Source of the DNA: a virus
Direction: 5' to 3' (one strand)
IMG/VR virus record: IMGVR_UViG_3300048837_000975
Span: 1-64,000 of that record
Length of the DNA stretch: 64,000 nucleotides
A program made the translations under genes and the position numbers. Position 1 is the first letter of the stretch, and each line of letters starts with the position of its first letter. Of the stretch, positions 1-64,000 are shown in pieces. The notes under the pieces are model-generated. The model was not told the DNA's origin. It saw nothing but the letters and a program-made list of their open reading frames with translations, and did no database searches.

Positions 1-50
1 GCAAGGAGCGTGATCTCAACTTCATCGAGGCGCAGCTTCCTAACCGTCAT
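1..50 (-). CDS. hypothetical protein, 5' part only (runs off window edge)
   Basis: ATG at 50-48 preceded by purine-rich SD (GAAAGGAAAG) directly after hammerhead 1; open frame MTVRKLRLDEVEITLL to the edge. Confidence 0.6.
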   Translation of the reverse strand, partial: MTVRKLRLDEVEITLL

Positions 51-68
51 GGTCGCTTTCCTTTCAAT

Positions 69-120
69 GGACTCATCAGCGCTGGCCTTACCAGCGGACC
101 GGGTTTCCCCGGTTTCGTCC
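69..120 (-). ncRNA. type II hammerhead ribozyme (copy 1)
   Basis: Minus strand reads GGAC-GAAA-CCGGG(GAAA)CCCGG-UC^-CGCUGG(UAAGG)CCAGCG-CUGAUGA-GUCC: full core (CUGAUGA, GAAA, GUC) with perfectly paired stems; predicted cleavage between 97 and 96. Confidence 0.95.
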
Positions 121-314
121 TAACACGCTTCGATCGTGTGCCAGGTGACCTCACCCTTGCGAACCATCGACCATGCGATATCGTCCTTTTCGTCAAACAG
201 GGCGACCGATATCTCGGCGTGCTCAGGAGCGTTAACGAACAGCGGAAGGTCCACCACTAGGGCCGAGCATTCGAGCCCGCAGTATGTCCCGTGAAACAGG
301 TATGACTTTCTCAT
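120..314 (-). CDS. small hypothetical protein
   Basis: 64-aa ORF; TAG overlaps first G of hammerhead 1; 4-nt overlap with upstream ORF. Confidence 0.75.
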   Translation of the reverse strand: MRKSYLFHGTYCGLECSALVVDLPLFVNAPEHAEISVALFDEKDDIAWSMVRKGEVTWHTIEAC

Positions 315-529
315 AGATCAACCCACTGTTGGCAGCTGTCGCACCACCTTGAGGTTCCAGGCGCATGGCACGGATCATCCGCTTCCGGATGATCGCACCG
401 GATCGCGTACGACCCGATAGGCTTCACCCGTCCGAACGCGTCAATCCGTTCGCGTTGCGGCTTGTTCCTGGCGACCGGGATTCCCTGCAACGTCTTTACG
501 GGACGGAGCCCGAGTTTCGTGGTTCTCAT
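311..529 (-). CDS. small hypothetical protein with Cys/His cluster (possible Zn-binding)
   Basis: 72-aa ORF with C..H..C..H..CxxC; translationally coupled to both neighbours. Confidence 0.7.
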   Translation of the reverse strand: MRTTKLGLRPVKTLQGIPVARNKPQRERIDAFGRVKPIGSYAIRCDHPEADDPCHAPGTSRWCDSCQQWVDL

Positions 530-747
530 TATCCAACCAGCTTAAAAGCGATCGAAGCCATCCGGTAAACCGGCAGGGCTACGAACTTGATCTTATTCTC
601 GTCGCTCAGCTTCTCATACACGGCGAGAATCGCGCTCGCGCTGTAGGTGTCGAGGTTCACACCGTCGACTCGGCCGAGTGTCTTCTCACTTGCGATCTTT
701 CGGATCTTCGAGATCCGATCGATCGCGATCCTGTTCTTACTTGCCAT
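529..747 (-). CDS. small hypothetical phage protein
   Basis: 72-aa ORF, GGGGG SD right after hammerhead 2. Confidence 0.8.
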   Translation of the reverse strand: MASKNRIAIDRISKIRKIASEKTLGRVDGVNLDTYSASAILAVYEKLSDENKIKFVALPVYRMASIAFKLVG

Positions 748-760
748 TCAAACCCCCGTT

Positions 761-812
761 GGACTCATCAGGCGGCGCGCTACGCCGCGACCCGCCGGAG
801 CGGGTTTCGTCC
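761..812 (-). ncRNA. type II hammerhead ribozyme (copy 2)
   Basis: GGAC-GAAA-CCCGC(UCCG)GCGGG-UC^-GCGGCG(UAGCG)CGCCGC-CUGAUGA-GUCC; stems differ from copy 1 but stay paired; predicted cleavage between 789 and 788. Confidence 0.95.
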
Positions 813-1096
813 TAGTCAGCATTCCTAACGTCGAGCGTTCCGTGCACGTAAAGGTTCCCGCGGTGGAACCGCCGGTGCGTTACTATGAACTTGTCTCGCT
901 CGCTGAACGTTTCAAACTCCTCGGCTGAGAAGTTTTCCTTCCAATCGCGAGGCTCATCTACGCTAATAAAGTCACCGTCGACCAGAACCACCGTCCAACG
1001 CTTGCGCGCGTCGGAGCTTGTAAACTGTCCGGTGCTTTTCAAAAACTTCCCGGTCAAGGCTACGACCGAGCCGACCGTGATATCTCGCTTTGCCAC
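812..1096 (-). CDS. small hypothetical protein flanked by two hammerheads
   Basis: 94-aa ORF, GTG start with AGGGAGG SD, TAG overlapping hammerhead 2. Confidence 0.8.
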   Translation of the reverse strand: MAKRDITVGSVVALTGKFLKSTGQFTSSDARKRWTVVLVDGDFISVDEPRDWKENFSAEEFETFSERDKFIVTHRRFHRGNLYVHGTLDVRNAD

Positions 1097-1108
1097 TTCA
1101 ACCTCCCT

Positions 1109-1163
1109 GGACTCATCAGCGCACGCCTTACGTGCGGACCGCCCGAGCGGGGCGGTTTCGTCC
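1109..1163 (-). ncRNA. type II hammerhead ribozyme (copy 3)
   Basis: GGAC-GAAA-CCGCCC(CGCUC)GGGCGG-UC^-CGCACG(UAAGG)CGUGCG-CUGAUGA-GUCC; predicted cleavage between 1137 and 1136. Confidence 0.95.
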
Positions 1164-1438
1164 TACTTGTTAACCTCGACCTCTAGTTGCGCCATGGTTG
1201 CGACCATCCGCTCCAGCGCGTCTGAATCGAGTTTTCCGCACCCTACCGGAGCGCCTACCGGAGACCGGAACCAAACACCGCCGCTGTAAACGTACACGGT
1301 TCCCAGAACCAAGGCGTAGGTCACTGGCTCCGGAAAGCGGGTCGGAACCGGATCCCATCGCGTATCTCGGACGCCGGCTTTCGGCTCGACCTTCACAACG
1401 CGGCCGAACTTGCCAACCCTGATCGTTAACTCACTCAT
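1163..1438 (-). CDS. small hypothetical protein (first gene of operon)
   Basis: Start reassigned to ATG at 1438 (MSELTIRV) because of GGGAGG SD; TAG overlaps hammerhead 3. Confidence 0.75.
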   Translation of the reverse strand: MSELTIRVGKFGRVVKVEPKAGVRDTRWDPVPTRFPEPVTYALVLGTVYVYSGGVWFRSPVGAPVGCGKLDSDALERMVATMAQLEVEVNK

Positions 1439-1473
1439 GCTTTCAAACCTCCCAGGCTCATCACTTGAGCCGG

Positions 1474-1520
1474 GTTCCGCGCGAGGTATCGAACCTCGTA
1501 ACATCTCATGACCGCGGAAC
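1474..1520 (-). ncRNA. tRNA-like minihelix (acceptor stem plus T-arm, no anticodon arm)
   Basis: GUUCCGCG...CGAGG-UUCGAUA-CCUCG-CGCGGAAC: 5-bp T-stem with UUCGA loop stacked on a 7-8 bp acceptor-like stem; only a 14-nt linker replaces the D and anticodon arms. Confidence 0.65.
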
Positions 1521-1663
1521 TTGTTTTCAACTAGGGCTTTGCTGCATTCAGACTAGGTCGACGATGCACTACCCACACCGTTTTCCGACCTACTGTAAGC
1601 TGGCGATCCCCTGCTTGTCCGGCTAAGGCCGGAGAGCAGGTTACCCTCTGCGCTTGTTTTCAA
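1520..1663 (-). promoter_or_regulatory. structured leader bounded by two boxA-like motifs
   Basis: TTGAAAACAAG repeated at 1520-1530 and 1653-1663, resembling rrn boxA (CTTTGAAAAC); between them a CCUGCU..CCGGC/GCCGG..AGCAGG hairpin and a UAGGUCG/CGACCUA stem with possible UGCAU/AUGCA pseudoknot. Confidence 0.5.
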
Positions 1664-1901
1664 AGTTCAACCGGGGGCTCCCCGGAGCGTTTCGGTTTCC
1701 CGACCCGCTTGCCTCACTCACTCTAGCTTGTCTTACGTCGGGGGCTCGTACTTTCTTCCTGCCCCTTCACTTTTCTTCTCTTCTCTTCTCGCCCTCCCTT
1801 TCGGGAGTTTCTCGGGCGGGCCGTTTCGGCCCCCTTCTATTCTTACGCGCGTCCCCCGGGTTTTCTCCCCCGGGGTTCTGTCGCGTCTCACAGGGTACTA
1901 T

Positions 1902-1917
1902 AGCAGGGACCATGCCA
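1902..1917 (-). promoter_or_regulatory. candidate sigma54 (-24/-12) promoter
   Basis: TGGCATGGTCCCTGCT = GG-N10-GC, close to TGGCACG-N4-TTGCW, pointing into the small-gene operon. Confidence 0.5.
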
Positions 1918-1925
1918 GGCCCCGG

Positions 1926-2210
1926 CGTAACAGGCGGCCCACTGGCCAAGCGGAAAACAAGCCAGGTCCGGGGACCGGCGTTCCCCGCCAGGGGCCGCCA
2001 GGGGCCTGTTACGGCCCCTGTGACGCGTAACCCGTTACGGTGGCCTCTGTCGGCCCCTGTCGGCCGGGACCCGACAGGGGACTACAGGGGCCTACACGTG
2101 CCTACATCTCCCCACCGGGGATTCCAGCCCCACTGGAACCGGGACCCGGGATGTAGGCAGATGTAGGCTCATGTAGTGCCAGGGGGACCCAGGGTTCCAG
2201 CCGGAACGGA
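1926..2210. repeat. GC-rich non-coding array of inverted and 10-bp-phased repeats
   Basis: CTACA at 2082/2092/2102 mirrored by TGTAG at 2152/2162/2172 around TTCCAG-N5-CTGGAA; CGTAACAGGC (1926) / GCCTGTTACG (2004); CGTAAC-CC-GTTACG (2026-2039). Confidence 0.75.
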
Positions 2211-2237
2211 ATTCAAGCCACGGCGGAACCCGGCCGG

Positions 2238-2516
2238 CTACCGCCCGCGGAACCCGGGGACTCGCGGGATCATCGCGTTCAGGGCCGCCTGCCGTTTCGC
2301 GCAGGGAGTGCAGCGCTTGAATCCTAGAGCGCTAGTGACGCGATGGATCGCGTCTCCTAAGCCAGCTCCGCTTGAAGATCGATCGGCGATAATCTGATGA
2401 GCCTGATCTTGCGTAAGACCTTCCCATCGCGCCCCGTCGCGCCTGTCCAACACAGCGAAACCATTAGCGTTTCTTCCTACCAGTAACCACGGCGTGTTAG
2501 GGTGATATGGTTTCAT
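2238..2516 (-). CDS. hypothetical phage protein with GLGD...CxxC..R motif
   Basis: GLGDAIHRVTSALGFKRCTPCAKRQAALN; start taken at MKPYHP. Confidence 0.7.
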   Translation of the reverse strand: MKPYHPNTPWLLVGRNANGFAVLDRRDGARWEGLTQDQAHQIIADRSSSGAGLGDAIHRVTSALGFKRCTPCAKRQAALNAMIPRVPGFRGR

Positions 2517-2517
2517 C

Positions 2518-3135
2518 TCACTTACACCTGTCCGGAGAAACGGCAATACGCGTCAGCCAATTCCAAACGCCACCGGCCCATGCGCAATAATTGCGAGGCG
2601 TCAGGTGTCCAATCGAGTCGGCCAGCGGCAGCCCGAGCTGAGAGCTTTCAAACCAATGCGAGTCGTCGAACATTGTTCGCAGTCCAGCGAGCACACCGTT
2701 GCTCTTCTCGAACTTCTTCGCGGGCGAGATCCAGATCACCTCGGCGCCGGCAGCTTTCGCGGAATCGATCAGGCTCTTGGCGGCTGCCAGCTGGCGTCCG
2801 GCCATAGCGGAGTGCATGGCTTCGTCATTCGTTCCGAGAAGTATCAGAACATGAGTCGGTCTCAGGGAGGCGAGCTGCTGCTTTACGCAGGCTGCCTGAT
2901 CTCCTGTTCCAACGAACCGGTCGATCGTGTATCCGACCTTGCCGCAGTGAGCGAACGCGACGCCAGATTCCTTCGCCAGCATTCCTAGGGGAGTCTTGAG
3001 CCCGACCGATAGCGAATCTCCGATCAGAAGAATGCGAGACTTCCCTGGCGTCACGCGTGGGGCAGACGACTGCGCAGAAGCCAACCCGATTCCGGCGGCA
3101 ACCAGAAGACCAGCGTAGATCCAAGCGCGACTCAT
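2518..3135 (-). CDS. SGNH/GDSL hydrolase with N-terminal signal or membrane anchor
   Basis: IGDSLS block I, LGTND block III, DxxGH block V; hydrophobic N-terminus. Confidence 0.85.
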   Translation of the reverse strand: MSRAWIYAGLLVAAGIGLASAQSSAPRVTPGKSRILLIGDSLSVGLKTPLGMLAKESGVAFAHCGKVGYTIDRFVGTGDQAACVKQQLASLRPTHVLILLGTNDEAMHSAMAGRQLAAAKSLIDSAKAAGAEVIWISPAKKFEKSNGVLAGLRTMFDDSHWFESSQLGLPLADSIGHLTPRNYCAWAGGVWNWLTRIAVSPDRCK

Positions 3136-3147
3136 TCTCTACCTATA

Positions 3148-5247
3148 TCACGAGATGGCTGGCCGCTGCAATGACCAAGCGACCGTTACGGAATTCGACA
3201 CGCCCGGAGCAGCATCAAGGTTGATGACGAAGTCGGTGGCAGATCGACTCGTAACATAGGCGTTTGTAGATCCTGCAGCCGGCGTCCCGGTCGTAGCAAC
3301 GACAGAAACGAGAGGAAGGTAGTTCGCGTCGTGCTCCGGGGTTGGAATCGTAACCGTAGAAGTCGTGTTTGCGTTAGAGATGGTAACCGAACCGGACGGT
3401 GACGGCCAAGTGTTCACTCTGGCGTTCCCGCCGGTCCAGGTAACCGTCGGACGAGTTGCTAAACCGATCAGAAGAAGAGCGCTTCCGGTTGATGACCCGT
3501 TTGCTGCCGTTATTGAGTCTCCTGATGAAAATGTGACTGAGTCAAGGCGCGGAACGCAGTGCGTTGACTGTATGTTGATTCGCGGATTTGTGTGTCCGGC
3601 CGGCTGTGCACCAAACCTAGTGCCGTAGAAGTTTACCGTACACCTGGTTGTTTGCTTATCGAAGATATAGTTGTCCACTGTCTCGTACGTTCCAGCGGGA
3701 AACGTTGCGCTAACTCCGCTTCCTAGAGAAACCGTTGATGCGGTGAGTACGTTGGCGCTCCAAGCCGCAGGTACACCTCCGGTTATTGTTCTCCGTTGAA
3801 ACTCGGCAACGCCTATTGTTCCGCCAACGACAATCTGGACCTCGATCTGGTCCCACGTACCGAACGGACCTCCAACGATCCCAACGTTTGGAGAATCAAG
3901 CGTATACAGATTGTCTGAGTCATAGGTTCCGGCAGCAAAGTTTGCTACAGATCCCTCTTTTTCCAAAGCAACGGTGGCGCCAGTTGTTTTGGTGTCGCTC
4001 CAGTCTCCTCCGTTGAATCTGTACCTAAAGGTAGCGACTCCTCGGGATCCTCCAGTAAGAACATCTATCTCTAGAGAATCGAACCACCTCGGACCGGTGT
4101 ACGTAACATCAGGAGGAGTGGTTCCTGATCCAATCAGCGGAGACGTGACGTACCCAACTATTCCGCCGCCAAACTCAAATTCAGGAACGGTGTCGGTGTT
4201 GTCGTCGCTTACGTTGTTTTCTGTATGTCCGCTCACCATCACAAGAGCATGTCCGCCCTGGACGTCCATCGCTTGGCCTCGGTTGCCTTCGACTGTCATT
4301 CCGTAGAACGACATGTCCGGGCTTCCTGGTCCATAGTTCCTTAGAAAAATTCCACAGTTAACCGTGTTTGAGATTCTCAGCTTAAACCATCTGGTGTCCT
4401 GCAGCCCTGGGGAATACTCAGAGTAGACACCGTATCTTCCGCCAGAGAACGATATGTTGCTGAAACCACACCCAAGCATCGTTCCTAGGACAGTGAGCCC
4501 GCCGTAGGTTCCGGCTCTCCTCAGCGACACGTTCTGTATCGTGCTTACGTTTGAGACCTGCGCTCCGCTGTCGACGAACAACGCGGCTTCTCTAGTGTCT
4601 TGCGCATTGATCTGAAAATCAGACCAGATCAAGCTCACGGACCTACCGGTTACTCGCACCACACATTCTCCAGCCCCGGATGACTGTAGGATGGTTTGGT
4701 CTTGCGACTGACCCTGGATCCTGCACACGGCACTGTCGTAGCTAACGACAAGTTCACCGTCCAGCCTGATGGTATCCGCTGGTAGGAAAAGAACCTGACC
4801 CAGCGTCACGGACTCATCGAGCGCGTCCTGCAGAACCTGGGTACAGTCAACAGCGGACGGGTCCGAGATTCCGGCGTTCTCAAGATATTCTCTAAAATCA
4901 ACTCTTCCACTGTCAACGGACACATTGGATCCAGAACCTGTCACTAGCGCCCCAGAGAACTGGATATCGCGAGACGGGTACTCCGTTCCAAATCGATCCT
5001 CTACAGAGATCGAAGAGGACGCCTGAATCCACGAACCTCCGCCCGCTGCTGATATCGCGGAAGGGAAATCGTCGGGAACGGACGAGACACTGTACCGATA
5101 GATCGCTCCCTGACTCTGTACCCAGGCTAACGTTCCGTCCTTGAGCAGCCCTGACATCACGTTCTGAAGCGTGTCGCCGACAGGTCCGCCCTCTGTGTAT
5201 GCTAGGTACCCGAATTGTCGAAGCAGTCTAGAGTCCAGATCGGCCAT
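3148..5247 (-). CDS. virion spike/fibre protein with pectate-lyase-like beta-helix
   Basis: DCTQVLQDALD..LFLP tailspike signature, beta-rich repeats, internal duplicated ~70-aa unit, shared N-terminal module. Confidence 0.7.
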   Translation of the reverse strand: MADLDSRLLRQFGYLAYTEGGPVGDTLQNVMSGLLKDGTLAWVQSQGAIYRYSVSSVPDDFPSAISAAGGGSWIQASSSISVEDRFGTEYPSRDIQFSGALVTGSGSNVSVDSGRVDFREYLENAGISDPSAVDCTQVLQDALDESVTLGQVLFLPADTIRLDGELVVSYDSAVCRIQGQSQDQTILQSSGAGECVVRVTGRSVSLIWSDFQINAQDTREAALFVDSGAQVSNVSTIQNVSLRRAGTYGGLTVLGTMLGCGFSNISFSGGRYGVYSEYSPGLQDTRWFKLRISNTVNCGIFLRNYGPGSPDMSFYGMTVEGNRGQAMDVQGGHALVMVSGHTENNVSDDNTDTVPEFEFGGGIVGYVTSPLIGSGTTPPDVTYTGPRWFDSLEIDVLTGGSRGVATFRYRFNGGDWSDTKTTGATVALEKEGSVANFAAGTYDSDNLYTLDSPNVGIVGGPFGTWDQIEVQIVVGGTIGVAEFQRRTITGGVPAAWSANVLTASTVSLGSGVSATFPAGTYETVDNYIFDKQTTRCTVNFYGTRFGAQPAGHTNPRINIQSTHCVPRLDSVTFSSGDSITAANGSSTGSALLLIGLATRPTVTWTGGNARVNTWPSPSGSVTISNANTTSTVTIPTPEHDANYLPLVSVVATTGTPAAGSTNAYVTSRSATDFVINLDAAPGVSNSVTVAWSLQRPAIS

Positions 5248-5262
5248 CGTTCACGAACAATA

Positions 5263-6045
5263 TCATGCGCTAGCTCTTCTTGCAAGAAATCGAAGAGCAG
5301 CATAAGACGCTATCGCACCAACCGCGACCGACGTAAGAAGCGAGCCACCTGACTGCATCTTGCCAGCAAGCCATGGCGCAACGTACGCCTGCCAGACCGG
5401 CGCAGACAGATCATGATGTTGCTGGTGCGTGAAGTCATTGCCCTGCCCGACCGCGGATCCTGTAGCGGTGTAGTCGCCCCAGTAGAGCTGTCCGTCTCGC
5501 CACCATCCACCTGAAGCCTTTGGTGCAGGAGAGCGCGGCTCTACACGTCGGAAGCTAGCTCCGGCCTGCCGCGTGTCGCACAGAACGCTCTGGCGCCCCG
5601 TCAGGTGCGTTCCGTTCGTTGTATGAGCCGAAGCCAGGACCATCAACCGATCCCCCGCCATAGCGTCACGGGCGAAGCGGACGAAGCCGTTGTGGATGTT
5701 GCCACACGCTCCAGTAGAAGGGTCGCCCGCCATGAAGTTGCTGTCGGACAGACAGAGCGCCGTCACGCGCTTTCGATCTTCGTCAATTTCGGCGACCTGA
5801 TTCCAGAGTCCCCAGCCGGCGCTGTAGGACGCGAGAACGATCTTGTCCGGGTTCAGTCCCTTCGCGTATCTCGCCAGGACGCTGGGCAGTATGCGCCCAT
5901 CTTTTCTTAACGAGTTCGCTAGGTTAACGAAAGTAGAGCTGCCCTGACCTTCAATGGGCACGATGCGTACGTCGCGGCCGTACCAGTCGATCTTTCGGTG
6001 GGCTTCCTTCACTACCACCGGTCCGGCGAAAAGCACCAAGTCCAT
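5263..6045 (-). CDS. alpha/beta-hydrolase-like protein with C-terminal TM helix
   Basis: ASYSAG nucleophile-elbow-like motif, later D and H residues, hydrophobic C-terminus. Confidence 0.55.
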   Translation of the reverse strand: MDLVLFAGPVVVKEAHRKIDWYGRDVRIVPIEGQGSSTFVNLANSLRKDGRILPSVLARYAKGLNPDKIVLASYSAGWGLWNQVAEIDEDRKRVTALCLSDSNFMAGDPSTGACGNIHNGFVRFARDAMAGDRLMVLASAHTTNGTHLTGRQSVLCDTRQAGASFRRVEPRSPAPKASGGWWRDGQLYWGDYTATGSAVGQGNDFTHQQHHDLSAPVWQAYVAPWLAGKMQSGGSLLTSVAVGAIASYAALRFLARRASA

Positions 6046-6889
6046 CAGGGCTCAATCTTAGCGCATCCTCGCGACGAAGGAAAACTCGCGATCCTTTCAC
6101 AACCATTGGACCGGAATCTGAGCTCGCAACGAACGAACCTTCAGGAACCTGTCGCCCAATTCCGATTGGAATGATCTCGCTCTTCGCGTTCACGAACCAG
6201 GCGCCAAACATTCCATTTGTCTGGTGGTCGAACTTTGACGGTTCACGAATCCACTCAGGATCGAACGTTGATGACGTGTGATCCGCGCCGTGCTTGTGAC
6301 GAAGCTCGCTGCTCTTTGCAACGTCTGATTCGCGCACCAGATCAGGCGTGTGCACATAGGAGCGCAGTCCGGCCTCGAATACGGCAAACGAAATCCCAAC
6401 GTCCATCTCAGCTCCCGTCATAAGCGGAAGCTGATCGTAGATGCTCCAGTACGTCTCAGCGTCGTAGACAACCGCCTGAGCTCCGCAGATTCTGTCGTTC
6501 TCGAACCAGGCTGATCCGCTTACCTGATCGCGCCGGATCAGGTGCTTGAGTCGAGTGTCCTCTCGGTACATTCGGTGCAAGTAGAGCAGCCCGACTCCGA
6601 AGTCTGTCGCCTTTCCTAGCGCCGGCCAGTTGCATACGTTGTGCAGCAGATGAGGCGACACAACAACGTCGTCTTCTAGTCGGAGAACGAATCGCGTTTT
6701 CTTGCACAGTCTCTTTATCGTTTCTCGAGTCCAGCGCTCAACATTCTCGAGACCCTGCTCTTCGCAGGTTAGGATTTGGTAGCGCCCCTTGGCGTCACTG
6801 GCATCAAGTGACGCCACGATTTCACGAAGGCTTCCTAGTCGCTTGGGGCAGGTGTGAACCCATATTGTGATCTCGTCAGGTGAGATCAT
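5951..6889 (-). CDS. glycosyltransferase (GT-A fold, GT25/GT2-like)
   Basis: VHTCPKR start motif, LRLEDDV (DxD-like), GAQAVVY. Confidence 0.65.
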   Translation of the reverse strand: MISPDEITIWVHTCPKRLGSLREIVASLDASDAKGRYQILTCEEQGLENVERWTRETIKRLCKKTRFVLRLEDDVVVSPHLLHNVCNWPALGKATDFGVGLLYLHRMYREDTRLKHLIRRDQVSGSAWFENDRICGAQAVVYDAETYWSIYDQLPLMTGAEMDVGISFAVFEAGLRSYVHTPDLVRESDVAKSSELRHKHGADHTSSTFDPEWIREPSKFDHQTNGMFGAWFVNAKSEIIPIGIGRQVPEGSFVASSDSGPMVVKGSRVFLRREDALRLSPDGLGAFRRTGGSEGSPPKDRLVRPRRTHRAH

Positions 6890-8309
6890 TGCTATCGGCC
6901 TCTAATTCGCTCTCCAGTGGACCTGAAAATTCTACGGACTCCTCGTCCTCTGTTTCGTCGTCAAAAGTTTCTCGAACGTACTTGCCGGTCAGCCCAACGG
7001 TCACGAATTTTGGATCAATCTTGTCCATCACAGCAAGAGACCTTATGCTTGAGTTCCAGGACGTTACGTAGTCAGGAAAGTCGGTATCAAGCGACCCGTA
7101 GTTCACCGACCCGTCGTAGTCATCCCGAAGCGCGTCTTCGTCTGCAAGCAGCTTCTTTCCCGTCAGCGCGCGCCCCTCTATTCGCAGCACCACAGAATCT
7201 TCTCCGTTGCGTACCGCTATAGTCTGCGCAATGGCAGCTGCATATGAAAGGCTGCTGGTGAGGTACACCGCCTCCTGAACCTCCCAGTTCCACGCGGGGG
7301 TCCAGCCTTCATTCCCGAACGGAATCAACCCTTTACGCTGAATAGACGGAAGGTTCTTCTTGAGCGTAGCGTGATACCACTCAACGTCCTCTGGATGCTT
7401 GAGCGCAAGGTACTCGTAGTCAGTGTCAAGTACTCTTGATCGGCTGGGCTTGTGCGGCATCGTTTCCTTGATGCTGCGCAGGCTTCCGACGTACTTCTTG
7501 AGGTTCATTCCGGAAGAGACGCCGATCCAGGCGCCGTCTCCGCGCAGGTATTGAAGCTCCTTCACCTCGAGATCATCCCACTCGGGAACGTTGTCGAAGA
7601 TCTGCTTCAGAGCGTGAGCGGTTGTCGGCGAGTCGTAGCTTCCGTGGATCCAGATCTCACCCTGCAGAGGCTTCACGGTAAGGAACGTCTTTCCTCTTCC
7701 CCACCACACGAGTTTTCCGTCGTACCAGGCAAGAGGAATGCCGTTTCCAAGCTGGAACAAGTCCTTTTTGCTTTGGCTCTCCACCATCTCTCGAAGCAGG
7801 TCAACGAACGGAGACCCGTCCGCCATGCCCCACTTGATCGGAAGCTTCGGATTCTTATTCAGATACTTTCCGGACCAGAACTCAGAGATGAACTTCTTGA
7901 GCTTCGCAGCTCCGCCTCGCTTGTACTCGAAGATCTCGGTTGCATTCTGTGAATCTGAGGTCTGCTCAACCTGAAGCTCGCCGCACACGCGAAGCATATC
8001 CAGAATGGCGTCCAGCTGCTCCTTGGTTGGTTTGAAGTAAATGTCGAATCCGCAATTTTCAGGCAGCCACCGAATCGACTTGGTGTCACGCATCCAGGCG
8101 ACGACGCTAGGCCATCTCGAACCAAGTCTGTCTTCGACTGGAATGATTCCAGAGACTCCGCGATGGTCGTCCGCTCGGTTTCCGTCGACACCCATCTTAA
8201 GCCAGCGTCCGTCATGCGTTAGGTACCCGGACTCCATCGGCTTGTTCGTGTAACGGGATCCGTACGCCTGCTCAAGGTACTCAGCGTACTCCTCAAAGTG
8301 CTTGTTCAC
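6876..8309 (-). CDS. multidomain protein with C-terminal ADP-ribosyltransferase/Tpt1-like domain
   Basis: WYHATLKKNLPSIQRKGL ... AVYLTSS ... VVLRI is a typical H-Y/Tpt1-like ART-fold signature. Confidence 0.7.
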   Translation of the reverse strand: MNKHFEEYAEYLEQAYGSRYTNKPMESGYLTHDGRWLKMGVDGNRADDHRGVSGIIPVEDRLGSRWPSVVAWMRDTKSIRWLPENCGFDIYFKPTKEQLDAILDMLRVCGELQVEQTSDSQNATEIFEYKRGGAAKLKKFISEFWSGKYLNKNPKLPIKWGMADGSPFVDLLREMVESQSKKDLFQLGNGIPLAWYDGKLVWWGRGKTFLTVKPLQGEIWIHGSYDSPTTAHALKQIFDNVPEWDDLEVKELQYLRGDGAWIGVSSGMNLKKYVGSLRSIKETMPHKPSRSRVLDTDYEYLALKHPEDVEWYHATLKKNLPSIQRKGLIPFGNEGWTPAWNWEVQEAVYLTSSLSYAAAIAQTIAVRNGEDSVVLRIEGRALTGKKLLADEDALRDDYDGSVNYGSLDTDFPDYVTSWNSSIRSLAVMDKIDPKFVTVGLTGKYVRETFDDETEDEESVEFSGPLESELEADSNDLT

Positions 8310-10108
8310 GAGTCTTCTCCAGCGAGGTAGAGGTATACGTCCTTGATTACTCTGCGCTTGTTAGCCTCTGTCATCTCACTATACGGCCACCGTGTAAGCG
8401 CGTCTTGAATCATCGCGTCTACCTCTCTTCTGCAAACAGCTGAGCTGATTGAGTTGCAGCCAACAGTAGGCATCTCTTCTCTAACCCAAACGGCTAGCTC
8501 GTTACCGAACGCCTTCACTTCAGCTGTGTCGTTTACGTAAGCCGCGTCAGTCGAGTCTTTGCTGTAGCTCGGCTTTAAGCCCTTCTGTACCTTCTTGTCC
8601 AGGATATGTGTCAGCTCATGGCGAAGAACTCGCTCGATTGCCCTGACGGCTAACCATGACTTGAAGTGAGAGATCCTGTGGTCTCCGTTCAGTTGAATCT
8701 CAACGTTCGCTCGCGACCCCGACCAATACGCTTCACCTTTTAGGCATGTACTAATAACCTTTCTTCCTGGATCAACAGCTTTTATTGTCACATTCACCCA
8801 TACTCCGGCGATACGGATCGCAACCACAAGAGAATTGCCTCCAAATGCCTCGTAGAGCGGAACCCCGCGTAGCGTTTCCAACTTTGAGTTGTCCGCTTCG
8901 ATCCAAACAGGATCGATAGACTCGAACATCCTTTCCAGGATCTTCTGCGCAGCCTTGTTGGCCTCCTCAAAGTTCAGCTGAATGCGCTTGTTTGGCTCGA
9001 GTTCCTTCTCGTCCTCTTCTTCTTCGTCCTCCTCTTTCTTGTTCTTGAACTCGCCATCCAGGGCTCGCTCAGCAAGCTCCACAGCCTCCTCTATGCTGTC
9101 GCATTCGGCGCCATCAAAGCCAATCAGCGAATCTGGGTCAAGCCAAACATTCCCGCCCCCAGACACGGAGCCAGTGAAAACACTGTACTCGGAACAGATC
9201 GGGAATATACACTGCCACTGGTTGTCCGTTACGTGAAACGACTTCACAGCGCAGTCTGTTTTGAACAAAACAAAGTTACGCCCATACTGAGAAGAGGCGC
9301 TCCTTATATCTCTCCAACTGTCGGATGCATCCATTGCGAACGCCCATATGACTTCGTATAACCCTATATTGTCGCTAACATTCTCCGGACAGGAAGCCTC
9401 TTGCTTGTTGAAATGAGTCGACATCGCCAGCGTTTCAAGCGTAGCTCCGTATTTGAACGACGAGAAGTTTTTGGACGTAAAGTGAATCAGCCAGGTTCCT
9501 TCTGGAAGAACCTCAGTATTCCCAAAGTAGCGATATGCCGGAGCTTCGAGCCCTAGATCATTTTGTTGTATATACTCGTCAACGTACTTCTCGAACTCTT
9601 TCTTTTTGTCCTCAGGAAGGTTTTCGTACCCCTCATCAAACTCACCATCTGACCATTCGTCAGTCAACCAACCATAGTCGTAGTAGTCGACATCTTGATC
9701 AAGATACTCTTTTAGCCACTTCGCTTGGCACCCGTAACCGTTCTTCCGGAACCCAGAAACTCTTCCCGACCACGCCAGCCCATCGCCGCTCATCATTCGC
9801 TTGTCAGGTAGCCGAATCTCAAAGTCCTTCGACGCTCGCTCATACAGCTTCGTCGCGATACCCTTCCTGCGCCACTCAGGAGACGTGTAGACGTTGGCGA
9901 TCACGGAGATGCCCGGAGATATCTCCACTACCTGAAGAACGCCTACGGCAGCGCCCTGCTTCGAGTACAGGTACCGGTTACTGCCGTGCGGGCTCTTGTA
10001 GACCGAGATTCCGTCTCGCACGGTCGTTCCGGTCTCCGCTCCGATTCCAGGAGCCTTTCCCTTGGGAGCCAGGTACGCGCTCAGGTCAACGTCTTCTCGA
10101 TTAGCCAT
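8306..10108 (-). CDS. polyvalent protein: GNAT acetyltransferase + unknown domain + zincin metallopeptidase
   Basis: VYTSPEWRRKGIATKLY (acetyl-CoA motif A); LIHFT central domain; LRHELTHILD (HExxH) and EVKAF. Confidence 0.75.
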   Translation of the reverse strand: MANREDVDLSAYLAPKGKAPGIGAETGTTVRDGISVYKSPHGSNRYLYSKQGAAVGVLQVVEISPGISVIANVYTSPEWRRKGIATKLYERASKDFEIRLPDKRMMSGDGLAWSGRVSGFRKNGYGCQAKWLKEYLDQDVDYYDYGWLTDEWSDGEFDEGYENLPEDKKKEFEKYVDEYIQQNDLGLEAPAYRYFGNTEVLPEGTWLIHFTSKNFSSFKYGATLETLAMSTHFNKQEASCPENVSDNIGLYEVIWAFAMDASDSWRDIRSASSQYGRNFVLFKTDCAVKSFHVTDNQWQCIFPICSEYSVFTGSVSGGGNVWLDPDSLIGFDGAECDSIEEAVELAERALDGEFKNKKEEDEEEEDEKELEPNKRIQLNFEEANKAAQKILERMFESIDPVWIEADNSKLETLRGVPLYEAFGGNSLVVAIRIAGVWVNVTIKAVDPGRKVISTCLKGEAYWSGSRANVEIQLNGDHRISHFKSWLAVRAIERVLRHELTHILDKKVQKGLKPSYSKDSTDAAYVNDTAEVKAFGNELAVWVREEMPTVGCNSISSAVCRREVDAMIQDALTRWPYSEMTEANKRRVIKDVYLYLAGEDS

Positions 10109-10860
10109 GGTCGTCCGTCCACCGTAAACTCGATAACGCGCCTAGATATCTCCTCCGAGAACGACTGCACTCCAAAGTGCTGTCTACGAAGGTCCGGAGA
10201 AACGTTTCCGATACCGGAGTATACCTCTTCGACCCAGCTTTCACCAAGTTCGCGTTCATCAAGATCGCCGATGTCTTTGCGATCTAGAGTGCGCATCAGC
10301 TCGGAGCCGTACGACTCGTAATTGAAGTGGCGGATAAGCTCTTCCTCAGTCAGTTGACCCTCATCCAACAGTCGCTGAGCGAGGTCTAGCGCATTGCCCT
10401 GAAAGGCGCGAATTGCTCCGATCTCAATCATGCCCAAAGCAGTGATGAGAGAAGTTGCGATCTTCGGATTTAGCGCGCCGCAGCGGATGAGTCCGATCAG
10501 CGCCGCAGCTTGCGGTTCGGTCATCTTCTCGAGCTTTGTAAACCAAAGTTCGAGATGCTTGATGGTGATGCCGATCGTGTCGAACAGCTCCTTAAGGTGC
10601 TGTGGGCCATCGGAGAAGAACGCCCTCAGCCCAGGATCCCAGCAGAACGCAGCTTCGCTCGACGAGGAAACGTACCGACCCTTTCCGCCGTTGATCGGCT
10701 TCAGCAGGATCTCGGTTACGTATCCCTGTAGAGGTATTGCTTTTTCCGGCTCTTCGTCTTTACGGCGGCGACGCTTCTTCGGAACGTGCTTACCTTGATC
10801 CGGCAGCCGCGTGAGCAGGAGGTTATTCGGTCCTTCGACTTCTGTTGAGAGCTGATCCAT
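10081..10860 (-). CDS. ArdA-like antirestriction (DNA-mimic) protein, divergent
   Basis: Acidic C-terminal half with two copies of the ArdA-like motif (LIRHFNYESYGSEL; RRQHFGVQSFSEEI). Confidence 0.55.
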   Translation of the reverse strand: MDQLSTEVEGPNNLLLTRLPDQGKHVPKKRRRRKDEEPEKAIPLQGYVTEILLKPINGGKGRYVSSSSEAAFCWDPGLRAFFSDGPQHLKELFDTIGITIKHLELWFTKLEKMTEPQAAALIGLIRCGALNPKIATSLITALGMIEIGAIRAFQGNALDLAQRLLDEGQLTEEELIRHFNYESYGSELMRTLDRKDIGDLDERELGESWVEEVYSGIGNVSPDLRRQHFGVQSFSEEISRRVIEFTVDGRPWLIEKTLT

Positions 10861-10917
10861 GTCGGTCTGGGTTTGGAAGTGTTCCTGCCGGACTCTGGCA
10901 TGTGATCCGCCTCCTCG

Positions 10918-13269
10918 TCAAGTGCCAAACGGAGTGTCTGAAATCATTCCTGATGTGTCGTATGGTCGCCACCGATCAAGCACGTCGCCCCAGCTCTGGT
11001 CGGTAGCGTAGGTAACCCCATCAAAGTCACCTGGATAGTTTCTGGCGAACGTTTCTCGGATCAGCTTACGCAACTTGCCCCAAGCGTCTTGCTCTCGGTA
11101 CTGTCCTGGATATTCCTGTTCAAGCACCAGAGACGCCTGACGATCGCTGATTCTCACGAAGGTTCCGCGACCGAGTCTAGCTGGGGACTGAGCAAAGAAC
11201 TCATAGTAGAGACCTTTTGGAGTCTCAATGGCAACGCCAGTCACACCCTCCCACTTGTCCGCGTCCCAGAGTTTCACCTCTGAGCCGGAAAGATCTGGCG
11301 CGAACCCAATGTCATCGATCTCGCCTCCAAGCTCCTCGCGCGGCTTAGCAACCCGCTTCTCCTTCGGATCCTTGCTTGCCTTCACCTCGGAGTAGACGGC
11401 TCGCTTCAGCTTGGGCATACCCTCGCGAAGTCGAGCGCACTTAGCAACGTTCATAGTGAACGCTGAGGAGAAGGATTCGTTATGGTACGAGATCCCGTTT
11501 GCCATGTGCGTACACTCGTGAATTGCCAGAGCAAGCAGTAGATCGAGGTCGTCTTTGCTGGTGACGCTGAGCAGCTCCGACATCGAAGCCCCATCTTTGA
11601 ACGGGTTCAGCAGAAGCCACGTCTCGTCTTCCTCGTCGGTTAGACACGAAGCAGCCTGAACATCGCCATAGGACTCGGCTCCGTTGTCGAACACGAAACC
11701 AATGCCGTACTCTTTTGTACACCCTAGGTTAGCTAACACCATCCTGCAGGTTTCAGCCCACATCTTAGCCAGCTTGCGCATCGGGTCGGACATGCCCTCT
11801 GGCTTGAACTTCTTCGGAATCGTGTAACCGGGAATCACCGAGTACAGGTAGAAGTCTGGTTGCCACACAAGCTGTCGAGCAATGGCTTCTACCTGAGATG
11901 GTCCGGCTACGCCAATCGCCGACAACACTGCTCCAGCTGTTTCGCTGGAAGATATTAGCGATAATGAGTCAGATCCGCCAGACGAAAACCTGCCAAGAAG
12001 AGACTCTAGGATCCTCAACGCTTGCGCCTGGTTCTTGGCTGATATCTCAACGGGCTTACCAGAGTAGTCGGCGTCAATGCATTCAGTAAGCGCAGCCGCA
12101 GCTCGCTGTTGAGCGCGCTTATCCTCGGCAGAGAACTTACCAGAACCTTGGTACTTGACGCGCTCAATCTTCTCTTTGCCTCGAAGAGCAGACTTCACGT
12201 CCACAGCAAGCTGGTTGCGGAACTTGCTGATTGCGTTCTCAAGCTCCCAGTCTCTCCATGATTGGCGATTGTCGTTCAGAAGCTCGATTGTTGGTCCAGT
12301 GATCTCGCAGATCAGCTGACCCTTCACGTCATCAGGGAGATGCTCGCTCCACATGAACAGCGACCCACGACCGTCAGCGCTCTTGGCTCGAATCAGCATT
12401 CGGTTTTCAAAACGCTGACTCTTCTCGAAACCCTTAGCGAAGCAGATTTCAGCCTTCCCGGCTACCTCCTTGATTGTTTCGCCGGGCGCGAGATTCGGTG
12501 AGCTGTCTTTGCTCACTGAAACTACACCGTCACTGTTCCTAAACGTGAAAGAGACTCCGGGCAGAAAGCACTTAGACACGAACGCGATAGCGCAGGAGAT
12601 ATCGGTCGAGTCGTCGCCTGGCATAATCACCGTCAGACGTGTGCCGCCGATGTCGGTGCCCTTTGAAACCTCATACGAAATGTTCTGTCCGGTAACGATC
12701 AGGTCTCGACTCTGAATCTCCCAGCCGAGCCACGGAAGAATCAGCAATTCCTTCGCTTTACCGAATCCGCCAGTTGATCCAGAACCGGTTTTCTTGGTTG
12801 TTCCGCCAAGCACCAAGAACTTATTCAGAAGAACGTCATCATTCATGCCTCCGCCGTTGTCGATGACAGACACGCGGACGTTTCCTCCGTCTATGCTCAC
12901 GCACTCACACTCGATGCGAGTCGCGCCAGCGTCAACGCTGTTCTGAATCGCTTCACGCCACCAGGCCTCTTTCCAACCACGGTACGTCTTTAATGCCGTA
13001 GAGAAGAATTGGGCGCCGATGCCGATCTGTGGGTTGCGATTCATTCCTGAAGAGACTAGCGAGCCTTCGTCAGCAACGCCAGACTTTCCGACCTGCACGG
13101 CGATGACACTAGTTCCGTCGTCCTCTCGACGCTCACCAAGCAGCTTCGCCTCACCAGCGACCACCATGGCATTCAAAACCTGATAAGCCTGGCTTCCACT
13201 GCGGGCGACGTAACGCCCGTTCGGAATCTCGTCTTCAGGAAGCGTGTCTACGAAGTCTGCGCGCAGCAT
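10918..13269 (-). CDS. GHKL (Hsp90/MORC-like) ATPase fused to HExxH peptidase-like domain
   Basis: REAIQNSVDA (N box), DNGGGM (G1), GGFGKA (G2), GGT (G3); later AIHECTH..H. Confidence 0.8.
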   Translation of the reverse strand: MLRADFVDTLPEDEIPNGRYVARSGSQAYQVLNAMVVAGEAKLLGERREDDGTSVIAVQVGKSGVADEGSLVSSGMNRNPQIGIGAQFFSTALKTYRGWKEAWWREAIQNSVDAGATRIECECVSIDGGNVRVSVIDNGGGMNDDVLLNKFLVLGGTTKKTGSGSTGGFGKAKELLILPWLGWEIQSRDLIVTGQNISYEVSKGTDIGGTRLTVIMPGDDSTDISCAIAFVSKCFLPGVSFTFRNSDGVVSVSKDSSPNLAPGETIKEVAGKAEICFAKGFEKSQRFENRMLIRAKSADGRGSLFMWSEHLPDDVKGQLICEITGPTIELLNDNRQSWRDWELENAISKFRNQLAVDVKSALRGKEKIERVKYQGSGKFSAEDKRAQQRAAAALTECIDADYSGKPVEISAKNQAQALRILESLLGRFSSGGSDSLSLISSSETAGAVLSAIGVAGPSQVEAIARQLVWQPDFYLYSVIPGYTIPKKFKPEGMSDPMRKLAKMWAETCRMVLANLGCTKEYGIGFVFDNGAESYGDVQAASCLTDEEDETWLLLNPFKDGASMSELLSVTSKDDLDLLLALAIHECTHMANGISYHNESFSSAFTMNVAKCARLREGMPKLKRAVYSEVKASKDPKEKRVAKPREELGGEIDDIGFAPDLSGSEVKLWDADKWEGVTGVAIETPKGLYYEFFAQSPARLGRGTFVRISDRQASLVLEQEYPGQYREQDAWGKLRKLIRETFARNYPGDFDGVTYATDQSWGDVLDRWRPYDTSGMISDTPFGT

Positions 13270-13287
13270 AGGGCTAAGAATAGCAGA

Positions 13288-14040
13288 CTACCGTTTGCTC
13301 GGCAAGTAGACGCGAACCACATCGAAAGACCTTGATTCGGGATCCAATCCCTTGGACACGACTCGACCTCGCGCGCCGTGCTGAGCTCCGATCCTGGCGA
13401 AAGCCTCAGGCTTGTCCAGGGAGAACGGACCGTACGGGCCCTCTCCGATCACTGGCATACTCTTGCTGTCGACCACCCAGACGTAGTGGCCGAACGAATA
13501 CTCGTTCCAGCCATTCGGAGTCATCGCTTGCTCGGGCCCATGAATTGGGTAATCGGCCGTCATTGCCTGCTCAAGCGGAACGGTGCCGTAGTACCTCTCC
13601 TCGTGAGGCTCTGCGCTGTTTGTGTAGATTTCGATGCGATCGATTCCGATCACCGGAACGTCGATCAGCCGGTCAGCGATGATGCGCTGAGTTCGCTTGG
13701 TGAGCTTGTTGAGATTGAAGATGCCATCCCACTGAGTGATCGCTCCGTCGCGAAACAACGACGGCAAGCTTCTTCCGAGCTCGGCGGCGAAGTCCTCGTG
13801 GTACTGGTTCTTCTTGAGAGGAACCCACCGATCCTCCCAAAAGATCGCTCTGACGCCGTTCTCCTTCTGAGGAGCAAGCGTGGGATTGTGAAGCATCCCG
13901 CACTCAGCCAGATGCGAGTAGTATTTCGGATCCTCGTCTAAGTGGTCCTTCGCGATACGCCTTGCTATTGCTCGGTCCGAGGTGTGCTCAAGTTCAACCT
14001 CGGTACCGATCGCTAACTCCTTAGCCGAGTAACGCTTCAT
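13288..14040 (-). CDS. DUF5661-like N-terminal domain protein
   Basis: ELAIGTEVELEHT..IARRIAKDHLDEDPKYYSHL. Confidence 0.75.
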   Translation of the reverse strand: MKRYSAKELAIGTEVELEHTSDRAIARRIAKDHLDEDPKYYSHLAECGMLHNPTLAPQKENGVRAIFWEDRWVPLKKNQYHEDFAAELGRSLPSLFRDGAITQWDGIFNLNKLTKRTQRIIADRLIDVPVIGIDRIEIYTNSAEPHEERYYGTVPLEQAMTADYPIHGPEQAMTPNGWNEYSFGHYVWVVDSKSMPVIGEGPYGPFSLDKPEAFARIGAQHGARGRVVSKGLDPESRSFDVVRVYLPSKR

Positions 14041-15407
14041 GTTGGCTCCGTCCAGCGCAAGGACCCAAAGAACGTCTCGTTTTGTGCGGCGATATTTTGT
14101 GCAGCCAGAACCAAAACGTCACTAGTACCAGCAAAACTAGAGGCTAGTGTCAGAATCGATGCAAGAGAATTATCTGTCGAGTCCAGGTCTTCAGAAAAGT
14201 ATCCGCTCTGAAGAACAGTTCCACCGGTAACCACCCGAGAGCCTTGTGCAGTAAGGTTCACGTCGAACTCAATCGCAGAGTTTGCTACAGGGGTCCAGAC
14301 TGCGGCGCCGGACACGGTTGGGTTCAGAAGAATCGACCAATAAGCGTTTGCATTCGTGCTAGTTGTGATCGAGAAACCGCTCGGAATAACCGGAGCGCGA
14401 TTCAGTGAAGACTGAAGCCGAATAGCGATCACCTGCTCCAGCGAGGCGTTGCTTATGACCTTTCCGGTCACTCCCCTGTCGACGCTTCTTGTGAGACCAA
14501 GCACCTGTTGCCCGCCTTCGGATGCGACCGAGCAACAGATCGCCTCGATCGACGAGGCGGCTCCGTCTCCAACGATCTCCCATCGTACCGGAAGATTCGG
14601 AGAGCGCATATATACGATATCAAGAACGTTCGCGTTTCTAAACACGTGACACAGCACGAGCTTGCCGTCAATTACGAAGCCCATTCGCGCGATGCCAACC
14701 CCGAGCCACTCGAAGTCAATGAACAGAATCTGGCTCTTGGAGAAGTCAGCTGTGTACCCGCTTGGGCCTGTACCATCAAGCGGATCAACGTTCCATGCTG
14801 CCTGGTTTACAACGTTGTTTACCGGAACTCCAGACGTGTTTGTCCTGCGAACAAATTGTGCCGTTGTGCCGCTGAGCTGGAAGATTAGACCATTGTTGTC
14901 GTCGTAGTAACCTACTCGCTTGGTAGTGTTCGCGACACCACCGTTCGTAGCCACGAAGGTAACGAAGACCTGAAAGCTCTTCCCTGGTTGGTAATTGAAG
15001 TATCGTTTTGTCTGGCGAATCGCGGTGCTACCAACGGTAGAGGTGCAAGAAAGCAGTGTGCTTGAACGGCTGTTGTTGTATACGGATGTCCCGCCGGACG
15101 CAGTATTGCCGGTGTAATACAAGGCAGGATCAAAAAACACCTGCTTGCTATCAAAAATGGTTCCTGGCTCGCTTACCCGAAGTCGTCCGAACGCGTCCGT
15201 AGAAAGATCGATTCCCTGATTCTGAAAATCAGTCATCACGGAGCTGGTCAAAAGCCTTTCGCTTTCGACAACCATCGCATTTCCGGATCCGTCGCTGCAC
15301 CTGGCGTTCGTGTCCAGCCTGGAGGACGTTACGCTCAGCGCATTTCCGGCGCTGTCGTAGAGCACAGCAACCGGAGTGATCACGCCCGTGGTACCTGAAC
15401 CGGCCAT
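14037..15407 (-). CDS. beta-rich putative virion protein
   Basis: DAFGRLRVS and IDFEWLGVG motifs recalled from conserved phage structural proteins. Confidence 0.65.
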   Translation of the reverse strand: MAGSGTTGVITPVAVLYDSAGNALSVTSSRLDTNARCSDGSGNAMVVESERLLTSSVMTDFQNQGIDLSTDAFGRLRVSEPGTIFDSKQVFFDPALYYTGNTASGGTSVYNNSRSSTLLSCTSTVGSTAIRQTKRYFNYQPGKSFQVFVTFVATNGGVANTTKRVGYYDDNNGLIFQLSGTTAQFVRRTNTSGVPVNNVVNQAAWNVDPLDGTGPSGYTADFSKSQILFIDFEWLGVGIARMGFVIDGKLVLCHVFRNANVLDIVYMRSPNLPVRWEIVGDGAASSIEAICCSVASEGGQQVLGLTRSVDRGVTGKVISNASLEQVIAIRLQSSLNRAPVIPSGFSITTSTNANAYWSILLNPTVSGAAVWTPVANSAIEFDVNLTAQGSRVVTGGTVLQSGYFSEDLDSTDNSLASILTLASSFAGTSDVLVLAAQNIAAQNETFFGSLRWTEPT

Positions 15408-15409
15408 TT

Positions 15410-15925
15410 TTAGACTACCGTTCTGTTCCTGGTTGACTCGACCAAGTTCGAGTATGTGATCGCGTCAATCACGGTAAGCACGAGAGTACCATAGATGTCA
15501 TAGTACAGGGTAGTAATCGTGCTCGGCAGACCCGTAGGATCCCTAACAACAATCTCCTCGAGAATCTTCTGAACCTTCGCAGGCGACGTGTACCACGTCG
15601 CTGATGCGTAGAACGGATCTCCTGTCGGAAGAACCTCACGGAACGCCCCGTTTACTAGAGTGTCCCCGGGCTCCAGAGAGTAGCTGATCTGAACCCAGCG
15701 ACCTCCTCCTCCGGCAGCTACGACTTCAGGGAACGCAACCGGGTTAGTGTTGTCCTTTTCAAACGCGTACAGCGCCTGCTGCGAAACAACCCAGCACATG
15801 CACCCGTCGGGCAGCGGAGTTGCGATGAGATTCTCTAGCGTGTTGCCGGGATGCCCACCCTCAGAGTTAGCAGCCCACCTTCGCGGGCTGATGAGTGCAG
15901 GAATACCCTGTGCTGAGTCGACCAT
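15410..15925 (-). CDS. putative virion protein with shared anchor module
   Basis: ANSEGG..TL...DG..WVxSQQALY module shared with 3148..5247 and 26768..29092. Confidence 0.7.
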   Translation of the reverse strand: MVDSAQGIPALISPRRWAANSEGGHPGNTLENLIATPLPDGCMCWVVSQQALYAFEKDNTNPVAFPEVVAAGGGGRWVQISYSLEPGDTLVNGAFREVLPTGDPFYASATWYTSPAKVQKILEEIVVRDPTGLPSTITTLYYDIYGTLVLTVIDAITYSNLVESTRNRTVV

Positions 15926-16001
15926 CGTGGCACTATGCCACGACCGGCAAGTTTAATCAACGGGTCATTGATCTTTGTGTCACGGAAACAGTGACGAAAC
16001 G

Positions 16002-16400
16002 TCATCGCGCACCGGGTCGAACCGTAACTCTGCCAGATATCTTGTGTTTTACAGATGAGGGCATATGACCCCATACCATGAGCGCCAGGAGCTTACGCGT
16101 GGGAGCACCATTCGAGTCGTACATCGCTCCCTGCATTCCGCTCATTCGGCGAATGAACGCGACCTGTCGTTGCGCCCAATCCCAGTCAGTTATTGTCCAC
16201 TCTTCAACCGGCTTGCGCTTCATCTTGATGATGCGACGAGCTGAGTCCTGGCCTGACCGGATTCCCTGCTTGCGCGCCTCCTCTCGGCTCAGACCAGCCA
16301 CCTGACCCTCGGGCTCGGCAAGAAATGCTTCGATCTCTTCGGCGCTCATATTCACGAGTCGCTTCCAGTTTGAATACAGCTCTCTCTGGGCAGCTTCCAT
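16002..16400 (-). CDS. DUF3140-like protein
   Basis: WKRLVNMSAEEIEAFL...SGQDSARRII...LMVWGH. Confidence 0.75.
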   Translation of the reverse strand: MEAAQRELYSNWKRLVNMSAEEIEAFLAEPEGQVAGLSREEARKQGIRSGQDSARRIIKMKRKPVEEWTITDWDWAQRQVAFIRRMSGMQGAMYDSNGAPTRKLLALMVWGHMPSSVKHKISGRVTVRPGAR

Positions 16401-16412
16401 GGAGTTCTCCGA

Positions 16413-17189
16413 TCACTCAACGGTGATGCACTGCATGTCGAAACATAGCAGATCATCAGATCCCTTGCGCCACCCGATGTTCCCGGTGTGCAGATCTGAG
16501 ATGAATATATTCTCATCGGCGAAAGCTAGCAAGGTTTGCTTCAGCTCAGACGCGATGCCTTCCGGAAGCTCCTCAATGCAGCCCCGGTACGAGTACCCAA
16601 ACTCTTCCAGAAGAGAGTTCCTGGAAACTCCAAGATCGACGTGTTCCTCCATTGAGAACACGAGATCCTCAAGGTTCGACAGAGTCTCCAGAACAGACCT
16701 AAGCGTTCCGGTTTTCGCATCATCGCCACAGTTGCACAGCTGATCGAACAATGTCTCAGGGTATTCGTAGCCCCATGAGTCAATTTCAGCTTGAACATAC
16801 CTAGCCGTACGAGGAGATACCGTGTAGCGGCACGCGCTTTGCTGCATCACCAGCGGATCGATATCTTCTCGCAGCACACACGAGACGCCGTTCATGTCGC
16901 CAACCCAGAACACACGAGGTAGCCCTAGCGGGCGCTTCACCTTGCTGGCGGCGCGCCACACGGCAGCCTCAGACCGATCGTCGGTGAACTTCAGGATCCG
17001 GCCATCGTCGGTTCTCAGCGCACACCCTTGCATTCCACAACCGACGTACTCAGCGACGCGAACCTTCTCGCGCCCAGCCTTCAGAACGCCGTCCGATGCC
17101 AGAACCTTCTGAATCACGCGGAAACCAAAGTTTCCCCATTTCCTGCGAACAAACTCGGCTGTCTGCTGGTTGATAGGTAGTGTTGTCAT
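16413..17189 (-). CDS. atypical protein kinase-like protein
   Basis: GCGMQG loop, LKFT lysine, DLHTGN catalytic loop, FDMQ. Confidence 0.75.
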   Translation of the reverse strand: MTTLPINQQTAEFVRRKWGNFGFRVIQKVLASDGVLKAGREKVRVAEYVGCGMQGCALRTDDGRILKFTDDRSEAAVWRAASKVKRPLGLPRVFWVGDMNGVSCVLREDIDPLVMQQSACRYTVSPRTARYVQAEIDSWGYEYPETLFDQLCNCGDDAKTGTLRSVLETLSNLEDLVFSMEEHVDLGVSRNSLLEEFGYSYRGCIEELPEGIASELKQTLLAFADENIFISDLHTGNIGWRKGSDDLLCFDMQCITVE

Positions 17190-18082
17190 CCCTTAGGCAT
17201 CATCTTGCCTTGGAAATCATAGATGACAAGCGATTTCGGTGGGTCGTTCTCACATTTCTGACGCCACCCAAAGTTACCGGCGTGTAGGTCACCCACCCAC
17301 GGAACCTCATCGTGCTGCATGTAGGCGTACAGTCCACCACGAATCTCCCACAGCGGTCCAGGACGAATCTCAGCTAGCTTGTTTGAAAACTGATCAACCC
17401 AGTACTGCAAAGCCTTGTCTCGATCCTTGCCAGACTCCATGCACGCACGAAAAGCCTTGAAGCTCATCATCTCGACAGCATCCAGAACATCAAACCCGTG
17501 CTTCAGGTTGTTGATCCGCTCCACGGCCGCGTCATCGATCGAGAAGCCAAGTTCGATCATTGACTCCAGCGCATCGGAGAACGGGTTGTTGAAGTTCGAT
17601 CGCCACGAGACGCCTTCCATCCCTCCTATTCCAGTGATGTACTGGTTTGTCAGGTCCGACGCCCACAGTCCGCGTGAGCTCTGCTTATGGCTGAACAACG
17701 GCTTCGTGGATTCTCTCGTTATGACCCAGCACGGATCAGACCCGCGAGCTGTCACCTCTTCGATCGAGTGAACCTCAACGAAAGCTCTTTTTATATCAGA
17801 GTCAATCTTCTGCAGCCTGCGAACCGTTTCCCACGTTTGGACCTCGGTGTCGTCGCGCGTGATCTTTGCAACAAGAGTCGGATCCTCTAGAGCGATAGCG
17901 CAGCCCCACGAGCCGCACCCGTAGATTCCGATCGCCTTGTGAGCGTCACCGTCGCGATCAATCGCGCCAGAGATTCGAGCTCGCTCGAAGGCAAGCTTCA
18001 TAGACTTCGTCTCAAGCGCCTCAAGGGTTGCCTTAGTTATCGGAGCGTATTCTGATAGCTGGATGGGATCGCACCTATTCAT
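17186..18082 (-). CDS. atypical protein kinase-like protein (paralog)
   Basis: GCGSWG loop, VAKIT, DLHAGN, YDFQG. Confidence 0.75.
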   Translation of the reverse strand: MNRCDPIQLSEYAPITKATLEALETKSMKLAFERARISGAIDRDGDAHKAIGIYGCGSWGCAIALEDPTLVAKITRDDTEVQTWETVRRLQKIDSDIKRAFVEVHSIEEVTARGSDPCWVITRESTKPLFSHKQSSRGLWASDLTNQYITGIGGMEGVSWRSNFNNPFSDALESMIELGFSIDDAAVERINNLKHGFDVLDAVEMMSFKAFRACMESGKDRDKALQYWVDQFSNKLAEIRPGPLWEIRGGLYAYMQHDEVPWVGDLHAGNFGWRQKCENDPPKSLVIYDFQGKMMPKG

Positions 18083-19691
18083 CGTCGCTCTCTACAATCT
18101 TTGCTCTAGAAGCGCGGTACTCGTCCCAGTCAACATCAACCTGAGCCAGGGACGCCTTCACGGTCGTCTCTAGATCAAACGTCGGACTGGGCTTCACGTC
18201 AACGCTCGGAATGCGAGGAATCTCTCGAGCTCTGTTCCGGTCCAACGCACCAGCTCCGTCAAACTGAACGCCGGCCCTACCAACGCCCTTTGAAACACCG
18301 TACTGGTGAATCGCCCACTTCGCGCCCTCAGGAACAGCAGGATCGAGCGGCGGCCAGATCTGATCTCCAGGTCGCCTCCAATGAGGAACCCACAGATGAT
18401 ACCGGCATACCCACTTCGGACTTCCCAACAGCCCCCAGTCGCGCTTCGTGATGTAGATCAGCGCATCGCCCCATTGGCGAGCCATCGAAGCGGCCAGCGC
18501 TTCGCAGATTCCGCTCCAGGACGAGTTAGGATCCTGAGGGGTAGGCTTCGGATCTCGCTCGATGTCAAGCGCCGGCACGATGTCGCCTGGACCGATTCCG
18601 GCCGCCTCTGACACCTCAGAGAACACATTCAGCTGATCGATCCAATTCTGCGAAGGCCGGAAGAAGTGATACAGGCCAACGGAGAGCCCAGCGTCACGAG
18701 CCCGCTTAACATGCTCAGCCGTCTGGCGGTCCTTCATCGTTCCGTAGGTCGCGCGAACGATCACGAAATCAGCGATGCGACCCATCTCGCTCCAGTTTAC
18801 CGTTGCCGGATTCTGGTGATGAGACACGTCGTAACCGTACAGCGGAGACTCTCCGCCTCCAATCACAATACCAGGAATGGTCTTCTCGTCTCTTGAGTCA
18901 GTCATCTTGACCCCCGGAACTCGCTTGACGCGAAGTGGCCCTTCGTCACTGACAAGTTGCCACAGAACAGGATCGGAAGCAATATCAAGCACATTGCGCT
19001 CCGCGCCATCGACGATCATGGTCGCCTTGACCAGGCGAATCGTCTGAGAGTAGTCCGTATGGTGAAGGTCGTGAGCCGTTGCGGCAGGCTGCCACAGGCG
19101 ATGACCTAGACCTTTTCTGTAGGGCGCAGACGGAGAGAACCAGCCATAGTTGGCAGCCAGGTTCCCCGTCAGCTTGTTCGACAGGATCCAGTCCTTGCCG
19201 GCATTCGACACGACAATAGGCTGAACTCCAAGCTTCTTCAGACGCTCATCGATCGCGCGAGAATGCTGCACCATGGCAGCTGTGTCATTCATCAGCGGAG
19301 AGAAGCCCTTCCTTGTTCTGTCAGAAGGTACTGACGGCTGAATACAGGGCTCGATCGCTTGGCGGCGCGTCTTCGCAAGAGTGTAGATCAGATCGCAGAT
19401 CTTGCTGGTCGGAAGCACTGTGCCGCAGATGTCGGCGATCCGTTGCGCGGTCTCAGCTGACCCATTCACTCGAATGTAGTCGTCTGGCTCGCCAACCGAC
19501 AGAACGTCTCGGCTAACGAACACCGTTGCACGAACAAGACGCTCGTTCTCTCCGTCTTTGATCAGCGCGTTGACCGGAACCTCGACCCATTCAACGGGAA
19601 GGCAAAGGCCGACACGGACGGCGTTTATGACGGCATCTTCCCTAGCTCGGCCGGAGTTAGGGATCCCCTTTATCCATTCAGAGCCTCGCAT
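18075..19691 (-). CDS. endolysin: uncharacterised N-terminal domain + GH25 muramidase
   Basis: GYDVSHHQ, VRATYG, GLYHFF, ALDIE, QY GH25 motifs. Confidence 0.85.
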   Translation of the reverse strand: MRGSEWIKGIPNSGRAREDAVINAVRVGLCLPVEWVEVPVNALIKDGENERLVRATVFVSRDVLSVGEPDDYIRVNGSAETAQRIADICGTVLPTSKICDLIYTLAKTRRQAIEPCIQPSVPSDRTRKGFSPLMNDTAAMVQHSRAIDERLKKLGVQPIVVSNAGKDWILSNKLTGNLAANYGWFSPSAPYRKGLGHRLWQPAATAHDLHHTDYSQTIRLVKATMIVDGAERNVLDIASDPVLWQLVSDEGPLRVKRVPGVKMTDSRDEKTIPGIVIGGGESPLYGYDVSHHQNPATVNWSEMGRIADFVIVRATYGTMKDRQTAEHVKRARDAGLSVGLYHFFRPSQNWIDQLNVFSEVSEAAGIGPGDIVPALDIERDPKPTPQDPNSSWSGICEALAASMARQWGDALIYITKRDWGLLGSPKWVCRYHLWVPHWRRPGDQIWPPLDPAVPEGAKWAIHQYGVSKGVGRAGVQFDGAGALDRNRAREIPRIPSVDVKPSPTFDLETTVKASLAQVDVDWDEYRASRAKIVESDDE

Positions 19692-19712
19692 CAAACGATG
19701 CTATCACAGCTT

Positions 19713-20219
19713 TCAGGTGGAAACAATTCTGAAAGGCGGGCGAACTCCATTTGTGTGGTATGCAGCCGCTTCGAGTGCGGTCAGAACCTTCTTGTGATCG
19801 GAACGATGTCTAGGATCGTATAGCGCTCCAAGGGCTATTTCTGCCCCGCTTCCAATAGCGAAGGACGCTCTAGAGATTCTTCTTCCAGATCGCCGATCCT
19901 GGCAAGACCAGAATGCCTTCTCTGTGCCGCACCAGAGCTTCGCCCCCTTGGCTATCAGATACTCATACGAGGCGTTCTTTGGAGCGTGTTCGTTGATCGC
20001 GTCAACGATCTCTTCGATCGAGGAGTACTCTGTCTTGCCGAGTTCACGGCGCTGAGAGACAATGCAATCCATATCGCCGCAGAACCCAACAGCAAAATCT
20101 CCGAGCCTCCACGCCTTCTGAGGGGAGTCTGTTACGATTACGTTGTTGTTGTCGGAGAACGCAGAGTCTGCGCCAATCAAGACCCGTCGACCGTTTGAGA
20201 TTCCTACCACGCAGGTCAT
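19713..20219 (-). CDS. Ntn-hydrolase (HslV/proteasome-beta-like) protease
   Basis: MTCVVG N-terminal Thr, GADS, AIGSGAEIALGAL; start reassigned to 20219. Confidence 0.8.
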   Translation of the reverse strand: MTCVVGISNGRRVLIGADSAFSDNNNVIVTDSPQKAWRLGDFAVGFCGDMDCIVSQRRELGKTEYSSIEEIVDAINEHAPKNASYEYLIAKGAKLWCGTEKAFWSCQDRRSGRRISRASFAIGSGAEIALGALYDPRHRSDHKKVLTALEAAAYHTNGVRPPFRIVST

Positions 20220-21055
20220 TTTGACTTCCGTTTGCTTTCGAGTGAAGCTTTGAGCTCTAGCCAGTCGGCGCGCTCTTGATCGGTTGGAAAATTTAAGAAA
20301 CAACCGGGTCCTGAGTGTAAACGAGCGGCTACGTCATAGGCGCGAGCAGCGTCTTCTTCGGACGCAAAGCGTCCGCAACTAATCTTCTTTCCGTCTGCTC
20401 TCAGCCTAGCTTCCCACCGATTTCGCGACTTACAGAAGTGTACGCCTTTGTATCTTCCAGAGACCGGACCGGTGACCCTTTTGGTCTCAGATATTAGCGA
20501 TTTGTAAGCATCCGTATCCCACTTCTCTCTCATCATAGATGAAACAGCGTCACGATACTCAGGTCTCTTCCACGTCTCCTTTCTGCGATCAGAGATCGTT
20601 CGCCTGTGGTCGGCGCTCTGCCACAACTTTTTGAATTGGTCAGAAACTCTTTCTCTAACTTCACTTTTACCATTGATCGATCTTCGCATGGCTGACATTG
20701 CCTTGCGCTCATCGTCTGTGCACCTATATCCGCAAACTCCCCTTCCGCCTTCTAGCTTATTGAAGCCGAGTGGGCTCATCGTGGACTTCAAGAAAATCCA
20801 TGTATGCTCTGCGCGCTTTACCTCGTCACTGTGGACGTTCTCTTGCAAAACAAGCACGTCAAAAGATTCTCTGCCGTAACGGCGAATTGCTTCCTGCAGG
20901 CTTCCGGAGCTACCGTTGCCTCGCCTAGAATCCCTAATATGCTGTTCCCATCTGATTTTCAGAGTTTTGCATGTTACTCCAACATAACCCATTCCAGAGG
21001 TTCTCTCTAAAACCAGGTACACGATATACTTCGTATCATCAGACGCGCGCTTCAT
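20216..21055 (-). CDS. GIY-YIG homing endonuclease with C-terminal AP2 domain
   Basis: IVY..YVG.T..RW..H, GFN; YKGVHF..RWEARL...EDAARAYD. Confidence 0.85.
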   Translation of the reverse strand: MKRASDDTKYIVYLVLERTSGMGYVGVTCKTLKIRWEQHIRDSRRGNGSSGSLQEAIRRYGRESFDVLVLQENVHSDEVKRAEHTWIFLKSTMSPLGFNKLEGGRGVCGYRCTDDERKAMSAMRRSINGKSEVRERVSDQFKKLWQSADHRRTISDRRKETWKRPEYRDAVSSMMREKWDTDAYKSLISETKRVTGPVSGRYKGVHFCKSRNRWEARLRADGKKISCGRFASEEDAARAYDVAARLHSGPGCFLNFPTDQERADWLELKASLESKRKSK

Positions 21056-21056
21056 G

Positions 21057-22439
21057 TCACTTCTTCTTAGTAAGCTGCTCAATGCCCACGATATGGCGAT
21101 TTATGCGACCATGTTCCTTGTGCAGCACATCCATCTTCATGTCCTGCATAGACCTGTATCCGGCCCTCGTTGCGTACATATCGCGCGGCGCGAGGGTTCT
21201 GAATGATTCCACAACACAACCAGGAAACTCAGCGAGCGCATCTGAGTGGACGTGGCCAGTGTACCAATACCTGTACTTTGTTTGTCCCCAGTCCTCTGGC
21301 TTGTCAGATGCCATGATCCCAGGAAGCTGAGCCAACTTCGGTCCGTCACCGTGAGTAACACCGATCAAGCATTTGTCCCACCGATACCAGTGAAAAGGAG
21401 ACGGGGAGCAATCAATCGTTACGCGAGGTTCCTTATGGTAGAAGGCTGCGAGAGCTACACCAAGCATAATCGAGCTGTGGTCGTCATGGTTACCGATCTC
21501 GTTTATAACTGTGACGTGCTTGTGTTTCTCAAGAGCACGATCGATGCACCGCTGCATAGCGCGAATCCCAACTTGGAGCACGCGTCCCCATCGAGTGTCC
21601 ACATCGAGACTGTGCCCGCTCCGCATTGTTCGGTTCAAGACTGAATCGGAGTGGAAATAGTCACCCAGATTCAAGATCAGCGCTTCATCAGCCGGAGGAG
21701 CTAGCGCAACAAGGTGATCAACCGCATTTACAAGATTTCTTTCGGCAATGCTTACATCAAAATCCGATCCGGTTTCGGCGGCCCATGAGTACATACCAAC
21801 ATGCGGATCGCCCATGACATACAAACATAGCAGATCCTTCTCATTCTGCTTCGGCGCCTTAATCGGCTCCAAGCATCCCTTCCGCGGCTCGATAGCCTTC
21901 TCAAGAGCATCCAGAAGCATCTGGACCCGGTGCTCCTCGTCGACCTTGGATTTCACCCACTGTCCCTTGGGTCGTCCATCGGCGTCGTAGTACGTGCTCA
22001 CGCCCTTCACATGGAAGCCTTCGGGAACAGGCTTCACCATGTCATGCTCAGGAGACCACCCGGCGCGAGCAGCTCTGCGCTTCGCCTCGGACAGCCAGCG
22101 TCGCAGCTTTGTCGGCTCCGTCTTGAGCGCCTCGGCAGCGGCCGTGATGCTCCCGTGCTTGATCAGGCTGTCGATCGCGCGCTCTTGAGCAGGGGTACAC
22201 CACTTCTTCAGCTCCGGAAGACCATCCGCGCTCACAGCATCTGCTTTTGGGTGAGTCGCCGCTTTAGCGCTCACAGGAGCTACGTTAAGGTAGTTGATCG
22301 GAGATCGCAGTCCATGTCGCGCAAACGCGTTCTTCATGGCTTCACGCGATGGGAACCCAGCTTCCTTCACCACCTCGTTCACGGAGGAGAACTTACCGGA
22401 TTCAAGCAACTCAACAGCCTTAGCGATCTTCTTGTTCAT
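21057..22439 (-). CDS. HTH + calcineurin-like metallophosphoesterase
   Basis: GDPHVG, LGDYFH, GNHD, THGD, GHVH motifs. Confidence 0.85.
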   Translation of the reverse strand: MNKKIAKAVELLESGKFSSVNEVVKEAGFPSREAMKNAFARHGLRSPINYLNVAPVSAKAATHPKADAVSADGLPELKKWCTPAQERAIDSLIKHGSITAAAEALKTEPTKLRRWLSEAKRRAARAGWSPEHDMVKPVPEGFHVKGVSTYYDADGRPKGQWVKSKVDEEHRVQMLLDALEKAIEPRKGCLEPIKAPKQNEKDLLCLYVMGDPHVGMYSWAAETGSDFDVSIAERNLVNAVDHLVALAPPADEALILNLGDYFHSDSVLNRTMRSGHSLDVDTRWGRVLQVGIRAMQRCIDRALEKHKHVTVINEIGNHDDHSSIMLGVALAAFYHKEPRVTIDCSPSPFHWYRWDKCLIGVTHGDGPKLAQLPGIMASDKPEDWGQTKYRYWYTGHVHSDALAEFPGCVVESFRTLAPRDMYATRAGYRSMQDMKMDVLHKEHGRINRHIVGIEQLTKKK

Positions 22440-22485
22440 GCAGGTTCGCCTATTCTGACTTCGGGTTGTTGTCGGGTCAAGCAAT

Positions 22486-23016
22486 TTATCGCAAACCGGT
22501 CGGCCTATCTTCTCCGGCCTCGAACGTCTGCAGCTGGCACGGTCCGGAGTAGCCGATGCTTAGACCGCTCACCATGTTCGCGATCGAGTCGGCTGTCCGC
22601 TCAACGGTGTCGTAGTCGCGCTCATCCCAGGCGCGCACGATCTTTCGCCACTCGTGGTCGCTGTAGCTCTCTCGTCGACGCAATGTGATGCCGTTGGCTC
22701 CAAAGTAGTGGTAGCCAGGCATAGATAGGTCGGCCGCGTGCCCAAGCTCGTGGAACATGATTCCGATCACAAAGTGCTCAGGAAGCTCAGCAAGCTCCGG
22801 TGCGCAGATGATTCGCGCACCATCTCCTGAGCAGGCAGCGAAGTGCCTCGGCGAGTCGTGCATCGCAGATGACACAGAGAAACGAACCTTCGCGCACTTG
22901 TCATAGCCAAAAGCCACGAACACCTCTTGGGCCGCAACGAAGTACGGTTCCAGAATGCTCGTGGCTTCTGCTCTGCTAAGGTCGGTCGTGGTGTCGGGAC
23001 ATCGCGATCCGGTCAT
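22486..23016 (-). CDS. zincin metallopeptidase-like protein
   Basis: MFHELGHA and ERTADSIA. Confidence 0.65.
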   Translation of the reverse strand: MTGSRCPDTTTDLSRAEATSILEPYFVAAQEVFVAFGYDKCAKVRFSVSSAMHDSPRHFAACSGDGARIICAPELAELPEHFVIGIMFHELGHAADLSMPGYHYFGANGITLRRRESYSDHEWRKIVRAWDERDYDTVERTADSIANMVSGLSIGYSGPCQLQTFEAGEDRPTGLR

Positions 23017-23034
23017 AGCGGTATGATGTCAGAT

Positions 23035-23478
23035 TCAGCGCTGGCGCGCCAGTTGCTGCGACACCTGCTGGACCCACTGAACGTTGACTTTTTGCGATTG
23101 GATTCCTTCGTGCACCCTTCGCTCAGCCTCGTCCGGGTAGAACAGAATCATCAGTGGTCGACGACAACCGCCGCAGCCAACCGGAGGACAGCAGCCGCCC
23201 TGATGGGCGTCGTAGCGCCACGGCTGACGGCTTCGTGGATCGATCGGCAGCTTCTTGTTCGCACACTGCACAAGCTCGAGCCAGGTGACACCGATGTTTA
23301 CGTTTCGTCCGCAGTTTTCGCACTGCACAGAGTAAATGAATCCGGTCCCACCAGGATCCATTCGGTGCTTCACCTTGTGAAGCTCACCGAGACCCTCGGA
23401 GCCGTCGAAGAGCCCTCCTAGGCCATTGAGAATTTCGGGAACATCATCAAAGTAGTCCTGCTGAGACATTCGATTCAC
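23035..23478 (-). CDS. Zn-finger hypothetical protein
   Basis: CENC and CGGC pairs. Confidence 0.65.
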   Translation of the reverse strand: MNRMSQQDYFDDVPEILNGLGGLFDGSEGLGELHKVKHRMDPGGTGFIYSVQCENCGRNVNIGVTWLELVQCANKKLPIDPRSRQPWRYDAHQGGCCPPVGCGGCRRPLMILFYPDEAERRVHEGIQSQKVNVQWVQQVSQQLARQR

Positions 23479-23816
23479 TTCTCCAAGTTGTTAGGGGTGC
23501 CACCGTAAGGAAGGGCTGAGTCCTTCAGAGCACTATGCACACCCATCGCAGGAAGCGCAACGAAAATGATCGCGCTGATTCCGCGCAGGATCGCTACGGG
23601 CCACTCAACGCCAGCGGTGTACGCCTCGGTGAAGCCGGTTGCGAACGCAAGGGCGACCGGAACCGCCGACTTCGCGTTGTGCTGGTCCAGCCAGTCCCAG
23701 ATGACACGGCCAAACGGATTGGCCTTGAGAAGCGCCAGCAGCCCGAACATGAGCAGGGCCGCCACCGCATACCAGTTTTGCGTTTGAAACGCTTGGAAGA
23801 GTTCGATCTCGGGCAT
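23475..23816 (-). CDS. small 3-TM membrane protein, holin-like
   Basis: Three hydrophobic segments in 113 aa. Confidence 0.55.
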   Translation of the reverse strand: MPEIELFQAFQTQNWYAVAALLMFGLLALLKANPFGRVIWDWLDQHNAKSAVPVALAFATGFTEAYTAGVEWPVAILRGISAIIFVALPAMGVHSALKDSALPYGGTPNNLEK

Positions 23817-23858
23817 GACACTGTTCTATCATGCCCGAGGTTTGTTCGCAAGAGGAAT

Positions 23859-24149
23859 CTACCTAACCACAACCACCGACACCTTGTCGGCAGGAATCGC
23901 GATCAGGCGCCCCTTTGAACGGAAGGTCTGCCCGGCAGTCTCGTCCGGGTTATCGATCATGAAGATCTGCTCCCCGCTGGATCCGATTGCCTTCCTGATC
24001 GTAATGTTTGCCGGAACGTTCGTGATTCCAGCGGTATGAGAGTATGACGGGGCGCGCTCCCAGTATCGCTTTGCCGCTCTGGCATCGTAGTTGAGGATCT
24101 GCTGAGCATTCGTGTTGCCAGGAATCTCCGCCGAGACAGGTCTCCCCAA
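23859..24149 (-). CDS. hypothetical protein (start uncertain)
   Basis: ORF fills the gap between genes; AGGAG SD upstream is out of frame. Confidence 0.45.
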   Translation of the reverse strand: MGRPVSAEIPGNTNAQQILNYDARAAKRYWERAPSYSHTAGITNVPANITIRKAIGSSGEQIFMIDNPDETAGQTFRSKGRLIAIPADKVSVVVVR

Positions 24150-24273
24150 TGCTGCAAACGTTGTCCTCGCACACTCCTACGGCGCTGCTCGGCTGGTAAG
24201 AAATGAAAAGCGCATATTAGTACCACAACCGATCTTAATCATCAACTTGTCACAGCAGCCAGTATTGTGTTAC

Positions 24274-26721
24274 TCAAATTAGACCAGATCTTCTCTTCTC
24301 TCCGGTCTCAAGCGCAACACGCTCAGTTGACGTAAGTTGCCTGTTTGAAAGTATTATCTCTCTGGTGGCCTGGGCTATAAATAGAGCTCCCCAGTTTGGT
24401 CCGGTAATCGTGCCTACGTCTATTGGTCCAGTACCAAGCTGGACACCATTCACGAACATTGTTCCGGTTGTTCCCGAGAACACCTCACTCAGCGTCTGCG
24501 TTCCAAGGGCAACGGCTCCGTAGTTTAGCGACACAGTAACCGCAGCATCATCCTTTCTGGTCGTTGTCCAGAGACCTCCTGAAGTGTTACGTCCCATCGC
24601 GTAATGAAACGCAGTCGTAGAGTTGTTGTGCCACCCTACTGGAGCACCAAGGGCAACGTTTGCCAAATCAATCCTTGATAGCGTAAGGGTTGAAATTGGT
24701 CGATCCGCACCATTGAATATGGCTCCCAGACCAAGTCCCGTGTTGTTTAGTGACTTCTGTAGGTTATTGATATATACCGACGGCAGAGAGTTTATTCGCT
24801 GACTCGGGTAGAACGTTGATGAGGCGAACATCGGCTGAGTTGAACTTGATGCCTGAGATATCAACCACCTGGCCAATGTCCTGTCGAACCAGCTTCCAAC
24901 CCTGTCCTGAACACTTCTTGTTACGTTTCTTATTTCAAGCGCAACGCCTGGAGCGAGCGACTGGTAGTTGAGCGCATTATTAACGTTGGTGGCGAAGATG
25001 TTAACGTTCGATCCGTTAATTGTGAACTCAATACTACACCTGTACCAGCCTCCGCCAAGATCAACAATCGTACCAGTACATGATACCTGGCTACCAACTA
25101 CACCAAGCTGAAGATCGAACCATGCTCTTGCATTTGTTCCGTCGCCAGTCAGCGAGATCCATCTTCTGGTCCCCATCTTGGCTTCAACGGTAAGCTTTCC
25201 TAAGCCGGCCACCGTTGACGTAGTAATGAACGTCAACTGATGAGCTACAGATCCTGCGTCCGCGGCCTCATTCATTGAATACACGCCACCAGACTGGGTC
25301 ACTGTAACGTTTGTCTTGGTCCAACCTGGCACAATTAGATCAGGATCAACCGTTCCCTGGGACAGGTTTATTCCAAAGTCAGCAGACCACCATCCCTGAA
25401 TACCAGGAACGTTCAGAGGACTCTCCAGGTCTGGCGTAGGAAGCCCCGCACGAGACAGCATCCCAGTCTGTATTCCGCTCAATTCAGCTGGTGATAGTGC
25501 TCGGCTATAGATTGCTCGCTCGCGCCAGTAGAACGAATCAAACGTAGTGACAAGAGACGTAAAAGTCGCCAATCCAACATCCATGGAGAACGTTGTGGAT
25601 GTTTTGAAGCCATCGACCCAAAGCTCACACGTAGTACCAGCGAATACTATTGCATACTGATGCCAGTTTCGATCTGCAGTGAAGTCCTCTGCGGAGAATA
25701 TCGGGGTCACGGTGGACGAAGCGTCATCTGTTCTGGATATAGACAACCTGCTGGTTGACGTGGTCGACAACACGTTATGAGACGCTGTTGCTCCAGCAAA
25801 ACGGAAGATGTTTCCAGCTCCAACCAGAGTAGTTCTTCCTACCCAGCAAAAAGTGAACGGCTTGTCTGTGCCTGATAACAACGCCGCGACAGCTGGATCG
25901 TCAGTTAGATTCTTTGTGATTGCCCTGGTGCAACCAACGGTATTCTTGAAGCCTAGAGATCCGTCAGAAATAAGAGTTGCTTGATTACCTGCTGTAGCCT
26001 GAACCGACGCTCCCAGAACACTTCCGTCCTTTGGGAGCCAAGAGGAAACAAGTCGCTGTCTGTGCCACTGATTGGATGAGTAAGCGAGAATGCCAGATGT
26101 GCCATCACCAGTGTACGAACCCACAGAGGTTGCACTGTTTGTTAAGTACACCGTTATAGCGCTTACGGCGGTGTTCGATATTAGCATCCTTAGTCGATAC
26201 CACCCACCGCCTGCGTCGGTAACAACTGCGTAAGCAGCCGGATTGGTGCCACCGCCAATGGGGGTGAACGTACCGTCAGACAAATTTACTAACGTAGCGT
26301 TTGTTGATGACGTTCCAACTGCTACGTTGCGTGTGCCGCTACTCCTTTTGAAGTATATGTCAACCTCTCCGTCGCCAGATTGTCGATTAACGTATCCTGC
26401 TGCTAGTAGTGAATGTGATCCGTTTATGCCGTTTTCGGTTATCAACCAAGCTCCGTTTCCTCCCACTGGATCAGCCTGCCCGCTTACCGGGGCAAGAAGA
26501 TTTGTTCTTGACCATGTAGTAAGATCGCTAGACGGAAAACTGGTAACTGTGGTAACACCCTCATCAGCGGTATGCCACATTACCAAGTCTTTGTAAGACG
26601 TTGGAAGCAGTGGATCCGCTGAGAATGACGGCATATTCGCGCGAATGGCGACCTGGCGCACCTGTCCGACCATAGCACGGATTGAACGCTCCCTGACGGC
26701 TGATGCGCGCAGAATTCCCAT
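24274..26721 (-). CDS. virion fibre protein with duplicated carbohydrate-binding/LamG-like modules
   Basis: Two halves each with W.AD.G, D.GGGWYR and LamG-like C-termini; start reassigned to MGILRAS by promoter spacing. Confidence 0.7.
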   Translation of the reverse strand: MGILRASAVRERSIRAMVGQVRQVAIRANMPSFSADPLLPTSYKDLVMWHTADEGVTTVTSFPSSDLTTWSRTNLLAPVSGQADPVGGNGAWLITENGINGSHSLLAAGYVNRQSGDGEVDIYFKRSSGTRNVAVGTSSTNATLVNLSDGTFTPIGGGTNPAAYAVVTDAGGGWYRLRMLISNTAVSAITVYLTNSATSVGSYTGDGTSGILAYSSNQWHRQRLVSSWLPKDGSVLGASVQATAGNQATLISDGSLGFKNTVGCTRAITKNLTDDPAVAALLSGTDKPFTFCWVGRTTLVGAGNIFRFAGATASHNVLSTTSTSRLSISRTDDASSTVTPIFSAEDFTADRNWHQYAIVFAGTTCELWVDGFKTSTTFSMDVGLATFTSLVTTFDSFYWRERAIYSRALSPAELSGIQTGMLSRAGLPTPDLESPLNVPGIQGWWSADFGINLSQGTVDPDLIVPGWTKTNVTVTQSGGVYSMNEAADAGSVAHQLTFITTSTVAGLGKLTVEAKMGTRRWISLTGDGTNARAWFDLQLGVVGSQVSCTGTIVDLGGGWYRCSIEFTINGSNVNIFATNVNNALNYQSLAPGVALEIRNVTRSVQDRVGSWFDRTLARWLISQASSSTQPMFASSTFYPSQRINSLPSVYINNLQKSLNNTGLGLGAIFNGADRPISTLTLSRIDLANVALGAPVGWHNNSTTAFHYAMGRNTSGGLWTTTRKDDAAVTVSLNYGAVALGTQTLSEVFSGTTGTMFVNGVQLGTGPIDVGTITGPNWGALFIAQATREIILSNRQLTSTERVALETGEKRRSGLI

Positions 26722-26767
26722 AAGCTGCACCATAGCACAACGATGAGAGTCGCGCAACGCTTTTAGT

Positions 26768-29092
26768 CTACGTTCCGGTTAAAGTTCGCATCTCAGTCCA
26801 GGTTACGGAAGGAAGGGTCTGTGTGCAGATCCATCCAGTGATCACGTATTGGGATCCGGGAGCCCCGAGCACCGAGGGGGCGATGTTCGTGGCAACGTCT
26901 CCGATCTGCCAAGAGAACCCAGTTATCGGGTCGGTCAGCGCTGGCGCAGCGCTGGTCGTTGACTGAAGAACACCGTCGGGCGTAATCCTAACCGCGCCAT
27001 CAACACTCTCTCCAGCGCGGATATATTCACGCTCTCCAGCGAAGCCTACGAACAACTGACATTCTGAGATGTATATCTGAGAGGTATCGTTGTTTGGAAG
27101 GGTAAAGCTCAGAACAAGTCCGTTTGTGATCATGTTCTGTGACACTCGACCGAGGACGGTAGAGAATTTGAATCCGTTCTCACAGTCAATGCCAAATGTC
27201 CACAGGTCCCAAGCGATACCGCCAGAATCTGCTCCGTGGCCTAACCTAAATCCGGCAGACGTTGCGTCGCCAGCTAGTTTCACCTTTGCACTAAAGACAA
27301 TCGGCGCTCCTAGGTAGTACTGAGGTAACGAGACGTTCTGAGTCATCTCATTTCCGAATCCAGTCTGCCTCGTAACCTTAGCGCACCACCTGGCGTTTCT
27401 GGTTCTGGTTGTGTCCGCTAGACCAACCCCACACTTGGTAGCAACGTATCCTGATCTATATCCGCGCCAATTCCATATGTTCCTGTTCGGGAAAGCCGGA
27501 ATAAACCGCGCCATATCTCCGTTCAGGCACAGATTTACGGGATCCTTAAGATCAAATGCCGGCCTAACGGGCTGCCCTCCGTATGAGTATGGAACGCTCA
27601 GTCTCACCGTATGTATTTTTGATATTTGCTCAGTGGGACCAGAGCCTCCACCGAGAATGGCTGTCTCATACGAAGTGTCGTCTGGACGAGGTGAAATTGC
27701 TCCAGTTACGATAACGTTCGGAGAGTTTACGATGTCAGCTTTGCCGCGAACCCCGTGAACGAAAATAGAGTTACAATTCTCAATCAGAATATCGTTGGTT
27801 ACGTTGTTCTCGCAGTAAATATCCTCCAGGCGTGTGCTGTAGTTCGCCTTTAAGTGTATCCCGATCCCGCAGCCCTGTAAACAGGCTGATATTCCAGACG
27901 CACCAGCTCCGCCATATGAGCCCTCGGCGTAGATTCCTGCGACCGTTGCCCCAGACTGATCGATTCTCACATAGGATGCGTTGATCCACCCATAACTGTA
28001 CAGGTTATAGTCCGGAAAACCTTGGACGATTCCAGGAAACAACTCCTTCATAATCTCACCGTTGTCACCAACGATGCGGACGAAAGACTGCTCTATGCTT
28101 CCTGCTCCAGTAATGGTGTTGGTTGTCCCAGGCCCCGTTCTGGCAACGGACAGGAAAGCCTCAAACCCGCCGTGTGCCCACACATCAACCCTAGAGCGAG
28201 TCAGCCCTCCAGCCCGCAGAGCCCACTTGCCCGGATTGGGTCCTCCCTCAAGCGCAAGATTTTCGATCGCGACGGTGAAGGCGGTTCCGTAAGGAGGGTC
28301 AAAATTTCCAATCTGGATAACAGCATCAGTAGCAGGGACGGCGCCCCAGATGATCGAACGAGGACCGTCTCCAAACATACGGAACCCGTTTGGTGGCGTA
28401 ACAACAGTGCTCATGATCCTGTAAACACCGTTAGGTACGTACAGATCCTTCTTGTTTGCTTCGCAGTAGGTCATTGCCGCGGCGAACGCAGCGGTATCAT
28501 TGGATCCTGTGTTTGTTACCGGGTTGTAATCACCAATCGCCCCAAATTCCTTAACAGACACATATCCCGAGTCAATGACAGCTTGGCCTCCGCTGGTTGT
28601 CACACCTGGACCCAGGAACTTCCAGGCGGTCTCGTACACCGTAGCGTTTAGCCGATCAACCAGCGCCAGAGGAGAGGTCGTTCCACCCCCCAGCACCCAG
28701 TCGCCCGCGCCCGTTCCAGTCGTGACAGCCTTGTACCAAACGTCGTTGGTCGTATCTAGGTACTCCTGCCCCACATACGCAGCGTCGACCGTGGGCGCTC
28801 CGGCACCAAACTGGTAGAGCTCGGGCGCCACACGGCGCCAGCACCCAGCCGGAGAGGCGGCAACACCGAGCGGGAAAGCCGGAGCCGTCCCGGTCTGACT
28901 GTACACGTACAGCGCCTGCTGGGACTTCACCCAGACGACCTGTCCGTTCGTCAGAAGGTCGGATCGAATGCTCTGCAGCGTCTCGCTAGCAGGACCGCCC
29001 TCAGAGTTAGCGAGGTAGCCCTTAGGAGCTACGACCTTGTCGACCTTGCCAAAAACTGGCGCCTTGCGGGATCTTACCTTTTGCACACACAC
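26768..29092 (-). CDS. tailspike-like beta-helix receptor-binding protein
   Basis: VSVKEFGAIGD..DTAAFAAA..LYVPNGVY pectate_lyase_3-type N-motif; shared anchor module. Confidence 0.8.
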   Translation of the reverse strand: MCVQKVRSRKAPVFGKVDKVVAPKGYLANSEGGPASETLQSIRSDLLTNGQVVWVKSQQALYVYSQTGTAPAFPLGVAASPAGCWRRVAPELYQFGAGAPTVDAAYVGQEYLDTTNDVWYKAVTTGTGAGDWVLGGGTTSPLALVDRLNATVYETAWKFLGPGVTTSGGQAVIDSGYVSVKEFGAIGDYNPVTNTGSNDTAAFAAAMTYCEANKKDLYVPNGVYRIMSTVVTPPNGFRMFGDGPRSIIWGAVPATDAVIQIGNFDPPYGTAFTVAIENLALEGGPNPGKWALRAGGLTRSRVDVWAHGGFEAFLSVARTGPGTTNTITGAGSIEQSFVRIVGDNGEIMKELFPGIVQGFPDYNLYSYGWINASYVRIDQSGATVAGIYAEGSYGGAGASGISACLQGCGIGIHLKANYSTRLEDIYCENNVTNDILIENCNSIFVHGVRGKADIVNSPNVIVTGAISPRPDDTSYETAILGGGSGPTEQISKIHTVRLSVPYSYGGQPVRPAFDLKDPVNLCLNGDMARFIPAFPNRNIWNWRGYRSGYVATKCGVGLADTTRTRNARWCAKVTRQTGFGNEMTQNVSLPQYYLGAPIVFSAKVKLAGDATSAGFRLGHGADSGGIAWDLWTFGIDCENGFKFSTVLGRVSQNMITNGLVLSFTLPNNDTSQIYISECQLFVGFAGEREYIRAGESVDGAVRITPDGVLQSTTSAAPALTDPITGFSWQIGDVATNIAPSVLGAPGSQYVITGWICTQTLPSVTWTEMRTLTGT

Positions 29093-29117
29093 AGTATGCA
29101 GCAGAAGCTCGTTCTAA

Positions 29118-29675
29118 TCAAGATTCGCGCTCCGGAAACAAACTCTTCTCGTCCCCTTCAGTTGGCTCAGCCGGTCCACCCTTGTAGTACATCAAGGTTC
29201 CCTTTTCGCCGTGTTCGAGCCCAATCGCGTGACCAAACTCGTGAGCAACCGTCACCTGTAGCTTACTAGAAACGTCAGACCGGATTCCAATGTCGCACTT
29301 AGAGTGAAAGCCGATCACGGAATATGAAGCTTCCTTTTGAACTAACGCATCAATCTCCCCGCCTTTCTGGTATCGGTAAACTGCGCATACCCCATCAAAG
29401 AACGTGTCTCTGGAAATTGGAGCCGACGACTTACAGGCACCTTCGTAGTGGATGACAGCTGGAACGTTGTTCCTTGCTGCTACCTCGTTCCACGAAGCGG
29501 CCGCCTCCAAGATCGTCAGAACCTCTTCCTCCGACCAGTCCGACTCGTTGATGCAGAACGAGTAACGGGCGACAGGAGACGAGATCTCTGAGACAGAGAT
29601 GCTCTCTTCAACACCTTGCTCGACGGAGCAAGCGATACCGATCAGAGCTACTAGAACCAGTGAAAGCTTCAACAT
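29118..29675 (-). CDS. matrixin-like (M10) metallopeptidase lipoprotein
   Basis: Lipobox IAC, HEFGHAIGLEH, Met-turn TLMY. Confidence 0.85.
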   Translation of the reverse strand: MLKLSLVLVALIGIACSVEQGVEESISVSEISSPVARYSFCINESDWSEEEVLTILEAAASWNEVAARNNVPAVIHYEGACKSSAPISRDTFFDGVCAVYRYQKGGEIDALVQKEASYSVIGFHSKCDIGIRSDVSSKLQVTVAHEFGHAIGLEHGEKGTLMYYKGGPAEPTEGDEKSLFPERES

Positions 29676-29718
29676 GCCGTAAGACTAGCTTGCGGCAGTG
29701 CCCAGATCAAGACCTGTC

Positions 29719-29772
29719 AAAAAAATAAGTGGGAGAGTGGCCTACACCACCACATGCAGGCCACTCTCCCAC
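29719..29772 (-). terminator. intrinsic terminator
   Basis: 15-bp stem GTGGGAGAGTGGCCT/AGGCCACTCTCCCAC followed by TTATTTTTTT on minus strand. Confidence 0.8.
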
Positions 29773-29851
29773 CCGACCAACACACGAAAGGAAACACACA
29801 ACCCACACGCTAGTCACCAAACACCACCCGTAGCCATCGGGCGAGATAGTA

Positions 29852-30367
29852 TTATGCTTCCACAGAATCAACGGTCATATAGATGTTACACGTTCCGGGA
29901 GTTCCGACGACACCTGCTTCAGCAACAAGAAGCCTAACAGCTCTGCAAGCCGCAGGAAGCCGCTCGTAGGTTAGACAGAACGTGATCGCGCTTCCAGACG
30001 CCGGAGCCGGACCGTTAACCTGCTCAAGGAACGCGTCTATGGTCGCATTCGGCGCAGCCGCGGTAATGCTGGTCGGATCAAGAATGATCTCACGAGCAAC
30101 ATCGTAGGTTCCTGCTGAAGCGTTAGCTATCTCGAACGGGGATGCGTTAGAGTATTCGTGACGGAACGTAGGGAAACCGCCAGCAGCTCCTCGTGTGTAC
30201 TTAACCCAATACGTCACACGTAGAGTACCCTTGTCGATCGCCTGGAACGCCTGGTCACTAAAAGCTCCAGCAGCCGGCAGAGACGACCCGGTAACGTAGT
30301 GAGGAATCCTTCCGAAGTATTCGCCGCCGGGTCCGTACCCACCACCAACACCTGTTCCGCCTGGCAT
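29852..30367 (-). CDS. beta-rich putative structural protein
   Basis: 171-aa ORF, alternating beta-strand pattern. Confidence 0.6.
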   Translation of the reverse strand: MPGGTGVGGGYGPGGEYFGRIPHYVTGSSLPAAGAFSDQAFQAIDKGTLRVTYWVKYTRGAAGGFPTFRHEYSNASPFEIANASAGTYDVAREIILDPTSITAAAPNATIDAFLEQVNGPAPASGSAITFCLTYERLPAACRAVRLLVAEAGVVGTPGTCNIYMTVDSVEA

Positions 30368-30368
30368 G

Positions 30369-31205
30369 TTACTGGTTCTCCGTGAATAGCAAAATACCGC
30401 CGAACGGTACGGTTACAAGCGAAGCGACAGGTGGAGCCGGATCGATGTTCGCTTCGTTGCCAAACCAGACACTGAACGGTTGGTCCGCCTGCTGAAAATC
30501 CCATGTTCCATCGGTTGCGCCGCCCTCAGCGCCGGAAGCGGCGGACACTCGCGTAGCCGTGATCAGGAGCTCGTCACCGAGAGCCTTGGTCGTGTACGGC
30601 TCAAAGAAGGTGTCTCCGTAGATTTGGTACGGATCAGTAATCGCCTCGCTTAGGCGGTATACTCCGTTGGACAGCCTCAGAAGCGCGTTTGTTGACGACA
30701 GGGGGGTAATGTCAGCGCCATCGAGGAACGGCACTACAGACTTGCCGCGAGCAGACGGAATGAACGTCTGAAGCACAGTACTGTCTACATCGGCGCCAAC
30801 CGGACCGACCGGAAGCAAACCAGGAATCGACCACGGACGACCATCAAACCTGTAATCACCAAGAGTACGAAGACGCCAGTGGAAGGTGTACTTGTATGCG
30901 GTCTCGACCCAGGTTGGGTTTGGATCCGTATCGACAAAGATACCAACCCTAGGGAACCAGATCGTTATGTTTGAACCGCGCGGCACCGAAACGTACCTGG
31001 CGGACGCTAGGGACAGATTTGGCCTTTTGCCTGAGTTGTTGTCGAATTCTATGTATTGATTGAGCTCATTAGGCCCAACGAACGGAACCTCGATCTCGAG
31101 ATCGACACCCTGGTAGGTCGCCTCGAACCCAGACCACGGGCGCAAGATCGTAACAATAGACCCCTGCGGGTCTTGCATAACAACTGTCGAAGCGCCATCA
31201 CCCAT
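30369..31205 (-). CDS. beta-rich putative structural protein
   Basis: 278-aa ORF coupled to neighbours. Confidence 0.6.
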   Translation of the reverse strand: MGDGASTVVMQDPQGSIVTILRPWSGFEATYQGVDLEIEVPFVGPNELNQYIEFDNNSGKRPNLSLASARYVSVPRGSNITIWFPRVGIFVDTDPNPTWVETAYKYTFHWRLRTLGDYRFDGRPWSIPGLLPVGPVGADVDSTVLQTFIPSARGKSVVPFLDGADITPLSSTNALLRLSNGVYRLSEAITDPYQIYGDTFFEPYTTKALGDELLITATRVSAASGAEGGATDGTWDFQQADQPFSVWFGNEANIDPAPPVASLVTVPFGGILLFTENQ

Positions 31206-31632
31206 GGTCGGAGTCCTTCTTATTCATAGCAGCAAAAGCCAACATGCCTGAGATGCCGGCTCCAAACAAAGCGACTGTAGCAGACTTCGTGGCCTCTTGT
31301 CTAGTGGTAGTGTCCGCACCGGACCAGCCTAGGTACGCGCGGTACCCGTTTCTGGCTGCGCCAACCAAAAGAGCGCCAGAAGCAGCACCCAGTGGTCCCA
31401 TGACAGCGGCTCCAGCGACAGCCCCAATACCAAGCCAGACCATCGAAACGCCAACGTCTGTCCGCGTTGATGACTTGGTCGCTTCAAACGCGACCTGGGC
31501 AGGACGAGGCGCCGGAGCAGCTCCAGGTCGGACAGGAGCATCGGTACTAGCCCGGCGCTCCTGCTCCTGGTACTCGTCCTGTTCCTCGTCTAGCTCCGCT
31601 TCCGCTGGAACGTCAAAGATTCCTAGGTCCAC
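31198..31632 (-). CDS. membrane protein with Gly-zipper helices
   Basis: GAVAGAAVMGPLGAASGA; GTG start 6 nt after TGtTACATT. Confidence 0.65.
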   Translation of the reverse strand: MDLGIFDVPAEAELDEEQDEYQEQERRASTDAPVRPGAAPAPRPAQVAFEATKSSTRTDVGVSMVWLGIGAVAGAAVMGPLGAASGALLVGAARNGYRAYLGWSGADTTTRQEATKSATVALFGAGISGMLAFAAMNKKDSDHG

Positions 31633-31675
31633 GCTAGGAATGTAACACATTCGCGGCAGTGGGCCAATTTCGGTG

Positions 31676-32038
31676 TCAATCACTCACTGCGACACTGAAG
31701 GTCACGCCGTCGCCGGTCAGTCCAGCATAGTCAGTCGGCGGCTCGGTCTCAGGAATCGACATATCGATCTCGATCACTCCGGTAGCCTCTGGCGGAATGG
31801 TGTCGTTGATCACTTTGGCGGTCGCATTGGCGCCCAAGGTACCACCATCACAGAACTCATATGCAACGCCCTCAGCGGCCGGCGTATCAGCAAACAGCTC
31901 CAGCTGAGCGCGGTTGTCCTCGGCAACGCGCTTCGCAACTTCCTCCTGAACCAGCTCAACCATGAGAGGATACAGGTCGGCAACAAACTTGTTGGTGAGT
32001 TCCTTGGCTTGCTTCTTGAAATTGGTCTTACGTGCCAT
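31676..32038 (-). CDS. hypothetical protein
   Basis: ORF from MARKTN with GAGG SD. Confidence 0.6.
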   Translation of the reverse strand: MARKTNFKKQAKELTNKFVADLYPLMVELVQEEVAKRVAEDNRAQLELFADTPAAEGVAYEFCDGGTLGANATAKVINDTIPPEATGVIEIDMSIPETEPPTDYAGLTGDGVTFSVAVSD

Positions 32039-32039
32039 G

Positions 32040-32348
32040 TTACTTTTGTTCCTCGCTGCCGCCCAAAGCGGCAATATTCTTGCTCAAGATTCGGATAGTT
32101 GTTTGAAGGTCTTTGTTCTCAGAATTCTTCTCGCCGAGCTCCAGCTTTACGTTCCATAGCTGCTTCTGAAGCTCGTCGTTTTCGTTCTTCAGTGAGGATA
32201 GCTTCCCACGAAGCCGTGCGCAAGCCTTTCTTGCGCCATTACGTCGTTTATCTGCAAGTCGCTTGAAGTGGAGCGCGGCGTCAATTTGTTCCGCTAGACC
32301 GGCGGCAACCGACACTAGCTTACCAAGATTAAGGTTCTTCAGCTCCAT
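32040..32348 (-). CDS. coiled-coil hypothetical protein
   Basis: Heptad pattern, GGAG SD. Confidence 0.6.
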   Translation of the reverse strand: MELKNLNLGKLVSVAAGLAEQIDAALHFKRLADKRRNGARKACARLRGKLSSLKNENDELQKQLWNVKLELGEKNSENKDLQTTIRILSKNIAALGGSEEQK

Positions 32349-32749
32349 GACGCAGCTCCTCCAAGGAGTTCACGAAGAACCTCGCCACCCTCACATGAGA
32401 ACAAGTCCTCTGGGTCATCTGAGACCTTGGTGAGGAAGAAGGTCGGGATGCGCTCGGTTGAGGCGACCGCTACTTCGCCAAGTGTACCGGTGGATTTCTC
32501 GAAGTTCGGTAGCACTACAACCGCGTCGCATACCTCCATCATGTCAAGGTCGCCATCGAGCCAGACCTGATCCGGACAGGCCCCGCTTAGACCTCTACCC
32601 ATGGTGTGTGGGCAGCATGGGAATCCCCTGACGGTTCTCGCTACGGCGACGGCAACCGCTCGCGCTCGATCGCAATTCAGCTCAACCTCGTACGGCGTCT
32701 TCGCTCGAAAAGGTCCAGCAACGTAAACCAAAACTCGTCGTCGGCTCAT
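32339..32749 (-). CDS. nucleoside 2-deoxyribosyltransferase-like (DUF1937/DUF4406-type) protein
   Basis: VYVAGPF...PH...CDAVVVLP.FEKS.G...E. Confidence 0.75.
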   Translation of the reverse strand: MSRRRVLVYVAGPFRAKTPYEVELNCDRARAVAVAVARTVRGFPCCPHTMGRGLSGACPDQVWLDGDLDMMEVCDAVVVLPNFEKSTGTLGEVAVASTERIPTFFLTKVSDDPEDLFSCEGGEVLRELLGGAASWS

Positions 32750-32988
32750 CGTTTGTCACCCAAGGAAAGAATCATGGTCCACTCCAAAACCACCGTGAGC
32801 AAGCTCGAAAGCGCTCCAGCCAGAAGGTATCCGCTGAAGTCTTCTGCGCCGAACGCCACGACCACAAGCGATGAAGCGAGGGCTACGCAGAAGATGATCA
32901 CGCCAGTGAGGACAAGCGCGAGCAGCAGACGGACGATGTGATCTGCGTCGATCACCGAAAGAACCTCGATCCGAGGATTGCGGCGCAT
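32746..32988 (-). CDS. small 2-TM membrane protein
   Basis: Two hydrophobic segments; 4-nt overlap with next gene. Confidence 0.5.
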   Translation of the reverse strand: MRRNPRIEVLSVIDADHIVRLLLALVLTGVIIFCVALASSLVVVAFGAEDFSGYLLAGALSSLLTVVLEWTMILSLGDKR

Positions 32989-33112
32989 AGCCCGGCAACC
33001 ACGAGAACAAACAGCGATCCTACCTCATCCTGATTCGCTTGGTGCCACATGGCTGCGCCAACGATGCCTGCGACAGCAACTAAAACGAGAACGAGGATCC
33101 GGGCCCAGTACG

Positions 33113-33529
33113 TCACTTGGTCATACAGCATGTTGCCAACTCCGATTCCAAAAGGTCAATTGCTGAGGCTAGCAGCTTGATGCGCGCCTCTTCGTTGTCT
33201 GTGTTGTTTGCCATGAAGATGTTCGAGATCGCCATGCCGATGCGAATGTTCTCGGCGTAGCTGACCCGCACCACCTTCTCTGTGAGCTCGTCCGGATCAA
33301 CCTTCGGTTGGTTGATGCTGTAGTTGCAGTACCAGATCGCTTTTCGAAGATCCTGCTGGAGAGATCCCTTGTGGTTGCGGCGAAGAATGTACTTCGCCGC
33401 GTTCCCGAGAGGGAAACTCATGCTGCCGGTGATCTCGATAGCCTCAACGCCTGAAGGATGTGACGTATAGTGAGGTGGGTGTGCAACTGGATCCACCACT
33501 GTCTTCTTGTCACGCTCGTGCTTTTTCAT
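33113..33529 (-). CDS. DUF3310 domain protein
   Basis: DPVAHPPHY..GVEAI..F.LGNAAKYILR..HKG..QDLRKAIWY. Confidence 0.9.
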   Translation of the reverse strand: MKKHERDKKTVVDPVAHPPHYTSHPSGVEAIEITGSMSFPLGNAAKYILRRNHKGSLQQDLRKAIWYCNYSINQPKVDPDELTEKVVRVSYAENIRIGMAISNIFMANNTDNEEARIKLLASAIDLLESELATCCMTK

Positions 33530-33993
33530 GACTTGACACCCAGTAAACCGCACAGGATATCGAAAGCTTCTTGAGGAGTTCGCCCGCGGGAGCTGGCACG
33601 GAAGTAGCGACTGGCTTGCTGCCCACTGTCTGACTCAACTACAGCTATGTAATAGCTTTTGTCAGGAACGTCACAGACGCTTACGAGCACCGTAGCGCCG
33701 CGCCATTGGCCGCGTCCATACCACTCGTTATTTCCTGGAGGGCTTCCTGGCTCGTGAAACCTTTGAACTTGTATTCCCGCGAACTGAAAGTCGTCGTTCA
33801 TCTTCTTGAATCTTCGCTTCAAGCTCCTTAGCGAGCTCGGGTTCTAGAATCGAAACTTGAACATCCATGCCAAAGCGGCACTGGGCGGACTCCCGCGCGT
33901 CGAACCATGTGTGGTGCTGCTCAACCTTGCCGATGTCCCAGTCGGCTGCCTGAATCCGAAACCACGGATCGCCCTTTTGGACCTTGGCGGCCA

Positions 33994-34275
33994 TCAGGCC
34001 TCGTCCTCGTCGTCAAGGGCGGAGTTGAAGTTCTTGCGGTTCAGCTCGCCGACCTCTTTCAGGCCGTCGACTGACGCGTAAAACTCGGGCCAGCGAGATT
34101 TGGACCAGATGACAAGACGAAGCTTCGTTCCCTCGTCCTTGGCGGCCTGTACCAGATCCGTAGCTTCTTGTAAGGCTGCCTTCGTAGCCCACAAAAGTCT
34201 GTCGTTGAAGAAAACAAAATCGACAACGCGGTTTGAGCGATCAACAAGTGAAATGTAATTGGAAGTTGCACTCAT
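33994..34275 (-). CDS. hypothetical protein
   Basis: ORF with TGaTATGGT 6 nt upstream of ATG. Confidence 0.6.
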   Translation of the reverse strand: MSATSNYISLVDRSNRVVDFVFFNDRLLWATKAALQEATDLVQAAKDEGTKLRLVIWSKSRWPEFYASVDGLKEVGELNRKNFNSALDDEDEA

Positions 34276-34306
34276 GTCTGTACCATATCATCCGTACGCT
34301 TCGGTT

Positions 34307-35431
34307 TCAACCGGAATCTTTGTTCCGATGTCGATTTTTCAAAGGGGCTAGGAGCTTGGCTAGAGAGGAACCTCCAGGGAGACCGCGAGCGCCAGAGTAT
34401 AGTGCACTATGATAAGCTGCCCATGTGTCTCCAGGATGACCGTTCTCAACTTTTCCAGAATGAACAGAAGGCCACCTCCCTTTGGATCTGTTATGTTCTG
34501 CTGCTCGTTCGAGTATAAATTCTGTGTTTATCGGCCGTTTGTTGCTTATGTTCTGAACCCCAAATCTATCCTCGAACAGCTTAGCAAGAGAGCTTCCTCC
34601 AAGCAGCCCTCTGGCACCGGTCATTAGCGCCGTATTGTAACCACTCCACGTGTCAGTTTCGTATCCACCGTCAACGCGACCCGAGTACTGCGTTGGCCAG
34701 CTCCCGTGCCGCCAGAAGAATCCCAATGCCATGTCTGAGACAAAATCTTCTGTTAGCCTGGGAAGTGCCGCCTTATTTGGCACGCCAAACCTTTCACTAA
34801 GTAGTTTTGCTAACGATGAACCTCCCGGAAGACCCCTTAGTCCTTCGCGAAGCGCGTATTCGTACCTACCCCACGTGTCGCGAATATGTCCTCCGGGGAC
34901 CTGTTCCTCCGTCGTTGCTTTCGGCCAATTTCCCGTCAGTGCGCGATACTCAAGCGCTCTTTCTGCTATGAAGCTCTCGGTTACATGAAGACCCCTTCTT
35001 CCTTGACCACCGAGCGTGGCGTTGTAGCCAAAGGAAGGACACCAACCAATGAAAGAGCGAAACGCTTTAACGAACCTAGGCTCCATCTCGGCGAGCGACA
35101 GGTCCCTTTCGTCTGACGCAAAAAGTATCTCATGCAGAAATACGTCAGACCCATACTTTCTTATTGCTCTTTTGAATACGTAGTCATATCCGCACCTGTG
35201 CTTTTTGCAGCTCTCAGTTTTGTGAAACGACCATCTGCTTGTTGGATTCGCAGCAAATCCCACATACGAGAACTCCCGCTCAACCCCGTCCACGACCTTC
35301 ACATGGTAGTGCCGGTAGACGTAGTACAGTGGCGCGTTCGGATCCGAAATGACGTGCGAGTACAGCGGGCTCTTCGTCCACTGCACTCCCCGTCGATTCA
35401 ACCTCGAGATGGTATCAATCTCGTCGGACAT
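34307..35431 (-). CDS. GIY-YIG-like endonuclease with three tandem ~75-aa repeats
   Basis: YVY..YVG..RW..H, GYN.T.GG; repeats ending DTW..Y..AL..G.RGL.GGSSLAKL. Confidence 0.75.
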   Translation of the reverse strand: MSDEIDTISRLNRRGVQWTKSPLYSHVISDPNAPLYYVYRHYHVKVVDGVEREFSYVGFAANPTSRWSFHKTESCKKHRCGYDYVFKRAIRKYGSDVFLHEILFASDERDLSLAEMEPRFVKAFRSFIGWCPSFGYNATLGGQGRRGLHVTESFIAERALEYRALTGNWPKATTEEQVPGGHIRDTWGRYEYALREGLRGLPGGSSLAKLLSERFGVPNKAALPRLTEDFVSDMALGFFWRHGSWPTQYSGRVDGGYETDTWSGYNTALMTGARGLLGGSSLAKLFEDRFGVQNISNKRPINTEFILERAAEHNRSKGRWPSVHSGKVENGHPGDTWAAYHSALYSGARGLPGGSSLAKLLAPLKNRHRNKDSG

Positions 35432-35753
35432 TCAAACTGACCGTCTCGTAGATCTGACTCGTTAGTCCGTAGACCCCGCGCTTCTTGATCTCTTCGTCGC
35501 TGCTGAATGTTTTGAACTCAACTTCGACCTTCACCGTTCGTGGGCCATCGATCACCTGGGCGTCTTGCCACTCATTATCGTAGAACACCTCGATGAATGT
35601 TCCGACGCGAAAAGCAGACACGGGAGACAGTTCCTTGACGACCCTGGCTGGCGTGTCGCCGCTAACCTGAACACGATTGGGCTCGTCGTCAAGGTTTTCT
35701 CCGCTAATCTCCAACCAAATCCTGTCATCGATCTTCATCGTCCGGCCATCCAT
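35415..35753 (-). CDS. hypothetical protein
   Basis: 112-aa ORF in operon. Confidence 0.55.
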   Translation of the reverse strand: MDGRTMKIDDRIWLEISGENLDDEPNRVQVSGDTPARVVKELSPVSAFRVGTFIEVFYDNEWQDAQVIDGPRTVKVEVEFKTFSSDEEIKKRGVYGLTSQIYETVSLNVRRD

Positions 35754-35805
35754 TCGCTCTCAGTCGTCACGTCTGGATCTTTGAGGCGTCCAGCTGCCTT
35801 TGTAA

Positions 35806-36213
35806 TTATCGTCCGGCGATCCACTCGGTAATGTAGAACTTAGCATCCCCAAGCGAGTCGGCAACCGCAAAACGAACGCCCTCGGATTCCGCTCGCTTTG
35901 CCCACTCGACCTGGTTTTTATTTAGCTTTCCACCCTTCTTCTTACACTCCAGGAAGCACGGTTTACCTTTCACAACAAGGAAAATATCCGGAGTCCCAGG
36001 CGGAGACAGCTGGACCTTCGACCCACTCTCGGTCGTCACCAGCCCGGAGTTCATGCGCCACGCCCAGATATGCAGCGCGTCACAAAGCGCAAGCACCTTC
36101 TTGACCAGACCATCGTCAGCGCGGCGGCGCACGGAAGGGAACCTGCGAGACACCTTCGTGCTAGCCACTGGTCCTCCTCGGGAATAGCCAAAGCCAGGAT
36201 ATTGCTCCAACAA
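35806..36213 (-). CDS. VRR-NUC nuclease (start uncertain)
   Basis: GTPDI..FLECK..G.L...Q..W. Confidence 0.85.
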   Translation of the reverse strand: MLEQYPGFGYSRGGPVASTKVSRRFPSVRRRADDGLVKKVLALCDALHIWAWRMNSGLVTTESGSKVQLSPPGTPDIFLVVKGKPCFLECKKKGGKLNKNQVEWAKRAESEGVRFAVADSLGDAKFYITEWIAGR

Positions 36214-36439
36214 TCAGCAGATTGACAGAGTAATTCCCAACCAGCGCAAGATCCGACGGGTACTTCGCCAGCACGTAAGCAAGCATCGCCACTTCGCCGA
36301 CCATCCACAGCGCAACCGTACCCCCAGCCATGCCCCGAGACGTTCCAAGGCGAACAGACTGAATCGCCTGCGGAATGCCGGATAGCGCGAACGCCAGGGC
36401 GCCAACGAAACCAACGACCTCAACCACTGTGGCGAACAT
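36161..36439 (-). CDS. PQ-loop (SemiSWEET-like) membrane protein
   Basis: G..GALAFALSGIPQA and three TM helices. Confidence 0.75.
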   Translation of the reverse strand: MFATVVEVVGFVGALAFALSGIPQAIQSVRLGTSRGMAGGTVALWMVGEVAMLAYVLAKYPSDLALVGNYSVNLLIVGAISWLWLFPRRTSG

Positions 36440-36794
36440 GAACCACCCAAACCGGAATACTGTGAGCCCTGCATCGCGTTACGCAATCAAAAGTTCCTCG
36501 AGAGTCTTCGAGATCATCCTTGTCGCATAGAGCCAGGCAATGCGTTGCGGCGGAGTGCCGAATCATTCGCTCGTTTCTCTCGGGTCCAGCACGCCTTCCT
36601 TTGGACCAGTCCGCCGTGTAGACATGAACAGGAACAGAGAACCGGCTGCCGACGTTGCCAGCAGCCTGATCTGGTCCTCGGCACCCTCCGTGCACGATCT
36701 TGCTAGGTTTCCCGTTCTGATTGATCCACTCAACGATCGCCTTCTCGGCATCGAACTCTGGAATCGTTCTAGAACCACATACCAGCAAGATCAT
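36420..36794 (-). CDS. YspA/SLOG family (DUF2493-like) protein
   Basis: VCGSR, VHGGCRGPD, ADW..GR.AGP.RN, SRGT. Confidence 0.85.
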   Translation of the reverse strand: MILLVCGSRTIPEFDAEKAIVEWINQNGKPSKIVHGGCRGPDQAAGNVGSRFSVPVHVYTADWSKGRRAGPERNERMIRHSAATHCLALCDKDDLEDSRGTFDCVTRCRAHSIPVWVVHVRHSG

Positions 36795-36809
36795 AAAGCC
36801 TCACTTTAC

Positions 36810-37775
36810 CTATGCGCGGCGGCGCGTTCGCTTCTGCTGTTCAGGATCCGAGGCGTCGAGCCCTTCGGTGGCGGCAACGAATTCGCTCACCAGTGCGCTC
36901 CCGCCAACCGTGGGCGGCAGATCTGCTTCGGCAACCTCAACCGTTGGCGTCGAGCTTACGACCTCGGCGGCTACCGTCTGGACAGCTTCCTTGTCGGCTC
37001 GCTTCTCTTCCGCGGCTGCGATCGTGGCCCCGATGTCGAACCCTGCGTCGCTCTCGAGCACCTTCGCCAAAGCATCGTCCGGCGACAGGGCGACGTACTT
37101 GAGAACCTGCTTGATCGCAGTCTTTTTCCACATAGACGATTCCCATGCGTTCCATGGCGAACTCGGGTTGTTTGACGACTTCGATGCCTTCTTTACCTTG
37201 TCAATGTAGCGCTGGTTGATCACCTCGAACTCGGCGTCTCCGGACTTGAGAATAACAACTCCATACGCGTAGATCGGCCTGTCGATGTCCACTTCACCAT
37301 CAGACATCACATGAAGAGCTCCAAGAGCTTCTCGGTCTGACATCCCAGCCGGGACATGTTGCAGATCTCGGTGAAGGCCCAAGGTGTAACGGAATTCGTC
37401 ACCCGGGTATACGCAGTAAGCATAGATGCTCTTTACGTTACCAGACCGACGGGCCAGTTCACACAGACCCTTGTACCCGATCTGAAACTGGCACTCGCGC
37501 CCGTACGGAATCAGGTACGCCAGACCGAGAGCGCCATTCGGCTCAAGTCCCAAAGACGCAGACTGTCGAACCGAGTGAAAGAAGCTCTCTGGAGTGCAAT
37601 TCAGTAGTGCTGGATTTGTATGAATGGCATTGACGCAGACCTGCGCGAACCTCTTAAGATTCTGGTCTCCGCCCATTCCCTGAGGCAACGCCTGCGCCAG
37701 GGACTTCATGTTGTTGACCAAGATCTTGCGCAGCGCGGTAAAGCGCTCGTCGTCTGCTCGAATGATAGCCGTCAA
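36810..37775 (-). CDS. recT: RecT single-strand annealing recombinase
   Basis: L.CTPES...A.LGLEP..LG.AYLIPY..CQFQIGYKG..ELARRSG; PW...M.KKT. Confidence 0.92.
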   Translation of the reverse strand: MTAIIRADDERFTALRKILVNNMKSLAQALPQGMGGDQNLKRFAQVCVNAIHTNPALLNCTPESFFHSVRQSASLGLEPNGALGLAYLIPYGRECQFQIGYKGLCELARRSGNVKSIYAYCVYPGDEFRYTLGLHRDLQHVPAGMSDREALGALHVMSDGEVDIDRPIYAYGVVILKSGDAEFEVINQRYIDKVKKASKSSNNPSSPWNAWESSMWKKTAIKQVLKYVALSPDDALAKVLESDAGFDIGATIAAAEEKRADKEAVQTVAAEVVSSTPTVEVAEADLPPTVGGSALVSEFVAATEGLDASDPEQQKRTRRRA

Positions 37776-38155
37776 TTTACTTTGCCTCCGGTTGCGCCCT
37801 TCTTGGGCGGTTGCGCCATCTTCAGAAGATCGCTGATCGTCTGAACGTCGTCACCCTGCGACTTGGACTTTATCTCATCCAACTGATCGATTATCGTCGA
37901 TAGCTTCAGAAGAATCGCGATGTGCTCAGACGTTGCAATGGACACCTGAATCATTGCGTGAGCATCTGCCCATCGACCTTGTTCGCTGAACTTCGCTGCC
38001 ACCCGAGGAGGAAGAAGCTGAAGCTTGTCAAAGATTCCTTGCAAGAATTCTTTGTCAGCGTAACGCTTGTCTGACCCTCCGGTGTACGCGTCATCCATCA
38101 GCTTAGCTGTCAGGTTCATAAGCGAGATAAGTTCAGTCTCAGGATCCGTTGTCAC
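37772..38155 (-). CDS. hypothetical protein
   Basis: ORF coupled by 4-nt overlaps. Confidence 0.6.
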   Translation of the reverse strand: MTTDPETELISLMNLTAKLMDDAYTGGSDKRYADKEFLQGIFDKLQLLPPRVAAKFSEQGRWADAHAMIQVSIATSEHIAILLKLSTIIDQLDEIKSKSQGDDVQTISDLLKMAQPPKKGATGGKVN

Positions 38156-39354
38156 TTCTTCGCGCCCTTCTTTGCAGGTTTCTCTTCGACCTTCTTTTCG
38201 GCCTCGGAAATCTTCGTTGGCTTCTGAACAAGCGCGACAAGCGCCTTGTAGTCGCCGCTTGTCACAGTAAGATGATTCGGCTCAGACAGCTTGATCGACA
38301 CAACATCGGTTGCCGCGGACTTGATGTTAGCCAGCAGGAGAGGTGCGCTGATGTAAAGCTCGGTGTCTCGTTCTACGGAGTCACACTCTACGATATCTAC
38401 GGCTCCAAGCTCAGCGTCCGCCGTAAAGTCGGTCACCATCTCGATCTTCACTCGCCCAGGCTTCGTTATGTCGCTGAGCTGCTTTGAAAACTTCAGAGAG
38501 ATCACCGAATCTGGCTTCACGCAGGTTACGCCTTTGATGGCCTGCGTAAGAGCTTCTGAGCTCACGGTCGCGATAGAGCGCGGCTCGATCATCTTGAGAA
38601 CATTGCGCCACGGGACGAATGGCTCCATCGGCGTCATGCACGCGATCATGCTCTCATCCGTCTCAACATAGATGTGGTTTTCGTCCTGGTTGATCTGGAG
38701 AGTTTGTGAGTCTTCGCAGATCTCCCCGAGCGCCCGGTGCATCAGGCTTGGGATCAGGCGCTCCCACTTCGTATCAGCTGCGCACCCGGACGCCGACTCA
38801 ACAGCGGCGAGCTGGTATCCGTTCGCTGCAGCGACCGCAATCACCTCTCCAGTGATTTCGACCATCACTCCGGACCTGCCGGTGTTAGGTGCCGGATCCG
38901 AAGCGTGACTCACACGATTCACGAGTCCGCGGAACACTGACGCCTGTACAGTGATCGCCCCGTCCTTAGGAGGAAGCGGAATCTTCGGCATCTCGTCGGC
39001 TGGGCGAGTCGGAAGCTTGTGCGTTCGCGCAGTGCCGACCCCCTTCACAATCAGTGAGCTGCCGTCGAGGGTCATTGAGACCTCTTCCGATGTAAGGGAC
39101 TTTACGATGCGAGACAGCGGCTTGACGGACACGAGCAGCTTTCCGGCATCAGTCACGTCCGCCGGGATCGTAGTTTCTAAAGCCATCTTGAGGTTCGTGC
39201 CGGCAAGCTGAAGAGTTGCTCCAGCTTCAGCGTCAGCGACGAAAGCCATAATGCGAACATAACCTAGGGTGCTGATCGTAGACTTGTCGTCTGTGACGCC
39301 CTCAACTTTTTCGAGAGCGCGCGTAAGCGATTGGCGGTTTACCGTTAACTTCAT
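38152..39354 (-). CDS. dnaN: DNA polymerase III beta sliding clamp
   Basis: MKLTVNRQSL..AL, GTNL, AANGYQLA, F.PWRNV; length typical of beta clamp. Confidence 0.85.
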   Translation of the reverse strand: MKLTVNRQSLTRALEKVEGVTDDKSTISTLGYVRIMAFVADAEAGATLQLAGTNLKMALETTIPADVTDAGKLLVSVKPLSRIVKSLTSEEVSMTLDGSSLIVKGVGTARTHKLPTRPADEMPKIPLPPKDGAITVQASVFRGLVNRVSHASDPAPNTGRSGVMVEITGEVIAVAAANGYQLAAVESASGCAADTKWERLIPSLMHRALGEICEDSQTLQINQDENHIYVETDESMIACMTPMEPFVPWRNVLKMIEPRSIATVSSEALTQAIKGVTCVKPDSVISLKFSKQLSDITKPGRVKIEMVTDFTADAELGAVDIVECDSVERDTELYISAPLLLANIKSAATDVVSIKLSEPNHLTVTSGDYKALVALVQKPTKISEAEKKVEEKPAKKGAKK

Positions 39355-39406
39355 AGCTATCTCCGGGTTAAAATGTTGTAGCAGGCTCAACCTATACGCG
39401 CAAGCG

Positions 39407-39622
39407 CTATTTCTCTTCGGCCGCTAGGCAGGCTTCGCACCTGGCCGGAGAGCCAATCAATCCCTTGCGAATCGTTGTCCGGAAAAGCTTGCAAGCGTAC
39501 GAATCGGGCCCTCCTTGCATCGGAGCCGGAATGTACCTAACGGCCGGACACGGACCGCAGTGGATTCCGTCCTTCGCGACAGAGGTTAAGAGGCACAGGT
39601 GTACGGTTTTACTTTCTTCCAT
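39407..39622 (-). CDS. small Cys-rich hypothetical protein
   Basis: CGPC, C.LF, RCEACLAAE. Confidence 0.6.
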   Translation of the reverse strand: MEESKTVHLCLLTSVAKDGIHCGPCPAVRYIPAPMQGGPDSYACKLFRTTIRKGLIGSPARCEACLAAEEK

Positions 39623-40547
39623 AGTTCTTCTTCAATTTCAGTTGTCGCACCTCGGTCTCCGCGACCGTGTAACTCTTGCGTTTGTACTTCGAGTAGTCCC
39701 AGGATCCGGACCCATCAGGAAGCAGCCCGCGCTCATGCTGCCCGATAGACTCCGCTAGCCTGTTCTCAAGCTCGTTTACTGTCTTCTTCAAGTCCGAGAT
39801 CTGATCCTTGGTCTCCTGAAGCTCCTTGGTCCAGATCACCGCCTCATCAGGTAGGGTCACTGCCGACCCAGCCATGATGTCCAAGGCATCGATCGCGTCC
39901 TTTGACGACGTGGTGTTGTCTGCCGGGAACTCGGGCATCTTGTCGCCAGCCAGAGAGTCATAAAACTCCTGGGTCTTGCGTACAATGAGAGCGCTCAGGC
40001 CCTTGTCTCTTCTGAAGTCGCCAAACCTATGATGAAAGAACGGAGCCCCGATCACGGCCGACAGTCCACCCCAGGAGGCGCCCGTGACGATCATCTGAGT
40101 CTGCAGCTGAATCTGGTACTTCAGGTGAGGTTCACCCTTCGCTGGCCAGTTCTCTCCATTACCGGTCGTCTTCAGCTCAAGAGGCGGAAGCGGTCCAACG
40201 ATCGGCCTTCCGTCAACATCCAGAATCTCGTAGTCCAGCGTTGCGCCGAGCCACGGGTACTGCTTTGACCTCATCAGGTACTGGCAACGTCGAACCTTGC
40301 GACCGGTCTTCTTGCTGTAGAGCTCCGCAACAAGCGGCTCCATTACGTGACCCATCTCGAGGTATCCTGGGTCTTCGAGCTCTTTGCGCTCGATCCATCG
40401 TTTCTTCTCAAGCCAGATCTTGGTCGCGCCAGGCACCACGCCTAGGATAGCTGGAACCTCGCTTGCGGTGATGAGTTTCCACCTGTGCTTTAGCCAGGCT
40501 TCACGGTCGTCGTCGCCGTTGCAAACGATGTCGTAAAACTCGCTCAT
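39609..40547 (-). CDS. YqaJ-like (lambda-exo family) recombination exonuclease
   Basis: WL..R...ITASE..AILG, GH.MEP, ATLD, ELKT, Y.IQ.Q.QM. Confidence 0.9.
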   Translation of the reverse strand: MSEFYDIVCNGDDDREAWLKHRWKLITASEVPAILGVVPGATKIWLEKKRWIERKELEDPGYLEMGHVMEPLVAELYSKKTGRKVRRCQYLMRSKQYPWLGATLDYEILDVDGRPIVGPLPPLELKTTGNGENWPAKGEPHLKYQIQLQTQMIVTGASWGGLSAVIGAPFFHHRFGDFRRDKGLSALIVRKTQEFYDSLAGDKMPEFPADNTTSSKDAIDALDIMAGSAVTLPDEAVIWTKELQETKDQISDLKKTVNELENRLAESIGQHERGLLPDGSGSWDYSKYKRKSYTVAETEVRQLKLKKNYGRK

Positions 40548-43500
40548 TTTCTGCCGATACTACCGAAACAATCGATCACGATGTCTTGAATCCTATCGCA
40601 GTATCCGTGATCGTCGTCGCCCCATCCCATAGCCTCGCTGCATATGTCATCGATCTTAGATAGCGCTGAAACCGCTACGCGAAGGCTCCTCTTCGCAGAC
40701 TCAATGATCTCAATAGCCTCGGCCAGCTCAGCTTTCGTTTGTACCAGGTCGACACAAACCTTGGCGCGCTCCTCTATTCCAGCTGCGTCAAGGTCGTACG
40801 CGATGATTTTCTCCTGGTCGGTCATAAGTCGAACACTTTCCCGGTCCCTGCGCCATTGCAGCCAACCACGATCCGCATCCTGCCATCGTGCAGGTGGGTA
40901 CCGTCGTAGCGACCGATCTCCTTTGGGTCTGCTTTCTTCACATGTGCACAGTACGCCTTTGTGAGCTCACGCGCAAGCGAAAACGAGACGGTTGGTGTGG
41001 TCTTTCCTGTCCGATCGTACTGGCGGAAGGTGCGCGTCTTCGCGAGCAGATATCCGTTCATTCTTCTTGTTTCCGTTGCGCATCTCGCAGGTTTGCTGCG
41101 GCCTCAAAGAACGCCCGGTGCTGACTCGGGAAGTCGCCGAGGCGAGTACCGTCGGTACCGATGACGGTCCAGCGGTTCACTTGCCGAAGTTCATCAAAGC
41201 GCACATGTACAGTGTGTAGTTTGTTTGAAAACGTCCACCAGTACGGTTTCACCTCGATCCACTCAAACTCTCCCGAGTAGATCATTGGGCGGTCATCGAA
41301 TCCGATTTCCTTGCTTACGCACTTGTCACACATTCTGTCTCCTAGCAAAAAATTTTTCGCACGAAAAGCTCTTCTCGGTTGTCTCTTCGCGATACCAGTT
41401 TACTCGTTCTGAGCAGCTTCCAAAGTCTCCTCCGACGTGAGCGCTCCAATGAACGCACGCTTCGCAGGTCTTCTTCCTGTTTTTACAGGAGCATCCTTTG
41501 CAGTTTTTGCAGGTCATCCCAGAACCCTGAGCGCCCACTGGATAGCGGCGGTTGACGTGGTCAGGTCGCTATTCTTAGCCATTATGGTCGGATTCGAGAC
41601 GCTAACGGACCAGCCCTTTACATCTTTCTGGCACAGTCGCACTCGAGCATTCCACATCTGACACGACCACTCTCCAATCACGTTTGTGCAGAACTCGTCA
41701 ACAGCTTCTGGCCTGAAGATGAACGTCCCGTACTTGAACTCTTTCCCTGGCTCCGGAACCTTCTCCTCGCGCTCTCTATTCTTGATGCTATCCATGTAGT
41801 TATTTACCCAGTGATCTCCGGTTACTCTCACCATTAGCGAGCCACCCATCCCATGTTGTTAGGCTTGTCCTGAAAGGATATGCTGAACGACAGATACTGC
41901 TGACCCGGCCGAATCGTTGACCTGATCCAAAGCTGTTGGTCCTTCAGGTGGTACGGAACCACCACCTTGCTGCATCCAAGGTTGCTCACAGTGATCACGT
42001 ACCCGCCGCTGTCGATCCGATCATCAGTCCTCGTTGGCTTCATCGATCATCCTAACGATCTTGAGCATGTCTCCAGTGTGATCCTTGAAGCCGTCAATAA
42101 CGTCTACACAGAACCGCCGAACCTGCTGCAATTTGTCTCGAAACCTAAACTGAAGATCGTCGCACTGCTCCGCTTCACGAATCCAGTCGTTACGCTGCCA
42201 GCGCACATGCTTCGCGTAGCGCTTCCATGTATCAGCTCGCTCCTCTGCTAGGTCTCGTCGTCGGACAGCCTCGTCGCGCTCCTCCTTCATACCATCGAAG
42301 TTCAGTTGAGCTGCGTGACAGAGAACCTGTTCGGTCTCGAGCTTTTCTCGAAGCTCCTCGCGATCAGCAAATAGCTCATCACTGAGAGCGCCAAGGGTTC
42401 CAACAAGAGTGCGCAGGTGCTTGTTCTCTCGACTGAGGCGTGCCGCATCTTCGATTTTGTTCTGAAGAGCCTGAGACTTCTCAAGATCTCGAGAGTTGAG
42501 CCTATGAATCTCGCGTTCGTAAAGCTCGATCTTCCGCAGTTGAGCACACGTCTCCTTCTCAGCAAACTCCTGATGCATCTCAGCTTCTGAAGCTCGACTC
42601 TGAATAACGTTCACAGCCTTCAGGATCTCCTCCCGAGCCGAGTCGAGAGTGACGTATGTTTCAAGAAGTTGTTCGATTGTGTTCATCGTTTGTTGCTCAT
42701 ATCCCTCAAACTTCTAGTCCAGAATACGTGGCTGTGCGCGCTATGGAGCGGGCACAACTTCAGAACATCGCCGATGCCAGCTCCATGGTCTCTTATCCAT
42801 CTACATCCGCAGGTATACTCGCTGTCACTTCCTTGTTTGTATACTCGGTTGTAGATGTCTCCGTTCGTTGGTTGCGAGTGTTTGCTCATTCTGCTCCAAG
42901 TCTCCTAAGAACAGCTTCCATTGCCTGGTTCCAGCCCCTCTTCCACATGTCTGTCTCATCGCGCGGCCACGGGTCTTTCGCCAAACGGATCAATCTGTCG
43001 ACTGAGTCCTTCAAAGCGTATTGTTCCTTGTGCACGCGGTTGACGTAACTTACGATTCTATCTCTAGCTTCGTCCTTTTCTTCAAGAGTCGCAGCGCAGT
43101 CGTAGTCATCAAGCAAGTCTTCTATGTGTGTCACTGTAACCCCTCTCTGCAGGACGACGGCGCTCCGCAGTTTGAACAGGGACCAAGCCCAAAGTCGTAA
43201 CAGTAGCTGCAGCGCCTGGGCTCAGGCTCGGACAGAACCCGGTGCGGCATCTGTGGAGTTGGGTGCTTCGGAAACGGAGGACGGTGCTCATGCGGATCGC
43301 GCGAGCTCTGACCAGCAGTCCTGGAGCTCTGCTCTGCTGCTCGTCGCATCATGGATCACCTAGCACTTCACTAATTAGCTCACGAATCATCGCGTGCTTC
43401 GCCGGAACGCTGAGTAGCTCGTGGTCCAGAACAAGGGTGATCTCCGAAAGGATCTCCTCAGCCTTTTTTGCTCTCTCCTCCATTAGGGATCCGGCGACAT

Positions 43501-44163
43501 CAGACTCCCAGCACGCAGCTCTGTATGTGTTTAGGAGATATTCGGCCCTGTCAGCTCGCGCCACCTCAGCGAAGAATAGATTCCTCTCGGTTGATGCTGC
43601 AAGCTCTGCTTTTTCTGCGCGAACAAGAGCAGATACCAGACTCTCCTGAGTCTCATAAAGCTCACCAGATAGCTGTTGAACGCGTAGCTCTGCCTTCTCG
43701 GTTCGAGCGCTAAGATCTCCGAATAACTTCAAGATGGCGTCCTTGGAGTTATCAAACCACTCCTTAGCCTCGTCAATCTCTTCTTTCGATGCTGCGCTCT
43801 CCATGCAGCAAAACAGCTCATCTTGAGCCGTGTAGAGTTCTTTTAGAAGACGTTCTATCTTAGTCATTTGTTGTCCTGATGAAGCGGGCATGACGGATCG
43901 TGAGGATGCCTTTTCCTTCCCCGGTGAGACCCCCTGCCTTCCGTTCGGCACAATGTGCACCATGAGCGTTCCATGCAAACCTCTACCACAGCTAGCGCAA
44001 GAGCTTCATGCAGAATCTTGATCTTCGCTTCTGCCTTCTCAGCCCGATCCTTCATCCGCTTCCATCGGCGTCCCTCAATCTCGGCGACTCTTCCTGTATG
44101 GCCGTACCGGCGTGCGTCGTCTAGCTCGAGATCTTCGATGTCTTGTTCTGTAAGATCGCTCAT
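40544..44163 (-). other. cluster of small, overlapping hypothetical phage genes (several coiled-coil)
   Basis: Chain of 68-220 aa ORFs with stop/start overlaps, e.g. 40544..40825, 40822..41061, 41058..41348, 41514..41849, 42024..42686, 42683..42889, 42886..43134, 43349..43978, 43864..44163. Confidence 0.65.
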
Positions 44164-44503
44164 TGTTGGTCACACGCGCACGGTATATATCCGCACGTCC
44201 CGCATTCTCCGGACGCCTTCTTACCACAGATGCCACGCACGAAAGGATCGGTCAACCAAAATCGTGTGGCATAACCCAGGTCACACGTGACCCATCAATG
44301 TTAAAACATACCCACCTAAGATGTTAGTTGAGCCTAAACTAAGCATCTGCCGAAGGTGGTATTCGTGGCCTCATCGCAAACTTTGCGTACCCTACCGAAC
44401 CATTTTGCGCATTCAGGAGGGACGCAACGGAGCAACTACCACCTATCCCACCTCAGCTAAGTACAGAAGAAAAGAAGAGAAAACCTGCCCTACACGATTT
44501 TTC

Positions 44504-44532
44504 TTGACATCGTATTTCGGACGTGGTAGACG
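44504..44532 (+). promoter_or_regulatory. sigma70-type promoter
   Basis: TTGACA-17 nt-TAGACG with TG extension and A-rich upstream tract. Confidence 0.65.
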
Positions 44533-44542
44533 TTGTGTCTCG

Positions 44543-44936
44543 CGTGTGTTCGTTTTCTTTTGTTCGCTACCGCGGACAAGCCTTCAGGGTACGCAGCTAC
44601 CAGGTGTGAGTTCGGCATTGAAGCGCTAACCCTTACCACGTAGGATGCTTTCATGCAAGGGTTGGCGCTTCCGTTCCAACCCGCAAAGCACAACCGGTGG
44701 TTCGGCGCGGGGAGGAAGTGACGAAGCGTAGCGTAGTCGCTTCCGAGAGAAAAAAAGAAATCAGGGATGTTCGTCGGCGCTTCGGGGCCGAGACCCCGAG
44801 CAAGCGGGATGGAAGGGCGAAGGGCCCTTCCCGCAGTGCAGCGCTAGCCGCTGCCCATGAGCTCTGGTCTAAAGACGTTACCGGTTGGAACTTCCTGTCG
44901 CTCCCGCCTGGCCTGGCGTACCAAGTCGGGCACACG
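44543..44936 (+). ncRNA. candidate large structured non-coding RNA
   Basis: Nested long-range helices 44543-52/44927-36, 44588-94/44916-22, 44600-06/44905-11, 44673-81/44883-91 plus several local hairpins; no convincing ORF. Confidence 0.55.
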
Positions 44937-44995
44937 TTCCTTTTCTTTAGATCTCTTTTTCTGATCTCCTACCACCTTACCAGGTTACTATAGCT

Positions 44996-45050
44996 ACGCC
45001 CGCGCGCGCGCGCGGGCGTGTGTGCGCGTATGTGCGAGCGCGAGCGCGCG
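44996..45050. repeat. alternating purine-pyrimidine (CG/TG) tract
   Basis: CGCGCGCGCGCGCGGGCGTGTGTGCGCGTATGTGCGAGCGCGAGCGCGCG. Confidence 0.7.
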
Positions 45051-45113
45051 AACAACAAAGAACCAAGAATCTGGTTGCGCCAGGTGCTTATCTGGTGTAG
45101 AGAGATCGGATCC

Positions 45114-46043
45114 ATGAGCGAAAACGAAACAGATCCGAGTGGTGGGTCAGAGAACACCGATCAGGCTGCCGGCCCGCTGGACCAACTTGCGATCGGATGG
45201 CAGCAGTCGCTGACCAAGATGCGAGCAGAGTTTGCTGAGCGACTTCGTGAGAAGGGTCCGATCGGGTGGCTCGAGGAGAACGCTCCTCGGTTGCTACCTC
45301 TCGTCGGACCGGACGTGACCGAGGAGGAGCTGCTTGCTTGCTCCAAGGAAGACCTCTCAGACGCGTCCGTGCGCATCGGGCACTGCGAGACCTGTCCGGA
45401 GACCGGAGGCGTCTGTGCGGGCGCGTACAGGGCCGGCGAGACGGTGTCCTGGGAGAAGGGGCAAGGGGTGGTCTACTCTCCGTGCTCCGAGAAGTGGAAA
45501 AAGCACATCATCACGGAAACTGTGCGACGATGCGGAGTCCCTCGCGGCATGGAGTGGGCGAAGCCTCACAAGGGCTGGGATCTTGTGACCATAGGTGCAT
45601 GGCTACGCGGGGTCATATCTGGTCAGTCGCAGAGCCTGCTCATCCTGAGCGCCCCCAGGCAGCCGCGCGTACTGGCTCCGGTATGTGCCGCCGTCGCGCG
45701 CAAGCTGACCGAGAACACGGGTTTGGGTGGCAGGTGGACTCCTGCGTGGGTCCGGAACGCCTACGCGCTGGAGGAGCCCGTTCTGCGCGCCCTGAAGGAT
45801 GATCTCGACCCACTCGACTGTGACACGACGCGCAACGCTCAGCTTGTCATCCTGTACGGGTGGGACGGAGAGATCGAACGCAAGGTCACCAGGAGTATTG
45901 ATAAGATGCTCTCGTTCAGGCTTCGAGGCCGGAGCCCTTACACAATCTTCGCCACCACTGAAAGTCCGCGTTTGATAGCAAACTGCTTCAAGCAGTGCGC
46001 GGATTTGCTAGATTGCGCAGAGGTGGTAGAGTTTAGAGGGTGA
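45114..46043 (+). CDS. DnaC/IstB-like helicase-loader-like protein with Zn-binding N-terminus, degenerate ATPase
   Basis: CxxC...C...C then GVP; SLLIL, LVIL, TIFATT strands present but no intact Walker A. Confidence 0.5.
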   Translation: MSENETDPSGGSENTDQAAGPLDQLAIGWQQSLTKMRAEFAERLREKGPIGWLEENAPRLLPLVGPDVTEEELLACSKEDLSDASVRIGHCETCPETGGVCAGAYRAGETVSWEKGQGVVYSPCSEKWKKHIITETVRRCGVPRGMEWAKPHKGWDLVTIGAWLRGVISGQSQSLLILSAPRQPRVLAPVCAAVARKLTENTGLGGRWTPAWVRNAYALEEPVLRALKDDLDPLDCDTTRNAQLVILYGWDGEIERKVTRSIDKMLSFRLRGRSPYTIFATTESPRLIANCFKQCADLLDCAEVVEFRG

Positions 46044-46243
46044 AGTTGCTGTTCGTGCTCCTGATGTTAGCAAGCGCGTCTTGTCTTCGTGGCAAGTGCT
46101 ATGAGTCCGTGTCCGACAAGGACGAGGGCCTCTATTGCGACAACGGAGCTACGCTCGTGTATTGGAACGGTCGATGGGCCTGTGTTTGCGGTCCCGTTGA
46201 AAATCGCACTGTTGAGCAAAATTCGGTTGACCAGCAAGAGTAG
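46040..46243 (+). CDS. small Cys-rich lipoprotein
   Basis: Signal peptide ending ASC; multiple Cys. Confidence 0.6.
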   Translation: MKLLFVLLMLASASCLRGKCYESVSDKDEGLYCDNGATLVYWNGRWACVCGPVENRTVEQNSVDQQE

Positions 46244-46261
46244 GCATGTAAGCATGGGTTC

Positions 46262-46813
46262 ATGCGCCTGGTATTCGCCTTCGCTGAACTTACCATCATA
46301 ACCGGCCTGCTGGCATCATGCTGCGGTGTAGCTCCTGAGGCGGAGGCTCCCGATCGTGTCTTTCTTCCTGTTCCAGCTTTCATAAGCGAATCTGTTACGG
46401 TGTTTCGTAGCGGAACATACAAGTGTGGCGCTTGGCTGTCTGGGCCTGCCGAGCTAACGACCGCGCTTCATTGTTACAACGGTGAGGACGCGAACGCTGA
46501 GCGAGTAGCGATTCGCTCGGTGCGCAGAATGGACATTCTTCGTGACACAGTGGTCTTTGATCTTGCGAACACGAATCCGACGTGGCTAGACCCTGGCAAG
46601 CCGTATGACAACGAGATCGTTGACGTTGTTTCTCCGATCTTCGGTGTCAGCATAACGCCTGTCACTGCTGTGAGTTCAAACTTTGTTAATCTAGAATGGA
46701 CGGCGAAACCAGGGTGGTCCGGAAGCCCAGCGATCGGACCCGACGGGACTGTTGCGTGCATGATTTCTGCGTACTACTACGCGGGAGGTACAAAATGTGT
46801 GAGAGTAAGATGA
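46262..46813 (+). CDS. trypsin-like serine protease lipoprotein
   Basis: TTALHC, D, GWSGSP catalytic motifs; lipobox LASC. Confidence 0.75.
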   Translation: MRLVFAFAELTIITGLLASCCGVAPEAEAPDRVFLPVPAFISESVTVFRSGTYKCGAWLSGPAELTTALHCYNGEDANAERVAIRSVRRMDILRDTVVFDLANTNPTWLDPGKPYDNEIVDVVSPIFGVSITPVTAVSSNFVNLEWTAKPGWSGSPAIGPDGTVACMISAYYYAGGTKCVRVR

Positions 46814-47148
46814 GCAAAGAAGATCTGGAGCGCGCCATTAAGAACCACCTCGCGTGCGTGCACGGCGATGCAGGAGAGACCACGGATGAGCTCGGTCTGA
46901 AAAAAGCTATTGCAGAAGCAACGGCGAAATGGTACAAGGCTGTGGAGCGCCTAGATCGCAGCGCATGGATCCCTGTCGAGGTTGTGATGCCAGGGACTCC
47001 TATGAAGGTCGGCGTCTGGTCCAGCAGTACCGGACACGCTACTGCGTTCTATCACAACGGATTCTGGATCGAAACGTACTCTGAGCTTCCGCTGGTTGAC
47101 GTAACGCACTGGAAGCTGCTTTCGGAGCCGCCGAGGGACACAAAATGA
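46810..47148 (+). CDS. DUF551-like protein
   Basis: WIPVEVVMP...VTHWKLL..PP. Confidence 0.7.
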   Translation: MSKEDLERAIKNHLACVHGDAGETTDELGLKKAIAEATAKWYKAVERLDRSAWIPVEVVMPGTPMKVGVWSSSTGHATAFYHNGFWIETYSELPLVDVTHWKLLSEPPRDTK

Positions 47149-47320
47149 GCAAAATGAATTGGATTGCTGAAGTCGAGCGACTTAACAAAAAGCAAGAAGA
47201 ATTCAACAAGTCTACCGAAGCGACGCGTAAGTTCATGATAGACGACATGCTTGAAGAGCTCGGGCTACTTCGAGGAATGCCTTACGAGGTCGCGCTGGCG
47301 ACGTTGCTTTCGCGAAAACA

Positions 47321-47713
47321 ATGAACTCTAAGCGCATACGCCACGAGATCGCCCGCGAACTAAAAGGCGGAGAAAAGTATGAGTTCAAAGTACTTGAAAA
47401 GGTTGCTGTCAGGCTCAACCTTGGCAAAGACGAAGTGCTCGACTGCATAAACAGAATGGTCTACTTGTACAGAGAGATCGACAGATCGTACAACTCGATA
47501 CATCTGGAAGAGCTTGCACTTACTGGCAAGTACGATCCTGCCAGGAAAGAAGAAATCAAATCGTACATGATTGAGCTCGGAACTATAAGGACTTACATCA
47601 ATGCCGAGAGCGAGAACCTTGCTAGGATCAAGGTGTCAAGAGCCATCTCTTGGCTAGCGAACAACCTGGATGACGTGGAAGCGGCAGTGTCCGCTGGAAA
47701 CATGGAGATTTGA
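47321..47713 (+). CDS. hypothetical protein
   Basis: 130-aa ORF in operon. Confidence 0.6.
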   Translation: MNSKRIRHEIARELKGGEKYEFKVLEKVAVRLNLGKDEVLDCINRMVYLYREIDRSYNSIHLEELALTGKYDPARKEEIKSYMIELGTIRTYINAESENLARIKVSRAISWLANNLDDVEAAVSAGNMEI

Positions 47714-48183
47714 TGGCAAAAGTTATCAACATGGATGCGTTGGACTTCTACGCGTACGAGTCTACGGTGCAGTCCCTTGAGCGTGACGCTCAGCAAGCTA
47801 GGATAGCGGCGAAGCAGTCAAGGTCAGAGTGGGTAGGTGACATCCTTCAGGCCGCGGGTCTGCCGCGAACGATCGCACTCGAGGAGGCCGTGTTCCTGCT
47901 CTCGAAGCGCAGCGTGGAGCTTTCGGTTCCTGACGATCACGAGCTTATCAGCACTGAAAAGCTTGAGATCCTGATGGCTCAGGCGGATGCGTACAAGGCC
48001 ATGTGCGAGGCTTCAAAGGTGTACGTGGATCCTCAGACGTTCAATGACGCCTGCAACACGTTCTACGATGCGAACGATGATGATGGCACGTTCTGTGTTC
48101 CTGTTTACGCATCGGCGAACAAGTCCGATCTGGACGAGATTCCACTGGTACAGTTTATCTGGGCTGACTACGACAATTCGTGA
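47710..48183 (+). CDS. hypothetical protein
   Basis: 157-aa ORF, GGAG SD. Confidence 0.6.
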   Translation: MMAKVINMDALDFYAYESTVQSLERDAQQARIAAKQSRSEWVGDILQAAGLPRTIALEEAVFLLSKRSVELSVPDDHELISTEKLEILMAQADAYKAMCEASKVYVDPQTFNDACNTFYDANDDDGTFCVPVYASANKSDLDEIPLVQFIWADYDNS

Positions 48184-48474
48184 TGCCACTACTTACAAGG
48201 GTTCAAACTTTATGAACGAAACTGAAGAAGAGTCGTCCTCGCTTACCTGGAGTGAGGTTTTCTATCGACTTGGCGTGGTATTTGCTGTATACCTGGTGAT
48301 GTCGATCGGCGCGTTCCTTTCAGCCAATCTGCTGGGGGTCGCTGTTACGTACGCATCCGTGCTGTACGTCACTCTCTTCATCTTGGTAATGAGGCTCGCG
48401 TTCTCATTCCTCGCCGCGGCTCACCGACTATTCAACGAGAAGGACAACTGACTCTCGCGCAACGAAAGTCTGCT

Positions 48475-49671
48475 ATGCTTCGCCATCGCGCCTACCGCTA
48501 CGAACTAGATCCCGGTCTAGAGACCGAGGAATTGTTGCGCAAGCATTGCGGCGCAGCTCGATGGGCGTGGAACTGGGCGCTTGCGGAACGGAAGAAGCGG
48601 TTCACTGAGAAAGAAGGAAAGGAACGCTTTACGAATGCGCAGACCCAGAACAAGGAGCTGGTTCTACTTAAGCACACTACGCATCCTTGGTTGTTCGATG
48701 TAAGCAAGTGTGCTCCCCAGCAGGCGCTTCGTAATCTAGATCGCGCATTCAAGAACATAAAGAAGACTGGTGCCGGGTTCCCAAAGTTCAAGAAGCGCGG
48801 AGCGTGTCGAGATAGCTTCTATCTTCAGCTAAACATAGCCATTTCCGGACGCTACGTCCGCCTTCCTCGCCTAGGCGCCATTCGGCTGAAGGAGCGCCCG
48901 AAGGTCTACGGTGAGATCAAGAGCGCTACGGTATCACGACAAGCAGATCGCTGGTTCGTATCGCTTCACGTTGTTGAGGAGGTTCCGCTTCCGGCTCCTC
49001 CGCCTCCAAATGGAGATGTCACCGGGGTAGACCTGGGCATCAGCACCTTCGCGACGCTGTCTGATGGGACGAAGATCGAGCATCCGAAGCCGCTGGCGCG
49101 CGACCTGGAGAAGCTGAAGCGAGCACAGCGAGCGCTGTCTAGAAAGCGCAAGGGATCCAAGAACCGCGAGAAGGCGGCGCTTCGGTTCGCCAAGATTCAC
49201 ATGCGCATCGGAAACGTGCGCAAAGACTTTTTGCACAAGATCACCACGATGCTTGCGAAAACCAAGCAGGCTATAGTCGTGGAGGATCTTAACGTCTCGG
49301 GCATGGTAAAGAACCGCCACCTGTCGCGCTCTATCATGGAGCAAGGCTGGGGCGAGTTTAGGCGTCAGCTCGAGTACAAGACGGAATGGTATGGTTCAAA
49401 GCTCATCGTAGCGGATCGCTTATTCGCATCATCGAAGAAATGTTTCGATTGCGGAGAGAAGAACGCCATGCTAAAACTGTCTGATAGGAAATGGACTTGT
49501 CGATGCGGAGCGCATCACGATCGTGATGTGAACGCAGCGAGAAACCTACGCCAGCTCGGCGTGGTCAAGCCTGTGGAGAGTCCTCTTGCGGCGGAACCGG
49601 AATCCTCCGGGTCTACGAGTAATGGCTCGATGAAACAGGAAGCAGGAATGGGAAATGTCAGAATTTTCTAG
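48475..49671 (+). CDS. tnpB: TnpB RNA-guided endonuclease (IS200/IS605/IS607 family), no transposase adjacent
   Basis: HRAYRYEL, CGAARWAWN, GFPKFKK, RuvC GVDLG / VVEDL / DRDVNAA intact, CxxC..CxC Zn finger. Confidence 0.93.
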   Translation: MLRHRAYRYELDPGLETEELLRKHCGAARWAWNWALAERKKRFTEKEGKERFTNAQTQNKELVLLKHTTHPWLFDVSKCAPQQALRNLDRAFKNIKKTGAGFPKFKKRGACRDSFYLQLNIAISGRYVRLPRLGAIRLKERPKVYGEIKSATVSRQADRWFVSLHVVEEVPLPAPPPPNGDVTGVDLGISTFATLSDGTKIEHPKPLARDLEKLKRAQRALSRKRKGSKNREKAALRFAKIHMRIGNVRKDFLHKITTMLAKTKQAIVVEDLNVSGMVKNRHLSRSIMEQGWGEFRRQLEYKTEWYGSKLIVADRLFASSKKCFDCGEKNAMLKLSDRKWTCRCGAHHDRDVNAARNLRQLGVVKPVESPLAAEPESSGSTSNGSMKQEAGMGNVRIF

Positions 49672-50146
49672 GAACGCAGTGCGGAAAAGCATTAACCTGC
49701 ATACCATTAGCGGAAACATCGGGCGCGACCCGTACTACAAGCCGGGACACGGAAACGGAAGCTTCATCGCGTTCTCAGTCGCTACGTCTACGTCGTGGAA
49801 GGACAAGAACGACGAGTGGAAAGAGAAGACGCAGTGGCACAACGTGAAGGTGTTTGGAAAGCTCGCCGACAAGCTGTCGAGCGCCCTCTCTAAAGGTACT
49901 CCGGTGTTCGTCTCAGGGCGCCACGAGTACGAGAAGAAGACTGGGAAGGACGGCAAGGAACACAACGACTCCTACATCCTGGCAGACAACGTCTACGTAC
50001 TGGTCCGCGAGGAAGCCGACCCAGACCAGCGAAAGACGCAGCGACGAAAAGATCGGCAGGACAGCGCAGGTCCGATGGGCACCGCTGACGACCTGGATGA
50101 CGCGTACTACTCAGTTGGAGGTGGAGACGAAGACATTCCGTTCTGA
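49655..50146 (+). CDS. ssb: single-stranded DNA-binding protein (alternative start GTG 49679)
   Basis: N...I.GN.GRDP, FSVAT, T.WH.V..FGK, acidic DEDIPF tail. Confidence 0.95.
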   Translation: MSEFSRNAVRKSINLHTISGNIGRDPYYKPGHGNGSFIAFSVATSTSWKDKNDEWKEKTQWHNVKVFGKLADKLSSALSKGTPVFVSGRHEYEKKTGKDGKEHNDSYILADNVYVLVREEADPDQRKTQRRKDRQDSAGPMGTADDLDDAYYSVGGGDEDIPF

Positions 50147-50212
50147 TCAGAGTCTTCCTCTATGAGGGTCTGTTGAAAGGAGTCTTTTAAGTTCTGAGCG
50201 CGAAGCGACACT

Positions 50213-51838
50213 ATGAGCCAAGACTGGATCGACATTGCGCAAGGTAAGTTTCGTTCTGGGGCGTTCCCTGAGGACGTTACCGTAGTAGTGCCTGATCCAG
50301 GTAAGCCAACTACAACTCCGCTCAAAGACGACAAGACAAAGAACAAGACTCCGCCGTGTGCTCTTCGCTCGGAAGAGGTAGTGCTAGTCGGGTGTATGTC
50401 CATTCCTGAGAGCATGGACGAGCTTGATGACCTGCTGCCTCAGCACTTCTATGACGTACGGAACCAGATCATCTGGGAAACGATGCTGGATCTCAGATCC
50501 AAGGATCTGGTTCCAGATCATGTCCAGATAAAGGCGAAGATCGAGGAGAAGGGGAAGACCCCACTCGTCAAGGAGTCGTATCTCAGCTACCTCGATGAGA
50601 TTCCGATCAACGCAAAGGTCCGCGAACACGCTAATATCGTAATAGCTAGGTATCGTCAGCGCGAATTGGTGAACCTTGGCAGGAGCATCGCAAATAATGC
50701 GATGACCCCTGCCGAGGACGTTCAAATGATGATCGAGGAGGCCGAGCGACTGGTCTCCGAACTTGCTCATACCAACAAAAAGTCTACACTTATCAGTATC
50801 GGAGAAGTGTACGACGAAGAGCTGCGGACGATCACCAGAGCTCACCAAACTGGTGAGTCCGCTACAGGTGTGCCTAGCGGCTTCGATGGCATCGATCGTC
50901 TAACCGGAGGATGGCACGCTGGCGATCTGGTAGTGATCGCTGGCCGTCCAGGATCCGGAAAGACCAGCTTCGTAACGAACACGCTGCTGAACATCGTGTC
51001 GACGCGCCTGGATGACGATGGCACCAGGTTCGGTGCTGCGTTTTTCTCTCTGGAGATGCCTCGAGCACAGATCGCCGTGCGTCTTGCCTGCTCCAGAAGC
51101 GGTGTTGCAAGCGAGAAGGTGCGTTTCAACAAGCTCGACTCGAGGGAGCTGGCGCGCCTGGTCAACGAAACCGTCGCGATGAAGCAGTTTCCGCTGTGGA
51201 TCGACGACACTCCGGCCATTTCGCTGCTTGAGCTAAGATCCCGAATAAAGACGCTCAAGCGGCAGGTAGACGCCGGAACTTCACGGATCGCGTGTAAGAA
51301 ACTGAAGATCGTAGCGGTTGACTATATTCAGCTGATGAAGTCACACGCAAAGAAGAACGAGAACCGCGACCGAGAGATCGCGCTCATTACGTCTGGACTG
51401 AAAGAGATCGCTAAGACAGAAGAAGTTTGCATCATAGCGCTCAGCCAGATGAATCGATCCATCGAGAAGGACAAGAAGCGTCGCCCGTGCCTGTCTGACC
51501 TGCGAGAGTCAGGGTCTATCGAAGCAGACGCGGATGCTGTTATGTTCGTACACCGCCCGTACGTAGGCGTAGACGAGGACAGCGAGGCTCCTGTCGATCG
51601 GGTTGAGCTGGTGATCGCGAAGCAGCGAAACGGCCCAACTGAGTCGGTTGCGCTTCGCTGGGACGGCAAGACTACGACCTTCTCTGACGAGGATTCTCAG
51701 CCTGGAAGGTACGTCCATAAGAGCGACTCGTACGCTGGGACTGGAAATGGCTTTGAAAAGGTGAGGAATGGTGGTAAGGTAGACTATAGGAAGCAGGAAG
51801 ACTACGATGACTTCGACATTCCAGAAGGGCTTGCCTAA
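50213..51838 (+). CDS. dnaB: replicative DNA helicase DnaB
   Basis: AGRPGSGKT, FSLEM, VDYIQLM, ALSQMNR, DLRESGSIEADAD, AKQRNGP. Confidence 0.95.
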   Translation: MSQDWIDIAQGKFRSGAFPEDVTVVVPDPGKPTTTPLKDDKTKNKTPPCALRSEEVVLVGCMSIPESMDELDDLLPQHFYDVRNQIIWETMLDLRSKDLVPDHVQIKAKIEEKGKTPLVKESYLSYLDEIPINAKVREHANIVIARYRQRELVNLGRSIANNAMTPAEDVQMMIEEAERLVSELAHTNKKSTLISIGEVYDEELRTITRAHQTGESATGVPSGFDGIDRLTGGWHAGDLVVIAGRPGSGKTSFVTNTLLNIVSTRLDDDGTRFGAAFFSLEMPRAQIAVRLACSRSGVASEKVRFNKLDSRELARLVNETVAMKQFPLWIDDTPAISLLELRSRIKTLKRQVDAGTSRIACKKLKIVAVDYIQLMKSHAKKNENRDREIALITSGLKEIAKTEEVCIIALSQMNRSIEKDKKRRPCLSDLRESGSIEADADAVMFVHRPYVGVDEDSEAPVDRVELVIAKQRNGPTESVALRWDGKTTTFSDEDSQPGRYVHKSDSYAGTGNGFEKVRNGGKVDYRKQEDYDDFDIPEGLA

Positions 51839-52053
51839 CAATCTGATTGCTATCACCAGGTGGCAGTCAGGAGCGTGGTACGGGAAGGTATTCTTTCCCG
51901 ACGGAACCACGCAGTGGTACAAGCTCTTCGAGGGATCTCAGTGCAAGACGAACTCAAGATGGGCCTGGCGGAGGGCCGGTCAGATGATTCGTACAGTGCA
52001 GCAGTACGGAATCTTACCGCCCAGCAAGAAAGCCGATACGAACAAATAACGGC

Positions 52054-52365
52054 TTGCGGCTCGTTCGGACCTATGACAGCATGGGTCCTATGATCGACGG
52101 AAACTTCATTGCATTGAAAGAGGAAGCGATTCACCGGCTTAACCTGCCGTACGGAATCAACGGTAAGGACATCAAGTTCGCGCGTCTGGCGCTAGGCATG
52201 TCGCGCATCACCATCGCCTATGACCTTCGTATGAAGGTCGAGGAACTTAAGAACATAGAGATGTGTTTGGATCCCGTTCCGGACTATCTTCTTGATCACA
52301 TGAAGTTCCTGCTTGGAGTTCCGGAGCTTCAGGATCCCAGGGATGAGCTTGAGGAGGATATATGA
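52054..52365 (+). CDS. XRE-like HTH protein
   Basis: IKFARLALGMSRITIA..L.....L.NIE. Confidence 0.55.
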   Translation: MRLVRTYDSMGPMIDGNFIALKEEAIHRLNLPYGINGKDIKFARLALGMSRITIAYDLRMKVEELKNIEMCLDPVPDYLLDHMKFLLGVPELQDPRDELEEDI

Positions 52366-52636
52366 AGACATCCAAGCGCTTTCGCAAGAAGCGGGAGAAA
52401 CGACGACACCTCAGCAGGTGGTTCTATGTGCGCGACGCAGGAAGTCACCAGCGGTGGATGGCAGCTGGTGTTATTCATAAGCTTGTTGATTCCGAAAACG
52501 GCTGGACATACTCTTGGTGCTTGCGCGAAGTTGCTGACATGCTTCACGGCATTGATCTGTACCAGCGCACCGGAGATCGTGCTAGAGGGAAAGTCCTGAA
52601 GCGTTACATGGATGGGTTCCTGAAAGGATTAATGCA

Positions 52637-53107
52637 TTGAATGTGTTCGCTGTAAATCTCGATCCAGTGCTCGCTGCTCGCGATTTGGCTAACCAGCATG
52701 TCGTGAAAATGCCGTTGGAAACCGCGCAGATGCTGTGCAGCGTGTCTGCACGCCACGGAAAGCCGGGTCCGTACAAGGCCGCCTACACGAAGCACCCGTG
52801 TACGCTGTGGGCTGGCGATAGTTACGAAAACTGGTACTGGCTAGTTCTTCACGGAATCGGCCTCTGCGAGGAGTACACCGCTCGCTACGGCAAGAGACAC
52901 GCTTCTCACGATGTGATCGAGTGGTGCCTAAGTGACGGGAGAATGCCAACCGATCACGGATTTACTCCATTCGCCCAGGCGATGCCTGATCAGTACAAGC
53001 GCACTGATGCAGTAGAGGCTTACCGCGCCTATTACATCGGCGAGAAGCTGAAGTTCGCCAAGTGGGAACCTCGCGCTAAGCGTCCCGACTGGGCAAATGG
53101 ATCCTAG
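52637..53107 (+). CDS. pyrimidine-dimer DNA glycosylase (DenV-like) family protein
   Basis: MNVF..DP..AA....HVVKM.LE.AQML, HPC..W, EY..RYGK.H, AYR.YY. Confidence 0.85.
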   Translation: MNVFAVNLDPVLAARDLANQHVVKMPLETAQMLCSVSARHGKPGPYKAAYTKHPCTLWAGDSYENWYWLVLHGIGLCEEYTARYGKRHASHDVIEWCLSDGRMPTDHGFTPFAQAMPDQYKRTDAVEAYRAYYIGEKLKFAKWEPRAKRPDWANGS

Positions 53108-53303
53108 ACCACAGAAGCCGCGCAAGTACGTGGTTGTCTTTGACCATATATCAACGGTCAAGGCCGGGGACATGGTTGTGTGCCCGTCAAGTGGCTGCTG
53201 GATCGGTGTCGAAAAGGTCACAACCGACAGCGAAGGCAATATTGAGCTGACCTGGGTGGAAAGTCGCCCACCAGGATGCGACGGCTTCGTGGGAAGCCCG
53301 AAT

Positions 53304-53540
53304 CTAGAGCTGGCTGTCCGAAGACAGGCCCGATGAGGCGTCGGATACGCCCTGAGCGTACGCGTCCCCGATCGAGTCCTCTACCACTCTAGCCAAAGTT
53401 ACACGAAGACCTGCCATGATCTTGTTGATCTGGTCAGTCGTGTTCTGATCTGCCTTAGCAACAGCGTATCCCTGGCGCTGAGCTGCCTTGATCAGACTAG
53501 TTAAAAGCGAGTTGAACTTCTCTTCTTGCTCGTTAGACAT
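53304..53540 (-). CDS. small hypothetical protein, opposite to surrounding genes
   Basis: 78-aa ORF with AAGGAAG SD and its own promoter. Confidence 0.6.
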   Translation of the reverse strand: MSNEQEEKFNSLLTSLIKAAQRQGYAVAKADQNTTDQINKIMAGLRVTLARVVEDSIGDAYAQGVSDASSGLSSDSQL

Positions 53541-53566
53541 TGTCCGGGCTTCCTTTGTTGTAGGGG

Positions 53567-53708
53567 TTGACTTTCTTAGCCATCAGCAGTATCCAGTATC
53601 CATTGCGCTCCGAGGAGCGACTAGGGCACCATATGTCAATGACCATACACTACAACATGTGCGGTGTCAATAAATTCTGTTGACTGTGTGTCAAGAACTT
53701 GGTACAAG
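53567..53708. promoter_or_regulatory. cluster of three sigma70-type promoters (convergent and divergent)
   Basis: + TTGACT-17-TATCCA (53567-95); - TTGACA-17-TATGGT (53670-42); + TTGACT-17-TACAAG (53680-708); TTGAC-N5-GTCAA palindrome at 53680-94. Confidence 0.65.
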
Positions 53709-53714
53709 TAGGCG

Positions 53715-54158
53715 ATGCGCGCTATCCGCCTGGTCCTCGGTCTGGCTCTAATTTCGCCGTTCGCTCTCGGTTGCTCCCTGCTAGGAGGGGTCGGCCCTGC
53801 TATTCCGACCATCGTTTCTGTTGTAAACGACGCGATGCTCATTCTGAAAACGATTGACGCGGCCGCTCAGGAGTACTTTCGCTCTCGAGAGGTGCCGGAA
53901 GATGTGCGAAAAGAGTACGTGCGAGCATACACGGCTGCTGTGGCAGCCCTGAACGCAGCAAATCACACCTTGCGAGGCGTCAAAAACATCGATCAGAAGG
54001 AGTACGACCGGGCTATTCAGGAGTTCCGTAGCGCATACGGTGGCCTTCGTGATTTCCTTGAGCAGTATGGTGTCATGCGCGACGACAAGATGTCTATCGG
54101 TGGAGACGAGGTGACTGTTCCTGTTCCCGAAGCCATCGAGTTCCGATTCGATGACTGA
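53715..54158 (+). CDS. helical lipoprotein
   Basis: Lipobox ALGC. Confidence 0.7.
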   Translation: MRAIRLVLGLALISPFALGCSLLGGVGPAIPTIVSVVNDAMLILKTIDAAAQEYFRSREVPEDVRKEYVRAYTAAVAALNAANHTLRGVKNIDQKEYDRAIQEFRSAYGGLRDFLEQYGVMRDDKMSIGGDEVTVPVPEAIEFRFDD

Positions 54159-54926
54159 TCCAATAGCCATCGCGGCAGGGTACGTCGCTGTAGCCGTCCT
54201 GCTGTCGTTAGTTGGTCGAATCTTTGAGCTTTTCCACTAGGTATGGTAGTCTCATGGAATGGGATCCATAGACCCGAGGCATGTTCCGTATCTAGCAGCC
54301 GCAATCGGAGCCACAGCTGCGATGCTCACTGGACGTGAGCGCACCAGAATCGACAATCTGTTGATTGGTGGTCTGTTCGCCGGATTCGCAGCGTACCGCG
54401 ATCCGCGAGCGACCCCAGGTTCAACGCTCGCCGTTGCCGCGATCGAGGGAATCATCTGGGGGGTAACCGACCGGATGGTTCCTGTGATTAAGGAAAAGAT
54501 CATGCCGAGCCACCCGCAGGTCTCTGCATGACAGCCAAAATGACCCCAGGTCACGGGACGTGCGTTCGTCTCGAAGATCCGGAGTCTGGGTTGGACTTCT
54601 CCTGGACTGGAAAGTGTCCGATCCTTGGCGTTGGTGTGTTCGGTGACAGCTTCATCTATCTTCGGTGCGAATCTCACCGTGCGATCGTGGTGTTTAGGGA
54701 CAAGAACGACGCTCGGTGGACATACGAGGAGCACGTTTCCGGGGCCGGGCTCATGCCGTGTTACGAGGTGCGCTTTCTGATTGAAAGAGCAACAGAGCGC
54801 TTCCTGGAAACTAGACCGGCTCTTGACCTGGATCAGGGAGAGCATTCTGCCGAAACGGAATGTCACCGTCTCACAAGCGAGTCTGGCGACAGAACAAGGC
54901 TAACGTACCGCCCAGCGGGGTAAAAA

Positions 54927-55682
54927 ATGACACGAGAAAACGGCTGGTTACCTGATTTTGCTGACCGCCGAGACAAGCCACTGGCGGCCACCATCGAGAC
55001 CGAAGAGGAGTTCCCGGAGAGCTGCTCGCTGTCCATGCACGTTCCGTTCGTTCTGGACCAGGGCGGGCTCGGATCCTGCGTCGCTCACGCCGTTCTGTAC
55101 GCCACGATGGTAAACGATGCTGCGAACGGACGCCGAATCATGCCGTTCTCGAGGCTGTTCGCCTACTGGCACTCTCGGAACCAGCACGGAGACGCCAGCA
55201 AGAACACGGGGACCTATATCCGTACTCTGATCAAGGTACTGAATACGCTTGGGCGTCCGCCCGAGTCTGAGTGGACCTACGAAGGCGACCCAAAGAACGA
55301 CAAATTCACCAAGAAGCCACCGCTCACTGTGATGCTTTCGGCTTTCGACAGGAGAAAGGCAGACTACAGCCGAATTGATGCAGACGGAGAGGAGCGGATT
55401 CGCCAGATCAAAGCGTCAATCTGCAACAAGCGCCCGGTTGTGTTCGGAACTGGCATATCGTCTGAGTTCGCCGAGGGTAACACGCCGCCCGGAGGAGTCT
55501 GGCGCCTTCCGTCCTCTACCATTGGCGGGCACGCAATGTGCGCAGTCGGGTACAAGAAGACAGGTTTGGTGATTGTGAATTCATGGGGCCTGCTTTGGGG
55601 CGACAACATGGGGTACGCGACGCTCGACTGGGAATGGATCGCCGACCCGTCGACGCGCGACCTGTGGTCTATATCACTGTAA
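54927..55682 (+). CDS. papain-like C1 cysteine peptidase
   Basis: DQG.LGSCVAHA, GGHAM.AVGY, NSWG..WG..GY. Confidence 0.92.
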   Translation: MTRENGWLPDFADRRDKPLAATIETEEEFPESCSLSMHVPFVLDQGGLGSCVAHAVLYATMVNDAANGRRIMPFSRLFAYWHSRNQHGDASKNTGTYIRTLIKVLNTLGRPPESEWTYEGDPKNDKFTKKPPLTVMLSAFDRRKADYSRIDADGEERIRQIKASICNKRPVVFGTGISSEFAEGNTPPGGVWRLPSSTIGGHAMCAVGYKKTGLVIVNSWGLLWGDNMGYATLDWEWIADPSTRDLWSISL

Positions 55683-55692
55683 AATTATTCAG

Positions 55693-55721
55693 TTGACGCC
55701 AGGTTACAATCAGGGTATAAA
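55693..55721 (+). promoter_or_regulatory. sigma70-type promoter, near-leaderless
   Basis: TTGACG-17-TATAAA, 8 nt before ATG 55730. Confidence 0.65.
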
Positions 55722-55729
55722 CGGTACTC

Positions 55730-56068
55730 ATGTGGTCCCGGTTTGTCCTGCTTTCCGCGCTAGCCGTTCCTTCTATCATAACGTGTCATCACGTGACGGT
55801 TGATCCGGATACGGTCGAGCCGAATCAGGTGGTTCCGGCGCCCCCATCTTCCGTAGCAACGGATCCGTGTTCACTAGCGTGCCGCAGACTGTATGACTTG
55901 AAGTGCCCAGAGTGGAAAGGATCGCCCGGGGGCGCATCCTGCTGGGATGTTTGCTTTTATACGGAGTCTAGCGGCATAGCGCATTTCTGCCCTGACGCTG
56001 TTGCGAAGATCAAGACCTGTGCCGAGCTTGATGAGGCTTTCTTGTCGTGCGAAAACACGGTGAAATAA
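55730..56068 (+). CDS. Cys-rich secreted/lipoprotein
   Basis: Signal peptide and multiple Cys. Confidence 0.7.
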   Translation: MWSRFVLLSALAVPSIITCHHVTVDPDTVEPNQVVPAPPSSVATDPCSLACRRLYDLKCPEWKGSPGGASCWDVCFYTESSGIAHFCPDAVAKIKTCAELDEAFLSCENTVK

Positions 56069-56577
56069 CAGTCCTGGGCGTATGCCCGGGAATGAAGTCG
56101 CTCTCGTACTGCTGCGTCACGTGGGAACTCGGTGTTCCCGAGGGCGAGCTGATCGATTATGACGTTCTAAGGGGCTCGAAATGCTCACCTGACGATGATG
56201 AGGAGAGAATCCTGCGTCGAGCAAGGGCGCACATGCTTATTTTGTCTGTTGTTATTGAAAGACACGAGCCGGACCTGATTGCCATAGCCCCAGTTTCCAT
56301 CAAGGAGCCGCCGGAACGGACCGAGGCCGTAGCCTTCGAGCTGGGAAAGACCGCCGCGGACTACAAAGTGCCCGTTCTGGTCTGGTCGGACAAGCGCGAT
56401 CTCTTCGGATCGTTCCCTGTGGGCGCCGACTCGAAGGGAATTATTTTGCAACGTATTGAAAATGGCGTTCCCGGGTCACGGAACAGGGCGCTGGCGTGGT
56501 CGGCGATAGCGTCAATCGCCGGATTTGAACGCCTGGCAATGGCTAGCGGCGCCGCTGGTCTATTTGTGCAAGAATAG
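56047..56577 (+). CDS. RuvC-like fold protein, probably catalytically degenerate
   Basis: VLGVCPG in place of GIDPG; PD.IAI without the usual E. Confidence 0.5.
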   Translation: MRKHGEITVLGVCPGMKSLSYCCVTWELGVPEGELIDYDVLRGSKCSPDDDEERILRRARAHMLILSVVIERHEPDLIAIAPVSIKEPPERTEAVAFELGKTAADYKVPVLVWSDKRDLFGSFPVGADSKGIILQRIENGVPGSRNRALAWSAIASIAGFERLAMASGAAGLFVQE

Positions 56578-56828
56578 CGCTTGCGCCAACAGATCTATGG
56601 TGCTAGTTTCGTTTGAATGAGCAAGTGTGGCCCGTGTTCGTCGGTTGGTTCCTTCTATTCGCGGTATGAGAACGAGAGAGATCTCGGTCCGGTCTTTATT
56701 CGTGAAACCTGCGGAAGATTTCACGTACTAAAGCAACTATCCGACAATCCCGGATTGTTCGAGATCGTTGCGGACACTGGGACGAACCGCGAACTGGCCG
56801 AGGTGTTGGTCGATTACTTGACAGTTGC

Positions 56829-57335
56829 GTGAAAGATTTCGCTTGCCAACCGGTCTTGGTTGGTGTAGGTTCGCTTACCATGGTCGAAATTGTTTTTACG
56901 GTCATGCTCCTACTTTTGGGTGGAGCTGTTGGGTACGGAGCATACCAGCGACGGTCGAATTTGACCCTGTCGTCTGCCCTGAACGACGTGATGGACCGGT
57001 CGATTGGCCAGTCCATGCGCTACGAGGAGCAGGTTGCCAGCCTCAAGGCACAGGTATCCAACGAGATCCGGAAGCGAGAAGAGCTCTTCAAGTCGGTAGA
57101 CGACGCGGTCAACGAGACCCGCAGGTGGAGGGACCTCTATTTCGTGGAGGCCATGGAACACGGGAACGCCCAGGTGGCAATGATGAACGAAATCGCCCGC
57201 CTGTCGAAGCTGCTGTCTGCCAAGGGTGTCAACGTGAAGCTGAACCGTGGCATCGAAGCGGCGCTCAACGAGTTTCGTGAGCACCATCCTGTTACCCAGG
57301 AACAATACGCAGAAGCGAAGAAGAGCATAAAGTAA
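56829..57335 (+). CDS. membrane-anchored coiled-coil protein
   Basis: N-terminal TM then heptads. Confidence 0.65.
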   Translation: MKDFACQPVLVGVGSLTMVEIVFTVMLLLLGGAVGYGAYQRRSNLTLSSALNDVMDRSIGQSMRYEEQVASLKAQVSNEIRKREELFKSVDDAVNETRRWRDLYFVEAMEHGNAQVAMMNEIARLSKLLSAKGVNVKLNRGIEAALNEFREHHPVTQEQYAEAKKSIK

Positions 57336-57542
57336 CATGGACCTGTTGAACTTCCTTACCATATCTTCCTCCATGCTTTTTGGAGGCGTTCTTGGGTACC
57401 ATATGTGCCATCGTCGCTACGAGAAGCAGGATTATGCTGATTTTCTGACAGCGAGAGAGTCTGAGCGCAAAAGAGCTATGCGCGAGGCTAGGGCTGTGGC
57501 CGACGGAAAACTGGTTCTTTTGAGCGCAAGAAAGGCTGCGAA

Positions 57543-58262
57543 GTGCCGACAATTCTAGGTAGAAATGACGATGAGGAGGTCACGCTAGATGGAGCCCTGG
57601 ACGGCTCCAGGGCTGGTCTCGATCGTCACAAGGTTTCAGACTCTATTTATCAACAAATGCAAGAGGAGCGGCTGGATTTCGGGCTCGCTCCCGACGGACT
57701 ACCGAGGCCAATCGTGAAATCAAACGGACTACCATTAGCTCCAGTACTTGATCCTAAAACTTTTGTTTGCATGGCGGACACGTCTGAATTCGTGATCCGA
57801 GATCGATGGGGCGAGGTGATTCTTCGCTTCACTCCGGATCAGGTTGAAAGGACCGAAGGGGGAGCTTACAGGGTCCTGCGCTCCGGTGTGGTCAAGCTAC
57901 TGCCGAGCCTCAACGACCGTGGTGCAGACATCGGAAACGACGATAAGTACCTCAAGGTAGAGCCGCTGCGTCCCCAGTGTCGCCACTACGCGCGTCAGAT
58001 GACCGACTTCGCGGACAACCCCGGCGCCCGCTTCGTGGAACGCGTGTGTACGGCTCGACGAGACTCCGGAGGAGAGTTCTTGTCCCTGCGAGATTCGTGC
58101 ATGTATGCTTGCGAACTTCGCACTCCGCGTCACTCAGTTTCAGAGAAAACCCTTGACGCCTTCGATGAGGAGAAGGTAAGGTTGGGTCGCGAGCGAGTTG
58201 AGGCAGAGGAACCTTTTGATGTTGATGCGGCTCTGACCGCTATCACCGAGGAGATCAAGTAA
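57543..58262 (+). CDS. hypothetical protein with Cys cluster
   Basis: 239-aa ORF. Confidence 0.65.
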   Translation: MPTILGRNDDEEVTLDGALDGSRAGLDRHKVSDSIYQQMQEERLDFGLAPDGLPRPIVKSNGLPLAPVLDPKTFVCMADTSEFVIRDRWGEVILRFTPDQVERTEGGAYRVLRSGVVKLLPSLNDRGADIGNDDKYLKVEPLRPQCRHYARQMTDFADNPGARFVERVCTARRDSGGEFLSLRDSCMYACELRTPRHSVSEKTLDAFDEEKVRLGRERVEAEEPFDVDAALTAITEEIK

Positions 58263-58828
58263 TGTCCGAAGTTGAGTCAAATCCGTATGAGGCGATTGCT
58301 GAAGATGCAAAGAAAAACCTTCAGCGCGTCAAGGTGCTTGTTTCGTCTCTGACGGACAAGGCAAAGAACGGCGACCAGGCGGCGCTTCAGGAGGTGGTAG
58401 CCACTCTGCTGAAGGAGCAACTCACGGTCTACTCACTTCTGACCGATGTTGCTGGTCTCACGAAGGATCTAGACGAGGGCCTCACTGGCGTTGAGGAGTC
58501 GATTGATGCCATTGCAGAAGCTGGCGACGAGGAAGACGAAGAAGACGGCGAAGAAACTGACGAGGAAGAAGGAGACGAGGAAATGGTCGACGATGAAACT
58601 GGTGAGTCGCAGCTTGAGCCCCATCACGCAGAACCTCTGAAGTATCTGATTCAGGCGTTCATCACGTCACTGAATGCTGCGCTTGCTCAGCCCGGACTCG
58701 ATCCTCAGCAGAAGTCTTCCGTGGAAGAGCTTGTTCGCCTATGCGATGAGCAGGTGAAGTTCATTGATAACATCACCCTCGTTGATGACGACGAGGAAGA
58801 GGGCGAAGAAGAAGACGAAGAGGACTGA
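58262..58828 (+). CDS. highly acidic hypothetical protein
   Basis: Long D/E tracts. Confidence 0.7.
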   Translation: MSEVESNPYEAIAEDAKKNLQRVKVLVSSLTDKAKNGDQAALQEVVATLLKEQLTVYSLLTDVAGLTKDLDEGLTGVEESIDAIAEAGDEEDEEDGEETDEEEGDEEMVDDETGESQLEPHHAEPLKYLIQAFITSLNAALAQPGLDPQQKSSVEELVRLCDEQVKFIDNITLVDDDEEEGEEEDEED

Positions 58829-58830
58829 AA

Positions 58831-61452
58831 GTGGCTTCCGCACTAACAGACCAGCCGGATGTCCATCCTATTGACGAGCCCGTTGAACAGGATGGCGTCC
58901 GGCTCCGCAAGTGGGAACGAAAGATCCGAAAGGACGGAGCCGCGATCGTGGAAATAGAAGACAAAACCGAAGAGGAAAAGCCGCAAAAGCGCGGTCGCGG
59001 CCGTCCGCGCAAGAATCCAGATCAGAAGGCTGCGAAGCCGTCTAAACCGGCAAAGAAGGCTACGAAGCCAGCAAAAAACGCGATCAAGAAGATCGTGAAA
59101 CAGCCGGAACCGGAACCGAGCGATGAAGAAGAGGTAGAGGAAGAAAGCGAAGACGAGGAAGAGGAGTTTGACGCAGATGAGCAAGCGGAAAAGCTGCTTG
59201 ATCTTGTCGACTCTGTAACAAGCGGAGTGTCGCTTGTCCCAGGTCTTTCTGACGCTCCGGTTCAGCGCCAATCTGTTCCCACCATCGGCGGCGACTTTCG
59301 TGTTCTGGACGAAGAGGAGGCTCCAGATCTTTCCGACGGAAAGCCAAAGACGCTCGAGGATCTTGTTGCTAAGTTCCCGATCGGGGACGGGCAGCACTTC
59401 ATTCGCGTAAACCGCCGCAAGCCGCAGTCGTGGCACGGATACTCGTGTCACGGAATTCAGCGACCAATGCGAGATCCGCTATCCTACGAGCAATTCGTAG
59501 AGGAATACGGAGGCGGTGAGTACGCTCTTACGGTCATGGGTCCGCCTCGAAAAGGCGGAATCTACGATCCGTCCACCGGAAAGCTGCGTCCCAAGACGCT
59601 TACCGGCGAGATTGTCTTCACTGTCCCTTGGGATAGCGCCGGGTATGGCGGATACGCGCCGAATCCGGAATCTGCTTTGGTTGACGTAGAAACAGAAGAG
59701 GATACCGAAATGCGATTTTCAGGCGCACCTGCTGCGCGCGGGCCAGTGACGCCTGCTACCGCGGCTATGTTCAAGACACAGGTAGAAGCAGACGAGCGCC
59801 GCGAGGAGCGCCAAGAGCGTAGGGAGCGCGAGCGTAGCGCTGCCGAGGCTGCCGCAGTCTCTCCGGCGATCGAATCGCTTCGGGAGATGGGAAAGACAGC
59901 GATCGACGTTGCTCAGTCTCAGGCTGAACAGACCCGTCGAGAGGCTCAAGAGTCGATTCGGCGCGCACAAGAGCGCCAGGAAAAGCTAGAGGAACAGCTG
60001 CGCGAGACTCAGCGTGAATCTCGCGAACGTGAAGAAAGGCTTCGGGAGGAGATGCTAGGCAACAACAAGCTCGATTTTGGCGGTTTGGCATCCCTGATGG
60101 CGTCTATGCGCCCGAAGGAAGACAACACCGCAGTCCTGGCAGCGCTCGAATCTGCTCGCGCAGACGTTCAGCGCGTTCAAGATGCCGCACAACGCGAAAT
60201 GGACCGCGTTCTCCGTGCGCATACCGACGAGCGGCGCCTCTGGGACGATCGCGTCAAGGAGGAGCGAGAGCGAGCGGATCGACGACTTCGAGAGATCGAG
60301 GAGCTGGCTGACAAGCGCGTGGCCGAAGCCGAGCGCAGAGCCGAGCGCATGATCAAGGAGGTCCGAGAGGACGCAGATCGGCAGCTTCGCGCTACCGAGA
60401 CGATGTACAAGATTCAGCTCGACAACGCGGCGCAGAACCGCGATCGGGACCACCAGACTACGACCACGGCCTTCGAGTCTCGAATGCTGGCCGAGAAGGC
60501 TGCTCTTGAGGCACGAATCTCGATGCTCGAGATGGAAACGAAGCGCCAAACGAACGAGGCCGAGAAGTGGCGTCAAGAAGCCGAGAACAACAAGGATATT
60601 GTCAAGAAGATCCAGGAGTTTACCGGCGTTGCGGAGGCGCTTGGATTCCAGAAGGACGCTGGCGGATCTGGCGAGGACGATGACGACGAGGAGAAGCCGT
60701 TCAACTGGAGGGCGATTCTTGGTCAAGCGCTGATGCAGGGCGTTACCACTCTTCCTAGCATCATCTCGAATGCTGGAGAGGCAGCTGCCCGGCTGAAGGG
60801 CGCGCAATCGAGCCAGAGCCAGATGATGCAGCTCGCTCCTCCCTCCATGAGCCCCGCATCCCTCGCTTCGATGCCCACGATGCGAGCTATTCCCGGCGGA
60901 GACCTGCCCTTCGGAACCGAAGACGGCGGACCGATCGGAATGCCGTTCGATCATAGCATGGCGGTCCCGCTTCCTCCGCCTCCTCAGGTTCCGCGAGTCA
61001 GCCGACCGGTGCAGCACGTTCAGCAGATGGCACCCGCTCCGGTTCAGCAGACACAGGCGATCGTCCCGGTTCAGCAGTCTCAGGCGCCAATCCAGCAGGC
61101 AGCACCTGTGGCTCCTCAACCGTCACGAACGTCAAAACGACACCAGAAATCACAGCGAGCAAGTGAGCAGGTTCAGGAAGCCTCAGGTGGTGATGACATG
61201 ATCGGTGATGAGCAGATTCTCATGTTCCGTGGAGCCCTGGAAATGTCGATCTCTAACGGAGAAACTCCGGAACAGGTCGCCGAGGGACTGAAGAAGGAAT
61301 ACGGCCCGATGGTAGTCTCCATGGTCGCAGGATCCCTGACACCTGCCAGGGTGGCGAAGGCCGTCATGTCGGCTCCTGACGGTGCGTCAAGCGTGCTTGT
61401 TCAACCGGAAGGTCAAGCCTGGTTGACTAAGCTGCAGTCGCTTCTCTCCTGA
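58831..61452 (+). CDS. large protein with AT-hook, acidic tract, long coiled coil and Pro/Gln-rich tail
   Basis: KRGRGRPRK AT-hook; E/R-rich heptads. Confidence 0.75.
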   Translation: MASALTDQPDVHPIDEPVEQDGVRLRKWERKIRKDGAAIVEIEDKTEEEKPQKRGRGRPRKNPDQKAAKPSKPAKKATKPAKNAIKKIVKQPEPEPSDEEEVEEESEDEEEEFDADEQAEKLLDLVDSVTSGVSLVPGLSDAPVQRQSVPTIGGDFRVLDEEEAPDLSDGKPKTLEDLVAKFPIGDGQHFIRVNRRKPQSWHGYSCHGIQRPMRDPLSYEQFVEEYGGGEYALTVMGPPRKGGIYDPSTGKLRPKTLTGEIVFTVPWDSAGYGGYAPNPESALVDVETEEDTEMRFSGAPAARGPVTPATAAMFKTQVEADERREERQERRERERSAAEAAAVSPAIESLREMGKTAIDVAQSQAEQTRREAQESIRRAQERQEKLEEQLRETQRESREREERLREEMLGNNKLDFGGLASLMASMRPKEDNTAVLAALESARADVQRVQDAAQREMDRVLRAHTDERRLWDDRVKEERERADRRLREIEELADKRVAEAERRAERMIKEVREDADRQLRATETMYKIQLDNAAQNRDRDHQTTTTAFESRMLAEKAALEARISMLEMETKRQTNEAEKWRQEAENNKDIVKKIQEFTGVAEALGFQKDAGGSGEDDDDEEKPFNWRAILGQALMQGVTTLPSIISNAGEAAARLKGAQSSQSQMMQLAPPSMSPASLASMPTMRAIPGGDLPFGTEDGGPIGMPFDHSMAVPLPPPPQVPRVSRPVQHVQQMAPAPVQQTQAIVPVQQSQAPIQQAAPVAPQPSRTSKRHQKSQRASEQVQEASGGDDMIGDEQILMFRGALEMSISNGETPEQVAEGLKKEYGPMVVSMVAGSLTPARVAKAVMSAPDGASSVLVQPEGQAWLTKLQSLLS

Positions 61453-61559
61453 TACAAATTGTCTGCACATAGACAAGAAGTGTAGGCAGTTTGTAACAAT
61501 CGCCCGGCGCCTCTAAAAAGGGGTTGCCGGGCGAACCTGTTTGAGGTAGACCGTTGGGT

Positions 61560-62102
61560 ATGAAGAGACTGCTGATCCTGCTCCTGGCTTTGTTCGCATG
61601 TACGCCTCAGACTCCTCCGTCGGTTCCCAATACGGAGCCGCCGAGCTTCCCCAGTGTGGCTGTGCGCGCCAGCAACGGGCAAGGTTTCTGTGGAGGTGTC
61701 TGGATCGCCAACGACCGGATTCTGACCGCCGCGCATTGCGCGAATGACCATATGTTAGCTGTGTATGAGAAGCAGCAGATTCTGGGTCGTGAGGTCTGGC
61801 GTGACGATATGTTTCTGGACCTGGCGGAGTACGCCACGGACAAGGCTAGCAGCCACTACGCGAAGGTTGGTGACGTTCCGAGTGTAGACAACAAGCTCAC
61901 GATCGTGATGGCGGACGGCGGAAGAATCGTCACATGGGTTGTCGGAATCGACTTGACCTGGAAGACTGCTCAGCTAAAGTGGATAGCACCGCGAGGCGCA
62001 AGCGGAAGCCCTGCATTCCACGAAGACGGAACTCTTGCTTGCATAATCACTAAGCAGCTGCCCAATAGGGGGTCGCTGTGTGACTTGTACCAGTTGAGGT
62101 AA
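61560..62102 (+). CDS. trypsin-like serine protease lipoprotein (paralog of 46262..46813)
   Basis: Lipobox LFAC, LTAAHC, DLA, GASGSP. Confidence 0.8.
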   Translation: MKRLLILLLALFACTPQTPPSVPNTEPPSFPSVAVRASNGQGFCGGVWIANDRILTAAHCANDHMLAVYEKQQILGREVWRDDMFLDLAEYATDKASSHYAKVGDVPSVDNKLTIVMADGGRIVTWVVGIDLTWKTAQLKWIAPRGASGSPAFHEDGTLACIITKQLPNRGSLCDLYQLR

Positions 62103-62105
62103 CCT

Positions 62106-62366
62106 ATGCTAGATATTCGAGTCGAGTGTCCAGAATGTTTTCAGAGCTTCGATGTTATCGAAGAGGACCCTGACAACGCGACATATGTTAACGAGTTCCT
62201 TCAGTCCGAAAGAGGTACTGGTTGCGCTCGAGAAATCGAGCAGGAGTTTCGAGATCTTGCGGAGCTTGCGTACGCTCAAGATCCGAAGCATACAGAGTAC
62301 CTGCTGACAAAACTCGGACTGCGAAAGATTCTGCGGTCTGTTGAGTTTATGTCGAGGAACCGATGA
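62106..62366 (+). CDS. small Zn-ribbon hypothetical protein
   Basis: CPEC motif, GAGG SD. Confidence 0.55.
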   Translation: MLDIRVECPECFQSFDVIEEDPDNATYVNEFLQSERGTGCAREIEQEFRDLAELAYAQDPKHTEYLLTKLGLRKILRSVEFMSRNR

Positions 62367-62526
62367 AGGAACAATGGGCTGTAGCTGTCGACATCATGTG
62401 TGTTCCTGCCTCAATGAAGCTAGCAAGCACGAACCTGGATAGCGGCAACTACGTTTTTGCATTCTTGCTTGTTGCGCTTTGCGTTTGGACATCGTATAGA
62501 TTGGCTGGACTCATCATTAAGTAAAC

Positions 62527-63732
62527 GTGCCGTTCATCAAGAAAAAACTAGGCGTCAACGTGCTCGAGGCGGCTAAGTCTCGGATCTCTGAAGTCTTCGA
62601 CAACTTCGAGCACATCTACGTGTCGTTCAGCGGAGGCAAGGACAGCAGCGTCATGCTGCACCTTGTTATGGCCGAAGCAAAGAAGCGCAACCGCAAGATC
62701 GGTGTGCTGTTCGTCGATCTGGAGGCGCAGTACGCTCTGACCATTGAGCACATTCGCGAGTGCTACGACGAGTACGCAGCCAACATCGATCCGTACTGGG
62801 TTGCGCTTCCGATCGCCCTCAGGAACGCTGTCAGCAACTACCAGCCACAGTGGTTGTGCTGGGATCCTGACGCCAAGGACATGTGGGTGCGCGAACGCGA
62901 TCCGATGTCGATTGCGGACGAGAGCTTCTTCCCGTTCTTCGAGCGCGGAATGGAGTTCGAGGACTTCATCGAGGTATTTGGTGAGTGGTACGGCAAAGGC
63001 GAGCCAACGGCGTGTTTCGTCGGCATCCGATGCGATGAGAGCCTGAACCGGTGGCGCACACTGACCGGTGACAAGGCAATGTGGGGCGGCCGGAAGTGGA
63101 GTACCCAGGTCACGGAAAATGTGACGAACATATATCCAATCTACGATTGGAAAACTGCTGACCTGTGGGTTTTTTCCAGCAAAACCGGACTAAAGTACAA
63201 CAAGCTGTACGACCGGATGCACCAGGCCGGTTTGACCATACATGCGATGCGGATCTGCCAGCCGTACGGAGACGACCAGCGGAAGGGTCTCTGGCTGTAC
63301 CAGGTGATTGAGCCTCAGACGTGGGGAAAGGTAGTAGCGCGTGTCAACGGTGCAAACTTTGGGAGTCTTTACGCCCAGGAGTCCGGCAACGTCCTGGGGC
63401 GCCTCAAGATCGCGAAACCGAATGGGCACACCTGGAAAAGCTTCGCGAAGCTGCTATTGGATACCTTGCCGCCTGCGGCACGAGAACACTACACAAACAA
63501 GATTATAGTGTTCCTGAAGTGGTACTCTGAACGCGGGTATCCAGATGACATTCCAGACGACGGGCCGGTCAACACAAGGGATACACCGAGCTGGGCAAGG
63601 GTGTGCAAGATGCTGCTCAAGAATGATTATTGGGGAAAAACGCTCGGTTTCAGTCAGCACAAGACTGGCGCCTACCAGAAGTATCTCGAGTTGATGCGCC
63701 GTCGCAAGGAAGCCTGGGGAATCAAAGTATGA
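62527..63732 (+). CDS. PAPS-reductase/PP-loop family protein (IbrA/YbdN-like, DUF3440)
   Basis: VSFSGGKDS, GIR.DES.NR, PIYDW...D.W, MRICQPYG, W.R.CK..LKND. Confidence 0.9.
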   Translation: MPFIKKKLGVNVLEAAKSRISEVFDNFEHIYVSFSGGKDSSVMLHLVMAEAKKRNRKIGVLFVDLEAQYALTIEHIRECYDEYAANIDPYWVALPIALRNAVSNYQPQWLCWDPDAKDMWVRERDPMSIADESFFPFFERGMEFEDFIEVFGEWYGKGEPTACFVGIRCDESLNRWRTLTGDKAMWGGRKWSTQVTENVTNIYPIYDWKTADLWVFSSKTGLKYNKLYDRMHQAGLTIHAMRICQPYGDDQRKGLWLYQVIEPQTWGKVVARVNGANFGSLYAQESGNVLGRLKIAKPNGHTWKSFAKLLLDTLPPAAREHYTNKIIVFLKWYSERGYPDDIPDDGPVNTRDTPSWARVCKMLLKNDYWGKTLGFSQHKTGAYQKYLELMRRRKEAWGIKV

Positions 63733-64000
63733 ATGGGCTAATCGAAAAACTGGTTGCCGAGCTTGGTGCGCTGGACCTGGACGCGCGTGTTGAGGCGCTG
63801 AACAAGATTCGTGAGGCGCTTCACGATGTGAGCCCGTTCAAGGAGGAACCGGTCGACTTCGTTCGATGGGTTAAGTCCGATACAGTTTCCGCGAACGCGT
63901 GGAATCCAAATCACGTCGCTCCGCCTGAGATGAAGCTGTTGGAGCTGTCGATTGTCGCTGATGGGTACACTCAACCAGTGGTAGGGTACGCCATTGAATC
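63729..64000 (+). CDS. ParB-like protein (IbrB/YbdM-like), truncated at window end
   Basis: SPF..EPVD.V.WV....V.AN.WNPN.VAPPEM.LL..SI..DGYTQP; ATGA overlap with upstream gene. Confidence 0.9.
   Translation, partial: MNGLIEKLVAELGALDLDARVEALNKIREALHDVSPFKEEPVDFVRWVKSDTVSANAWNPNHVAPPEMKLLELSIVADGYTQPVVGYAIE

Follow-up and report, generated by a model that had tools for sequence, protein, structure and literature searches.

Perreault et al. described in 2011 clustered hammerhead ribozymes that flank single genes in prophages (PMC3088659). According to that report, three tandem arrangements cleave in vitro, and one triple set, from Agrobacterium tumefaciens, cleaves in vivo (PMC3088659). Using cyPhyRNA-seq, Olzog et al. 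(2021, PMC8782182) detected in vivo activity of three type II hammerheads in Desulfovibrio vulgaris; the adjoining genes are described as hypothetical and phage-like, and total RNA yielded both of the cleavage fragments. A 2019 review regarded the role of bacterial and phage hammerheads as largely unresolved (PMC6765202).

Here, we analyzed a window of 64,000 bases, which corresponds to bases 1-64000 of a 125,690-base IMG/VR virus record from an uncultured freshwater phage. We found nine type II hammerheads in the record, all on the minus strand and at the head of one long minus-strand operon. Two well-known systems resemble this arrangement in that a cut upstream of the ribosome-binding site gives a defined hairpin 5' end regardless of what precedes it, namely RiboJ, a satellite-RNA hammerhead engineered to carry an extra hairpin, and the processing of T7 early mRNA, in which the host protein enzyme RNase III leaves 5'-phosphate and 3'-OH ends. 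Neither is the family to which this array belongs. The arrangements described by Perreault et al. share its main features: single genes or short gene blocks of phage origin are separated by multiple hammerheads on one strand, type II among them, and the same role was proposed, in which long phage transcripts are cut to gene-length mRNAs (PMC3088659). The differences from that report are the number of copies, with nine here versus the triple arrangements tested there (larger arrays are possibly listed in it); the source, which is a 125.7-kb uncultured freshwater virus record here and a cultured bacterium's prophage there; and the single compact, uniform design found here (52-55 nt). Compared by description, the D. 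vulgaris hammerheads occupy three separate genome sites, whereas those found here form an operon array (PMC8782182). The array does not represent a new system but a clean further example of a layout that has been on record for phages since 2011; as the layout and its proposed function were both published then, our findings leave the kind of system unchanged.

Layout of the array at the two ends of the record

Three of the hammerheads lie close to the left end of the window on the minus strand: HH1 (55 nt, 1109-1163), HH2 (52 nt, 761-812) and HH3 (52 nt, 69-120), with predicted cleavage after C1137, C789 and C97, respectively. The first-pass annotation, which was made from the sequence alone, had reported three complete type II hammerheads at these coordinates, and all three were present; its predicted cleavage positions (1137/1136, 789/788 and 97/96) were correct by count on the sequence. 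It had also stated that each element starts on the G of the upstream TAG, and this was seen in three of three: the first G of HH1 is the G of the gene 1 TAG stop, and HH2 and HH3 overlap the TAG stops of genes 2 and 5, respectively, by one base. The Shine-Dalgarno sequence that it had placed close by was likewise found as a purine-rich stretch beginning 1-6 nt past the last base of the hammerhead, with the start codon 12-18 nt past that base.

The genes between these elements are small and lack family matches. Gene 1, the first cassette of the operon, encodes 91 aa from an ATG at 1438 (1163-1438, minus strand), and gene 2 (94 aa, GTG start; 812-1096, minus strand) lies between HH1 and HH2. Genes 3, 4 and 5 (72, 72 and 64 aa; 120-747, minus strand), which overlap by 1-4 nt, form one block between HH2 and HH3. 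Gene 6 starts at an ATG at 50, with its ribosome-binding site after HH3, and runs off the first base of the record (1-50, minus strand).

Six further copies of the same design and on the same strand were found at the other end of the record (121263-125603), with predicted cleavage after record positions 125579, 125208, 124922, 123681, 122249 and 121291. The earlier suggestion that the array may continue beyond the left edge of the window was therefore right in substance, as the window starts at record base 1 and these copies lie at the far end. Our own covariance model, R1, run over the 125,690-base record, returned nine matches at 69.6-79.3 bits (69.6 for HH1, 70.9 for HH2 and 79.3 for HH3) and no others at E<=1. 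The design was compact and uniform throughout, with a length of 52-55 nt, a 4-bp stem II and 6-bp stems I and III. Every element was preceded by a stop codon and followed by the ribosome-binding site of the next gene, and the nine copies delimit minus-strand blocks of 1, 1, 3, 1, 1, 1, 1, 1 and 1 genes. The spacing from the stop codon to the hammerhead was -1, -1, -1, -1, +1, +1, +8, +31 and 0 nt, so that the hammerhead started no more than 3 nt from the stop codon in seven of the nine copies, and the next start codon followed 12-21 nt after the hammerhead end. Additionally, the word CTGATGAG occurred 9 times in the window versus 2.95 expected, a count reached in 0/100 shuffles. The phage context is given by the IMG/VR virus record itself and by flanked genes that match the phage families phrog_1297 and phrog_1314.

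To be one nine-copy array, the copies depend on the two ends of the record being adjacent. IMG/VR classes the record as linear, without end repeats, and the CheckV completeness estimate is 78%. When the ends were joined (rotated record), the reading frame of gene 6 ran on for 45 aa and then reached a TAG stop, and HH4, at the far end of the record, begins on the G of this codon. A contig from a metagenome run (X1) reaches 636 letters to the left of base 1, and the first 36 bases of the window were not found in the viral contig or metagenome contig collections. From the same-strand arrays at both ends, the 45-aa frame and the X1 contig, we infer that the ends are contiguous.

Catalytic core, stems and predicted folds

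Each of the three elements in the window reads GGAC-GAAA-[stem III hairpin]-GUC-[stem I hairpin]-CUGAUGA-GUCC. Read directly from this order, the topology is type II, with stem II open to the flanks and stems I and III closed by loops. The core residues C3 U4 G5 A6 N7 G8 A9 and G12 A13 A14 were intact in all nine copies and in all six copies from relatives. N7, a hammerhead core position known to be free, was the sole varying core position, being U in seven copies and C in two. The A15.1-U16.1 pair was present in 9/9 copies, as was C17 in a GUC context, where it is the cleavage-site nucleotide H17, which is not G.

The claim of invariant cores with different, fully compensated stems I and III also stood up to counting. 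Across the nine copies, 143 of 144 pair cells were paired, and 8 of the 16 pairs had changed on both sides; the observed pairing or covariation score was reached in 0/500 shuffles, while slid controls were 24-40% paired. With the six hammerheads of three close relatives added, 239/240 cells were paired. In the nine copies, variation was limited to N7, the loops and compensated stem pairs. The sole mispair was a U-C in HH6 at the third pair of the 4-bp stem II, which is not adjacent to the core. We adopted the acceptance rule of Perreault et al., in which the core-adjacent pairs 10.1-11.1, 1.1-2.1 and 15.1-16.1 are intact (PMC3088659), and found three helices with all of these pairs intact. The three-way junction was both the minimum-energy and the centroid structure in eight of the nine copies, and HH6 folded without stem II; owing to this mismatch and the unformed stem in its predicted fold, HH6 is possibly weak or dead. 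Stem II was GGAC/GUCC in 8/9 copies and in 6/6 copies from relatives, whereas stems I and III varied. Loop I was UAAGG, UGAAG or UAGCG and followed the pattern U-R-R-N-G in all 15 copies. In many type II hammerheads, loop I pairs with the 3' tail (PMC3088659); by eye, we found no consistent complement of loop I in the 3' tails here, which makes the speed of cleavage at cellular magnesium uncertain.

The Rfam model Hammerhead_II (RF02276) has the same element order and core consensus as the nine copies, but in its alignments the stem I loop is shorter and the 3' tail of the model (GcAGCCaAAg) is unmatched. In the search with this model, which the first-pass annotation had proposed, four copies were listed, with best scores of 34, 27.3, 26.2 and 24.2 bits (34 for HH1, 26.2 for HH3 and 24.2 for HH2), five were unlisted, and all nine fell below the gathering score of 37 bits, which is a curated cut-off of one model and not a biochemical definition. 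In the far-end 13.7 kb, HH6 alone was listed. We classed the nine elements as hammerheads despite these scores because every structural and core feature of the ribozyme was found in them. As the gathering score misses all nine, viral metagenomes probably contain more arrays of this compact design than have been annotated. No other ribozyme or RNA family was found at Rfam gathering in the window, and in bases 1-3000 the only Rfam matches besides the hammerheads were weak, chance-level microRNA and sRNA matches. A pair of CTGATGAG and GACGAAAC words on the plus strand at 15888-16000 was rejected as a hammerhead owing to its wrong order and spacing.

Relatives, proposed self-processing and alternative readings

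In relatives at 86-95% nucleotide identity, we found an intact hammerhead at 6/6 comparable slots, and the stems were wholly replaced in four of the six. The position between genes was also common beyond this group. Among 177 type II hammerheads at 119 other viral loci, 154 lay between a stop and a start codon, each within 45 nt, compared with 15.5% of 3540 random positions, and 121/177 had a stop codon within 3 nt of the hammerhead start, compared with 4.3% of random positions. Arrays of seven hammerheads occur in other viral loci, and a second lineage, a phage pair at 65-85% identity, carries seven hammerheads at matching slots. That the regular gene-punctuating layout is the unusual part, as the first-pass annotation had stated, is not supported in view of these counts and of the earlier publication (PMC3088659). 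A blastn comparison of the 4.5-kb far-end array with cultured phages gave no match. Close relatives of the ATPase gene were not found in viral contigs with single-protein patterns; three short contigs were found among metagenome contigs.

We consider it probable, from the sequence, that nine functional hammerheads self-process the polycistronic mRNA at the operon head into separate messages. The best-supported reading of the data is a division into units that would carry a 5'-OH hairpin at one end and a cyclic-phosphate hairpin at the other. Each ribozyme would fold as the polycistronic RNA is made and would cut itself after GUC, upon which the 4-bp stem II (GGAC/GUCC) would dissociate. The upstream piece would then end approximately 24-27 nt past the stop codon in a stem III hairpin with a 2',3'-cyclic phosphate, and in the downstream piece the stem I hairpin would come first and bear the 5'-OH; CUGAUGAGUCC and the ribosome-binding site would come next, with the following start codon 12-21 nt further on. 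The operon head would thus give about ten messages of one to three genes with a hairpin at both ends, and the stability and translation of each could be uncoupled from those of its neighbors. We infer that the minus strand is transcribed here as one RNA, that this RNA is cleaved and that cleavage affects stability or expression. Among the sequencing runs listed for bases 1-2400 of the window, none is recorded as RNA, and the DNA runs that contain relatives come from freshwater sites. The compact, uniform nine-copy array with its exact predicted cut sites is a convenient test case for the question of whether a phage makes monocistronic, hairpin-capped messages without a protein nuclease.

We tentatively suggest that, besides cutting RNA, the hammerheads may act as shared boundaries for the recombinational exchange of gene cassettes between phages. 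The homology would come from the repeated conserved blocks GGACGAAAC and CUGAUGAGUCC together with the shared stems, and two hammerhead-bounded slots do carry unrelated genes in close relatives. In particular, the X1 contig matches HH1 (1112-1165) and 1436-2400, with 322 other letters replacing gene 1 (joint 1165 to 1436). In a relative, L121, genes 8-10 show 89-97% protein identity, the slot of gene 7 is occupied by an unrelated 86-aa ORF, and nucleotide homology resumes inside the hammerhead. We also observed that hammerheads of relatives at orthologous slots best match another copy of this record; for example, the slot-6 copies of L121 and of a second relative, L122, best match HH3 and HH2 at 97-98%. 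By eye, all four combinations of two pairs of stem III and stem I types were present, which is mosaicism within a 52-nt element, and the public assemblies of the relatives break at hammerheads. A precedent is provided by the PeSLs of T4-type phages, short repeated regulatory motifs that are described as flanking small variable genes in plastic regions and as coinciding with insertion, deletion and replacement breakpoints between close relatives (PMC2839356, PMC4122927). However, PeSLs are promoter and terminator motifs that act on DNA and transcription and are not ribozymes, and the likeness here rests on two cassette replacements. Two swaps are few, and phage mosaic joints commonly fall at gene boundaries regardless of their content. 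Moreover, the X1 breakpoints flank the ORF only, with the leader and the hammerhead both kept, and short contigs with joints in repeats can be assembly artefacts (the X1 sides are <31 letters). A connection between ribozyme repeats and modular gene exchange is hinted at by the swapped stems and replaced cassettes of close relatives.

It is also conceivable, but unlikely in our view, that the elements are regulators rather than constitutive processing sites, with cutting dependent on the translation density of the upstream gene, on magnesium or on a factor. Because of the overlap between the stop codon and the 5' strand of stem II, a ribosome that terminates there would unfold the ribozyme. Compaction alone would not require stop codons this close (within 3 nt in 7/9 copies here and 121/177 elsewhere), inspection by eye revealed no obvious tertiary contact here, and regulated cleavage of phage hammerheads was raised in the discussion of Perreault et al. 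(PMC3088659). The same spacing is, however, equally explained by pressure for a minimal hairpin-bearing 3' tail, and the ribozyme can fold and cut once its 3' strand leaves the polymerase, before a ribosome comes.

An improbable combination of roles is that the hammerheads are joints of a cassette system as well as processing sites and that the excised RNAs could close on themselves through the universal stem II. With a common stem II and interchangeable stem I and III modules, a leader-gene-ribozyme unit could be moved between slots or phages with a working, chimeric ribozyme left at each joint. If so, the array would be a ribozyme-based counterpart of PeSL or integron-like early-gene shuffling. 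No reverse transcriptase, which would bear on retro-mobility of the cassettes, was found in the record.

We regard it as very doubtful that, beyond self-processing, the excised units form circular mRNAs. Here, the 3' half of ribozyme n and the 5' half of ribozyme n+1 at the ends of one unit would rebuild a chimeric hammerhead via stem II and be ligated by the reverse reaction or by a cellular ligase. As stem II is near-invariant while stems I and III vary, the ends of any excised unit would be compatible, but this invariance may just reflect the stop-codon overlap and recent common descent of the copies. The predicted minimum-energy fold of excised unit 2 (1136-789) pairs GUCC with GGAC and rebuilds the junction; this fold makes up 0.0001 of the ensemble and the centroid lacks it, the junction does not form in excised unit 6, and a helix of 4 bp is weak for the closure of a 200-1400-nt loop. 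An RNA ligase family protein (PF09414 with a PHA02142 OB-fold domain, record bases 102615-103610) is encoded in the record, but no RtcB-type ligase, which joins cyclic-phosphate and 5'-OH ends, was found in it. A search of the record for the T4 Rnl1 family gave no match, and the control likewise gave none. Perreault et al. report that circular or spliced products were sought and none found (PMC3088659).

Finally, the elements could be structured repeats without catalytic activity that just look like hammerheads, for instance protein-binding sites, REP-like palindromes or decay barriers. This would fit the scores under the Rfam threshold and the fact that the activity of the copies is predicted only, but it is extremely improbable, because every unpaired core position that catalysis requires is invariant in 9/9 copies and in 6/6 copies from relatives, with variation at the free N7 alone, the helices change only by compensation, and a hairpin repeat has no reason to have CUGAUGA, GAAA and GUC at its junction.

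The region ahead of gene 1

A repeat-rich non-coding stretch on the minus strand (1521-2237) separates the last upstream gene, which ends at 2238, from the hammerhead operon. The operon promoter presumably sits in this stretch; a simple scan of 1-3200 found no sigma-70-like promoter and did not locate it. Between this stretch and gene 1, we identified a tRNA-like minihelix from its sequence and fold (1474-1520, minus strand), which contains an 8-bp acceptor-like stem and a T-arm with the loop UUCGAUA and lacks D and anticodon arms. ARAGORN made no call here, and Rfam made none at E<=10. As regards an origin as a host tRNA fragment (attP-like), the exact 25-mer was absent from genome contigs, and a degenerate 25-mer matched 120 loci, with an ARAGORN tRNA at 0/120 and ordinary GC-rich sequence in the 12 contexts viewed. 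The minihelix is followed by the gene 1 leader (1439-1473, minus strand), which consists of a GGCUCA/UGAGCC hairpin and then GGGAGG and UUUGAAAGC. Judged by eye, this leader resembles the 3' half of a hammerhead together with the leader after HH1.

Nine hammerheads at the two ends of the record

Reading of the minus strand bore out the three hammerheads described by the first-pass annotation, HH1 (1163-1109), HH2 (812-761) and HH3 (120-69). Each element was found to run in the order GGAC GAAA, hairpin, GUC, hairpin, CUGAUGA GUCC and to contain the hammerhead core (C3-A9, G12-A14, A15.1-U16.1 and C17); the topology is type II, since loops close stems I and III and the two ends form stem II. The cleavage sites predicted for HH1, HH2 and HH3 (1137/1136, 789/788 and 97/96, respectively) were correct on sequence, as were the claims that each element takes the G of the upstream TAG as its base 1 and is followed within a few nucleotides by a Shine-Dalgarno sequence. 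The suspicion that the array continues beyond the left edge of the window also proved fruitful: a motif scan of the full record (125,690 bases, 55% G+C, with the window as bases 1-64000) revealed six further copies of this design at the opposite end, again on the minus strand, namely HH4 (record 125603-125551), HH5 (125231-125180), HH6 (124945-124894), HH7 (123704-123653), HH8 (122272-122221) and HH9 (121314-121263). The nine copies were used to build a covariance model, R1, which matched exactly these elements in the record with 69.6-79.3 bits, and no others at E<=1.

The record is classed as linear with no end repeats in IMG/VR, and its completeness was estimated at 78% by CheckV. We think it probable that the two ends are adjacent and that the nine copies make up a single array spanning about 5.6 kb. 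This adjacency is favored by the same-strand arrays of the same kind at both ends, by a reading frame (gene 6) that opens 18 nt past HH3 and crosses the join over 45 codons to a TAG at HH4, and by a contig from a public DNA run containing close relatives, which is identical over window positions 1-119 and extends 636 letters further left. In the rotated record, a script placed the G of this TAG at the first base of HH4.

Structural support

Upon alignment of the nine copies, standard pairs were present in 143 of 144 pair cells, stems III and I were 100% paired, and 8 of the 16 pairs were changed on both sides, which upholds the earlier description of these stems as compensated. The observed pairing and covariation scores were matched by none of 500 shuffles, and a slid-partner control gave 24-40% pairing. 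The unpaired core did not vary except at N7, which hammerheads in general leave free and which was U in seven copies and C in two. The three-way junction was both the minimum-energy and the centroid fold in eight of the nine copies. In the exception, HH6, GGAC is changed to GUAC; the resulting U-C mismatch falls within stem II, a helix of 4 bp that was not formed in the predicted fold. The mismatch is private to this record, since the matching slot of L122, a close-relative contig with 95% identity, reads GGAC; HH6 may be weakened, or the mismatch may be a sequencing error.

The first-pass annotation had proposed a search with the Rfam Hammerhead_II model (RF02276); four copies matched with 24-34 bits, below the gathering score of 37, and the other five were not listed. 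All nine would thus escape standard annotation. The core and the type II topology that characterize the class are present in the nine copies, which fall short of the Rfam cut-off, and the array thus belongs to an already known kind.

Operon organization and close relatives

The blocks delimited by the hammerheads contain 1, 1, 3, 1, 1, 1, 1, 1 and 1 genes. From HH1 to HH9, the spacing between stop codon and hammerhead is -1, -1, -1, -1, +1, +1, +8, +31 and 0 nt, and the next start codon follows 12-21 nt after the hammerhead end. Genes 1-8, numbered from the operon head, are small ORFs of 45-101 aa, and no Pfam or PHROG match was found for the seven searched (genes 1-5, 7 and 8); gene 6 spans the join. 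They are followed on the minus strand by an AAA-type ATPase (gene 9, phrog_1297), a protein with DUF2201_N and a DUF2201 VWA-like domain (gene 10) and a DUF6744 match (gene 11). Past HH9 the genes follow one another with no gaps between them, and neither the motif scan nor R1 revealed a ribozyme downstream of HH9 in the whole record. The leaders that follow HH1-HH9 and the one ahead of gene 1 show a recurrent UUGAA(A/G) between the ribozyme or Shine-Dalgarno sequence and the start codon (for example, at window 1439-1453, 1097-1108, 748-760 and 51-68), which in five of nine leaders immediately follows GUCC plus one base; this motif probably belongs to the translation-initiation context of the phage rather than to the ribozyme.

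Structural-looking genes lie upstream on the minus strand, the last ending at 2238, and about 700 nt of repeat-rich non-coding sequence (1521-2237) separates them from the operon. By eye, we found short direct repeats in this stretch (CCTACAT, GGCCCCTG, GCCGACAG and, twice, TTGAAAACAAG), and a simple scan of it found no sigma-70-like promoter. The slot upstream of gene 1 is without a hammerhead; where other genes have one, a tRNA-like minihelix (1520-1474, minus strand) is followed by a leader with a hairpin and an RBS, similar by eye to a hammerhead 3' half and its leader. In the minihelix, a 13-nt linker connects an 8-bp acceptor-like stem to a T-arm (CGAGG/CCUCG, loop UUCGAUA) that directly abuts the 3' acceptor strand. 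ARAGORN and Rfam gave no call at 1520-1474, the record contains no tRNA genes, and the region is covered in contigs of relatives with few changes. The minihelix might be a processing signal of the RNase P/Z type.

The ATPase gene was found in three short metagenome contigs with 97-100% protein and 86-95% nucleotide identity, and an intact hammerhead was present at all six comparable slots; with these six copies added, 239 of 240 cells were paired. Two slots differed only in the stem III loop (GAAA to GCAA, both GNRA), and at the other four, one or both stems were swapped wholesale. Each swapped-stem copy is closest to a copy from another slot of this record, such as HH2 or HH3 (97-98%), and mixed combinations of stem III and stem I types were seen by eye. 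Genes are also replaced in two slots bounded by hammerheads: the gene 1 slot (window 1165-1436) holds 322 other letters in the contig from the public run, and the gene 7 slot of the relative contig L121 (25-300) holds an unrelated 86-aa ORF whose TAG stop overlaps GGAC. In both cases the flanks remain 86-99% identical. It is possible that the hammerhead repeats double as recombination joints; the hammerheads are also the break points of the relatives' public assemblies.

Distribution in other viruses and proposed processing

A pattern scan of IMG/VR for the same design found at least 119 loci, a sample that is not unbiased, as the pattern fixes three stem II pairs. R1 gave at least 196 matches in these loci (126 in 80 and 70 in 39). 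Our own structural scanner, applied to 123 sources including this record, gave as the largest same-strand count, each a lower bound owing to truncation of the loci, one in 84 sources, two in 23, three in 2, four in 6, five in 3, six in 2, seven in 1 and none in 1, compared with nine in this record. Two whole records have seven hammerheads each. The related viral contigs L049 and L089, from the same scan, share 65-85% nucleotide identity and each carry seven type II hammerheads in matching intergenic slots, which shows that arrays of this sort have been conserved over the long term in a second lineage. Among the matches listed, flanks of 200 nt or more were available for 177 hammerheads; 154 of these (87%) had an ORF stop within 45 nt upstream and a start codon within 45 nt downstream, versus 15.5% of 3540 positions drawn at random from these loci. 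A stop lay within 3 nt of the first hammerhead base in 121 of these 177 (68%), versus 4.3% at random, and the commonest spacing was -1, mostly with TAG.

We consider it likely that the transcript cleaves itself after every GUC while it is being made and that the short stem II then comes apart. The upstream message would keep about 24-27 nt past its stop codon, with the stem III hairpin and a cyclic phosphate at its 3' end, and the downstream message would open with the stem I hairpin, bearing a 5'-OH, about 40-49 nt before its start codon. Decay that depends on the 5' end is slowed by 5'-OH ends and terminal hairpins, and exonucleases are slowed by 3' hairpins; the likely effect would be a stability and translation of its own for each cassette. 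Cleavage might also be tied to translation of the preceding gene, or the excised units might circularise. In Perreault et al. 2011, the paper that introduced type II hammerheads (PMC3088659), spliced or circular products are reported as sought and not found. Self-cleavage into separate messages corresponds to the proposal made there that long phage transcripts are processed to gene-length mRNAs; cleavage is described for three tandem arrangements in vitro and one in vivo. A 2019 review repeats this suggestion and terms the biology largely elusive (PMC6765202), and Olzog et al. 2021 report that, for three type II hammerheads, both fragments were captured in vivo (PMC8782182). We found nothing further in newer literature on phage hammerhead arrays. 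The mechanism put forward by the first-pass annotation thus stands as the best reading, but the layout is not rare as it had held, having been published in 2011 (PMC3088659) and being typical elsewhere (154/177).

RtcB was not found in the record. Outside the window, a 331-aa protein (record 102615-103610, plus strand) carries PF09414, an RNA ligase domain, together with a PHA02142 OB-fold domain and is adjoined by DNA methylase genes. Additionally, a CRISPR-like array at record 85130-85690 (plus strand), likewise outside the window, is made up of eight repeats (period about 73-74 nt), ending in a 5-bp hairpin, and one more repeat lies near record 82340.

Follow-up and report, generated by a model that had tools for sequence, protein, structure and literature searches.

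Divergent early control regions of phages and phage-plasmids carry long untranslated leaders ahead of a replication operon. The locus described here is like them in its back-to-back promoter-like elements, its promoter-overlapping motifs, the replication genes downstream and the fact that promoter/operator DNA is its best-conserved part. It is unlike them in that its leader is unusually long (~575 nt) and strongly folding, that no adjacent repressor or regulator gene was recognised using Pfam or PHROGs, and that its promoter twins are near-identical over 35 nt.

According to PMC11012335, RNA II of ColE1 is a 555-nt multi-stem RNA with alternative long-range pairings, acting in a system that has no plasmid-encoded initiator. 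Set against that description, the present locus also has a promoter ~0.55 kb before the next landmark, a multi-stem transcript and alternative pairings. It differs from RNA II in that no homology and no antisense promoter were found and in that its transcript would enter a protein-coding operon. At oriF and oriG of T4, as described in PMC3016281, a promoter transcript opens and primes the origin and the helicase loader acts on the displaced strand; the minimal origins are ~100 bp long, and in them an A+T-rich unwinding element follows directly on the promoter. Unlike these origins, the first 180 nt after the promoter-like element are 52-57% G+C here (60-nt windows, 44520-44700); the AT-rich window covers the -35 and sequence upstream of it, and the next AT-rich tract is 400 nt downstream. 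The predicted fold is also like the large bacterial and phage non-coding RNAs of Rfam in its ~400-nt size class, its many helices, the helix closing its 5' and 3' ends and its phage context.

An earlier reading, made from the letters of the DNA (the sequence-only reading), had proposed that the locus encodes an undescribed large phage RNA or an origin primer RNA analogous to ColE1 RNA II. That interpretation is partly supported by our analysis, and the region is not shown to be a new RNA family. The reading that we prefer, at slightly less than an even chance, is a divergent early control region that probably includes an origin and that supplies the replication operon with a long structured leader. 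In this ordinary form, the locus would be a well-delimited control/origin region in a lineage of phages of which hardly any relatives have been characterised; this would be useful for annotation and would mark where the early switch and the replication start should be sought. If the structured transcript is functional, it would represent either a large phage RNA not described before or, for a large tailed phage, the first origin that is RNA-primed and initiator-less. It would then bear on how replication starts in phages that have a helicase, a loader and a primase and in which no initiator is recognisable. The claim of an RNA-primed origin or a new large RNA is beyond the present data.

Results and Discussion

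A gene-free gap lies between diverging gene blocks

The window, by which we mean the whole stretch of 64,000 nt that was analysed, makes up the first 64 kb of an IMG/VR virus record of 125,690 nt that is classed as linear and estimated to be 78% complete. Its source is a large, novel aquatic phage, far from anything characterised. No DNA match was found among 50,697 INPHARED phage records, a search of INPHARED with the protein P0001 gave none either, and DnaB is at most 35% identical to INPHARED phage proteins. Searches of IMG/VR for related DNA with P0001, DnaB and the P0001 homologue P0004 were negative. The same was true of an exact search for the promoter 23-mer in IMG/VR and the JGI metagenomes, of a degenerate twin-promoter pattern in IMG/VR, and of a P0001 and P0004 alignment run against metagenome contigs and genome contigs; among the RNA sequencing runs listed, none contained the region. 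The relatives used here are contigs from three aquatic metagenome runs (three studies), ~89-95% identical and labelled X1/X4 and X3. In a fourth run, X5, the matches were confined to the low-complexity CG tract and a short coding piece.

Leftward genes reach up to 44163 and rightward genes begin at 45114, leaving a gene-free stretch of roughly 950 nt (44164-45113) between the diverging blocks. The strand switch at which the sequence-only reading had placed its candidate RNA is thereby borne out, and the minimum of the GC skew is found here as well. Near the switch, the leftward block encodes a RecE-like exonuclease, a beta clamp and RecT. The rightward block encodes P0001, small unknown ORFs, TnpB, SSB and DnaB (Pfam/PHROGs), and a DnaG primase and a tyrosine recombinase are encoded in the second half of the record. 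Most genes of the record have no Shine-Dalgarno sequence, so the host may use other expression signals and a sigma-70 reading of its promoters may not apply. The features of the gap are collected in Table 1.

Table 1. Features of the gap and of the first rightward gene, in window coordinates
Feature	Position	Strand	Composition or basis
Leftward promoter-like twin	44227..44267	-	ACACGATTTT 44267-44258, TTGACC 44255-44250, 17-nt spacer, CATCTG 44232-44227
14-bp palindrome GGTCAC-AC-GTGACC	44279..44292		Lies between the twin elements; contains a copy of CACACG (one of six)
Conserved 73-nt block upstream of the rightward promoter-like element	44325..44397		Contains AGGTGGTA and TGCGTACCCT
Near-invariant block	44472..44562	+	Purine/AT-rich tract, ACACGATTTT, TTGACA, TGn, TAGACG, first ~25 nt of the predicted transcript
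Predicted closed multi-helix domain, about 400 nt	44535..44940	+	RNAfold prediction of the rightward transcript
Predicted 15-bp hairpin, one G-U, 22-nt loop opening with a TACCAC copy	44620..44671	+	Inverted repeat I3
GC-rich hairpin with compensatory change	44780..44804		Window CTTCGGGG / CCCCGA(GCA)AG; X1/X4 relative CTGTGGGG / CCCCACAG
Pyrimidine-rich tract, 60% A+T, CTACCACCTTACCAGG copies	44938..44993	+	Sequence, composition
Palindrome, then alternating purine/pyrimidine tract	44996..45050		24-nt perfect palindrome ACGCC(CG)6... at 44996-45019
P0001, 309 aa, first rightward gene	45114..46043	+	Remote DnaC/IstB-like helicase-loader homologue; N-terminal Cys motif, degenerate Walker A

Mirrored promoter-like elements point outward from the gap

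The rightward element reads TTGACA (44504-44509), a 17-nt spacer and TAGACG (44527-44532), as the sequence-only reading had it; TGn precedes the -10 hexamer, and the element is the best-conserved part of the locus in the relatives. Promoters of the sigma-70 type have a spacer of 16-18 nt and, in the -10, A at position 2 and T at position 6. Here the -35 hexamer matches at 6/6 positions and the -10 hexamer at 3/6, with the final T absent, although the promoter rules of the host may differ. A sigma-70 scan of both strands over 43800-45400 called no promoter-like site; it missed the rightward element because the -10 hexamer is without the final T. The complete -35, the spacer, the TGn, a twin copy and the invariance in relatives speak for the promoter claim; the poor -10 hexamer and the failure of the scan to call it weigh against a sigma-70 promoter.

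The twin copy faces left and precedes the first leftward gene, whose ATG is at 44163, by ~60 nt. In the whole record of 125,690 nt, ACACGATTTTnnTTGAC has exactly two occurrences, which form this inverted pair (44492-44508 on the plus strand and 44267-44251 on the minus strand), and TTCGnnCGTGG is found 7 nt after each copy. Together the twins make up a 35-nt inverted repeat (I1, 71% complementary). The two mirrored promoter-like elements point outward. From the rightward element to the loader gene P0001 there are 575 nt with no gene between. No terminator-like site was found in 43800-45400, and the predicted transcript would thus continue into the loader gene as its leader.

The gap is non-coding

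No coding signal was detected in any frame of 44164-45100. The gap contains ORFs of 94-102 aa, the four longest of which have no match in Pfam or PHROGs, and the 98-aa ORF is absent from a protein collection of 5.8 billion clusters. Indels fall inside the gap ORFs in both sets of relatives and break their frames (X1/X4, net -4 from four 1-nt deletions within 8 nt; X3, net -3 from three 1-nt deletions). The gap is non-coding, and the protein-coding explanation that the sequence-only reading had left room for was looked for in vain.

The sequence-only reading had also expected a different gene, a replication initiator, in this slot. At two distant IMG/VR loci (L003, L004), a loader homologue is directly followed by DnaB in 2/2 cases, and the slot upstream of the loader holds protein-coding ORFs with no long gap, again in 2/2; neither locus has any similarity to the gap region. 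The ORFs in this equivalent slot, together with those of 94-102 aa in the gap, raise the question of whether the gap is a decayed gene (such as a lost initiator), a mobile-element remnant or the site of one or more small protein genes. In one relative, 2,022 additional nt take the place of 44168-44324, so the gap accepts insertions, as this explanation would have it. However, tblastn with five proteins encoded upstream of the loader at L003 and L004 placed none of them in the gap (best genome-wide E 0.25), and the idea of a decayed initiator was rejected on that result. Given also the missing coding signal, the missing family matches, the ORF that is absent from the protein collection and the frame-breaking indels, we regard a decayed gene, a mobile-element remnant or small protein genes as highly improbable.

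The rightward transcript is predicted to fold better than shuffled sequence

RNAfold predicts -177.4 kcal/mol for the plus strand of 44535-44940 (z -3.52, with 0/100 shuffles as stable) and -159.0 kcal/mol for the minus strand (z -2.21, with 3/100 shuffles as stable). The predicted nested helices are 44542-52/44927-37 (11 bp), 44588-96/44913-22, 44600-06/44905-11, 44608-17/44896-903 and 44673-81/44883-91. They enclose the 15-bp hairpin (44620-34/44657-71; I3, 93% complementary, mean pair probability 0.98) and further hairpins, and their pair probabilities are mostly 0.87-1.0. The four nested long-range helices around a 15-bp hairpin described in the sequence-only reading, as well as its additional hairpins, were thus reproduced.

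That reading had further argued from G-U pairs that the plus strand is the one that folds. Pairs with a probability of at least 0.8 number 79 on the plus strand, 8 of them G-U, versus 60 on the minus strand, 4 of them G-U, and the 11-bp outer helix contains three G-U pairs on the plus strand that become A-C mismatches on the other. The argument is right in direction, but pair counts and z-scores taken together indicate a preference for the plus strand that is real but weak. In a ranking of 296 400-nt windows that covered the first 59 kb of the genome, this stretch came 10th on the plus strand (-1.97 sd after GC regression) and 120th on the minus strand. The fold is better than chance, not exceptional.

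Rfam 15 (4,227 models) gave 0 matches at gathering thresholds in the whole 64-kb window, in agreement with the sequence-only reading, which by eye had recognised no RNase P RNA, tmRNA or group I/II intron. The fold is in this respect unlike GOLLD, ROOL, OLE, HEARO, RNase P, tmRNA and group I/II introns, none of which has a gathering-threshold match in the 64 kb; GOLLD, ROOL, OLE and HEARO are presumably among the 4,227 families searched. At E<=10, five chance-level matches were obtained in 44000-45200, the best being sar with 18.5 bits versus a gathering threshold of 43 (E = 1.2), and no tRNA or tmRNA was found in the window. Because no known RNA family was matched, a discrete non-coding RNA at this locus would be new.

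Such an RNA would be an undescribed structured molecule of ~400 nt, reaching from 44539 to about 44960 and acting in trans or as a processed RNA. It would have a conserved promoter, a helix closing its 5' and 3' ends, and an end formed or processed at the U-rich tract. The stability of the plus-strand fold against shuffles, the high pair probabilities of the nested helices and the larger number of confident pairs and G-U pairs on the plus strand are consistent with it. So is the position of the outer helix, which sits at the predicted 5' end and directly before the U-rich tract. On the other side stand the rank of the fold and the missing terminator-like site. When the transcript is extended to 45135, moreover, the outer helix is replaced by a pairing of 44549-57 with codons 3-6 of P0001, and the long-range helices are absent from the centroid structure. 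The region also has no homologue in the two distant phages that share the loader family. We therefore consider a discrete RNA unlikely, in its trans-acting or processed form as well as in the version that ends at the U-rich tract, and the comparison with relatives bears further on it.

Conservation is strongest in the promoter-like DNA

The counts for X1/X4 in 44325-44647 cover 33 of 36 differences. Among these, 44325-44397 has one substitution and one deletion (about 2%), 24/74 positions are changed in 44398-44471, 0/91 in the promoter block 44472-44562 and 8/94 in 44554-44647. The next segment, 44648-44749, is too diverged for alignment (101 nt versus 102), and 44750-44862 has 10/113 positions changed and 4 gaps. 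The loader gene differs at 26/812 positions (3.2%). In X3, 44509-44597 is kept (2/89 changed), and 44598-44688 is diverged at equal length. The predicted RNA body is ~9% diverged, about three times the ~3% of the adjacent gene, a rate that appears close to that of unconstrained sequence. This uneven spread of differences indicates that purifying selection is strongest on the promoter-like DNA and the block upstream of it. The near-invariant block includes the 5' strand of the predicted outer helix.

A body that diverges this fast and has unalignable patches next to an invariant promoter block argues against a discrete RNA, and so do the substitutions in its stems. In 44563-44647, 6 of the 8 substitutions covered fall in predicted stems, which is no depletion because 59/85 positions are paired. 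Two of the six keep their pair (44564, U-G to C-G; 44601, C-G to U-G). The substitution at 44563 breaks a hairpin of probability 0.94, with no change of its partner among the differences covered. The remaining three are at 44604, 44616 and 44617, and their partners (44907, 44897 and 44896) lie outside those differences.

One hairpin behaves differently and favours a discrete RNA. Over 44780-44804, X1/X4 has substitutions at 44782 and 44783 in the 5' arm, and 1-nt deletions at 44798, 44800, 44803 and 44805 alter the 3' arm; the relative's version is a perfect 8-bp stem as reconstructed by hand, with 7 substitutions in 44792-44862 outside the differences covered. Since the pairing is kept over the sequence, this compensated hairpin argues for a folded nucleic acid at this place, and does so equally for either strand and for RNA or DNA. 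Of the claim of an undescribed non-coding RNA, what holds is that the gap is non-coding, that the plus-strand fold beats shuffles and that Rfam has no match; the fast divergence of the body and the missing terminator go against it.

Motifs in two orientations could account for part of the fold

The gap is enriched in short motifs, with 6 copies of TACCAC/GTGGTA versus 0.34 expected, 6 of CACACG versus 0.37 and 7 of AGAAAA versus 0.44. After correction for about 2,080 six-mers these enrichments are modest (about 0.001-0.005). Copies are found upstream as well as downstream of the promoter and in either orientation; the rightward -10 region is overlapped by a copy of TACCAC, and another copy abuts the leftward -10 region. 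The outer helices consist of enriched motifs in inverted arrangement, namely CACACG at 44543(-)/44931(+) and GCGTACC at 44588(-)/44916(+), the latter with a third copy at 44385. In addition, TGCGTACCCT (44384-93) is a 10/10 complement of 44586-95 (inverted repeat I20), a better match than the partner that 44586-95 has in the helix. Because the helix motifs recur upstream of the promoter, direct and inverted and so outside the transcript, sites in the DNA fit them as well as an RNA does, and this too speaks against a discrete RNA.

The whole locus might then be a purely DNA-level element, an operator cluster and/or a protein-bound origin, with the RNA fold as a by-product of motifs in two orientations and any transcript playing no structural part. 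The inverted motifs of the outer helices with their GCGTACC copy upstream of the promoter, the better-than-shuffled folding of both strands and the TACCAC copies at both -10 regions are as this explanation predicts. It accounts less well for the hairpin at 44780-44804, which preserves pairing and not sequence, and for the three plus-strand G-U pairs within the 11 bp of the outer helix. In the readable part of the relative, moreover, 2/5 copies of the enriched motifs are changed. On balance we think it quite unlikely that the locus works through DNA sites alone.

Further downstream, the pyrimidine tract named in the sequence-only reading was confirmed, with a purine fraction of 0.28 at 44940-44999. 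The CG/TG alternating tract described there was confirmed too, and holds the longest palindrome of the genome (24 nt; the next has 16 nt) and its longest purine/pyrimidine alternation (45016-36). The palindrome is one CG unit shorter in the X1 and X3 relatives. As DNA, this stretch could take up the Z form or extrude a cruciform; as RNA, it could make a hairpin. Long palindromes are linked with protelomerases (telRL-type sites). A protelomerase target was considered for the 24-nt palindrome and rejected, as the record has no ResT-TelK_cat match. Clustering of GATC was rejected as well, since GATC occurs 8.3 times per kb genome-wide and the gap does not rank with the densest windows.

The first rightward gene is a remote homologue of helicase loaders

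For the start of P0001 at 45114, support comes from the contig of a relative, in which a protein of 309 aa is called, and from the P0004 N-terminus. The sequence-only reading had called the gene DnaC-like. P0001 itself has no Pfam match at E<=0.01 and no PHROGs match. A phmmer search returned 25 homologues at E<=0.001, of which 24 were scanned for domains (the 112-aa fragment P0003 was excluded). IstB_IS21 was found at E<=0.01 in 12/24, 9 of them above the Pfam cut-off. P0004, at 38% identity, is the only real homologue below 90% identity, and weaker homologues share an N-terminal C-x2-C...C...C motif. The G-K-T of Walker A is lost in P0001 and P0004; P0007 and P0014 have G-K-T where P0001 has P-R-V. 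DnaB lies 4.2 kb downstream of P0001 in the window. The remote homologues with IstB_IS21 and the nearby DnaB support the assignment as a helicase loader, although the protein has no domain match of its own and its Walker A is degenerate.

The gap may include an origin of replication

Cumulative GC skew reaches a global minimum at 45 kb and peaks at 109 kb. The skew had been proposed as a check for origin activity, and its minimum does fall on the locus, but both extremes coincide with switches in gene orientation and the skew is therefore not independent evidence for an origin. Origins of the iteron type have at least three direct repeats of about 17-22 bp beside a Rep initiator gene. Here we found two- and three-copy families of 10-21 nt and short 6-8-mers in place of a tandem array, and no DnaA boxes were seen by eye in the gap. 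The domains Bac_DnaA, Phage_rep_O and Rep3_N are absent from the record; as the record is 78% complete and has many unknown ORFs, an initiator may be encoded in the part that is missing or by one of these ORFs.

An initiator-less origin primed by its transcript, in the style of ColE1 RNA II or of T4 oriF/oriG, would depend on a hybrid of RNA and DNA that persists around the pyrimidine and CG tracts, opens the duplex and primes the leading strand, with the loader bringing DnaB to the displaced strand. The ~575 nt from promoter to next gene resemble the 555 nt given for RNA II in PMC11012335, and T4 origins are described in PMC3016281 as a promoter plus an unwinding element with an R-loop transcript. 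The transcript is G-rich and purine-rich over 44700-44820 (skew +0.27 to +0.39), the unusual palindrome and the alternating tract lie downstream, and no initiator family was found in the record. The skew minimum and the adjacent loader, SSB and helicase genes fit such an origin as well.

Several observations point away from it. An A+T-rich element directly after the promoter is absent; one of the most A+T-rich 60-mers, 44458-44517 (65% A+T, the 99.93rd percentile of the genome), spans the -35 and the sequence upstream. Priming of the ColE1 type also entails an antisense (RNA I) promoter opposite the 5' part of the pre-primer and a lasting hybrid that RNase H cuts and DNA polymerase I extends. 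No antisense promoter-like site was found, by a scan that is insensitive here, and there was no sequence or structure match in Rfam, ColE1 RNA I included. Domains of RNase H, of a 5'-3' exonuclease or flap nuclease and of Pol A were absent from the record, as was any recognisable DNA polymerase, although the host could supply RNase H, flap nuclease and Pol I. The mechanism, moreover, is wholly inferred. We give an RNA-primed origin of this kind a small chance. Slimmer still is the chance of its most specific form, in which there is no protein initiator, the hybrid of the ~400-nt structured RNA opens and primes the duplex, and a loader with a dead Walker A places DnaB. We see as little likelihood in the version of an RNA II-like, initiator-less origin in which the equal-length hypervariable patches at 44598-44749 would be specificity determinants.

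A proposed early control region and its structured leader

In the divergent early control region that we prefer, the gap 44164-45113 would separate the leftward and rightward early/replication blocks, and the folded stretch would be its right half. Host RNA polymerase would start near 44539 and transcribe a long untranslated leader into the operon of the DnaC-like loader. The first ~400 nt of this leader may fold during synthesis into the closed set of helices, with at least one local hairpin probably kept by selection. The motifs yTACCACsT and CACACG, the palindromes and the AT-rich tract would be DNA sites for regulators. These sites probably also serve the start of replication, and transcription through the region may help its opening. 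The suggested role in replication rests on three points: the skew minimum falls here, genes for a helicase loader, SSB and a helicase are adjacent, and no initiator was recognised. The fold would accordingly be a property of a cis-acting leader/origin region and not of a discrete conserved RNA family.

By eye, a second weak promoter-like site (TTGCGC-17-TAGAGA) is present just ahead of the loader gene, so the transcript upstream of it could be a separate RNA.

The loader gene and the 5' end of the predicted transcript

The first rightward gene encodes P0001, a 309-aa remote homologue of DnaC/IstB-like helicase loaders. Alignment with its homologues revealed that the G-K-T of the Walker A motif is lost in P0001 and in the 38%-identical P0004 and is kept in two other aligned homologues, P0007 and P0014. 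The N-terminal Cys motif is still present in P0001 and P0004. P0001 is therefore probably an ATPase-dead relative of helicase loaders. At its conserved 5' end, the predicted rightward transcript carries 9 nt that are perfectly complementary to codons 3-6 of the P0001 gene. When the transcript was folded with an extension to 45135 (601 nt), this pairing competed with the outer helix. In such a model, the pairing could mask the translation start of P0001.

Further downstream, a TnpB gene with OrfB_IS605, Cas12f1-like TNB and HTH_OrfB domains lies between the loader gene upstream and the SSB and DnaB genes downstream, and its 3' end overlaps the start of the SSB gene by 17 nt. In the fold scan of the first 59 kb, only three 400-nt plus-strand windows were more stable than the one at 49135, which would be consistent with a guide (omega) RNA encoded where the TnpB gene ends.

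Coordinates of the features described in this section
Feature	Position	Strand
Strongest folds	1735-2335	
Short tandem repeats	1985-2176	
Second leftward gene	43349-43866	-
First leftward gene	43864-44163	-
Segment replaced in X1 relative	44168-44324	
Complementary segment, transcript 5' end	44549-44557	
(CG)n run	44999-45012	
P0001 gene	45114-46043	+
Complementary segment, P0001 codons 3-6	45121-45129	
TnpB gene	48475-49671	+
SSB gene	49655-50146	
N6/N4 DNA methylase gene	104119-105300	

Variation in the probable control region and its leftward genes

In the relative from metagenome run X1, 2,022 nt of different sequence stand in place of a 157-nt segment of the intergenic gap, the segment that contains the 14-bp palindrome and the leftward twin of the promoter-like element. 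This gap may therefore be an insertion hot spot, or the X1 relative may have an additional gene there. The (CG)n run is length-variable: the X1 and X3 relatives each lack one of its units. Owing to its low complexity, this tract by itself draws unrelated contigs from a subsurface metagenome.

The first and second leftward genes share an ATGA in which stop and start codons overlap, suggesting translational coupling. The 99-aa product of the first is charged, contains several Cys and His residues and had no family match in Pfam or PHROGs.

Features of the whole record

Of 31 gene starts examined across the 125,690-nt record, most lack a Shine-Dalgarno sequence, and an A-rich stretch often precedes the start codon, which hints that the host does not depend on Shine-Dalgarno pairing. 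GATC occurs 1,040 times (8.3 per kb), approximately twice the calculated random-tetramer figure of about 3.9 per kb. A gene for an N6/N4 DNA methylase is also present in the record. For both strands, the fold scan of the first 59 kb placed its most stable 400-nt windows (-3.3 and -3.4 sd) in a single region with a G+C of 0.66-0.69, where three short 10-nt tandem repeats are also found.
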